Shown here in pieces: positions 1 through 64,000 of a stretch of DNA of 64,000 nt. This DNA comes from the human T2T-CHM13v2.0 reference genome, Homo sapiens. The notes beneath the pieces were generated by a model that did not search any database, was not told where the DNA came from, and saw nothing but the letters and a program-made list of their open reading frames with translations. The stretch lies in assembly GCF_009914755.1 (NCBI RefSeq), contig NC_060934.1. The stretch is one strand, 5' to 3'. How positions within the stretch are numbered: the stretch's first letter is position 1; every line of letters starts with the position of its first letter. The translations under genes and the position numbers were made by a program.

Positions 1-652
1 TCCTCTCCTCTAACCCGACAATAACTGAGCTTTTCTACTGTCTCCATAGTTTTGCCTGTTCTAAAATGTCATATAGTTAGAAACATACAATACATAGCTT
101 TTCCAGATTGATTTCTTTCACTTAAGAATATGCATTTAAGCCAGGCACAGTGGCTCACACCTGTAATCCCAGCACTTCGTGAGGCCAAGGCTAGTGGATC
201 ACCTGAGGTTGGGAGCTCAAGACCAGCCTGACCAACATAGAGAAACCCCATCTCTACTAAAAATACAAAATTAGCTGGGCATGGTGGCACATGTCTGTAA
301 TCCTAGCTACTCAGGAGGCTGAGGCAGGAGAATTGCTCGAACACAGGAAGCAGAGGTTGTGGTGAGCCGAGATCACACCATTGCACTCCAGCCTGGGCAA
401 CAAAAGCGAAACTCTGTCTCAAAAAAAAAAAAAAAAGACAATATGCATTTAAGGTTCCTCTATGTCTTTTGATTGCTTGATAGCTCATTTTTTTAGCCCT
501 GAATAATACTCCATTGTCTGGATGTACCACCATTTATCCATTCACCTGCTGAGGGACATATTGGTTGTTTCCAGGTTCTGGTAATCATGAATAAAGCTGC
601 TATAAACATCTGTGTGCAGGTTTTAGGTGGACGTAAGATTCCAACTCATTTG
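1..652 (-). mobile_element. L1MC-type LINE-1 3' fragment, split by an Alu
   Basis: Typical L1M 3'-end motifs in reverse orientation (gtctccatagttttgcc, gaataaagctgctataaacat). Confidence 0.75.
139..436 (+). mobile_element. AluSp-like SINE
   Basis: Full dimer with ctgaccaacatagagaaacc and poly(A); TSD aatatgcatttaag. Confidence 0.9.
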
Positions 653-1160
653 GTGTTTTTGGTGTTTTGGAGTTTGCCAACTCATTTTTTAACAAAAATA
701 TTTTACTTAGTCAAAAACATTGTAACATAACTCTGTAAGTAACACAGAGTTAAATCAGGACAATTACATGAGGTGATCTTCAACGACTGACATCCTGACT
801 TGCTGTAGCTTAAACCCTGCTGGGCATAGGTCCTTTTTGGATCTTTTTCTTTAACATACTCATTTGCTTCTTCCTTTTCATCATCACCAGCACCTTAGGC
901 TTCTATGCCTCAGTTGTTATGGTGATCTCCAATAGAATCCCCTATGGGGTACCATACTGATCTTGAGCTAGAAAAAGTGCCCCACTTATCATCTGCAGCA
1001 AGGGCAACTTCAAAAGCAGGCCTTAGGGCTCACCCTCAGGAGTCTCAGAAGAGAGAAGTACTCAAAGGAAGAGTCAATGGAAACTGTCCTACTCATAACT
1101 CAAGCATATCCATGTTCCTTGCATTACACCTGCTTCTGAATATTGTTCAGAGGGGCATTC

Positions 1161-1287
1161 TTTTTTTTTCTGAGGGGAGACGGGGTCTTACTACATTGTC
1201 CAGGCTGGACTCCTGGGTTCAAGTGATCCTCCCGCCTCAGCTTCCCAAGTAAATGGGACTACAGGTACACACCACCACATCCAGCTA
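1161..1287 (-). mobile_element. FLAM/FAM-like Alu monomer inserted in the NAP1L1 retrocopy
   Basis: Single Alu arm with T-tract; splits the KKG|KNV-equivalent codons of the retrocopy. Confidence 0.8.
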
Positions 1288-1560
1288 TCCTTTCGTCTAA
1301 TCTACTGGGCCTATAATTTCTCACCTATCAGAGAAAAAGGGATCGGAAGTATCTGGTCTGATCCAAGTTTATATGTCAACACCTCCACTGGGGGTTCAAA
1401 ATAAAGCCCATTGTGATCTCCCAAGCTTGCCAGCATCTAAAAATTTTACTCTGATATCTTTCAGGAGCTTCAGAATAGATTTATTGTGTTTTCAAACCAT
1501 ATTTCTGAGCAAGTTATCATTCTTAAAAACAGTCAAGCAAAAATGAAGCTTTCTTTAGGA

Positions 1561-1654
1561 GCAGGACTTCAACACTGGCTGCACATTAGGACTATCCGGG
1601 AAACATCTGACTTAACTGGTCTGGAGTACAGCCTTGGCTTCAGGAGTTTTAAAA
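1561..1654. mobile_element. Truncated MER5-family (hAT-Charlie) MITE inside the NAP1L1 retrocopy
   Basis: ctggctgcacattag...ctgacttaactggtctggag...ttttaaaa resembles the MER5B consensus; one end is missing. Confidence 0.7.
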
Positions 1655-4362
1655 TGCAAAAATATAAGAGTCTAATATACTTTCTTTCAAGATCATTTAT
1701 TTCTTTATAGACTCTGCCTTCCATTCAGGTACATTCTGACGTAAGGATTTTGGTGGCACTGACTGGGTGTTTAGTGCTGATTGTAGTATCAATATTATCA
1801 GTCACTAACTTCATCAATAACGTTAACACAACCAATCATGAGCACAAAATCTTCAACTGCAAACTAAAAACCAACAAAAACAAACTGGATCTGTTCAAAA
1901 ACATCCTCTGCTTCCTGGTCATCACAACCTGCCTCCTCATTCCCACATTCTGATCTTCATCACTACCACCATCACATCATCACGTTTCCCCTGGTGACTG
2001 GCATATCAGACCCCCACAGAATCATCAGCTTTATCAGTCTCACTGACACTCCCCTCCACAATGCTACCTACCCCCATCAACACTCAACACTTTCCCTCTT
2101 CCTACTTCCTCATCCTTCAGGCCGATCACATTCATGTTCTGGGTGCAATGCAGCTACTTCTTTATCATCAATATTAGACATGATGAAAGAAGTCCCAATA
2201 CCATAACCAATAGTTAGGATGTGGTAAGGGGCAGTGGCAGCAACAGTGAAGGTGAAGAAGATAGCAACAGGCAATGGCTGAGGCAGTGAGGCAGCTACCA
2301 CTGAAGTGAATACAGTGGGCCCTGGTGGTTGAGGCAGCTGTACCCACAAGGAAAACAGGTGATGGAAAGTGATTGAATGAGTGAGCAGCTGGAGCTAAGG
2401 AGAGAACAAAGTTGGTGCAATTATATAAGTCCTAGCCATTGAGGTGGCACTGGTTGAAAAGGCAGCCAAGATGGAGGAAGTGAAAGTTGTAGCTAATGAC
2501 CCTCATAATTTGTATAAGGAGTAAATGAGTTACTATACATATGGCACTTAGAAACAGTACCTGGCACATAACAAATGTCATGTAAATGTTTAATGTTATT
2601 AGAGTTAGACACACAACTAACCATAAATGCAATGTGATAAATTGTGTAAACAGGTGTGTATACCACTTCTCCGGAAGGCAGGGATGATGTCATCTCTGTA
2701 TCCATGTATCTACAATTAACATATACATATGCTCACTCAAAGATGGCTAAATCAAATTCACAACATTGGATCTATGATCTTTTCAGTCTCAATGAACAGT
2801 AATGAATCTTCAGTGACAGATAGGCTCTTGCAAGGTGCTGTATTATGACATCTGCTCATTCCACATCCTATGACTTTTCAGAAATGTTAGAAACAGCCAA
2901 GAGCTAAGCAAAGTATGCAGCAAAGTAGGAAGCCAAGAGCAACAGGCCTAGTCCACGATGAAACATTAGCCCATACACTGCCAGGTATTTTCAAACTATG
3001 CCTTACAGAGAATGACTCACTTAAAAGTCTTGCATATACAGGTCTGCTTTTAGAAATAAGTTCCCACACCTTCAGCCTTTATCACAAACAAGATTTTTCA
3101 CTGATTGTACATGAAAAGCACACCATACTTACCTCACTGGTGGCCAGGCAAATTAAACATGATAATGTGTGTGAAAGCACCATGCACAGCATCTATTACA
3201 CTGCAGGAGCTCAAGAAATATTTGAATCTGGATCTGAAGCACCAGCTGGAATTCCCAAGTCTCGTTATAAGAATGGAAGGGGCCAGTTTACTCCAATTTC
3301 AGCATCTTAACACGGGCACAGATGCTCTTCCAGCATCAATAGCTTTAGAGGTAGTGGTTTGTTTCTCTGTTGCACAGCTGAGGGAACGCTAAGGGCTTTA
3401 CATACATTAGTGGCTAATTCTCACAACAATCCTCCAAGGGAGGTTTCACTATTCTCATTTTACACATAAAGGAACAGGAGTTAAAAGGAGTTAAGTACTT
3501 GCCCAAAGTCAGCTGGTTCATCAGGAACCGGGACTCAAGGTCTATGCAATTCCCAAGTCCATGCTCTATTACACCATATTAGCTGGGGGACATAATAGAG
3601 CCTTAAAGTGTTCTAAGACCAACAGAAGCAAAACAAGTGAGCTCCAGTTTCCAGCTGGGATCTACAACCTCAGGCAACTGAAGCTACCTAACCTCTATTT
3701 CCTCATACATTACAAAAAGAAAAAGAAGTTATCTTCCAACTCTAAGTTTAATGATTCCATCACTTTTTTCCTTTCTTTACTTTCTCTTTTTCCTCCTTCC
3801 TCTGCTACCTCCTAATATGGTCCAAAATGTGTTGGATACATCTATATTTTTTAAAGAAAAAGGATCTAAAATTGCATGCAATTATAGCACTGATCTTCCA
3901 AACAGAGATTAGACGGGCATGGTTTCTTATGTACTTCAAGAGATCAATTTTTCAGTCAGCTAAAAAAAAAAAAAACACATGGTTCTCCTTAGTAGTCGTT
4001 AGAGCAGTACTGGCTTACTGGGATAGAAATACAGTAATACACCACTTTTCAGAATTCAGGTTTCTGGCAACCCATCAGACAATTAACCAGTTCTGGGGAG
4101 AAGGGACAGCCAAGAAATATTTCCCAAAAAGACTTTCCTAAATGCACACTCAATTTATAAAGGACAATAATATATTACAAGCTTTTCTCATTTTGCAATC
4201 TTATGATCAAAATTGAAAGCTAATTTCTAAGATAATGAAGGACTATATTAGAGAAATAGAGAACATTTTCCATAATAACCTATCTCCTTCTCCACCACCA
4301 CCACTCTGACAAAAATGGAAAACGAAAAAAACAAACAACAAAAAAAAAGTTGTAATTCTCTA

Positions 4363-4763
<401 letters not shown>

Positions 4764-4886
4764 CTAACCCCCAGTCATGATCTGTTACTAATTCCTTACC
4801 CTCTTCTTCTCACCCAACCTGGGGTTGGGGTGGAGATCTAAAATCCTTTACAGATGTTCCATCTAATTTCCAGACAAAATTATTAC

Positions 4887-4975
4887 CTGTTTCCACACCT
4901 GTGTCTCCTGAGTGTGTCACCTCGTTAGGTTCAATTATTCTTAAATTTCTCAGTTGAAAATCCTGGTGATTCACC
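4887..4975 (-). CDS. XPNPEP1: XPNPEP1 coding exon 2, (R)VNHQDFQLRNLRIIEPNEVTHSGDTGVET(D)
   Basis: Acceptor cttcctgttctttctctccttaag| and donor ACAG|gtaata. The exon is 89 nt, phase 2 in and phase 1 out, and joins exon 1 in frame (AG+G = Arg). The peptide is visible in ORF 4810..5016. Confidence 0.95.
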
Positions 4976-5224
4976 CTTAAGGAGAGAAAGAACAGGAAGT
5001 TGCAGACTTTGACCACAATAAACGTGGCAAGGCTCAGTTAGAGGAGGCATCGCTTAACTTAGCAGTTCTCTAACATGAGTCAGAAGAACTTTCACCCCCA
5101 TTATCAGTGGCAGAATAAATAAAAGTTTGATGTAAAACTTGCAGGTGTAAAACATCCCCATGGCAGGTTAACCTTCTCAGTTGCAGCTTCTAGTTCATAA
5201 ATTCTCACACCTCCTATTTAACTA

Positions 5225-5620
5225 GACTAAGAAGACTTATTTTCAATGTTTTTTCCTTACACAAGTTCTATTTGGTTCTTTTTCACATCTGCCCGTTCTT
5301 TCTTTATGGTGTCCTATTCTTGCACTCTGGTTTCTATGCCTTCTCTTTGTGCCTTCATTACTGTAGGCCCTTATTTTATAATTTCTCCCATACTTTCAAA
5401 TAGATCTTGGGAGACTAACCCTCATGTTTGCTAGGTCTGCTGCCTCTCCCTCTTGGTGGTTCATTCCTTCTGCGTTTTGTGATCTTTTATTAAGAGCTTA
5501 TCTTCAATAGAGGCTATTTATCTATGAGAATGTGATGGGTCCTGGTTTGTACAAGCAGTTCTGTTATTGTTTGCTTCTAAGACTTTCACATTAATTTATT
5601 AGCTAGAAGATTTACACACA
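5225..5620 (-). mobile_element. HAL1/old L1 ORF1-like fragment
   Basis: Pyrimidine-rich old-L1 pattern (ctgctgcctctccctcttggtggttcattcc...gagcttatcttcaat). Confidence 0.45.
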
Positions 5621-5782
5621 AACTTCTTGTTCCCATATGGGGATAGTCTAATGCCCTGGACACCAGGCATGAAGGTCTATATCTGCATCTGGTAACTTTC
5701 CCAGGCTCAGGTTACTAGCATACCACTCAGGCGTTAGGTTCCCTCTACATTTTTGGCACTTGAGGATTTCTCTTTCTTTCAA

Positions 5783-6340
5783 GTTCATTCAGTCAACAAA
5801 TATTTATTGAAAAATCTTCCATAATCCAGGCCCTATTCTGGACACAACAGTGAACAAAACAGACAAGATCTCTGACTTTAACAAATTAAGATGGGGCAAG
5901 GCAGGGGGATGGGCAGAAGACAGGGAAGAGAAGGCAACAGACACAAAACAAGTACACAATACGTCAAGTAATAAGAACGTGTTTTGTGAAAAAAAGTAAA
6001 GCACAGCAAGGGGAAGAAAGCATCAAGGAGGTAAGGGGAAGGATTATTTCATATGGGGTAGCCAGGGACAGCCTCTATTATAACAGACAACATTTTAACA
6101 CAGACCTAAAAAGAGTGAGGAAGCAAGCCATGTGAACGGCTAGGGGAACAATGTTCCAGGACAACAGCAAGTGCAAAGGCCATGAGGCAGGAGTATGTCT
6201 AGTTTACCTGAGGAAAAGCAAGAAGGTCAGCGCAGTGTGATTGTATCAGGGGATGGGGAGGTAAGTGGTTCAGAGACAACATCATTGAGGCACCAGGGGG
6301 CCTACTGTGGGGCCATAGAAAAGGTTTTGAATTTTACTCA
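5783..6340 (-). mobile_element. L2 LINE fragment
   Basis: ttcattcagtcaacaaatatttattg 3'-end signature followed by L2 body. Confidence 0.7.
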
Positions 6341-7799
6341 GCTATGAACTCAATTAAGTTATAATTTAACCGCATTTTTACATGTTGGTAAAGACAGAGA
6401 GGGACACATTAGCTCAGTCTACCACACGGTAAGAACCAGATAACCAGGCAGCTTTACCAATGACTCTAGGCCTGCTTTCATATGGCTGTGACTTTAGTTT
6501 TACTGGACAGAATGGGATGTTCTTAACGAGAGTAAACATATTATTCTTTCATAAAAAAGTAAGACACCCCAATATGTCTTCTAAAATATAAATACAAATA
6601 TCCTCAACAAAATACCAGCAAACGGAATCTAGAACAATATAAAAAGGATCATCATCGCCAAGTGGGTCTTATCCCAGGAATACAAGGTTGGCTCAATATA
6701 TGAAAAATCAATTATTATAACAGGCCATATCAATAGAATAAAGAACAAAATCTACATGGTCTTCTCAACAAACGCAGAAAAAGCACGACAAAATCCAATG
6801 CCCCTTCAAGTTAAAAGTACTCAGCAAACTAGAAGAAAAATTCCTCAACCTGACAAAAGTTATTACAAAACCTACAGCTAACATCATTCTTAATGCTGAA
6901 AGACTGAATGCTTTCCCCTATAATCTAGGGAATGTCTACTCTTGGCAGAGTAGACAGGGATGTCTACTCTTGGCATTTCTATTCAACATTGTACCAGAAG
7001 TTCTATCTAGGGTAAGTAGGCAAGAAAATGAAACAAAAGGCATCCAGTTTAGAAAAGAAGAAGTAAAACTATCTCTATTTGCAATTGACATAATCTTGAA
7101 TACAGAAAATCCTAAAGAATCCACAAACAAAATTAGAACTAATAACTGAGTTCATCAAGAATGCAGGATACAAAAATCAATATTTAAAAAATCAATTTGA
7201 CTTCTATATCCTTGTAATGAGCAATTCAAAAATAAAATTAAGAAAAGTCCATTTACAATATCAAAAACAAAAAATAGTTAGAAATAAATTTAACAAAAGA
7301 AGTGCAAAATGTACACCACAAAAACTAAAAAAGACTGCTGAAAGTAACTGAAGAAGACCTAAATAAACAAAAGCTATTCCATGGTCATGGATTGGAAGGT
7401 TTACTATTGGTAAGATGGCAGTAATTCCCAAATTGATCTATGGACTCAATGCATTCCCTGCCAAAATTCTAGCTAGCTTGGAGGTTGAAACTGACAAGCA
7501 GATTCTAAAATTCATATGGAAATGCAAGGGACCCAGAATAGCCAAAACAATCTTGAAAAAGAACAAAATCTTGAAAAGAACTCTTCCATCCCAATTTCAA
7601 ACCTAAATACAAGACAGTGTGGTGCTAGCATAAGAATGGACTTACAAATGAGTAAAACAGAATTAACAGTCCAGAAATAAACCCTCACAACTGTCAACTG
7701 ATTTTTGAGGATGCCAAAACCATTCAATGGGGAAGGAATAGTCTCTTCCACAAATGGTGCTGGGACAAGTGAATATCCACATGCAAAAGAATAAAGTTT

Positions 7800-8857
<1,058 letters not shown>

Positions 8858-9604
8858 TCACAGGTATGAACGTAGGCGCTAAACTGTAAAACTCTTATAG
8901 CGCAACCATAAGTCTGCCTGACCTTGGATTAGGCAATGACTTCTTTAGACACAAATCAAAAAGCACAGCAACAAAAGAAAAAAGAGATACACTGGACTTC
9001 ATCAGAATTTAAAATGTTTGTGTTTCAAAGGATACCATCAAGAAAATGGATGACAACCCACAGAATGGGAGAAAACATCTGTAAATCTGTTGAGTCTAGT
9101 ATCCAGAATATATAAAGAACTATTATAACTCAACAATAAAAAGACATATAACCCAATTTTAAATGGGCTAAGGATCTGAATAGACATTTCTCCAGCAAAA
9201 GTACACAAATGACCAAGAAGTACATGAAAAGATGCTCATCATTAGTCATTAGGGAAACACAAATCGAAACCACAATGTGATACCACTTCACACCCACTAG
9301 GAAGGTTATAATAAAAAAGATTGACAGTAACAAGTGCGGGTGAGGGTATAGAAAAAATTAGAACCCTCAAACATTCCTGATGAGAATGTAAAATGGTGTA
9401 ATGGCTTTGGAAAACCATTCCTAGGTACACAATCAAGAAAATTGAAAATATATATCCTTATAAAAAGTTGTACACAAATATTCACAGCTGCATTATTTGT
9501 AACAGCCAAACTGTAGGAACAACTCAAATGCCCAACTGATAAATGGATAAATAAAAGTGTCTATCCATATAATGGAATGTTCTTTGCCAATAAAGGGAAA
9601 TCAC

Positions 9605-9951
<347 letters not shown>

Positions 9952-10398
9952 CTAAGGGAAAAAGCCTAATACAAAAGACCACATAGTATATGATTCTATT
10001 CACATAAAATGTCCAGAATAGGCAAATCGGTAAAGACAGGAAGTAGACATGCAGTGTTGGTGGTTGCCAAGGGCTGAGGTGAGGAGTGACTGATTACAGG
10101 TAACAGGATTTCTTTCGGGGATGAAGAAAATGTTCTAAAATGATTGTGATGATAGTTGTACAACTCTGTGACTATACTAATAACTTGAATTGTACATTTT
10201 AACAGATGAATTGTATATAAGTGAATTATATCTCAATAAAGCCATTATAAATTTTATAACATCTCTTTCTTGTGGACAGGGATACAAGTCAGATTCTCAC
10301 CGAATTTCCCATTACTTCATACGTAAGTTTCTAAGATGGTAAGTAACTGATCCCAATGACTGGTTCAGACACATGACTACAGAGGTGGAAGGTTATCA

Positions 10399-10697
<299 letters not shown>

Positions 10698-11499
10698 AAG
10701 GTTACCTTAAGGTAATCCTATTCATTCATTTTACAGAATAAAAAAACAAAGATAACTTACCATAGGCCATATAACTCAGTAGCCGCAAAGCCAAGACCAG
10801 AAACTAGGTCTGACAGGTGAGCTCAAACTCTCTGTGTGAGCATCAACACCTCCACCTTTCTGTCAGGATCACAGGAGCTACGAAGCAGCTCAATACTACA
10901 GCTGCTCTGCTCTTGTCGTATCTTGGTCTCCGCAGAGTCCAAGATCTATCCACCTTTCACTTGTTTGGACAGATAAAATTCTTAAGTTCTCTGTCAAAGC
11001 ACAATTATCATTAAATATTAAGAACTAGAAGAATATACCTCAGGGACTATCCAACTCAATTCCCTCCTCTAGACCAGGAAACCAAGAAACAAAGATCAAA
11101 TGACTGGCTCAAGGCCTCACAGCTAACTGCTGACAGAGCTAGAACCAGCGTTCCAGCCTCCCAACATCCAGCTCAGTGCTCCTACCCTTCCCAGAACTTC
11201 TTCGACCTACACCTTCTCAACTTCATGATGAGCCACAAAGTGGGTAAGGGGCAAGAAGCATGCAGAGCACTTTCAATCTTTGTATAAGATGGTTATGGTA
11301 GCACTAGAAAAGGCCTTCTCCCTCTTTTTCCAAGAAATTCTGGCAGGGTTCTGAATACCTCACCCCCCTGCAACCCCCAGTTCATGGGAATCACACATGT
11401 GTAGCGTTCAGCATGGGGCAAAACAAGGAACAAGATGCTCAATCACACCTAGTGGATGAGACAAGGGTAAACTGGAACAAGTTCTAAGGTTGGGAAGTA

Positions 11500-11985
11500 A
11501 GCAATGTTGTCTTTGTCTACCCAGAATCCATCCCTCCTTTTGATGGGAACCTTGGTTTTCCTTTTGAGAATGTACCCTCTCCATTTCAGCCCAAGGGGTT
11601 CAAAGCAGTCTTATCCAAACACCTAACAGGCTCTGGGACCCAAAGCAGGTCAATCCCTCCCTCTGGCCATAATGATTGGTTCACAGATGAACATGAGAAT
11701 TAAGGCAGCCCAGTGAGCATCAGATCAGGGACTTCTGCTCCATTAGGAAGGAGGGCTCAACTTCTCTGCTGGGGCTGTCAGCCTAGAACTGTCATAACCT
11801 GCCATAAGGAGAAAGTCTCCCTGAGAATGAAGCGGATACTGAATAAATCAGAGCCAAGAGATGATAAAGAGAAGTCTGAAGCCAATGTTGGTGGTGCTCC
11901 CGGATTCAGCCACACTAGAAGCCAGCTCAACCCCATTTTAGGTAAATCAATTTGAGTTCAGTTTCCATTACCGAAACTGAAAGAA
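11500..11985. mobile_element. Old ERVL LTR (LTR16-like)
   Basis: tgttgtctttgtctacccagaatccatccctcc ... ggccataatgattggttca ... tttgagttcagtttcc pattern. Confidence 0.5.
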
Positions 11986-12759
11986 GTGCTCACTTTTACA
12001 AGGAATGGCACTCAAATTCTACCAGTAGGGGAGGCGCCTGTGGAAAATGGCTTCCCCTCTCTCAGCCTTTCACTGGACTTTCCTTTGAGGTAAAAAAGAC
12101 TCTACCAGCTGGTGTAGAAAAGACTCTTCTGCTCCTAAAAGGCTGTGAGTCTATAAATCTAGCACAGATCACCTTGGCCCCCTAAAGACCACCTGAGGCC
12201 TACAGCCTAACTCATCATTATCCACTTGCCTGACTCCATTTCCAGCACTTCACTTACAGGAAGCTCCTTCCAGATGGAAGTTCTCCACCCCTCCCACATA
12301 CTTCCACAGGGTGGGTCTGGTTTTCTGCTCACCCTTAACAAGCTGTGGCAACGGCAAATCCAGGTCAAGGTAGGTTTGGGACCCCCCTACTCACAAACAC
12401 AAGCAGGAGCCATGGTCTGTGTTCAGCAAGAAAGCCTGGCCATGCTGCAAAGTGAGTGCATTCATGTCTCAAGTGGTTAGCAGGTGGGTGACCCCTTGGG
12501 GATGGCCAGGGAGTCTGGCCTGTGGCCTCCATGAACTCTGAACACCTCTCTCCGTCTCCCACTTTGTCAGAGGCTCTGATAAGTACATCCTGGTTATGGC
12601 AGGGGAATAAACTAAAACATGTTTAACTTGAGGCCGGGAAATTATCTGTCTCACCCTCCTATGCCCAAGGAGAGCCCAGGGCAGGCTACTGGGGGGATTT
12701 TCCTGGAGATTATACCAAAATATTCCCTTACACAGCCTCTGAAACCATTTGGGTGGGGA

Positions 12760-13760
12760 GGGGCCCGCGACCGTCTATCCTTGTGGCGGTGACAGATCAG
12801 TAGAGTGAATTGCAGGAGTCAGTATTGTCGAGATTGTAACTTGAGGTTTAGATTCCTGGGTAACAGAAGCGAGGGCAAAGGCTCGCCCACCTCCCCGGAC
12901 ACGAAGAGGGGCCAACTTCCTCCAAGAACGGGGCCTTCCCGCGGGCCAGGAACTGTGACGGCCGCCGCCCCCTCAGGCCGAGTGCAGCAGTTCCGCGGGC
13001 ATACGCGTCCAGGAACCAGACTCGGGCCGCCCCGTGCCCACCGACCCTCCGGAAACGAACCGGATCTCGCCCGGCCTCATGGACCCCTTCCCCCGGCTCC
13101 TGTTCCGGGGCTCCGGCGAGCGCGGCCCTCGCCAGACTGCGGCGGGCCGGGCTCCTCACCCGCGCGTCCCTGCCCGCCGAGGTGCAACACGCGCGGCCGC
13201 GCAGCGAGGGCTGCACGCTGCCCGGACGCCGGCTGCCGGCGGAGTGCCCTCACCTTACTCGCGGTGGCTTTCTGGAGGCTGCCATTCGGCGGTGACGTGC
13301 CCCAGCCCACGTCAGGGGAGCGCAGACCAGCTGATCACCCGCGGAAGGGCCGGCGCGAAGGAGGCGCGAGAGCCGGCGGGCGGGCGGGCTAGCGCCGGGT
13401 CGGCCACGCCCTCGCCCGTGGCGGGCGCTGGCGCCGCGGCCCCGCCCACACGCAGGCCCCGCCCACACTCCCGGACCTGGGGTTCGCGGCCGCAGCGCCT
13501 GCGGCCCAGAGCGGGGCCTGCCCTTCCACACCAGTCCGCATTGCCTCTCCCTGCAGCGAGCGGGGAAAGGACGCAGTGCTGCTGAGTGTCTTCATTTTTG
13601 TTCGTTTTTGTCGTCATTCCTCAAAGAGGAAAAAGGGCTTTGCCGAATAAAGGGGCTACTGTCCCAGGGATTTTCCGGCTTAATTTAGGAGGGCTGAGAA
13701 GAGAGGGACGTGGCCGGCTCCGGAAGAACCTCGACAGGGTCTTCGAGGCTTTGGAACAGG
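12760..13760 (-). promoter_or_regulatory. XPNPEP1: CpG-island promoter and 5' UTR of XPNPEP1
   Basis: Very high GC and CpG density. Contains GC boxes (CCCGCCCAC near 13440 and 13458), KLF-type CCACGCCC (13403), NRF1-like GCGCCTGCGG (~13495) and two TGACGTG sites at 13293-13314. Confidence 0.9.
13254..13285 (-). CDS. XPNPEP1: XPNPEP1 coding exon 1 (N-terminally extended isoform), MAASRKPPRV(R)
   Basis: Minus strand reads ATG GCA GCC TCC AGA AAG CCA CCG CGA GTA AG|GTGAGG: 32 nt ending at a consensus donor, inside a CpG island. Matches the recalled N-terminus MAASRKPPRVRVNHQDFQLRNLRIIEPNEVTHSGDTGVETDGRMPPKVTS of the long XPNPEP1 isoform. Confidence 0.95.
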
Positions 13761-13939
13761 GTCTCAAGCTTTAGAAATGTCCCCAAAAGTATGTTCCCAG
13801 AGAGCTTCAAAATCCAGCTCTCCGCTCCGCTTGGATAGTAAATAGCCCCTTCAAACTTAACGTCCAAACGGAACTCCTGGAACTCCCAATGCACCGAAGC
13901 AAAGCAAAAACGTTCTCCACCAGTCTTCTTTGCCATCTC

Positions 13940-14870
13940 AATCAATGGCTACTCTATTCTTAAGAGGCAAAATTTAGGAATCCTCCCTGCCTCTTCTCTT
14001 TCACACCCCACATCTAATCTGCCAGCAAAATCTTGTTGGCCCTGCCTCCAAAATAGACCCCTAATCTGGCCGTGTCACACCACCTCCACCTCCTACCCTC
14101 TGATGTGCATCAGAGGGTTGTACCACCCCACCCGTGTGGTTACAGCAGCCCCCCAAATATCCCCTCACCATCCCGCACCTGCACAGTCCAGCCTGAACAA
14201 AGCCGCCAGACCAGTCCTTTGAAGCGTGACACCAGGTCACTTCTTTGCTCAGCACTTTCCATTAATTTCTCGTTTCACGCAGCATAAAAGCTCCATTTGA
14301 TCTACCCCCAGCCACATTTCCTCCTGTTCTCACCTTCCTCACTCTTCTTCAGCTGAAATGGCCTCCTGGCTCTCCTTGAAAAAGCAGGGTACACTCATGT
14401 CCCAGGGCTTTTGGACTTGCTCATCCCCCAAATATTGAGGCTCCCTTCCTCATTTTCCTTCAAGTCTTCGTTCAAGTATCACCTACCCTGACCATCCTAT
14501 TTAAATTTGTAAATCATTCCAATATTCCTAATCCGCCTTACCCTACTTCATTTTTTCCATAGCACTTACCACCTTTTAACAGGATTCTTTTAATGTACTT
14601 ATGTGTACTGTATTGTTCCCCCTCTCCTGCCACCACCCACGCACACAACAAAACCATCAGTGCAGATTGTTTCTGTTTTGTTTAATGATGAACAATATCT
14701 AACATGTCATAAGTTCTCATTATATATTTTCTGCAGAAATGAATGTTTCAGAATGTGCACTCCTCAAAAGCAGGGATGGTGGCTCTCTTGTTCATTGTTA
14801 TTTCCCTGGTGCTTAGAACAACACCTGGCACTAAATGAAAGTGACCACATTTTTTTAAAGGTGAATGGCA
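13940..14870 (+). mobile_element. L2 LINE fragment
   Basis: L2 body motifs (cagggcttttggacttgct, ttccctggtgcttagaacaacacctggcac). Confidence 0.65.
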
Positions 14871-15305
14871 CCTCCTCCTGCTTTGACCTTGGTGTAAGGC
14901 CTAATATACCTGTATCAGCTAGGTTCTGCTACCTGCAAGAACTCAAAGTCGTTATTGAATAAGCATTTAGGCAAGCCGAATTAGACTGTGTAGTTAAAGC
15001 ATGAAAAAACTAAAGATGTGCTTCCTGGGAAAGCAGCACACATCTGTTGCATTTCCCCAAATTTATGAAGCCAAAAACAGAGAGATTGTAAATAAAATAC
15101 TGGTTCCAGCCCACATCTGAAAGCTGGTGGGAAAAATCAAGTTATAAGAGAAAACGAGATAAGAGAGAGAGAGATAAGTGAAACTTAAGGGGGACAGGTA
15201 TTTAATAATCACATTGCCTAAAAGAAAAGGAGTTGGCTCAGAATTTACGGCATCCAGCTTCAGGGGAGAGAGAGAAATACCTTGCATTCCCTGAGCTGGA
15301 TTTGA

Positions 15306-15653
<348 letters not shown>

Positions 15654-16126
15654 TAACAAGAGAACCTCTGGAGAAGTTATAGCACTGAATTACCATGAGA
15701 GAATGAGAACACCAGGAGTTATATAGGTTCTTCTCCTGGCTCTACAGTCCTTGCATCCTCAAAGAAGTGGAACAGTCACACTGCCTGACATTCATTGAAG
15801 GCTATGTGTCTAACCCACAACAAACCAATGGGTGAAGGACTCTTATCCTCATTTTACTGGTTGAGGAGACTGAAATTTGCAGAGGTTAAGCCCCTTGCCC
15901 AAAGTCCCTGAGCTAGTAAGTGGTGGTACTGTAACATACATTCAGACAGCAGGATGGATTCCTAGCCCTGACACTTAATCGCGAAGTTATCTGGAAGGGA
16001 CCCTAGAGGTGGCCTCATCCAGTCTCCTAGCCCACACAGCAGAAAGAGGGAGACAGCTGGTTTTGGCATTCACACCCAGACCGGGTGGGTCTTAGATGTA
16101 GCCAGAAATATTAAATGCGTAGAAAT

Positions 16127-16584
16127 ATGTTGGATTGAATTGTGACCTCAAAAATTCATATGTTGAAGCTCTAACCCCTAGTACTTTCGAATGTGATCTT
16201 ATTTGGCAATAGGATCAGTGCAGATGTAATTAATTAAAATGCAGTCATATTAGAGTAGGAAGGATCCCTAATCCAATATGAAGTGTCTTTATTTAAAACA
16301 GAAAAAGAAATCACACTGTGCACACAGGAAGAACACCATGTGAACACGAAAGCAGAGATCAGGACGATGCATCTACAAGCCAACAAACACCAGGACTGCC
16401 AACAAACTGCCGAAAGCTAGGACAGAGCCATGGAACAGATTCTCCCTCACAGCCCATGGAGTGAACTAACCCTGTGGGTATCTTGATCTTGGACTTCCAG
16501 CCCTCCAGAACAGTGAGACAACAAATTTGTTTTCAAATCACGCAGTTTGTGTTGCTTTGTTACGAAAGCCCTAGGAAACCAATG
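16127..16584 (+). mobile_element. MLT1 (B/C-like) MaLR LTR
   Basis: tgttggattgaattgtg...aattcatatgttgaag ... agattctccctcacagcc ... gccctaggaaac. Confidence 0.8.
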
Positions 16585-17108
16585 TAAAACAAGTTCCAAA
16601 TGTCCGTGTATAGATTGTGGACCTGTGTTTTGGGCCACCCGACATTCATTCATTCTCCTTCTGATAACCATCCTACCAATTCCCTCTGGGGCCCACCTCT
16701 CCCTACTTCCCTCCTTTCCCCATTCTCTATGTATGTTATCCAAGTGCAACACTTGGATTCCAAGAGTGTATCATGTAACCCAGGCATAGGCTACAATGAT
16801 AGGATCAGATATTGCTATGGGAATAGAGTCTTGCTTCCTTCTGCCAGCCAAGATCCTGGATGCATATACTCGAACTGCTGCCTCTATGTGCAACATGTGA
16901 ATGGCACCAAGGCAGCAGAAGACAGAGCAAATAGAAAGGGGAGAAGCAGACCTCAAAACGTTATTTGAGTGCTGCATCCTGCAACACCTTAAACCAGATG
17001 TCCCACTGGACTTTACTTAAGTAACCATCTGTACCATTGAATTTTATGCATGAGTAGATATCATTTTATTAATGTAGACAATCACGAACTAACAAAGGGA
17101 AAAAGTAA

Positions 17109-17446
<338 letters not shown>

Positions 17447-17475
17447 AATATCCCATTTTTATAACATATCCATAA

Positions 17476-17803
<328 letters not shown>

Positions 17804-19057
17804 GAGTAAGTACTTTTTTAGAATAAAAGGAAAGTGATCCACAAAATCTTAGTGCATATCTTGAGGTGGCAGAACTTGGGCTGATTTTAATTTTGCCATT
17901 TTTTTGAGATTGTTTTTTATTAACAAGAAACTCAAAGTACTAATAATTTCTCTGGCCCTTACTCCTTGGAAGGCAGAGCCAAGGAACTCGTTTTGTACTC
18001 CAAATCCAAGCACTACAAGTAATAGTAGCCCTCTAGTATTCAATTTGATAATTGGTTGATGACCTGACCACTTATTGAAACAGGAGCAACATCTCTTGAT
18101 AAACTCCCAGATGAGAGGACTAAAAAAAATAGAAATCCCTGTAGGAGATCAAACAAAATTATAGCTTTAGAGGAGAGTTTTAACCTTTTCAAACATTTCA
18201 GTTTGTTCTAATAAAATTGATAGTTACAAGAACAGTAATGAGTGAAGCTCTCATAAATCATTATAACATGGCCTTATTTTTTGTAAAGTTAACTAAAAGA
18301 TAGGCTTGAGGTTGCACCCTAGAAAGGAATGGGAGAAGACAAGCCAACTTTCAGGATTGTAGAGTCTGCCAAAACAATGTACTGTAAATTAAGGGTGGGA
18401 GAATGCATTTGGCTCAATTCAGAATCTACTCACCCTTTGTATTCAATGAAAACTGAACTCAGACCTTTTGATATCTGAGTTCCATTTACTCTTGGCAAAG
18501 TTCAATTCTCTGGCTCAAATTTTTTAAAAAGCCCTTTAAGAGGCCCAGAGGGTTTCTTGAACATCAAATGGTTCTTGCACAAACAACATATTGATGAGCT
18601 AAGTGCAAATGAATTAGAAACATACAGAGTAAGTGTTCTTTGAAACACACAGACCCTCCCACCCTATGAGGGAAAAGACTCAGGGAAGCTCTATGGCAGT
18701 CTCTTCCTTTAAGGAGTATTCCTTTTTACCGTAATTTATCCCCTCCTCAAGAAGCCTTTGGGGGACCTTTGCAAAATATGGGAAAGGGAAGAGAGTATAT
18801 CCAGCTGTTCATGATGTTGACTTCTCACAATCCCTTCCAAGCTATGTCTTCAAAACTGGGCTTTGGAGAGGGGCAGCACAGCCTAGAGGTCAAGGTCAAG
18901 AGACAAATTCTGACTCTGTTTCTGCCGCTAAATAAATGTGTGACTATAGAACTGGCAGAGCACCCTTTCCTCTGGTTTCTTAAGGTGTTGGGCTTGACAA
19001 ATGCCTTCCAGTCTGACTATGTAGTAATCAAATCCCATATGTTTTCTTTGACCCTGA

Positions 19058-19375
<318 letters not shown>

Positions 19376-19384
19376 CACTATGCT

Positions 19385-20385
19385 CAGCACTACATTCTCT
19401 TTTTAATAACAGCTTTATTGGAATACAATTCAGTGCCATACACAGAGCCAATTGAAAGTGTGCAATTCAATGGTTTTTACTATATTCATAGAATTGTGCA
19501 AGCATCACCACAATTTTAGAACATTTCATCACTCCAAAAAGAAACTCATACCCTAGGGCAGTCACTCCCCATTTCCCCCCGTCCTCTCCACCCTAGGCAA
19601 CTGCTAATGTACTTTCTGTCTCTATAGATTTGCCTCTCTGGACATTTCATAAAAATGGTATCATTTAATATCTGGTCTTTTGTGACTGACCTCTTTCATT
19701 TAGCATAGCATTTTCAAGATGTATCCATGTTGTAGGATGTATCAGTACTTGATTCCTTTTTATTACCAAATATGCCAATTAAAATTCCATCGTACAGAAT
19801 ATTACTTTGTTTATCCATTCATCAGTTGATGGACATTTGGGTTGCTTCCACTTTTGGATATTGTGAAGAATGTTTCTATGACAATTCATGAGCAAGCTTT
19901 TGTGTGGACATGTGTTTTCATTTATCTTGAGTATATACCTAGGAGAGAAAATACGGAGTCATATGGTCACTTTTTGTTTAACCCCTTGTGGGAGACTTTT
20001 GGACTGTTTTCCAAAGTGGCTACACCATTCCCAGCAGCACTGTTTGGGGGTTGCAACTTCACATCCTCATCCATACTTGTTATCTTTTTTTCAATTCCAG
20101 CCATCCTAGTGGATATGAAGTGTTATTTCAAGTAGTATTGTGGTTTCAATTTCCGTTTCCCTGATGCTAACGATGTTGAGCCTCTTTTCATGTGTTTATT
20201 TACCATCTATATGTCTTTGTTGGAGAAATGTTTAGTCAGATCCCTTTCCCATTTTAAATTGGGTTATTAGGTTTTTTTGATTATTGAGTTGTAAGCATTC
20301 TTTATATATTCTAGATGCAAGTCCCTTATCAATTATATAATATGCAAATACTTTCTCCCAATCTATGGGCTATTCCATTTCTTTT
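19385..20385 (-). mobile_element. L1MB-type LINE-1 3' fragment
   Basis: aacagctttattg 3' end and standard L1M 3'-UTR motifs in reverse. Confidence 0.8.
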
Positions 20386-20442
20386 AAAATTCTAATTAGA
20401 TGGAAACATTCAAAGAGGAAGATTTCACTATTTAAAAATCCG

Positions 20443-20769
<327 letters not shown>

Positions 20770-21594
20770 TCTGTGTCTTCGGTCTCTTTTGAAAAATCGG
20801 AAGGTTGGTTTGGCAATACTAGTCTTTCCTTCTATACAGTAACAAGGAACATGAACAGCGCAGGGACTGGCCCCATGAAATGGGACAGAGAGCCCTCCAT
20901 TTAACCACTTACACTGTTCTACTTTACCTGCCAGACCACTATTGATGTCCAAATTTGTGACTCCTCCTCCTGGAGAATCTGACAAACATGGCCTGGATTT
21001 CAACTTCACTGAAATTGCCCTTGCAATTAAGCTAAGGTAACTACTTCTTGTCAGAATGGTTTCACCTTTCGCACCTAAACATAGAATCCCCCAAACTTAA
21101 CACCAGCTAGCAAGTCCTCACTCTTCTTGTTTTGCAATTTGGATTTTGCAAGGCATGGGGCAACTCATTGGGGCTTGGCAGAGCCCCCAGAATTCTGGCA
21201 GCCCTGTGTGTACTGATGTCATGAGTGTCCCTTGCCATAATGCATCCTCATTACTAACTCAAATCTGCCAAACTCAAACAATTGGAGCTGAAAAACAGAG
21301 TAACAGGCTGCCTGAGCTGCAAAACAGTGCATAAAAATACTCAGAAAAACAATTAGTGCCTAGGACCATATCCAAGAATGAAAATCACTATTTATTATTG
21401 TTAATCATCCCTTTCCCTGATCACAATTTGCCTGCTAAAAGCAGCCCCTTCTCAAAATACAATGAGTAGTTCTAAAAGATATCTTAGTAATATAACCTAG
21501 TCATATATATTCTTTTCCTTAGTTTCTCATTAACCTATGTTTAATGTTTTATTCATCTACTCCTTCAATTTAATAACCTTTTTACCCTTACTTT

Positions 21595-22550
<956 letters not shown>

Positions 22551-23139
22551 CCTATTCTTATTACTCTTTATTAATATATTTGTTTTCTTTTTTCCATCAA
22601 CTGTCCCCAGATTTCAAATGAAATTCCTAATTGCTTTTGCCCTTGGGGAAGTGGAGTGGCATTTAATTTTAGAGTGAACCCTTCTTTAGCCTCTCCTGTT
22701 AAGGACTCCGTTGGAGAAATCACACTTCAAGGGTCCCTTCACTCTTGTAAATCAGAATTGTTACCACAGTGCTACTTAAGCCAAAGTCTCTAAGTATCTA
22801 GCCTAGGTATTTTAGATACAAACAAAATAAAGTAATTCAATCATTTAAAGGCATAGACGTGGAAATTTGGAACTAGAAGGGGCCCTAAGGATTCCTTCAT
22901 CAATGCCTTCATTTTATACATAAAGATGCTCTAACCAAACCGAGAGTCATGTGAGCAAGGCCACACAGCTGCTTATTAGAGAATAAGACTGAAACCCAGG
23001 TCTTCTGATTCCCCTCTATTCCTCTGATCAGTTCACCCTATAGTCTCTCAGCCAGCTGTGCTTAGCAAACACTGGGGCAATTATAATTCCAAGAGCAAGG
23101 GCTGCATTCATACATAGAACAGAGTGGAGAATTAGGTGA

Positions 23140-23687
<548 letters not shown>

Positions 23688-25384
23688 CTAGTTCCTGAAA
23701 GTATTTTAATTTGGGACCCTTATTCCAGATAATTGAGACATATATGAGGTGTTTATGCATTTGCTCTCTGTAGAAGTACCCCCACCCCACCTGGTCCCGG
23801 TTAAAGAGAGAGGGAGAGAGATAGACACCAGACAGACAGATACTGGTTGGCAACTCAGATCTTTGCAGGCTTGCAGGGCTTGTGAGGGAAGCAGCAGGGT
23901 GAGCAGGAAGCTGTGGGGACTCTGTGGGGCCTGCCTTTGGCCTAAGTTCACAAAATAAGCAGCAGATGCAGCAAGGCCTCTGCAGATTTAAAAAAAAAAA
24001 AAAAGCATGTTGCGTCAGAGCACATGTCTCCCCAAAGGGTACGTGTACGAACAGCATGCAGACTTGTGAACTGAAGCCCTTCACTTTCCCAAGTGTGAAG
24101 AGCTGGGCCTTAACTTGTTTCCATAAATTGCCGTTTAGTTTAAGCTGCTGTGCAGCACATCATCTCTCCTAGTCAATTGCTAACTGGTAGTGTGCACCAT
24201 GGTAACCTGCAGGCCAACAGATCCTGTTGGATCCCAGGCCAACAGATCCTGTGGAGCAAAGCACTCTGCATACTGAAGTCCTCTGTCAGCTGGTATGCCT
24301 GGACTCATTCATGTGTTGATTGTGAAAAGCATGCTGCACATCTTTTGGCTCTTTGCAAGCTCTCAGTTCTTGGAGGTGACCAAAGCTTAATCCGCAGTTG
24401 GGTCACAGACACTGAAAGGAGTTTCACCTTACCTTAGTATTTAACACCACAAGCCTTGGTGTCAAATAGATCAAGGCTTGAATGCCTGTTCTGCACCTTA
24501 GTAGCTGTAAGATCTTGAGCAACTCACTTTTTTCTCTCTAAGCCTCATCTGTAAAGTGGGAAAAAGGATACCTGACTCTGAAGGCTATTCTGAAGACTGA
24601 AAGAAAGAATACAAGAAAAGTACTCTGCACTGTCTGGAGCACAGACAGAGCACAATAAATGTTGGCTCTATTATTCCTGAAGAGCTCCCACAGTGCATTG
24701 TACAAATCTGATATCTATACATCTTCATAAAACCATAGATGGTCAAAACTGGAAGAGTCTTTGGAGACCATCTAGTTCACTAAACTTACGAGGAAAGCAG
24801 TTTCCTCCTCCACAAAATGAGGTGGTGGCCCTGGCCAGCATGTGGTCCCATCAGTCTAGGGTTTTGTCAATGCCCTTATTGTGTAAAGCAAGGCGCACCT
24901 GCAGACACCAGAGTAGATTTGCCCATGGGGTAGGCCTTACTGTTATGTTAAAGAGTCACCTTTCCTGCAGCCTTGGCTCACTCCTTAATAGGCAGAGCTT
25001 AAGAGGCCCCTGGGTGAGGCTCAGAGACAAATGAGCTCAGAACACATGTGGGAGGGCACGACTTACATCCTTTCCCTCTTCGCCAGAGTTGCCCGAGTGT
25101 GTGAGCAGTGGGATGGACAGCTCTAAGTTGGAGTTCAGCACAGCTGTGAAAACAACCTGTTCCCATGGCTTCCCTCAGCTCTTTGGCACAAAGAGACCTT
25201 CCAGCAGCTTCAAACAAAGGAGGAGCTACTCTTAAATGGAAAGAGAGCAAAACAGAAAGCTGCTATTGTATGACCTCGTCACCAACTAGGTCTTCCTTCC
25301 TTCCTTCCTTTGAAGTTAGAGGGGATTGGAATCATGTGGGTGTAAAGCAAAGAAGAAAAAAGAAATAGATTAAAAATCTCATGT

Positions 25385-27053
<1,669 letters not shown>

Positions 27054-28731
27054 TATATCTTCTACTCTTCTTCAGGGATCAGGTGAAATGTCTTCCATAA
27101 GGAAGCCCTCCCTGCCCTCCTGACCTTATGAGTGTCATCTGTGCCAGCCTCCCACAACAGCAAGCTCCGTGATGGCAGGGCCTATCCCAGTCTTGTTCCC
27201 ACACTACATTCTTAGGGCTTAGCACAATTCCCAGCTCATGTGAGATTCTCACTTTCATTTAATACGACAATGAATGTGTACATAGCACATGCAGCCCACA
27301 ATACTCGACTTTTTCCTTCTCCAAGGAGCTCAGATTCCTCAAGTCTAAATGTACCGACTTGGAGAAAGAACCATCTCTTTGCAAAACTCAACTGACTGAG
27401 AAGAGCAGTGAATGAAGTACATGAGAAAGACTGGATTGGGCAATATTTATTAAGCACCTGTTATGTTCCAGGCACTATGCTCGGTGGCACACAAGGGAGT
27501 CAACGATGACTGAGCCCTGCCCCGACCTGGCAGCAGAACACTCAGTGGAGGTCAAACTTGGGGGCTGTTTTGTTCCAGCTTAGCCAAAGTTGACCTACCA
27601 TTCAGCTGAATTGTCCTCTTCCATGCAACTCACATGCCAGACCTTGTGTTGCAGTAAAAAAGGAGAAATTTCCCCCCTCATCAAATAAAAATCACTTGCA
27701 AGCAGGTCTTTTATGTGGCAAATATCTAGGTCATGTCATGTAGCCTTAGAAAGAGGGTAAGATCAACGCTTTAGAGTTTGAAGACCTAAAAATGATGGTG
27801 AGCAGGACCGAGACACCAATTCTAGATAACTTCTGAATGTATTCCCATATTTAGCAAATTTTTTTTTAGTGCTCCAATATGCCAGGCACCTAAGTGGCAG
27901 CAATAGAGCAAAAAACAAAATCGACCAAAATCTTGGCCTATGTGGAGCTTACATTCTAGTGGGAAAAGACAAGCAATAAAATAAAAATATAGTATGTAAG
28001 GCAGTGATAAGTGTTAAAGAGAAATAAAAAGGAAGGGAAGGGAAATTGGGTTGCTGGAAGTGGAGTGGGGTGTAATCTCTCTAGGAGTGTCAGGAAAGGC
28101 CTCTTTGGAAGCCTAACATTTAAAGGACGTAAAGGGGTGGGCCCTCACAGTAATGTCTTGATGCCTCAGCAGCACCAAAGTTGACAAAGTCACTGAACAG
28201 AAGAAAGAGCTGCCCTGGGTGGGATGTGCCAGTGCCCCGGAGCAGTGCCTGGCGGAGGGGACCCAGCCCAGCCTAGGCAGGTCATTTCCACAGCTAGGTT
28301 TGCAGCATCTCTCCCCTTTCCATGCTGCCTCCCACACCCTAGGATTATAGCAATACAGTTGGACATTATAAATCCAAGGAGGTCCAGGATAGCTAATGGA
28401 AGGAGCCATGGTTGGTGGGTCATGCATGCATTATCACCAGCTGCCAAGGAGCCAGGTGAGGGCAGGGGCTTTTATTATAAGTGTAATGGAATTATCAGAC
28501 AGGTCCATACCACATACCGGACATGCTAGAGAGCCCTAGGGAAGGAAGCTACCAGGTATGCTGAAAATGAAAAGGAGATGTTGCAGGGCAGTAGGAGGTG
28601 TTCAGGGAAGACCATGGAGGACAATAGTTATAGCAGACTTGAAACAAAAAGGCATGGAGATATTCTGGGCTTTTAGGGAACGTTTGACCAAAATGAGGGA
28701 AAATTGAAGCTGAGTTGAGAAAGCAGTGTTA

Positions 28732-29030
28732 AGCTGGGTGTGATGGCTCACACCTGTAATCCCAGTGCTTTGGGAAGCCCACATGAAAGAACTGCTTGAG
28801 GCCAAGAGTTCAAGACCAGCCTGGGCAACATAGCGAGCCCACATATCTATTTTTTTTAAAATTAGCCAGGCATGGTGGCACATGCCTGTAGTCCGAACTA
28901 CTCAGGAGGCTGAAGTGGGAGGATCACTTGAGCCCAGGAGTTTGAGGCTGCAGTGAGCTGTGATTGTGCCATTGCACTCCAGCCTGGGCAGCAGAGTGAG
29001 GCCATGTCTCTAAAAAAGGAAAAGAAAAAG
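28732..29030 (+). mobile_element. AluJ
   Basis: J diagnostics; TSD-like gaaagca(g/a)t(g/a)tt. Confidence 0.85.
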
Positions 29031-29344
29031 GAAAGCAATATTGTAAATGCCCTAAGGGGCTACAGTTTTCTTAATTGGAGCTCCTAGGTTGTGGAGTTAG
29101 AGGAGGTGAGCAGGGGTGTACTGGTACAGAACTGGAAGAAAAGCAGGACAAATTAGGGTTCTGGCTCTTGGGATACCCAGTTCTGCCACATGTGAGCTGC
29201 AGGGCCTCAGCAGATCACTGTCCACACTGGGCCGTCTTCCCCTTCTCTGAAACAGGGCAGATTGGATGTACCCCAAGCCTTCCTCCTGCTATGACATTTG
29301 GAGACTATGGTAACAACTAAGGAATGATCCTCTCCTGGGCCTGC

Positions 29345-29960
29345 ACACCCAACAGAAATATGTACATATGTTCACCAAAAGGCACGTACAATTGCAGCAC
29401 TGTTCATTGTAGTCAAAAATTGGAAACTACTCAAATGTCTAAAAACAGTGAAATGGATGAATAAATTCTGGTCTATCCATACAGTTGAAAAGTGTAAAAC
29501 TGTAGGAATGAAAAAGCTATGGCTGTATGCACAGTGTGAATGAATCACACAAATAGGACTCAGACATCTAAGAGTATATGCTGCGTCTGTAGGCCTTTAT
29601 AAAGTTCAAAAACAGGAAACACTAAATTGTTACATTAGAAGTCAGATTAATACTTACCCTGGCTAGGGAGCTTGTGACTAAAGGAGGCCTGAGTGACACC
29701 CCCTGGCTTCTGATTATGCTCTTTCTTAATCTGGGTCTGCTTACATAGATGTGTGGACTTTATGAAAATTCCTGGAGCTATACTTTTATCATCTGTGCAC
29801 CTTGTAAGTATATTATTCTACAATTAAAAATATACTTAAAAACACTTTTAGAAGAAAATATAGGTGACAATCTTTAAGATCTTGAGGTAGGGAAAAATTT
29901 TTTATATAAGACAAAAAGAACACAAATCATTAGAGAAAAAACCAATGGATTCAATTATAT
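29345..29960 (+). mobile_element. Old L1ME/MD fragments
   Basis: gcagcactgttcattgtagtcaaaaattggaaac...aagttcaaaaacagg. Confidence 0.6.
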
Positions 29961-30814
29961 TTAAAAATTTTTTAATTCAGAAGGAAGCAGATACAATAAC
30001 AGCAGTGCACCTGCAAACAGCTTCAGTGTGATAGGGGAATAACATAATGAATAGATTATTCATTTCATTTTGCTGTGAACTATGCCAAGCCCCTTGCAAC
30101 TGTTATCCCATTGAACCATCATAACTATTCTATGAGGCCAGTGCTATTATCATCCCCATTTTGTAGATGGGTAAACTGAGGTTTGGAGGAGTTAAATTAC
30201 TTGCCTATGAGCACTTGGTTGGTGAGTAGAAGTGCCAGTAATTGAATTCAAGTGGGTCTGACTTCTGAGCTTTTCATCATTTCTCAGTGACAAAGCAGGT
30301 TCAAAGGCCAGCTCGAGTGGGGAGTAAGGTCACAGGTTGCAGGTTCAGGTCCCCAACACAGTCCAGTCCCAGCAGTGTTTTCAAATAGAGCAGATAATTA
30401 GTTATGACTCCAAGCTCCCACCCCCCAAGATCAGAAGCCCAAGGTTGAATCAGAACCCTGTCCTCTTGATGGGGTGGAGTAAAAGTGAAAGGTGGGATTA
30501 CGGGAATCCCATCAATCTCAATTTCAATTGAGAATTGAGAGGAGGAGGTTGGGCTCTTCTGTTGCATTCTCTGTGCCTGTTATAATCAGTGATGATGCCT
30601 TTCTCAGTTCCTCAAAAGGAATGTTCTACTCCAGCTAGTCCTCTCCCACTGAGTGTTGGCCCGGTATGCCAGGTTCATTCCAATCTCTGAACACCGTTTG
30701 TCCCACCTGGAAGACCCTTTCCCTTTCCCTCCTCTTCTATCTAATTCTGCTATACTTCCAGGCCCAGGTGGAGCCACACCTATACTCTGAAGTTGGCCTC
30801 TATTACTGCAAGCC

Positions 30815-31012
30815 AATACTGTCCAATAGGACTTTCTCTAGTGAGAAGGTTAATTTTGCATTTTCCCGTATAGTGGCCACTAGGTACATGTGGCTGTTGA
30901 GCACCTACTATGCCTAGTATGACTGAGAAACTACATTTTTTATTTCATTTAATTTTCTTTAATTTACATTTAAATAGGTGCTTGTGGCTAGTGGCTACCA
31001 TATTGAACACAC
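30815..31012. mobile_element. MER3-like DNA transposon
   Basis: ctgtccaatag ... gccactag..acatgtggct ... gtggctagtggctaccatattg. Confidence 0.7.
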
Positions 31013-31831
31013 GACTTTGACTTTACCTTGTACCGACTCCCTGTATTGCTTTGATTATATTCCTTCAGGAACTGAATACGAAGTTAATAGATATTCTGCT
31101 TATTTTACTTACATAAGTCTTATCTTTAGAGCTGAACCATTAGCCTAAGAAAAGAGAAATAGGAAAAAATCTACTTGTGTGGCCATACTATTGGCACACA
31201 GTGCTGAGCATAGAGGATGTCAGTCTCAGTGAATTCCTGCTGAAATCAGTTGCTGGCTCAAAGTAGGCAGAGGTGGAATACAAGGCCTGGAGCACTTGGA
31301 GGCCTGAGTGGATGGTGCTCTGCTTCTGGGTGTGGGGTAGAAGGTGGATTCCCAGGAAGAAGTTAACAGCTCCCCTGTTACAGAAGTCAGCACCTAGAGC
31401 CTAGATGAAGACAGACTTTTGTCCTGGCCAAGTACATACTTAAACTCCTCTAAGGCCTTGCTGCCATTTCCTGGAATCCTCTTGCACCTCCCAAATGGCT
31501 CACGGTTCCAGAGCGCATGTCTGAGGCAGAGTACAGAGAAATGATTACAAAGCAGCAGTGCAGCCGTAGCAGAAGCACCTGGGGTGTTAATTAGAGGCAT
31601 TAACTGTAGCATTCCTGAGAACCCATGAACTCTCTCCTCCCTTTGCCAAGCCGCAGAAACACCTTCTTTGGGATTTTCTCTCTGAAGTAGTAAGGAACAG
31701 CAGAGTGGGAAAGAGAAGCAGCTGAGCAGAAAAACCTTTGTCATGCCCCGACCCTGCAGCTTGTCCTTAGGCCCTGCCCTCCAGTCTTGGGCATTTCCCA
31801 TTGGGACAGGCAATGAGGGACAGGGTCATCA

Positions 31832-32290
<459 letters not shown>

Positions 32291-32793
32291 AGCAGTGGGG
32301 CCCTTGAGACAAGAAGACAAAAGAAGAGATAAAGGGGCTAAAGCCTATTAAAGAATGTTTGTGGCAGGGGTGAGTGAGAAAATAAAAAGAATGTTCATCA
32401 GTTCCTCCCAAGGCCCATGCCCACCCAGGTCAATTAGGGATTTCAAAACAGATGAAGGTCAAGTTGCAAGAGAAAGATAGAAGTGAAGATAGAAGGTCTG
32501 GGGAGGCTGGACATTGTACCAGGCAATCTGCACACTGGGCACTCCGGAAGGTCTTTGTATGGCGTTTGAAGGGGCCCTCGTACCTTCCTTCAGGGTGAGG
32601 TGGCAAATAGAGTGCAATGGAGATACCTGCTACCACCCAGGATGCCCAAACGGCCACTGGAAGATGTCCTTGGGCTGGCCCAGGATGCCCAAACGGCCAC
32701 TGGAATGAGAAGAGTGGGAAGGTACCTGGATACCTGATTGCATTACAGATGGGCACCCCAAGGTGACATCGTCCTTATCCAGTCTAGGAGGGG

Positions 32794-33222
32794 TGTATTA
32801 GGCCATTCTTGAATTGCTATAAAGAAATACTTCAGACTGGGTAAACCTCAGAAAAGAGGTTTAATTGGCTCATGGTTCTGCACGCTGTACAGGAAATAGT
32901 GCTGGCATCTGCTCCTGGGGAGGCCTGGGGAAACTTCCAATCATGGAGAAAGGTGAAGCAAGAACAAGCACTTCACATGGCAAAAGCAAAAGAGAGAGAG
33001 AGCGCAGGGTGTGGGGTGTGGGGATGCCACACACTTTTAAATGACCAGATCTCATGTGAAGTCAGACCCAGAGCTCACTTATCCCACCAAGGGGATGGCC
33101 CAAGCCACTCATGAGGGATCCGTCCCCATGATCCAAACACCTCCCACCAGTCCCCACCTCCAACACTGGGGATTACATTTCAACATGAGATTTGGGAAGG
33201 GGAAAATATCCTAACTATAACA
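32794..33222 (-). mobile_element. MST (MSTA/B) MaLR LTR
   Basis: tgtattaggccattc...aaagaggtttaattggctca...gggattacatttcaacatgagatttgg. Confidence 0.85.
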
Positions 33223-33416
33223 GGAAGAAAGTATTTGGGGTCTATATACTGTAGTACATCATCTGTAGCAGATCCCAGGCCCCACCTTCTCTGTCCACAT
33301 CTGCTCCCTTGTCCAGGGAGAGGAGCATCATCAGTTTAGGTGGCCTGGCACAAAAAGTCCTTAACATCTTCAAAGCTGTTTTGGGGGGAACAAAAACTGT
33401 CTTCCCTCTTCTCTGA

Positions 33417-33984
<568 letters not shown>

Positions 33985-34895
33985 TCTCCCTACGCCTTCT
34001 TAATACAGTGTTCTCCTCACTTTTCCAATTCCGTGGGGCCCCCTTCCTTTTCCCTCATAAGCCCAGATCATGCGGTGTCAGGGCTCCACTCACCCTCCCT
34101 GCACCACCCAGGGGGGGCTTGCCCTGCACCTGCTGGCCTCTCCTGTCGTGGCTTTAACCACCATATCAACAGCACCAGCCCAAAGCTGAGTCCTGGGTCC
34201 TTATTTCCAATTTACTCCTCAATAGCATTGTCCACATATTCTGCAGATACTTCAAACTCGACATGTCCAAAATTAAAATTATTCTCTTTCTTCCCTTGAA
34301 ACTTGATTTCCTTTGCTCTATTTACAAATATTCATTACTATTCTACTCTTTGACAAAGATTCAGCTCCTAATGAGGGGCAGTTTTGCATTTATTTCCCTT
34401 CCTCCTGTTAACAGTACCTAGGTTTTCATTCAGGCAAGACCCCTCTCCCCACAGCCCATATGCCACTAGAGAAGGTGGTGTCAGGCATGATCCTTGGTTT
34501 TCAGCACATCCCCTCCTCCTAGCCACCAAGTTGGGTTTAGGAATAGGCAGCACGTGGCCCAGTTTGAACTAGGGAGATGTGAAGAGATGCTGCCTGGGAA
34601 GGAACTGTCTCACACTTACAAACTCCTTGGACAGCTGCTTTCTCATCCTGAGTATAAATAAGGAAGCATGTAATTCTCAGAACATTCTGGCAGCCACCCT
34701 GTGATCATCAGGCAGCCAGTCTTAGGATGAGGCAAATACCTGGGAGCCTCAGAAGAAAAGGAGAAAGAACTAGATCTTTGGTATTATGACATTGTTAACT
34801 TCTGGATCAACCCTCACCTGAAGGTCACCTTATCACTGGGGTTGTCAATAAATTCCTTTTATATGTTAAGACTGTTGAAATGGGGTTTGCTATTG

Positions 34896-35239
34896 CAGGC
34901 ATACCTCATTTTATTGCACTTTGCAGACATTGAATTTTTCACAAATTGAAGGTTTGTGACAACTCTGCGTCAAGCAGGTCTATCGGCACCATTTTTCCAA
35001 CAGCATGTAGTCACTTTGTGTCTCTGTGTCAGTATTTTTTAGCAATAAAATATTTTTTAATTAAGGCATGTACATTTTTATATATCATACTATTGTGGAT
35101 TTAACAGACTATAGTATAGTGTAAACATACCTTTGTATGCACTGGGAAACCAAAAAATTCATGTGACTAGCTTTATTGCAATATTCACTTTATTGCGGTG
35201 ATCTGGAGCTGAACCTGCAATATATTCAAGGTATTCCTG
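34896..35239 (+). mobile_element. Tigger1 internal-deletion derivative
   Basis: Terminal inverted repeats caggcatacctc / aaggtattcctg; caaattgaaggtttgtg body. Confidence 0.8.
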
Positions 35240-35409
35240 TACTTGTAACCAAAACATCCTCAGTGATAGAACTAGTAGTAGATCCTCAATAAGTATTTTT
35301 TGAATTGAACCAACTTGTAAAAACGCATTAATTATACATTGTCCTTCAAGTGATCCAATGCCTTGATCCCATTAAACTACACACATCTCATTAAGAAGCA
35401 CTTCAGTGG

Positions 35410-36138
35410 CAGAGATTGTTTTATTTTTTATTTATTTTAGAGGTTTACAGTAATCATAGGCCTCATGGGGTGCCTCAGATCACACGATGGAGGCAGCTAG
35501 ACATGCTGCCTGCATGTGAGCCCAATTCTCTCTCCATTTCAATTTCCTTGTCTCTAAATCCAAGTGATAAAACTTGCACTTCCTTCTACCACCCCAGGGT
35601 CATGAAAAAGTTAGGAAACCAAACGTATTACATTTTATAAGGTTTGTTTTCCACTGCAAGAAGTGTGGATGCTATCTATATAAAGTGAGACTCCTCACAT
35701 TTGGAGGGGCAATTTCTCTCTTGGGAAACTTGTGAGAAGAGCTCTTAGGTTGGCTCCTTACACTGATGAAACCTCTAATGAGGTGTCAAAACCACAAACA
35801 AAACTATAACACATGATGGCCAAAACAAACTTATTAAATGCTGATAAAATCGTTAAGATGAGTAGGTTGAATTGGATCAGAGGTTTTTGACCATATTGTG
35901 CTAACACACTGGTGAGTCACAATCCCATGTGCCATATATGTTATAAGTACTTGCTCACTAATAATTGTCCAAATTTTTTATTTACTATAGGGAACATCTG
36001 TTGGTTTTGCCCACTCTGCTTCCATTCTCCCATTTTCTAGTAACGCCCCTCAGTCTTCCTTTGGGGAATACTCCCATAGCCCCTCTTAGTCCATGTGGTT
36101 CAAATGAGGCCGATGCCACCTCCATCCCCACTTCCATC
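35410..36138 (-). ncRNA. Candidate terminal exon of a minus-strand lncRNA (probably ADD3-AS1)
   Basis: Strong acceptor catcttctctttctttctctccag| at 36139-36140 and clustered minus-strand AATAAA at 35419-35436. Position fits my unverified recollection that ADD3-AS1 ends ~22 kb upstream of the XPNPEP1 start. Confidence 0.4.
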
Positions 36139-36580
36139 CTGGAGAGAAAGAAAGAGAAGATGTAGTCCTAGGCAGTCAGCATATCCCACTGCCCTGAAAA
36201 CAGTGGCTGATTCAAGGATAGGGGACAGTGATTCCAAGTCAGTCCAATGAGTCTTAATCCTAGAACTTAACACTGAAACTATTGGGAGAAGAAAGCTCTC
36301 TTTTCACAGAGGGTGCTAAGCTTTGGGGATACAAACCGAAGCCTGCCAACAGCCATTTATCACTCATGAAAAGACTCTGTCTGACAGTGTCGATAGAAAG
36401 AAAAGTAGAACCTAGAGATGAATAAATAGTCTAAGTTCTGACAAAACCATTTGATCCCCTGGATCTAGCCAGGACTAAAGCCTCTACTGCTGGATATTCT
36501 TTAATTTCACGAGTCAATAAATATCAACTCTTGCTTAAGTTGGTTTGGGTCAGGGTTTTGTTCCATGTGAGAATCCTGAG
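35990..36580. mobile_element. Old ERVL LTR (LTR16-like)
   Basis: tgttggttttgccc...cagtggctgattcaagga...ttgcttaag..ggtttgggtcagggtttt. Confidence 0.55.
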
Positions 36581-37890
36581 TTTGCATTTTTGAAAAATAA
36601 ATTAGAGTGAAATCAAGGTTACCCTTATAATAACCTCTCTCACTAACATTCTGGTATGCTTTCTTGAGTGAGTGAGAGTGGAGTGGAGAAGGAGCCAATG
36701 CCAGCGATGGCATTTTGCTTGCCGTTTAGGTGCCTCTTAAAGTGAGAGACCAAAAATCTGAGCCACCAAAGTAATGTGTCCTGCTCCTGCCCACGATTCA
36801 TCTGTGCATCTTCACAAGATAAAAGACTGAAACCTCTTTACTATTATTTCTGAAGTTCCTTCCAGCTCTATAGCTTCCAGAGTGTCTAAATGACTTTTAT
36901 CATCACAGTGCAGTTCTGTCTATGGCTTTTTGTATTTCCTAAAGCATTCCTGCCCAACCCACAGCAACATTTGCACTTAGACAACCCTAAGCAGTCAACA
37001 GCCCTTATAATACCACTTCACAGATGAAGAAACTGAACCTGAGAATGGTGAAGTGACTTGCTCAGCCACAGAGCATGGGAAACTCAAGTTTGCTTCCTAA
37101 CCAGCTCCCTTTCTTCCTCCTGCAAGGGCAAAATGAGATCATAAATAGGAAAGCACTCTGAAAAGAAGGAATCTCTATTGATGCCAGATGTATTATTATA
37201 AAGCCAAACCTAAGTATAGGGTGACCTTGTTATCACCCCCAGAGGTGGAGATGCTTACAGATCTGGCCGGTTTAATCTCTGGATACCCTGGGGAGAGTAT
37301 CTGGGGCTTTCTCCAGTAGGGTTAAGTTTTGCATGTTCCCGACATCACTTTCTCCAGAGGGGACCCATCAGAAAGAAAAGAGTGACATCCCCTCATTCCT
37401 TAAAAACATCACCCCCTCAATTTTGCACAACTCAGGCCAACCCAAACGTCAGAGGGTAATAGTGTTGATGTCAGGATTCAAAATTTATGGACAGTGTGGA
37501 CATATGCGATGGTTTGTTTGGGGAAATGGATTTGTCATGTGCAGGATATATGGCACCAGATAAAACATCCTGACAATATTACACGATTGGGGAGGAGGGG
37601 GTGCACAAGGATATTATTTTGAAAATACACTGTTATGACATTTTAAAAATTCCAGAGTGAATGCTGAGAAGATCCAGAGGTTAATGTGATGCTGGAACAT
37701 GCAGCTGTGCAGGACCATAAAGAGTCATCCATTTTGTATCACAAAGTACATTTTTCATCTTCTTCTCCCTCAAATCATGGAATTGGGGGCAGGGATATTG
37801 TAAGCAAATTTGATTTAAGTACATTTAAAGGAGACTAATACAAAAGTAATAATAAAGATTCATCTTTTTGAAATTTTGAAAATAATCCAA

Positions 37891-38180
37891 GCTGGGCGTG
37901 GTGGCTCACGCCTGTAATCCCAGTATTTTGGGAGGCTGAGGCGGGCGGATCACGAGGTCAGGAGATCAAGACCATCCTGGCTAACACGGTGAAACCCCGT
38001 CTCTATTAAAAATACAAAAAAAAAAAAAAAATTAGCCAGGCATGGTGGTGAGCGCCTGTAGTCCCAGCTACTCAGGAGGGTGAAGCAGGATAATGGCGTG
38101 AACCTGGGAGGAAGAGCTTGCGGTGAGCCATGACTGCGCCACTGCACTCCAGCCTGGATGACAGAGCGAGACTCCATCTC

Positions 38181-38211
<31 letters not shown>

Positions 38212-38212
38212 G
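37891..38212 (+). mobile_element. AluY
   Basis: Y diagnostics; long middle A-tract; (AAAAG)n tail. Confidence 0.88.
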
Positions 38213-39724
38213 AATCCAAATAATCTAAAAATAAAAATTTGTCCAAAATTGCAAGATTTTTGACCTGCAATCCCAGCAAACTATAAACTTTGCTTCTTCT
38301 CTTGCCAGCTGGCCAACATAAATGGCTGCCATCCTTTGCCAAGAGGACTCTTATATCATGAGATTTGTTTGTTTGTTTGTTTTCTACTCATCTGAGGTCT
38401 CATAAAGTGCAACCCTAACAAAATGCAGCTTCCTTATACTTAGATGCAGTAAAGTTTTTCAGAGGGCCTGTTATATATAGGCTTTCACATGTCTGCTATT
38501 TTAAACCTCACAATAGCTCTAACAGGTAGATAACGCCATCCTCATTTCACAGAGGAGGAAACGGAGGCTTAAAGGATTTGAGTAGCTTGCCCATGGTTAT
38601 GTAGTGAGGAAGTTGCAGAGCCAGAACTCACATTCAGGGCTTCTATCTCCTCTCCACCACAACCACTCAAGCCAAAAGAGATGAATTTGACTGCATTTGT
38701 GCATATAGTCATTGTTCTCCAGGCATGTGTCAGACACTGTGCTAGGCACTAGGTCAGTGAGGATGGGAAGATTCCAGAACCAAGATTTCATACGGGCAGG
38801 CAGTGCTATAAGGCCTAGGGTCAGAAGTTCCAGGTCAGTTCCAGCAGGTATCAGTATCTGGAGATATGCATGGCAGTGAGAGATGGACAGGGGTGGGGTG
38901 GGTCCCCTTCGCCTGGATGGTGTGTTGAACAGCACAAACAAAGCTAAGAGTGCTTCCCTTCTAGGTTAGGTTACCTTCACACCAGAAATTATGGAGATTC
39001 ATTGTAATGATAGAAATAGAAATAAGAAAGCTCAGCCAAGTTGGTAGGCCTCTCGTGTGAACCAAGCTAAACCACCAGACCGCACAGAAAGAAAAAAATC
39101 CACGGCCCAGCCTAGGGAGTTTGGGAGTCTTAGGGAGTTTTGCTCTTGGTTTGGGATCTGGAAGCTGGTAGTCAAATCAGCAGGTTATCTCATGGACTTT
39201 CAGGTCTGGTGCTGACTGGTCCCTGGCATCCTACCATTACCATGCCTCCGCTGTTTCCTTTCTCTCTCCTTCTACTTCAGCGGCTCCTGTTGCAACTGAC
39301 GAAGTCCTGATTCCATCCTTCTTCCCTCCCCATAGAGCAGCTTGTTCAGGACTTCTACGACTTCATGAATTGTATTTACTGTTTTTTTCTCTCTATGTAT
39401 CTTTTGGCTTTTTTCTTCCTACCAACTGATTCTCTCACTCTCTCTTACTGATTATTCTCTTACTCTCTGACTACTGAGGGAGAACCTCTGATTTGGTTCA
39501 CTTAAACACTATTTCCCTCTAGTGCAAAGGTCTTGCACCAGGCTACTTTTTAGACTATGGGCCAACCTATGCACTAGCTGACCTTGGGTCAAGTGCTCAC
39601 TCCTGATCCAATTAGCTATGACGTTGGGGATGGGGTAGGGGTGGGGTCCTATGGGACACAGCATGACCACCTACCTGTGCATAAAGAGCTTAAGGCCATT
39701 TCCTCAGCAAGGAACTGTAGGTGT

Positions 39725-39932
39725 AGGGTTGCCAGATAAAAAACAGGATACACAGTTAAATCTGAATTTCAGATAAACAGTGAATAATTTCCTAATAGAA
39801 GTATGTCCCATAGATGGCATGGGACATGCAAATATTATTTATTGCTAAGCTGAAATGTAAATTTGTTGCTAAGCTGAAATGTAAATTTAACAAGGTGTCC
39901 TGTATTCTTATTTGCTAAATCCAGCAACCCTA
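39725..39932. mobile_element. MER53 palindromic MITE with an internal 23-bp tandem duplication
   Basis: Termini tagggttgccagat...cagcaacccta; ttgctaagctgaaatgtaaattt occurs twice. Confidence 0.8.
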
Positions 39933-41519
39933 TATAAGGGGAATTATTAGAAGAACTTGTAGATATCCCTCGAAGGCTTGGCCAGTTCAAAAAAGAAAGG
40001 AGGTAGGAGAACCAAGGCCATGGATGCAGAGAAGGACATCCAAACTAGTCATCAAAATCAAGAGACAGGAAGCAGGTATAGGAAGCCACAGACAATAAAC
40101 CCATAGATCCAGAGAAGGAATCCATGGGTGTGAGAAGTAGGAGGAGGGTGGTCCCATGTACATGCCTGATGCACAAAACTGTTGTCCCCAGCAAGCTTGT
40201 AGGTGATCTCCATGGGCAACATGTGGGAGGGGGTTCTGGAAGACAGGCAGGCAGCAGGATTCTGCTCATGGGTTCATCCAGACAAGGGACATAACCTGTG
40301 CCTATCAATGGGAAGAGGGAGATGTTAACGACATTGTCCAATCTCCAGGACAACTTGGCTTACAAAACCATAGCACAGAGAATACAGAGCAGAAAATGTA
40401 AGCAAAAGTTCAATTGTTTCAATTAGGCAAAGGTAGCCATAGGCTGTAGTTCAGGAAGCAAGCAAGCCTCTGGGACATAAGCCATGCCATTGGGATACTG
40501 GGCTCAGATGAGCACAACTAAATTGAGGTCCTACTTCTGCAGGCTGGAGACTCCAACCAACCATCTGCCAAGATAAGGGTGGGCTCAGGAACCAAGGAAG
40601 GGTTCGATTTCCTAGCAAGTGAGGCAAAGGAAGGCTGGGCTTGGCAACTCACAGTGCTATAATTTTTTCAACTTTCACTTCCTGGGACGCTGGGGAGTCA
40701 AACCAGGCTGAACTTCCCAGAGTTGGGCCTGGACATGGAGCTGAGAGAAAGAAAGTCTGAGACCTGAATGAATGGGGAGCAGGAATCAGATTCAAAACAA
40801 AGTTTCAGCAAGGAAAATAAGGCAAGATCACAGGAGTAGTGAGGGAGACAAGGCCTAGAAAGATCCTCTCAGATAAATGTCCCTAGGGCACCTGCATCAA
40901 ATCTGTGGGCAGGCAGATAGGAGTGAAATGGTTTGGGCTTTGGTTTGGTTTTTGATCATGTTGCACCACAATCCACACTTTATATACTAGTTTACCTTTA
41001 CTAGGTAGGTTGCATGCTAATATTTCCTAATCTCTAATCTCTTTTATTTCATTTCTATGTTATTTAGAAATATGACTCACTACATTGATTTCATAGCCCA
41101 TTAATGGGTCATACCTCATAGTTTGAAAAACATCAGCTTAGATTATATTCGATATACCTTTGGACTATTCATTTTTTTAATCACTGGCCCTTGGTAATGC
41201 CGTGTTTTGAAATGTCTGCCTTTCTCATACAACCCCTTCTCTGAGAACAGTTTCCCATTTCCCCCAGATGGGCTCTCCAAAGGCATTGAGGCTCTGGACA
41301 TATGTGCCTACAACATGATGTTTCCAATCTGAGCATATCTGATTGGAGAAGAGAGGACAACTGGCCCAAAATGGACCACCAAATGTTTTCCTCCAGAAAT
41401 TTGGAATTTGGCCATTGAGATTAATAGTTAGTTGGATGGTGGGTGGTCCTTGAGACAGGACTATACAACATATGGTTGTACAGGTTGTGGACTACACAAC
41501 TATAGAAATTACCAGTGAC

Positions 41520-41847
<328 letters not shown>

Positions 41848-43055
41848 CTATAGGTAAAAGGTGCTCCCTAGGGTGGCTTAGTGTACAACCTATACAACTG
41901 TACATGACAACCCCGCTGGAGTTGAAAGTTAATTTAGTTCCAGGGCTAAAATGACTGCATTCTATCAAGTACATATGAAACAAGGTTAAAAAAAAAAAAA
42001 AGCTTTTATGATATTACCAGCTAGAACCTAAATTTATTTTAGGGAAAGAATTATCTTTGTATATGAAAGTACCATGATAAGCTGCTCAGGAAATCCTTCA
42101 ATAACAAACATAAGTTGATGCCAAGACATCAGAGAAGGACAAAAGACATTCCACTGGAAATAAAGAAGAAATCTTCTCAGTTTTTCTCCTAAAATGTAGA
42201 GAAAGAGTTGAGCAATCCTATATTAGGAGGAAGCTGGTAGACCTGCCTGGAATGCCAATCTATAAGCAGTAGTGAAACCTCATTAGGATAATTTAAATGT
42301 CACCAAAAATGCAAAGAAAATTGGAAAATTTAGGCTAACAAAACTCAGAAAGAGAAGGGTACATTTTTAATGAACACTTTGATAAGCCATATGGGGTTGG
42401 GGTGAGTCCCCAGGGACATGATTGCATAAAGACAGATAGTTGTTTAAAACAAACAAACAAACAAACAAAACTCTAAAAAGGGTGGGTTGAGCAAAATCCA
42501 TTTATTCTATTTTATTCTATGCATTTCTTCTATTTTAGTAAGTTGTGCATATTGGGGCCAGAGCTGAATTGCTCAGGATGACAGAGGCTGAGTGTGGTCC
42601 TTCTACTTTGCTTTGTACCCCAGGCAGGATTCTGCCTCTCCTCCAAGTAGCAATTTGAAAAAGCATCCAATTGTTAGATTTCCCAATGTACCAACTTGTT
42701 AGTCTTCCCAGAATATCCAAGGGCTTTTGATGGCTCTTGGTACAAGTAAAGGGGAAAATGACAAATAGAGGGAGAGAGAAGAATGAAAACTAAGGAGACA
42801 AGTTGGGGCCAGGTGAAGTGAAGGGCCAGGGATACTCACCAGTGGTAGGTGACTTCAGGGTGGTGACACGTCTGTTTCATTTGAGGTTTGCACCCCTGTG
42901 AGTGTAAGCCCTTCCTCTACTTATTCCTCACCAATTTCTCACTACAATCTCTTACTCTCATAAATAATTTGTGTGAGTGTGAAGTACATATGTATGCATG
43001 TGTAACTCAAAGGAAAAAAAAAAAAAGGAAAAAGGGTGGAACAGAACAGAGACCA

Positions 43056-43250
43056 GCCAGGTACGGTGGCTCACACCTGTAATCCCAGCATTTTCAGAGG
43101 CCAAGACAGGAGGATTGCTTGAGCCCAGGAGTTCCAGGCTGCAGTGAGCTGTGATTGTGCCACTGCACTCCAGCCCAGGCAGTAAAGAAAGACTCTATCT
43201 CTAAAAAAAGAAGAAGGAAAAAAAAAAGAGAGAGAGAGAGAGACAGAGAG
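43056..43250 (+). mobile_element. FRAM/FLAM-like Alu monomer with a GA-rich tail
   Basis: Single-arm Alu; flanked by agagacca. Confidence 0.75.
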
Positions 43251-43509
43251 AGACCATTTGAGCTGAAGACTTCAAAAGGGAAAGGAATCTTTAAAAACAG
43301 AAAACAGAAGCTCCATTGGGAATTCAGAAATATCTTGGGAAAGCTTTAGATACCCATATGATAAGGTGATCATTCCAATTTCACCTAGACCTTATGGGAA
43401 AGGGAAGCTCCAGCTAACAACTGAGTTACATGCAGAATTGAAACGAAAGCCAGCCTACAGAGAGAGAACATGTTTAGCACACACAGAGAAAAAGAGATCA
43501 TGTTGCTTC

Positions 43510-44480
43510 TTATATTAATTAAATAAACTAAGCTGTGGTAACGAGCATACAAAATCTTATAATTGCTCAAAAACAATAGGAGTTTATTTTTCACTCACCC
43601 AGTATCCAACTGAAGACAGCTCTCCCAGCTGAAGACAGCTCCCCTCCATGTGATGATTCAGAAACCCAGGCTCCTTCCGACTCCTGGCTGCACTGTTCCT
43701 TAGGGTCTTGGGCCTCATGATTATCTGTATTCAACTAGCAGGAAGGGAATGAGAGCCAGGAGAGGACACACTGGCTTCTTGGCCTGGAAACAACCCACAT
43801 CACTTCCACTCACATTCTGTTGGCTAGAACTCAATCATGTAGCCACACCTAACTGCTTGTACAGCCAGGAACGTGTGGTCTAGCTGTGTTCAGGATGAAA
43901 AGGAAATGGATTTTTAGTAAACAGCTATCAGTCTATCACAGTCCACCCTCCTGTATGCCAACTGTCCATTTGCATCCTTCTTCCCTCATGGAGACTACAC
44001 CCATGCCCTCCTCAGGAAAGAAAACCCAAAGTCCCATTCAGCCACTACATCCACCTCAAAGTCCAGGATGCTTGAGGACACAATGTCTTCTTAATCAGGT
44101 CTATATGCGGTTCCTCCTGGTCCAGCAATTGATGAACTCAAAGACCAGTTACCTGTCCCTCTAACACATGTCCACTATACTGTGGTGGACCCAAGACCTG
44201 ATATCTGCAAAAAGACTCCCATTCAGAAAAAAAAGAAAAATGAGAAGAACACAGTACTTACTTAATAGCATGATGGAATTCTGCTGGGCCAACAGTGTAA
44301 AGACCCTCTGCCTGGCAGGGGAGATAAATTCCTTACCTAGTCCTTAATCTGCTCTCTGGGAAGAATTTTTTGTCTATTTTTGTTTAGGGCCCCTTACTCT
44401 ACCCTGTTGGGTATCCTTCCATGTCCATTATTTTTTTTAGCCACTTCTGGAGTGTCCTCCTTGAAGACTGTACCCCCTTT
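43510..44480. mobile_element. Old MLT1 LTR plus MaLR internal fragment
   Basis: cacttccactcacattctgttggctagaactc ... ctcccattcagaaaa motifs. Confidence 0.55.
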
Positions 44481-44487
44481 ATACAGC

Positions 44488-45184
<697 letters not shown>

Positions 45185-46419
45185 AGCTCACTTTCTGCTC
45201 ATACAAATTTAGGACGGAAGGGTAAGGCTTAACCAATCAAAGATTATTTCATCCAAGCTTGTGATTTTTTTTTGTAATACAATTCCCTCAAAAATAGAAA
45301 GTTTCTCGTTTATTTGTTTCCAGTAAATTCCAAGTGCCAATAACCACACCCAGAGTTCTTTCCTAGACCTAGTTCTGAAGCCCAAATTATTTTCTTCCTT
45401 GTCTCCAAAGATTTCTCTCAATTTAATGGCAGCCACCTTGAGACCATCTGAACAATAGGTCTGGGTGGAAAGGAGCCCTTTGCTGCAGAGTCGAGTTGCT
45501 ATATTTAACTGAGATTTCTTAATGGGCTTTTCTCCTTTCAAAGTTTTTTTCTTTTTTTAGAGGAGGGCAATTGGGTTTGTGTTTTTGGTTTTGGTTTTTT
45601 TTTTTTGGTCTTTGTTTTTTTGTTTTCTGATTCAGTCTATTTCCAGTTGGGTGTCCAGAATCAATAGGTTTTTCCAAATTTGGGGATTGTTTATTCTCTT
45701 TTGTTTCTGCTTATAAACTGGCCAATTATTGCCAGGGAATGTATTTTTCTAGTAATAAAGTGCAATAAGCAGCAAATAACTCAACTGTAACACACAACAA
45801 TGTTCTATCTCTTTATAATGGCTTTCCCTAGAGTTACAGGGACAGCAGATATTTGCTTGGCCTTCCAAATAGTTTTAAGAACTATTTTGCCACGGCATAA
45901 CACAGGTCACCATTTCTTCAGCCTATTCTGTTTTCTTGCTTCCCATGGCACAACTACTGAGTGCTACATATTATGATTATTTCATACATTAGCACTCTTT
46001 CTGACACTGACTTCTTTACTACTTAAGGTAAGTAAACTGCTGTTGAAAATAAATCAAAAATGTATAATGACTCAAACACAATAGAAATTTATTTCCTTCC
46101 CACGTAACAGTCTGAGGCAGTTGTTCCTGGTCATTAAGTGGGTCCACTTCACACAGTGATTCAGGAATCAGACTGCCTTACCCTGTGGCTCTGCCACTCC
46201 TAAAACTTCTTCATCATCTGCATTCAGCTGCAGAAGGTAAAGAATGTGAAGGGGCATACCTGTTTATTACAAGTTTTGACCTAGAAAGGGTCCACATAAC
46301 TTCCACCTAGGTTCTTTTAGCAAGAACTCAGTCATATGGCCATATCCAATTACAAGAGAAGCCAGAAGGTACATCCCCCGCTGAACAGCCATTTTCCAAC
46401 AACAACTCTATGTAGTTAA

Positions 46420-46645
46420 CAGGGGTAGGCAAGCTATAGCTGGCTGGCTGAATCCAGCCCAGTGTCTGTTTTTGTAAATAAAGTTTTATTGAAACACAGC
46501 CATGCTCATTCATTTATGTATTATCTATGGCTGTTTTCACACTATAATAGCAGAGCTGAGTAGCTGCAACAGAAACCACACAGTCCACAAATCCTAAAAT
46601 CTTTTTTCTCTGGCACCTTGACGGAAAAAATGTGTTGACCCTTGC
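46420..46645. mobile_element. MER58A DNA transposon
   Basis: caggggtaggcaa...gtttttgtaaataaagttttattgaaacacagccatgc...gacccttg. Confidence 0.8.
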
Positions 46646-48411
46646 TTTATGCTATGGAGGCTGGAACTGTTGTTGCCATCTTGCCACCACAAGGGGGAGT
46701 TTGGAACTACTGGGGCCCACAACATGGAGGCTTAAAATGAAGCCAATCAAAGAGAAGGCAGAGCCTAGAGATGGAGAGAGACCAAGCCCTGATGACCTCA
46801 TTTGAGCCTTGAAGCCCCACTCCTGAAGCCAGCTAGCCTTGGGCTTTTTTGTTGATTCAATACAGTTCATTCTTCACTTAAACCAATTTGAATTGGGTTT
46901 CCTGTCCCAACAGAAAGGGCCCTAATTGATAACCTCTCCTACTTTAGCAATAGCAGGCAACATGAGAGGGAGTGATATTTGTCTTATACTCAAAGCATAG
47001 TGATGAAACTTCAGTCTGATTTAGTACACCAATGGGTCGGACACGGACCATGCACAAGTGCTACTGAGGTGTAAAACCAACATGTGACATTTCCCCAGTT
47101 TAGCCCTGCAAGCTCTTGAGACACTGCTCACCGAAAGCTTCTTATGAATATTTCATGTTTCTGTCTGAGTCGATCAAATTTCTCAAAGCAGTTGAGGTGA
47201 GAGTGAAAGGCAGGGGTTCAATGAAGCAGCTGCTTAATGATTCCCTAAGTCTTGGGAGACCCTGGATAAAATTTGGCCAAGAAATAAAGGCAGAGATTTT
47301 TTCAGTCCAACCTGTCCTGGAAAGGCACTGTGTCATCTCACGCAATGAAACATAATAGCCAGTCTCTCTTCCAGGCCGAGCTCTCGGAGCTCTCTGCAGG
47401 TGCACTGGCAGAGCCTGGAAAGGTTGGCAAAGGCCAGGTGGCTTTGTTCCCCTGCTGCCTCCTCTTTAGAAGTTGCTCATTACAGAGCAGGACGGTGGTG
47501 TTATATAACACAAGCTCAGCCTGATTCCACTAGAGTACAAGGGAGAGGAAAATGTCTAAATGTCTTAAACACACTGCAGACTGAGACCATATATAGGACT
47601 CTTTAGACATTGACAGACGGGCAATGCATTGAAGTCATAATACACCCTAGACTTCCTGTACAGTGCCCCTTATAAACGCAAGCACTTGTTATATGATAAG
47701 AGTCTTCTAGAGTAGAGCCAACAACAGCAAAGCCTGTATTTCTAATAATTCTTGGGGTTGGCCAAGCAATCTCTTTCCATGGATCTCCAAGAGCTTTGCA
47801 AACATTTGCTGTGAAGAAACCTCACACACACACACACACCCATATTTTTAAAAATCACCCTTGTGAATAAGGGTGATTATACACACTCCCATTTAATTAA
47901 CAAACATGTCCTCTTGTAACCACATGCCTCCTGTGACATGAATAAGACATTCAACACCCAGGAGGTGGAAATGAGTCCTGCTGTTTTTTAACCCTTTGTA
48001 AAAGTATGAGAACACTGTATAAAGGAGGTGGTTTCTGAGCAGAGGTATGTAGGACAAGAATGCTGTAAGCCATGGAAGCACCGAAAGGCAGAAGCCCTGG
48101 AGGCTGTGAGCATGTAAACAGTCATGCCTGTACAAAGCTGAGCTCAGTCATACCTGTCCAGGTCCCTCTGGGTCAATCTATGAAGTCTCGGAGTTGGAAG
48201 AAGATCAGAGGAAGTTTTATTCAGGGAAATAAATGGTAGCCAAGGCCAAAAAGAAAGTTTAAATAATGGTCATCTAGGTGAAAAGCACAAGGTTGAAGCT
48301 AGAAATATAGAGCTGAGGGGTGAGGCAAACACAGAAAAATAAGCCAGAACTGAGGTCAGGTAGGGAGGTCAAGGGCAAGGTGAGCCAGGGCAAATGGCTG
48401 TAGCTAGAGAA

Positions 48412-48830
48412 AAAGAGAGATTTATTTTTTTTTAATTGGCTCATGCAATTGTGGAGGCTGGCAAGTCTGAAATCCATACAGCATGCTAGCAAACTGGAAC
48501 TTCAAATGAGAATCATGTTGCAGGCTTCTGCCTAAAATTTTAGAGCAGGCCAACAGAATTTCAACACAGGCAAGATTTCTATGTTGCAGCCTAGAGGCAG
48601 AATTTCTTCTTCCGCAGGAACCCTCAGTTGTTACTCTGAAAGCCTTCAACTGGATTGGATGAGGCTCGCCTGCATTACGGAGGGTCATCCACTTTACTTT
48701 ACTTACAGTCAACTGATTATGAATGTTAACCACATCTACAAAATACCTTCACAGCAACATCTAGACTAGTGTCTGACCAAACAACTGAGACCATAGCCTA
48801 GTCAGTTGACACACAAAATTAACCATCGTG
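48412..48830 (-). mobile_element. MLT2 LTR
   Basis: aattggctcatgcaattgtggaggctggcaagtc...ttgacacacaaaattaaccatc. Confidence 0.8.
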
Positions 48831-50002
48831 GGGTGTTTAAAGATGCCAACAGACCAAAGTGTTTACGAAATTCCTTACTCATAGAGATGTAGGGCTAGAA
48901 GATACTCTATAGGTAAGGAATCTAAGAACTGGTCCTTAGATTCCTTATCTATAGAGTATAGATGAAGAGAGTATGGTGGAAAGTGATACCTGGATCACCC
49001 AAAAGATGGCAAGGACGTAGGCCTCCTAAACCCCGTCCTGTGCTTTTTCAAACTCTGGATCTAGATATCCTAAGCCCCAGTGTGCCAACTCCCACGCGGT
49101 TTCTTCTTTGATCAAACTTGGTTGGGTACAAAAACAGCCATGTGTCTTTAAATTTGTGCCAGCTAGATCACATTCTAGTCATCCAAATATCTATTTCTTC
49201 AATAACCTTGGGAGGAAGTTAGGGATAGCAGAAGGCTAAGGACAACAACAAAATGCAAAAGTTTCCAAGAGACTGGAAAACATATGTGGAGTTGGAGCCT
49301 TGCCCTTGTGGGTTTTATTTCGGAGCCATCTACATCTAGCCAGCAATTACTTTGGGAATTCTCATTTGCACCTATGTTCTTCTATTTGCAAAACTTGAGT
49401 TACATCAAGATGGGCCTGCCTATCAAGAAAGGGCTGTTCACTTTTCCGTTCGTTAGGCCTAAAATGGCGAAATCAGCTTGTTTTTGACTTTTTGTGAATG
49501 AAATAATAGTGTTTGCTGTGTGGAACCATCTGGCCCATGCACAGCATGGATTGTTTGCATCAAACCCCGCCTGGCATCCCTCTGAGGTCAGAATCCTCCT
49601 ATGGCTGGGGTGGCTCCAGGAAGTGCTTAGAGCAACAAAAAACTTGGCAAAAATAATCCACAAGAGCATCATGAATGCAAAAACTCTTCCCATAACAGAA
49701 CAATCACCAGAGGAGTCAGGCGCTTTTCTGTGGAAACCAGGGTGTACTTGAAAAACTCACCCAGAGACCAAGGCAGAGAGGAACGATCTGTTACCATCCT
49801 CCCAATTTGGCCTGCTTTTATTTCTCTAAAATCATGGTTTGCAATATGTGGGTGTTACTGTGCTGTTTTTTTCCCCTAGTAGAATGACAACCAGGAAAAC
49901 CTCCACACTTCAACTGAGCAAGTATTTGTCGACTTGAGTGGGATATAGTGAATAATAACAATAGCTAATTGAGCACTTATTATGTTCCAAGGAATGTTCT
50001 GA

Positions 50003-50368
<366 letters not shown>

Positions 50369-51209
50369 CCTTATTATTCCCATTTTTTAAATGAAAAGAT
50401 GAAATAGAGAGATGTCAAGTTAGGGAAAGATTAAATTTCCTAAACAAACACCATAGTTCATCAATTCTAAAATAATTTTTGTCACATTTTAACATCACTG
50501 AAATTAGAATGTGTCCTACAACTGATGGCACGTTAGCATTGTGTCATAATTTAATTAACCACTTTTTTTCTTTTTTGGTGATGCTTAAAATAATATTTCA
50601 TCTTACAGCAACAGTATCTTAAATTTGATGAGAAATGGCAGGGAGAGAGAGTCAGGGTAAAACCCGGGCAGTTTGACTGTGGAGTCTGTGTTCTCAGGCC
50701 ATGCAATGAGAGATTCCCAGCTGCCCAGGGAGAAGGGGAGGGGAAAAAAATAGATTTTGATTTCAACTAGGAGTTCAGAAAATGCTGTAAGTAGGATTTC
50801 TGAGACCTCACCATTCACCTAGTTCTTAAATTGGTCATCAAAAACAAAACAAAACAAAAACTTTACTTGGTTTTTAAATGGATAAAAAGCTAAGGCAGCC
50901 TAAGCAGTTTTCCAGTCTTTTAAAAAAGAAATCTTCAATGCTTTTTGATAAACAAAGACCTCATACTGGTCCCCTCCCTATGACACCCCCAGAAATTCTG
51001 ATACTATATGCTGACCCTACTATCACCCCACTCTGTGAGAATATTTGGCCTAAAAAATATTCAAAAACTGTCTTGTTCTGTGTACAATTCTGCGTGGGAT
51101 TTGATCCACCTTTCTCTTTTCTTATCTTCTCAAGCATGATAATATTTAGATAGCAATAAACTTAATTTTTTTTTAAAGAGTGAGGGTGAGTGAAAGGGTA
51201 AAGAGGAAT

Positions 51210-51255
51210 TGTGTGTGTGTGTGTGTGTGTGTGTGAGTGTGTGTGTCTGTGTGTG
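51210..51255. repeat. (GT)n microsatellite
   Basis: Visible dinucleotide run with interruptions. Confidence 0.9.
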
Positions 51256-52768
51256 TTTTGGAATTGTTTTGTTTTGTTTTATATTTGGGTTGGTAAGGAA
51301 GAAGTCTGTATTTTTTTTTAAAGGAAATCTGTAATTTTAACCAATTTATTATTCCCAGTTTTTCTAGCAACAACACATTGATTTTGTTGCCCAGGAAACT
51401 GGTGGGAGTTTCTGGAGAATTAATTACCTCATTCCAAACCAGGAGGTCACCAACCACGCTCTTTTCAACTCTGTTTTTATATGAAACAAAGGCCATTCCT
51501 TGCAGCTCACCTGAGTCTCTCTAGAGTCTGAAACCTGAGTCTCTACTCATTCCTGGGATTTCGCACTTCCTGCTGCAAACCATATGTCAGGTTATGACGG
51601 GAAAACCCTATAGTTACATTTGGGGAGGGTGGGGGAGGAAGGATGAGGTCACAAATCCCTGCAGGAGGCAATCACAGCTCCAACTCAAAGCTGCTAGAAA
51701 AACATGTTCCAATAAATTAAATAGATTGTTTTCATAGCCCTTTAACAACATTTTGCTTTTTACAGTTTGAAGTGTCTTTCCCTCTGCTCTGTGCCATAAG
51801 TGGGCTCCTTTTAGACTTTTGCAAAAGCTAGCGGCTAGCCTGCCCTGAGCGGTAATCTGCCTGGATTTTGTTCCCTGCACCTGGAAAGTTCTTTTAATTG
51901 GAAGGGTTTTTTATTCCCTTCCTTTCTTTGGTGGAGACACCAAACACAGAGAGCCTGGGGGGAAATGGGGTCTCTCAAGTCACTAAGAGACTGAAGTGTC
52001 TTAGGGGGCTTTGGTGGTACTGAGGACTCACCTAGCACTCCAGTAAAAGACGCCTAGGGATTTGGGAGGCATGCCTCAGGGGAGAATTTGCCCTCCTAAG
52101 GACAAGAGGATGAAAAAGAAGGCTTGCTGACATGCCCCACTATTGATAGGAAACCCTGAGTACCAGGAGTAATCTGGTTACCCATCTGAACCACAAGAAA
52201 TCTATCACTGGGGATGAGAACATAGTCCTTGTCCCTTAAGTGGAGGACAAGAAGAATGTTTCTTTAAAGATGACTGGCAGAAAACTGACTCATGTCAGGG
52301 TGGTGGAGGAGAGAAGGAACAGGATCTGAAATCTGGCAGACTTAAATTTGAATCCTGGCTCTGCCACTTGCTAGCTGCATGACCAGCAGTGAATGAACCG
52401 CTCTCTGAGCCTCTGTTTCCACTTGTACAAAATAAGGATAACAATATAAAGTATGAGTACTATGAGGATTAAATTATATCAAGTATTTACACTGCCTAAC
52501 ACATAAAGGCATGGAATGGCTGCTCTATCCATGCAATGCATCGTGCAGATCTCTCTGACTTCACATCTCCATGTGAGAGGATTAGGGCAGCACCTTGACA
52601 GCAGGTATGCCCCATTTTCTTTTCTCCAACAAAGCTCAGACTTATCCTATTCCTCAGCACACCTCAACTGCTTCTCCCTGGGGCCTGGTGGGCTTCAGAA
52701 GTTAAATCTGTGCTTATTCCACTTCTCCTAACAAGAGACCAGGAATGACGAAGGCTCCAGCCTTGTAG

Positions 52769-53219
<451 letters not shown>

Positions 53220-53539
53220 TAGGGGTATCATCCCTTTCTTTCAGCTGTTTCTGTGAATTTATTTCCATAATAAGCACATTTTAGAAATCACTTAGTCTAT
53301 TGCTATTTCCACTAACACTTTCTGTAGCCCAGAAACCTTTAAAACCCCCACTCGGCTAGATTGGAAAGTCCCACCTCCTCTATGAAGCCTTCTCTGGTTG
53401 CCCAGTTCACATTGTGCCCTCCCTTCTCAGAAATCCTGCAACACTGCTAATCAGCACCATATGGCTTAGCAGGGAACACTGTTCTTGCTCCATAGTGCTG
53501 TGCTCATCTCCCTTGATTGCTATTAAGATTCTCGACGAT

Positions 53540-53663
53540 GGTTGCCAGATAAAATACAGGATGCCCAGTTAACTTTGAATTTCAGATAAACAGCAAAAAA
53601 CGTATTAGTATAAGTACGTCTCAAGTATTGCATCCCATATTTTTATTTGCCAAATCTGGCAAC
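53540..53663. mobile_element. MER53 fragment
   Basis: ggttgccagataaaatacagga...aaatctggcaac. Confidence 0.75.
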
Positions 53664-54023
53664 AGTAAGGCCACATTCTTATGCTTCTACATCTGCAACA
53701 GCATTGCGGAGGTGAGACTGTCCTGGGCCACATCACAAATAATTACTGGTATCAACAACAACAACAATAATGGCTAACATTTATCAAGCACCAAGCAGTT
53801 ACTGCCAGACACTAGGCTAGATACCTTATGTCTACCATGTCAAGGAGAGGGTCCAAAAACATGTACATAAATATGTCATTGACAATGCAAGGTCGAATAT
53901 GTTTTTTTTAAGGCAATGTAGCTTCAAGATTGAGGGGAGACACTCTAAGCCACATAGCCCAGCACTGTCATTTACTGTCCTTACCACCTTGGGTGTTTAC
54001 CTAATCTCTCCTTATTCTCCTCA

Positions 54024-54411
<388 letters not shown>

Positions 54412-54783
54412 TTAAGGGAGTGACAAGGTGCCCAGCACATGGTAAGTACTCAGGAAATGGTAGACGTTGTTGTGGTGGTAGTGGAGATGGTATCGTTCTG
54501 ATGGAACTTAGAGGTGGAGCTCTTTGGCCTGAGTGTTTAGTAGGCCTTCAAGGACTGCTAAGTGTGACGAGTCAGGGAAGATTCCCAGGACAGCAAGAAA
54601 GTGGAAGGCCTTTTTAGGATGTGGTAGGTAGACTTACCTAGCTGCTTCAGTTTGCATGGGATTAATGCAAAACCTTGTTTACAATCAAAATGCTCTGTTA
54701 ATCTAAATTAACTTATAGTCCTCATAGCTTAAATATTTGCTCTTGTGGCTAGAGCAATTGACAGGTCTTGGGACACAAGTTGA

Positions 54784-55099
<316 letters not shown>

Positions 55100-55837
55100 T
55101 ACATGATTCTTTTTTAAGGGAAACAGCAGGGATAGTTCTGACAATTGATATCTGTCATTGCACCTCATTTCCAAGCTTATCACAGCAAGATAACATTCAC
55201 CAAGGAACTAAGATATTTATTGACTATCTATCGATTGGCAATAAAGAGAGTTGTACTCTCTTGGTAATGAACCTTGAGGATCCCCTCCAAAAGTTCCTTT
55301 TGCCCCTTCTCTTCTGCAGGATGACTTGGGCACGGAAGCATAGACCCAGCGCTCGGGACCTTTTGCTGGATCTGTTTCCGCTGAGGCTTCTGCTCGGAGC
55401 TGAGGCTGTGGGAATGAAACCATAGAGGGTGCCAGATGGCAGGGTGTGGGAAGTCTCAGGCTGGAAAGGGATGGCCAAAATAAACAAGCGACTGGAGGTC
55501 TGAAAAATGAATGGATAAACATCCAGACCAAAGTCAACAGTGCTGGAGAGTCCAACCCGGTCTCCGCAGCCGGGGAGGTTTCGACACGTGAGTTCAGTCT
55601 CAAGTCCTTGAAAGAACTTTTGTGCATCTGATTCTTAAGCATCCCTGCCTTGGAGGGGGTTGTGGGGGAGAGATCACACGGTTCCTGTAGCAATTCAGGA
55701 ATCGTTAGATTTTCATCAACATGCTTTTCTATAAGGTTTCTGCCTAAAAATCAGTAGATGACTGGACACTTGTTGATATTAAAGAAGTAATGTTAATTTT
55801 TTTAGTATAAGAATAGTGTTGTGTATATATTTTTTAA

Positions 55838-56130
<293 letters not shown>

Positions 56131-59100
56131 CCTTTAAAAGAATCTTTATCTATTGAACATTTACAGATGAAGTGATGCGATGTTGTGCATTTTCTTAAAA
56201 ATAATCTGGGAATGGAGGCTGGGGATTGGCCAAAAATGGACAATTTTGAGCTTGGAGAGCATTATACTATTTCCTGTACTTTCATATATGATGCTTAAAA
56301 TTTTTCATAGTACAAAGGTTTAAATAAAAGTTGTCAAAGGTGCATTTATTTTTATCTCATAGAAAGAACCAAAGTAGGATCTAACAGAATATTTAGGGTT
56401 TTTTTTAAAGTATAAAAGATCCCTATTTTAGGTCTACATAAAACACAATGAAATGGAAAAGAAGCAGAATTAAGCCATTTGGAGATAAAGCATAAATAAG
56501 TGTTTTACACATCTGAATATTTTATGACAGAATATCTGTGCTTTCCTATAAAGTAACAGATAATATGTGTATAGCACCTTTGGTATTCTCACTTCTCCAG
56601 ATAACTGGATTGTGTTTACCTCATTTTGGGAAACAGTAAATTCAGAGAGTAGAGTTTATGATGTACATCTAAGAGATGCTTCAGAGTAGCAGTTATTACT
56701 TTGCTGGTTGGGGGCCCATTTGCAGTTCAGTGGGGTCTTGACTTAGACTGGGGCAAAAAGAGGAAACAACTCCGTGAAAGAAAGGAGTCTAGCACACTGA
56801 CCAAAAAGTCCCTGCTGGAATTCTTCTCTGACTCAATTCATTTCCTCTCAGCCTTCTGGTATGATGGGTTTTTTGTTTATTTGGTTTGTCTTTTCAATCC
56901 CTGATAAATTTGAATTACAGTCACTCTATGATGTGTGCTATGGAGAAAAGCAAAAAAGCAAACTGTTTAGAATCCTTGTTTAAACTGGAATCACTGATTC
57001 AGCTTTGAAAGTAATACATGATCATTTCCTGGCCAGCAAAAGACCCCAAATCCTGTGTGACCAGTTCGTATTTATGCAACTAAAATGCCTCCAGTTTGTT
57101 TGCTGTTGTTGGGGGCTGGGTAGAAATGTGCTGCTGTTTCTCTAAAGCATAGTTGGCACAGGCATTGACTCTATAATCTTACTGCGTTTGCAAATGTTGT
57201 TAGGAGACCAGCATATGTCATATCACATTGTTTTTAATGCAGTAAAGAGTCAGATGATACCGCACAGCCTGCTCAGTGCGGGAAGGTGCCTGGCTGCTCT
57301 GCTAGCGGAGTCCAAATCAATTATCCTCTAATCAGGACTGTTTCCGGCACTGGTCAGAGTGAGGTTCAGAGTGAAAAGGAAAAACTGCTATTTCTCTCCA
57401 GATCCTGTTTGCATCAGCGGACTCCATCTGAGACCCATCCTGTTTGACCTCTGGTGTGGCGGGGGAGGGGAAATGGTCTGTTTGACTTTTGACTGTCACT
57501 GATCCGAGGGCCTCTTTTTCTCCAGGAAATTCTAGGATTAGTATTAAAACTTAGTCATCATCCTCAGTCTAACAGGATATACAGTCTGAGCTATTCAGGT
57601 TTCTCAGACTGGTCTGTGGGACACTTGTTCAAAATGCAGAGTTTGACACAGTCTCTAGGAAGATGCTATTTAAACAAACTACCCAGGTGATTCTGAAGTA
57701 CAGCCAAACTCAAGAACTTGGATCAGAATGAGAACTCCTCAAATCCAGGCCACTGACTCCAGCCAGGCCCAACTCTTCTATTTATACTCTAATACTGGGA
57801 AACTTGTTTAGAGTTCTGGGCACCTAGAAGGGACCACAAAAAGAGATGCCTCTGTTTATGGGCACAGGAATGCTTTAGGACACCACCTTCATACATTCCT
57901 AGGGGGCAGATAGTGAGAACCTGGCCTAACCCGGGGTCAGCCTGCAGACAACAGTCAGACCCTGACCAGCTTCCCACCAAGACATGTCAAAATGGGAAAA
58001 ACAAGGATAAAGTTAATTCACTCAAATGATTTTGTGATTATTTTAGCCATATCTTTCTTGAGGTCCTAAAATAGCTTTTCTTTTAGAGATTTATTTCCAA
58101 TTTATGTGTTTATTTTTTGAATGGTTAATACCTGATACCCCTTGCACAAAATTTAGAATGTTCAAAAACTTGCTACCTTGACTATGTGGGAAGCCTCCTT
58201 CCCATCCCAAAACAGCTACTGATTTCTTTTTCTTCAAAAAATGCTTATTAAAGGAGATAAATCTGTAGAACTCATTTCTAATTAAGCAGGTAGCATCTTC
58301 CTTAACAATGTATTGTGGAGCTACTTCTATATCAGTACATTTGGGGAATTTTATAAAATTAAATGATGGTGATGATATATTATAGTTGGGTATTCTTAAA
58401 ATGCCTTAAAGACTGCACACACACACACATAAACACCCCACAAAATCACACACATACACGCATATTTGGCGGCCCCATACCGGAGCCCCAAAAATGTTTT
58501 TACATTTTTTTTCTAGTCCATGAAATCTAAAAGCTAAAGCCAGGGACATAATACCAATGAAGAATAATAATAATTTTTAAATGATATTTTTGTAATATAA
58601 TATCATATCATATATAATACATAATAATTATTTATTTAATAATAATAGTAAAAGGGTTTCGGACTCAAATGGGTTTGAGCTTAAGTTCTAGTTCTGTTAT
58701 TTTCTAGTTCCAAGAATTTAGATAAGTTGCTGGTTTCTCTGAGCCATTTTCCTCATTTAGCAAAACTGAAGGTGGGGTGAGAAATAAAATCTCCTTCCTG
58801 AAGTTGTGAGAAGTGAATAAATAATGAATAGAAAGCACCTGGAACCTTGAACTTGAAGGATTATCAGTATGTGGGGCGCGGCTAAGATAGCTGGCAACAG
58901 AAAAGAGCTGCAGAGAGGTGACATTAGATAAGGACTGGAAGTGCTCATTGACTTTGGCAGTTGGAAAATCAGTGAAGATTCAGCCACAGAGCTCAGGGGA
59001 GTGTTATGGGCAGAGATCAGAGCTGGCAGCAGGGGTGGCACAGCGGCTGGCGAGGAGAGGAGGCGGTTGGTGCTGAACACGTGCATCCTTGTTGAAGCTC

Positions 59101-60417
59101 TGCACTGTGTGCTCCAGTCTCAGAGCAGGCAGGCGTTCTTAGTCAAAGAAATACTGTCTGGCAAGCAAAAAGATCTTTCTGTTCCTTTATCTGCATTTTC
59201 TGAACACGGTGAAGGGATTATACTGGCAAGAGGGATATTTCTTTAAGCCCCACTTCTTTCTCAAGGACTCCACTCATATCCTGCGGCTGTTCTTGTGCTT
59301 CTCTCACGTAAACAGCCGCCCACCAATCTTCTCCAAAGACTCTTTCTCGCTAGTTCGTTCACGTCTTCCTCCTCTCCCCACTTCCTCTCTGATTCTATCC
59401 CAAGAAAGCCCAAAGAACCATTGGTCTAGAAGACAGAATCCTCAGAGGGCAGAAACAATTCACAAATACACAATCCTCTTTGGCTGTCAACAGCAGGGTG
59501 GAAAGGGTGGGAACCCTGCTGGGTAATAATTTTTGTCCCTTCACAAATGAATGAATGATGGGTTAAACTGAGCCAAACCCCAGCTGGGCTGCAGAGACAC
59601 ATGGAATGTGCCGAGGGTTTATCTGAGCAAAACTTTGAGGAGCTGTGAACAGACTGTGTGCCCGTGACAAATGGTGTACTGCATTTAACACAAATTAGGT
59701 GATCACAGTTGCCTTGCTGGACCAGCAGGAGTGATACTTCGGGATAGAGAGCATTCCAGGACCTCTTCAGTTAAGGGATCCAGTTCTCTTTCTGCATAAA
59801 GAACTGGCTGTCTTGACCCTGAACCACGCACTGTGCTGTAGCATGCTACCTTTTTCCATTTCTGAGTAAGCCATCTACGGCCAAAGCCCAACTGGAAAGT
59901 TCTGGGAGAATCCTGGGCATCAGGCTCAGCATCCCAACACATGATGGGCAAAATAAGACAGAAGCCAAGGGGAAAGGGCCAGTTGCTTAGCTCTGAGAGC
60001 GTTCCAAGTTCCTTGGAAGAGATGTCTCTCCCTGCCCCCTCCTTCTGGAGAACTGAGGCCCAGTTTAACAAAGCAGAAATGTGAGGGATTTGACCTTCTA
60101 TTAAACTTTGTTATTTCAAAATAATGCTCCGGTTTACTTAAAGGTACAGTGCAAATAATTGGGTTCACGTGTTTCACCAATTCAGATAAAAGATGAGGGC
60201 CAATCTGCATAAGTGATGACTCTTTCTTACAGCGAAACTCAAGCTAGGAGAGGCAAGACAGTGTAGCTGTGGAGCTGCTGAGAGCCCAGGCTTTGGGGTT
60301 AGACAGACCTTGTCACATCCTAACTCCATTGATGAATTAGTATCTGTGTGTCTTTGGGCACTTTATCACTGTGAGCTATAGTTTCCTTATCTGCAAATTG
60401 AAGATAATAACCTTACC

Positions 60418-60684
60418 GGCCGGGCACAGTGGCTCACGTCTGTAATCCCAGCACTTTGGGAGGCTGAGACGGGCGAATCACTTGAGGTCAGGAGTTTGAG
60501 ACCAGCCTGGCCAACATGGTGAAACCCCATCTCTACTAAACATACAAAAATTAGCCGGGCGTGGTGGCGCATGCCTGTAATCCCAGCTACTCAGGAGGCT
60601 GAGGCAGGAGAATCGCTTGAACCTGGAAGGCGGAGGTTGCACTCCAGCCTGGGCAAAGAGCGAGACACCATCTCAAAAAAAAAA
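60418..60684 (+). mobile_element. AluS with a right-arm deletion
   Basis: ggaggttgca joins directly to ctccagcctggg (tgca microhomology). Confidence 0.85.
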
Positions 60685-60834
60685 CCATACATACCTACTT
60701 CATAATGTTGTTGTGAACAAATGTATAAGGCACTTGACATTGTGCCAAGTAGGGTATCTTTCACTAAATAGTTTCTCTTGTTGGTAGGGGTTCTTGGAGA
60801 ATCACACTTTATGAATGTGTAAGAATTTTTAATA

Positions 60835-61082
60835 AACTTTTAAATTTTGGAATAATTTTACAGCTACAGAAAATTTGCATAGCTAGCCCAGAGAGTTAGC
60901 ATATACCTTTCACCAAGATTTTTTTTTTAATGTTAGCATCTTAATATTACCATGGTACATTTGCCAAAACTCAGAAGACAACTTTGGTACATTACTACTG
61001 ACTAAACTCGGTATTTTATTTTTATCCATATTTCAGTTTCCTGTTCCAGGATGCAATCTGGAATATCACATTACATTTAGAA
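60835..61082 (-). mobile_element. L1MC-like 3' fragment
   Basis: ttttggaataatttta...catggtacatttgccaaaac...cacattacatttag. Confidence 0.6.
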
Positions 61083-61160
61083 GAATGTTTTTTAATTAGC
61101 ACAACAATCAACATTATTAATCAATCAACTAGTGTCTCTGTTCTCAAAACCTAAATGTGG

Positions 61161-61303
61161 GGGCAAATATGGTGGCTCATTCCTATAATCCCAGCATGAG
61201 TTCTTGTGTTGTTGCCCAGGTTGGTCTTGAACTCCTAGCCTCAAGGAAACCTCCTGCCTCAGCCTCCCAAAGGGCTGGGATTAAAAAACAAAAAAACAAA
61301 AAA
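61161..61303. mobile_element. FLAM-type Alu monomer with an internally inverted body
   Basis: Sense 5' end, antisense body, then A-tail; TSD aaa(a/c)cctaaatgt. Confidence 0.75.
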
Positions 61304-62221
61304 CCCTAAATGTACCTTTCAAGACCACTTGAGAGGTCTTGAAAATCATTTATTCTCTTAAGCAATTTTTTGCAATTTGTTGATCTATTGATTGGCATGG
61401 TAAGTCTTTTTTGCATGGTTAGTGAAATAGTCAAATACAGGTTAGCATCCGCCTGAATTATCACAATATTCAGTATATTTGGATTTGAAATTAATAACAT
61501 TTTACTTTGTACATAATCATGTCCTACAAAGAGATGTAGTACCTGGCACTTAGTTTGTGTTCAAAAATCGTAGTTGGTCAGCTAAATGTAAAAGGGAATT
61601 CAGATCTCCCAACAGCTTCATCTGTTTACAAGCACAGCTAGATGTAGTTTGCCATCAGCTGGGTCTTGTTTTGAACGATCCCTTGGAGCTTAACTTTGCC
61701 TTTGCACATAGAGCCTGTTTGTACAAGATTATACAGAATCTGAGCAAATAAAACTTACTATTTGGCAAACCATGAATTTCTCTCCCACCTTTCACTCAGC
61801 AAGAATTGTCCCTCAGGGGCAATTGATTCCGATGTTGAAAATAATCAGTTTTTCTTTCATCTCTGAAGAAAAAATTACCTGTGTGTGCGAATTCAATTTC
61901 TAGGAAGTTAGATGTGGTAGTTGCTGTTTTTAATAAACAGTATTAACTGAAAATGATGAGAATCACCAGGGTGGCTGTGCCAATGAGAAAAACAGAGATA
62001 CGGGTGTCCAAGCAGCTGTGAACTTTATGGTGTGACCAGGTGGGTCTGCTGCAGCCCTGCTGGGACCTCAGGGGTAAGTTATTACAAGATAGGTGTGGCG
62101 TGAAGCTGTAGCTTCCTTCACCAGTATTGAATGCAGCATTGCATCCAAGGCATTCATTTAGCCATTCTTTAATTCAACTTAAAATACCTGTCAAGTGACA
62201 ACTATAGACCATCTACTAGAT

Positions 62222-62380
62222 CACTGTTACCAAAAGTGTGACCTATGGAGCATCCGTTGACCTGGGAGCTTGTTAGAAATGCAGAATTTCAGGTCCCACC
62301 CCAGTCCTCTGAATAAGAACCTGGATATTAACAAGATCTGTAAGTGATTCTCATGTCCATTAATATTTGACAAGCACTTG
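62222..62380. mobile_element. MER5A
   Basis: cctgggagcttgttagaaatgcagaat..caggtcccacccc. Confidence 0.75.
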
Positions 62381-63789
62381 GCCAGATGACAAGTGTTAAG
62401 AGCCAGGATCCTGTCAGGAGACAGATGATACATTTATTGAAGAGACTATTAATGAAAGTTAAGTTAGACTTACAGGAGGACACCAATAAGGAATGGTGAA
62501 GTGCCCTGGAACTAGTACCAGCAGGAAGTTGTTTCCATACCAGCAAGAGCTGTAGCTGTAGGAGAGGGCTATGCAGTAGAACCAATGGTCTTGGGTAGAA
62601 GAAAGCATTACCAAACTGTGCCTTGGCAAAGAGTGAGCTACAGGAGTAAATAGTCCAACCTTTCTCTCATTCTCCAGCCAGTGCCTCCCAACCCAATGCA
62701 AAGCTGGAAAGCAAGAAAGTCCAGTTGATGCAGTTGGTAAAGGTCAGGTGCCCAGGGCAGAGGGCACAGTGGGGAAAGGTAGAAAGTGTCTCTGGGTCGG
62801 GCCAGGGTAGGGGTGCCAACAGAAAATATCCATCACACCACCAAACATGGCCTTTAACGTCAATGAATTTGTTCTACAGAAGAACTTATATATGTATGGT
62901 TTAGAGGTGAAGATAACCTCTTTTGTTCCAACTTATACAAAAACTAGATTTTTCAAAGTGGCCTTGAATTTGATATTCTAGGATTCTCCCAGATCACTCT
63001 TTCACAAACTGAGCATATTTCTAAGCAAGTATTATGTCAAAGGTACACAAGTAGGCACTAAGAGAGAGATGGAAGTATTAAAGATGGTCTCTGCCTTCAA
63101 GAAATTTGCAATTTTAGGTAATCAGTGCTTCCTGTATAAAACTTTGCAGACAGGCTCACATATCAGCCAGAATCCAGTAAAGCAGTATTCTGAGTTGAGA
63201 CTCTGGAACTAGGCTGCAGGGTTTGAAACTCAGTCCTTACTTATACTAGCTGTGGATGTGCTGCCTAACTTCTCAGTATCTTTGTTTCCTCCTCTGTGAA
63301 GCTATGATGATAAAAATAATTACCTGCTTCAAAGGGTTGCTATGATGATTGTGAAGATTAAACGAATTAGTACACAAAAAGTATTTTTAGTGGTCATCAG
63401 CTAGCACACTGACAACCCTATACGTGTTAATTATTGAAAACTAAGAGAGAACTATGCCCCTAGGGGCAGAGGGTCTAAAAAGCAGAGTATCAGACTAATG
63501 ATATAAAGTTCCCTCTCTAAATTTATTAAAACATGTCAATTAAAGGAGAAAAACAAGGAGCAAATAATCACAGAGTTGGCACAAGAATAAGGAGGCATTG
63601 AAACACATAAGTTTGAGAAGCCCCGACCCCTGGTTACTTCCAGCCCCTAGACTCCATGCAATCCCTGTTTGAATGTCCTTAGAAGATTAAGAGTCTTTCA
63701 AAGGGGACAGGTTCTTAAAGAGCTTTCTGGTTCAGAGGAAAATGAAATGTAAATATAAAAATAGGAATGCTTTTAAGAAATGGAAGTTG

Positions 63790-64000
63790 GGGCCAGGTGC
63801 GGTGCTTCACGCCTGTAATCCCAGCACTTTGGGAGGCTGAGGCGGGCCGATCACAAGGTCAGGAGATCGAGACCATCCTGGCTAACACGGTGAAACCCCG
63901 TCTCTACTAAAAATGCAAAAAAAAAAAAAAAAAAAATTAGCTGGGCGTGGTGGCAGGCACCTGTAGTTCCAGCTACTTGGGAGGCTGAGGCAGGAGAATG
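63790..64000 (+). mobile_element. AluY (cut by the window end)
   Basis: gagatcgagaccatcctggctaacacgg. Confidence 0.88.

What the first reader, a model, noticed from the sequence alone, without database searches (positions are those of the whole stretch)
690..2260. Hidden near full-length NAP1L1 retrocopy in XPNPEP1 intron 2, missed by the ORF track
Seen: the minus strand encodes, in colinear order and without introns, decayed blocks spanning NAP1L1 from start to stop. These are MSNIDDKE (ATG 2181, A at -3), YKEINDLERKY, FCLTVFKNDNLLRNMV*KHNKSILKLLKDIRVKFLDAG, FYFEP, EVLT, SDPF, RTVSIDSSFEYF, LAAD and DPKKD...K.Q. 5'-UTR-like (tgctgccactgcc...ttgggacttct..catcATG) and 3'-UTR-like (caggatgt...ttacttacag) sequence flanks them. 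Diagnostic residues (LTVFKN, DAG, EVLT, LAAD, RSV) favour NAP1L1 over NAP1L4. Established: the NAP1L family has repeatedly produced functional retrogenes (NAP1L2, NAP1L3 and the intronic imprinted NAP1L5 in HERC3). Inference: this is an old copy in the same orientation as its host gene; I do not recall it being annotated.
Basis: partly seen in the sequence, partly recalled or inferred. Interest (0 to 1): 0.85.

Follow-up and report, generated by a model that had tools for sequence, protein, structure and literature searches.

The report
Ancient dead NAP1L1 retrocopy in XPNPEP1 intron
This is a very old, thoroughly broken, intron-less copy of the histone-chaperone gene NAP1L1 lying inside an intron of XPNPEP1; it is real, but it is an ordinary processed pseudogene with no sign of function.

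Summary
The minus strand of window 2200..703 carries a colinear, intron-less copy of the NAP1L1 mRNA. It runs from the last 20 nt of the 5'UTR and the ATG (2181) through the stop into the 3'UTR.

- **Match to parent:** tblastn of a NAP1L1 protein model built from the genome's own exons gives E 3e-12 and 0.002. DNA alignments beat shuffles at z 14 to 59.
- **Introns:** 7 of 14 parent exon junctions are crossed inside contiguous alignments.
- **Source gene:** diagnostic sites, 3'UTR homology and an ML tree place it on NAP1L1, not NAP1L4, NAP1L2, NAP1L3 or NAP1L5.
- **State:** it is dead, with 9 in-frame stops and at least 15 frameshifts in the 253 of 391 codons that align. Divergence is equal at codon positions 1, 2 and 3 (K 0.37, 0.36, 0.41).
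- **Age:** its own branch is about 0.36 substitutions per site, the oldest of the NAP1L1 copies compared. I infer roughly 100 My or more.
- **Annotation:** the supplied RefSeq table lists nothing here. GENCODE and pseudogene.org could not be checked.

Low interest.

The parts
2201..2260 (-). Possible remnant of the parent's exon-1 5'UTR (CTG/CCG-rich). Not demonstrated.
   Evidence: The best local match is window 2260-2230 to parent exon 1. It scores 28, and 12 of 200 triplet-block shuffles reach that score. Against mononucleotide shuffles z is 3.1.
2084..2200 (-). Secure 5' end of the copy: the last 20 nt of the 5'UTR (parent exon 2), the ATG at 2181-2179 and codons 1 to about 29. It crosses the exon 2|3 junction without an intron.
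   Evidence: mRNA 146-250 aligns to window 2200-2084 with score 58 against shuffles of 22.4 +/- 2.5, z 14. Identity is 72.8%.
1774..2083 (-). Unalignable stretch that is G-rich on the minus strand. It stands where codons about 30-74 should be and is about 175 nt longer than the parent segment.
   Evidence: No significant alignment (z 0.1). GC skew is -0.54 to -0.65 on the + strand over 1800-2174. No other copy was found in the genome. Only trivial tandem repeats were found.
1677..1773 (-). Codons about 75-106 (the YKEINDLERKY block), with an in-frame TGA at 1727.
   Evidence: tblastn matches residues 78-109 at E 0.002. The DNA block is mRNA 386-482 at 70.8% identity.
1604..1664 (-). Codons about 120-141, with three frameshifts.
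   Evidence: mRNA 524-585 aligns at z 5.5 and 71.2% identity.
1425..1542 (-). The best-preserved block, codons 170-209 (LTVFKN...KFLDAG). It has one TGA at 1494 and crosses the exon 7|8 junction.
   Evidence: It matches solved NAP1L1 chains at E 4.8e-9 to 8.3e-9 and Pfam NAP at E 4.3e-6. blastn gives 81.4% over 118 nt at E 4e-28.
1310..1405 (-). Codons about 216-254 (FYFEP, EVLT, SDPF), with a TGA at 1323.
   Evidence: It is part of the tblastn hit for residues 169-254. mRNA 857-925 aligns at 73.5%. mRNA 811-845 to window 1405-1368 gives only z 2.7.
1171..1284 (-). Alu-family monomer (7SL-derived, with an A-tail) that inserted into the retrocopy's coding region after retroposition.
   Evidence: Rfam Metazoa_SRP matches 1175-1285 (-) at 55.4 bits, E 1e-12, below the gathering score of 70. 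All 49 of the 50 listed matches that lie outside the query's own locus fall within query 973-1103, i.e. window 1288-1158. Parent mRNA about 950-962 lies on both sides of the insert, which marks a target-site duplication.
803..1170 (-). Codons about 262-391 (RTVSIDSSFEYF, LAAD, DPK.KD). It crosses five exon junctions and carries 6 in-frame stops and 6 frameshifts.
   Evidence: It is part of the alignment of mRNA 950-1447 to window 1170-703, z 59. Stops and indels are listed. tblastn matches residues 255-302.
703..802 (-). Proximal 3'UTR of NAP1L1 (caggatgt...ttacttacag).
   Evidence: It lies in the same alignment, and the CDS ends at mRNA 1340. This segment matches the NAP1L1 3' region at z 10.5 and the NAP1L4 3' region at z -0.6.
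1..702 (-). Later insertions. An L1 3' fragment runs from window 669 to -338 (outside the window) inside the retrocopy's 3'UTR. A full Alu on the + strand at 141-439 is nested in it. The retrocopy's 3'UTR then resumes outside the window at -340..-668.
   Evidence: The L1 target-site duplication is 689-670 against -339..-359, with 19 of 21 columns matching. The Alu duplication is 453-440 against 140-127, 14 of 14. Both Alu arms match Rfam SRP at 140-256 and 274-422 on the + strand. The 3'UTR continuation, mRNA 1467-1854 to -340..-668, gives z 15.8. The L1 identification comes from reading the sequence against recalled L1 3' ends. No repeat library was available.

Best explanation
This is a processed pseudogene. 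A spliced NAP1L1 mRNA from chromosome 12 was reverse-transcribed and inserted, presumably by L1 machinery, into what is now intron 2 of XPNPEP1, in the same orientation as the host gene. It has decayed neutrally ever since. It does nothing as a gene.

**Shown:**
- homology to NAP1L1 mRNA from 20 nt before the ATG to about 515 nt past the stop;
- absence of the parent's introns;
- NAP1L1 rather than paralogue origin;
- many stops and frameshifts;
- equal divergence at the three codon positions;
- three later transposon insertions with their own target-site duplications.

**Inferred:**
- L1-mediated retroposition;
- dead on arrival;
- an age of about 100 My or more, around or before the radiation of placental mammals.
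For: **Parent model.** It was built from the genome's own exons. It gives 391 aa, all 14 donor and all 14 acceptor sites are canonical, and the solved-structure fragment sits at residue 169, as in the 391-residue chain.

**Homology.**
- tblastn gives E 3e-12 (residues 169-302) and 0.002 (residues 78-109), colinear on the minus strand.
- blastn blocks run in order: mRNA 435-482, 672-789, 878-925 and 950-1420.
- Shuffle-controlled alignments give z 14, 59 and 15.8.

**No introns.**
- 7 of 14 parent junctions lie inside contiguous alignments (bounds; blocks).
- Exons that sit more than 1 kb apart in the parent locus L050 lie tens of bases apart here.

**Source gene.**
- At sites where the genes differ, the window matches NAP1L1 at 96 and NAP1L4 at 21 of 135. 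The counts are 120 against 22 of 170 for NAP1L2, 128 against 28 of 191 for NAP1L3, and 84 against 12 of 115 for NAP1L5.
- The 3'UTR segments match NAP1L1 (z 10.5 and 13.1) but not the NAP1L4 3' region (z -0.6 and 0.8).
- In the ML tree the window branches at the NAP1L1 node, outside the clade of NAP1L4, NAP1L2, NAP1L3 and NAP1L5 (UFboot 89).

**Dead.**
- There are 9 in-frame stops and 15 frameshifting indels out of 17. 119 of the 253 aligned codons are identical.
- K2P is 0.37, 0.36 and 0.41 at codon positions 1, 2 and 3, and 0.345 in the UTR.

**Old.**
- Identity is 71.3% over 1231 sites, K2P 0.37.
- Its own branch is 0.36, against 0.068 for L021 and 0.26 for L033. The parent's terminal branch is 0.003.
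- It predates an Alu-monomer insertion and an L1 insertion.
Against: - No poly(A) tail or flanking target-site duplication of the retrocopy itself was found. Homology simply stops at mRNA 1854, and nothing aligns beyond it (z 1.4 and 0.0).
- The exon-1 5'UTR is not demonstrable.
- 310 nt (2083-1774) cannot be aligned to the 135 nt of parent they replace.
- The window was aligned to NAP1L1 as reference, which biases the diagnostic counts and the tree toward NAP1L1. The margins are large, however.
- The 8 kb taken as the NAP1L4 3' region may not contain its whole 3'UTR.
- The genome-wide Pfam NAP scan did not list this locus. The single-block Pfam score is below the curated cut-off.
- The age rests on substitution rates that I recalled. 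No other mammal was examined.
Confidence: 0.94

Rival explanations
1. It was once a functional NAP1L retrogene, expressed from its host intron like NAP1L5 in HERC3. It was kept by selection for a time and then died.
For: - The ATG and its context are retained.
- One block (1425-1542) is better preserved than the rest, at 81.4% with no indel against 67-73% elsewhere.
- From recalled knowledge, the family has produced functional retrogenes.
Against: - Divergence is the same at codon positions 1, 2 and 3 (0.37, 0.36, 0.41) and in the UTR (0.345). The parent's own branch is 0.003. So nearly all change is on this copy, and it is blind to codon position.
- There are 9 stops and at least 15 frameshifts.
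- The better-kept block is one of seven and exceeds the mean by about 2.4 sd (my arithmetic), which is not compelling.
Confidence: 0.03
2. The decayed copy has been co-opted for a non-coding role. It might be a regulatory element of XPNPEP1 or ADD3, a cryptic exon of XPNPEP1, or a decoy carrying remnants of the NAP1L1 3'UTR.
For: - It has the same orientation as the host, so it is transcribed within the XPNPEP1 pre-mRNA (hub table).
- RefSeq enhancer features lie nearby at 2716-2765 and 3112-3767 (hub table).
Against: - The listed enhancers and all listed XPNPEP1 exons lie outside the copy (hub table).
- Divergence is uniformly about 0.35-0.43 in six of the seven blocks.
- Three transposons have inserted into it, which is typical of unconstrained DNA.
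Confidence: 0.02
3. It derives from another NAP family member (NAP1L4, NAP1L2, NAP1L3 or NAP1L5), or the resemblance is due to chance.
For: - DNA identity to NAP1L1 (72%) is no higher than the identity between NAP1L1 and NAP1L4 (70.6%).
- The NAP1L3 locus also shows some homology to the NAP1L1 3'UTR, so UTR homology alone does not exclude it as the source.
Against: - Diagnostic sites favour NAP1L1 over every paralogue by 4.5- to 7-fold.
- Identity to the paralogues is 47-58% on the same columns.
- The tree places the window at the NAP1L1 node.
- Chance is excluded by E 3e-12 and z up to 59.
Confidence: 0.01

Closest known systems
Other NAP1L1 processed pseudogenes in this genome: L021 (C12:32.60 Mb), L023 (C13:46.98 Mb), L025 (C11:126.10 Mb) and L033 (C24, chrY:2.61 Mb)
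   Same: All are intron-less copies of the same mRNA on other chromosomes, with stops inside.
   Different: Those copies are 92-93% (L021, L023, L025) or 80.5% (L033) identical to the parent model. This one is 71% identical. Its tree branch is 0.36 against 0.068 for L021 and 0.26 for L033. This copy was too decayed to appear in the genome-wide Pfam scan. It is broken by three later transposon insertions.
Functional NAP1L retrogenes: NAP1L2 (L022), NAP1L3 (L024) and NAP1L5 (L064). Their status as retrogenes, and NAP1L5's intronic imprinted location in HERC3, are recalled and come from no call.
   Same: They are intron-less members of the NAP family. Their DNA identity to NAP1L1 is of the same order: 68.7%, 66.9% and 54.1%.
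   Different: NAP1L2 and NAP1L3 keep long open frames of 461 and 509 aa with no stops. This copy has 9 stops and at least 15 frameshifts, and shows no codon-position bias. It branches from NAP1L1 itself, not with those genes.
The parent gene NAP1L1 (C12:76.02-76.06 Mb; 15 exons in my model)
   Same: It is colinear from mRNA position 146 to 1854, and 47% of the aligned codons are identical.
   Different: The copy has no introns, lies on chromosome 10, is 29% diverged and is non-coding.

Membership tests
Processed pseudogene (retrocopy) | Homology to the mature mRNA of a gene located elsewhere in the genome | tested here: met
   The parent lies on C12 and the copy on C10. tblastn gives E 3e-12, and the DNA alignments give z 14, 59 and 15.8.
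Processed pseudogene (retrocopy) | Parent introns precisely absent | tested here: met
   7 of 14 junctions are crossed inside contiguous alignment blocks. For 6 more, the gaps between blocks are far too short for the parent introns. The first junction (144|145) is undetermined.
Processed pseudogene (retrocopy) | UTR sequence of the mRNA is included | tested here: met
   About 515 nt of 3'UTR is present (mRNA 1341-1854). The 20 nt of exon-2 5'UTR is present. The exon-1 5'UTR is not significant.
Processed pseudogene (retrocopy) | 3' poly(A) tract | tested here: not met
   Homology ends at window -668 with no A-run after it. This is expected at about 36% divergence and does not exclude retroposition.
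Processed pseudogene (retrocopy) | Flanking target-site duplication of the copy itself | not tested
   Neither end is defined to the base, and a 10-20 nt duplication would not be recognisable at this divergence. Only the duplications of the three later insertions were recovered.
Processed pseudogene (retrocopy) | Disabled reading frame | tested here: met
   There are 9 in-frame stops and 15 frameshifting indels in the aligned blocks.
NAP1L1-derived (versus other NAP family members) | Shares NAP1L1-specific states and groups with NAP1L1 | tested here: met
   Diagnostic sites favour NAP1L1 at 96/21, 120/22, 128/28 and 84/12. The tree agrees, as does 3'UTR specificity. The alignment was referenced to NAP1L1, which is a source of bias.
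Pfam NAP domain PF00956 (as a protein family) | Score over the curated gathering cut-off | tested here: not met
   The best block scores 26.6 bits against a cut-off of 28.6, E 4.3e-6. The other 6 fragments gave no hit. This is a remnant, not a domain-bearing protein.
Functional NAP1L retrogene (like NAP1L2, NAP1L3 or NAP1L5) | Open reading frame and purifying selection | tested here: not met
   Stops and frameshifts are listed. K is equal at the three codon positions.

The most novel reading that the evidence does not exclude
This is one of the oldest still-recognisable processed pseudogenes in the human genome, with an own-branch divergence of about 0.36. That would date it before the placental radiation, perhaps to the common ancestor of placentals and marsupials. 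It would have sat in the sense orientation within the same XPNPEP1 intron ever since. Its better-kept central block or its 3'UTR remnant might have some non-coding use. As a dated insertion it could also serve as a deep phylogenetic marker.
Probability: 0.04. Interest if true: 0.35.

Novelty: new member of a known kind. Interest (0 to 1): 0.12.

Why it matters
It matters little for biology. It adds one more dead retrocopy to a gene family already known to have several.

It has three modest uses:
- **Annotation.** The supplied RefSeq T2T table has no row for it. Its true span is about 2.9 kb, running past the window start.
- **Detection limits.** At 71% identity with nested transposons it escaped a genome-wide Pfam scan, yet it is plain to tblastn with the parent protein.
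- **Phylogeny.** If it is present in distant mammals, it would be a clean presence/absence marker and a neutral-rate calibrator.

Tried and rejected
- **Translating the whole span.** This failed because of stop codons. I used stop-free pieces, plus one read-through with TGA=X.
- **Whole-locus DNA search of the genome.** It returned the locus itself and otherwise only Alu-type hits to the monomer at about 1158-1288. It did not find the parent.
- **Genome-wide Pfam NAP scan.** It did not list this locus, but it gave me the parent, the paralogues and younger pseudogenes.
- **First parent model.** Guided by pseudogene L021, it was 63 residues short because L021 lacks two exons. A second attempt had an acceptor one base off. 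One search fixed both.
- **Window 2084-1773.** Alignment to the parent failed. I found no repeat copies in the genome and no tandem array. The extra 175 nt or so remain unexplained.
- **Beyond mRNA 1854.** Nothing aligned down to window -4000.
- **Exon-1 5'UTR.** Not significant.
- **Literature.** One search used NAP1L1P1, NAP1L1P2, NAP1L1P3 and 'NAP1L1 pseudogene' and found 7 papers (listing seen). I read passages of PMC10634215 only; it names an unplaced 'NAP1L1 pseudogene'. A second search for XPNPEP1 + NAP1L1 + pseudogene found 2 papers, 1 listed, and its title and abstract start are unrelated. Nothing on this locus turned up. These searches do not cover database tracks.
- **NAP1L5 locus.** A 1-kb fetch gave partial coverage, 453 mapped sites.
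Full report
**What was checked.** The finding claims that the minus strand of window 690-2260 holds a decayed, intron-less, near full-length copy of NAP1L1 inside XPNPEP1 intron 2. I read the strand and listed stop-to-stop frames. The ATG is at 2181-2179 with A at -3.

**First tests against libraries.**
- The 53-residue read-through of 1554-1396 (one TGA read as X) matches Pfam NAP (PF00956) at E 4.3e-6. The score of 26.6 bits is just under the curated 28.6.
- The other six stop-free fragments gave nothing.
- The same piece matches three solved human NAP1L1 chains at E 4.8e-9 to 8.3e-9. In the 391-residue chain the match is to residues 169-208.

**Building a parent to compare with.**
- No NAP1L1 sequence could be typed, so I took it from the genome the window lies in.
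- A Pfam NAP scan of that genome located exon-wise hits on C12:76.02-76.04 Mb (NAP1L1) and C11:3.04-3.06 Mb (NAP1L4). It also found open intron-less genes on chrX (NAP1L2, NAP1L3) and several intron-less copies with stops. This chr10 locus was not among the matches.
- I fetched both parent loci.
- I used the young pseudogenes L021, L023 and L025 as guides to exon positions.
- I set each boundary on canonical splice dinucleotides.
- After two corrections this gave a 15-exon mRNA model whose longest ORF is 391 aa. The solved-structure fragment sits at residue 169, as it should. The CDS is mRNA 165-1340.

**Is the match real and colinear?**
- tblastn of the model protein against the entire 64-kb window gave three hits with E below 1:
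  - residues 78-109 at window 1763-1668 (E 0.002);
  - residues 169-254 at 1545-1309;
  - residues 255-302 at 1195-1052 (the last two jointly E 3e-12).
- All three are on the minus strand and in order. The only hits elsewhere in the window had E 7.6 and 9.1.
- blastn of the mRNA model gave ordered blocks: 435-482, 672-789 (81.4%, E 4e-28), 878-925 and 950-1420.
- Local alignments with shuffled-query controls added two more pieces:
  - the 5' end, mRNA 146-250 to window 2200-2084, z 14;
  - the whole 3' coding part and proximal 3'UTR, mRNA 950-1447 to window 1170-703, z 59.
- Weaker pieces are mRNA 524-585 (z 5.5) and 811-845 (z 2.7).
- Two claims are not upheld as stated:
  - The exon-1 5'UTR match at 2260-2230 is reached by 12 of 200 triplet-block shuffles.
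  - Window 2083-1774 does not align to the 135 nt of parent it replaces (z 0.1).
- That unaligned stretch is strongly G-over-C on the minus strand. It has no other copy in the genome at the sensitivity and holds no tandem array. Its extra 175 nt or so are unexplained. It may be decayed and expanded acidic-tract coding sequence, but that is a guess.

- At window 703 the alignment to the 3'UTR breaks off. It resumes at -340, outside the window, and runs to -668 (mRNA 1467-1854, z 15.8, on sequence fetched).
- The roughly 1.0 kb between is an L1 3' fragment in the same orientation. Its target-site duplication is 689-670 against -339..-359, with 19 of 21 columns matching.
- A full Alu on the + strand (141-439) is nested in the L1, with a perfect 14-nt duplication.
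- Naming the element L1 rests on my reading of the sequence against recalled L1 3' ends, because no repeat library was on hand.
- A third insertion sits inside the coding part. This is an Alu-family monomer at 1171-1284. Rfam SRP spans its model positions 1-299 within 111 nt, at 55.4 bits and E 1e-12, which is below gathering. It also accounts for all 49 of the 50 listed matches that lie outside the query's own locus.
- Parent mRNA about 950-962 is present on both sides of the monomer, so it arrived after the retrocopy.
- By my arithmetic, removing these insertions leaves about 1.71 kb for 1.71 kb of mRNA.
- Beyond mRNA 1854 nothing aligns, and there is no A-tract.

**No introns.**
- Seven of the 14 parent junctions lie inside contiguous alignment blocks: 181|182, 722|723, 1080|1081, 1100|1101, 1223|1224, 1253|1254 and 1304|1305.
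- Six more fall in gaps of 12-310 nt, where the parent has introns of hundreds to thousands of bases. The first junction is undetermined.
- In locus L050, parent exons more than 1 kb apart match window segments that lie tens of bases apart.

**Which family member?**
- At nucleotide sites where NAP1L1 differs from a paralogue, the window sides with NAP1L1:

| Paralogue | Window matches NAP1L1 | Window matches paralogue | Sites where they differ |
|---|---|---|---|
| NAP1L4 | 96 | 21 | 135 |
| NAP1L2 | 120 | 22 | 170 |
| NAP1L3 | 128 | 28 | 191 |
| NAP1L5 | 84 | 12 | 115 |

- The 3'UTR segments match the NAP1L1 3' region (z 10.5 and 13.1) and not the 8 kb downstream of NAP1L4's last mapped coding exon (z -0.6 and 0.8).
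- An ML tree on 483 shared columns puts the window at the NAP1L1 node. The younger pseudogenes L021 and L033 attach there only through two very short internal branches (0.004 and 0.002, UFboot 43 each). The window lies outside the clade of NAP1L4, NAP1L2, NAP1L3 and NAP1L5 (UFboot 89).
- Caveat: the window was aligned to NAP1L1 as reference, which favours NAP1L1. The margins are large.

**State and age.**
- In the 253 of 391 codons that align fully, 119 are identical, 9 are stops, and 15 of 17 indels shift the frame.
- Overall identity is 71.3% over 1231 sites (K2P 0.37).
- K2P is 0.37, 0.36 and 0.41 at codon positions 1, 2 and 3, and 0.345 in the UTRs.
- The parent's terminal branch is 0.003, so nearly all change lies on the copy and is blind to codon position. 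That is the signature of neutral decay from the start, or close to it.
- Its branch (0.36) exceeds those of L021 (0.068) and the chrY copy L033 (0.26).
- Converting 0.36 to time needs rates that I only recall: about 2.2e-9 per site per year as a mammalian average, and about 0.17 on the human lineage since the human-mouse ancestor. Both point to roughly 100-170 My. This is an inference, and local alignment of decayed DNA tends to understate divergence.

**Context.** By the hub's table, XPNPEP1 runs on the minus strand with exon 1 at 13254-13363 and exon 2 at 4887-4975. The copy therefore lies in intron 2 of NM_020383.4, in the sense orientation. No listed exon or RefSeq functional element overlaps it.

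**Comparison with what is known.** It is a processed pseudogene of NAP1L1, of which this genome holds several younger ones. It is not like NAP1L2, NAP1L3 or NAP1L5 in the respect that matters, an open frame under selection.

**Novelty.**
- The supplied RefSeq table has no entry for it.
- The two literature searches found nothing on it. Of their results I read passages of one paper only.
- GENCODE, RetroGenes and pseudogene.org could not be consulted. A tblastn-based pipeline should see it at E 3e-12.

**Verdict.** Interest 0.12.

Noticed in passing
G000 C23 (chrX) 119249797-119284431: Eight matches to the Pfam NAP domain lie about 4860 bp apart on the same strand. Each has 8-9 stops. This looks like a tandem array whose unit carries a NAP-like remnant.
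   Followed up: no
L021 (G000 C12:32601297-32605109): This young NAP1L1 processed pseudogene (about 92% identity) lacks the 189 nt of parent exons 3 and 4. It came either from a transcript that skipped them or from a later deletion. It also has an Alu in its 3'UTR.
   Followed up: partly
L024 (NAP1L3 locus, G000 C23:92115513-92119658): One blastn match to the NAP1L1 mRNA model reaches position 1787, well into the 3'UTR. This hints that NAP1L3 still carries remnants of the NAP1L1 3'UTR.
   Followed up: no
window 1425-1542 (-): This block is 81.4% identical to the parent with no indel, against 67-73% for the other six blocks. That is about 2.4 sd above the mean and may be chance.
   Followed up: partly
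window 1774-2083 (-): This stretch within the retrocopy is G-rich and C-poor on the minus strand. It is about 175 nt longer than the parent segment it replaces and is not alignable to it. No other copy was found in the genome.
   Followed up: partly
window 1236-1287 (-) and 272-323 (+): Rfam mir-1268 matches at 41.5 and 37.9 bits, far below the gathering score of 83. Both lie inside Alu-family sequence and simply reflect the Alu-like nature of that model.
   Followed up: no
window 641-653 (-): A third partial copy of the L1 target-site motif (ccaaatgagttgg) lies just inside the 5' end of the L1 fragment, about 17 nt (16 intervening bases) after the first duplication copy. Its origin is unclear.
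   Followed up: no
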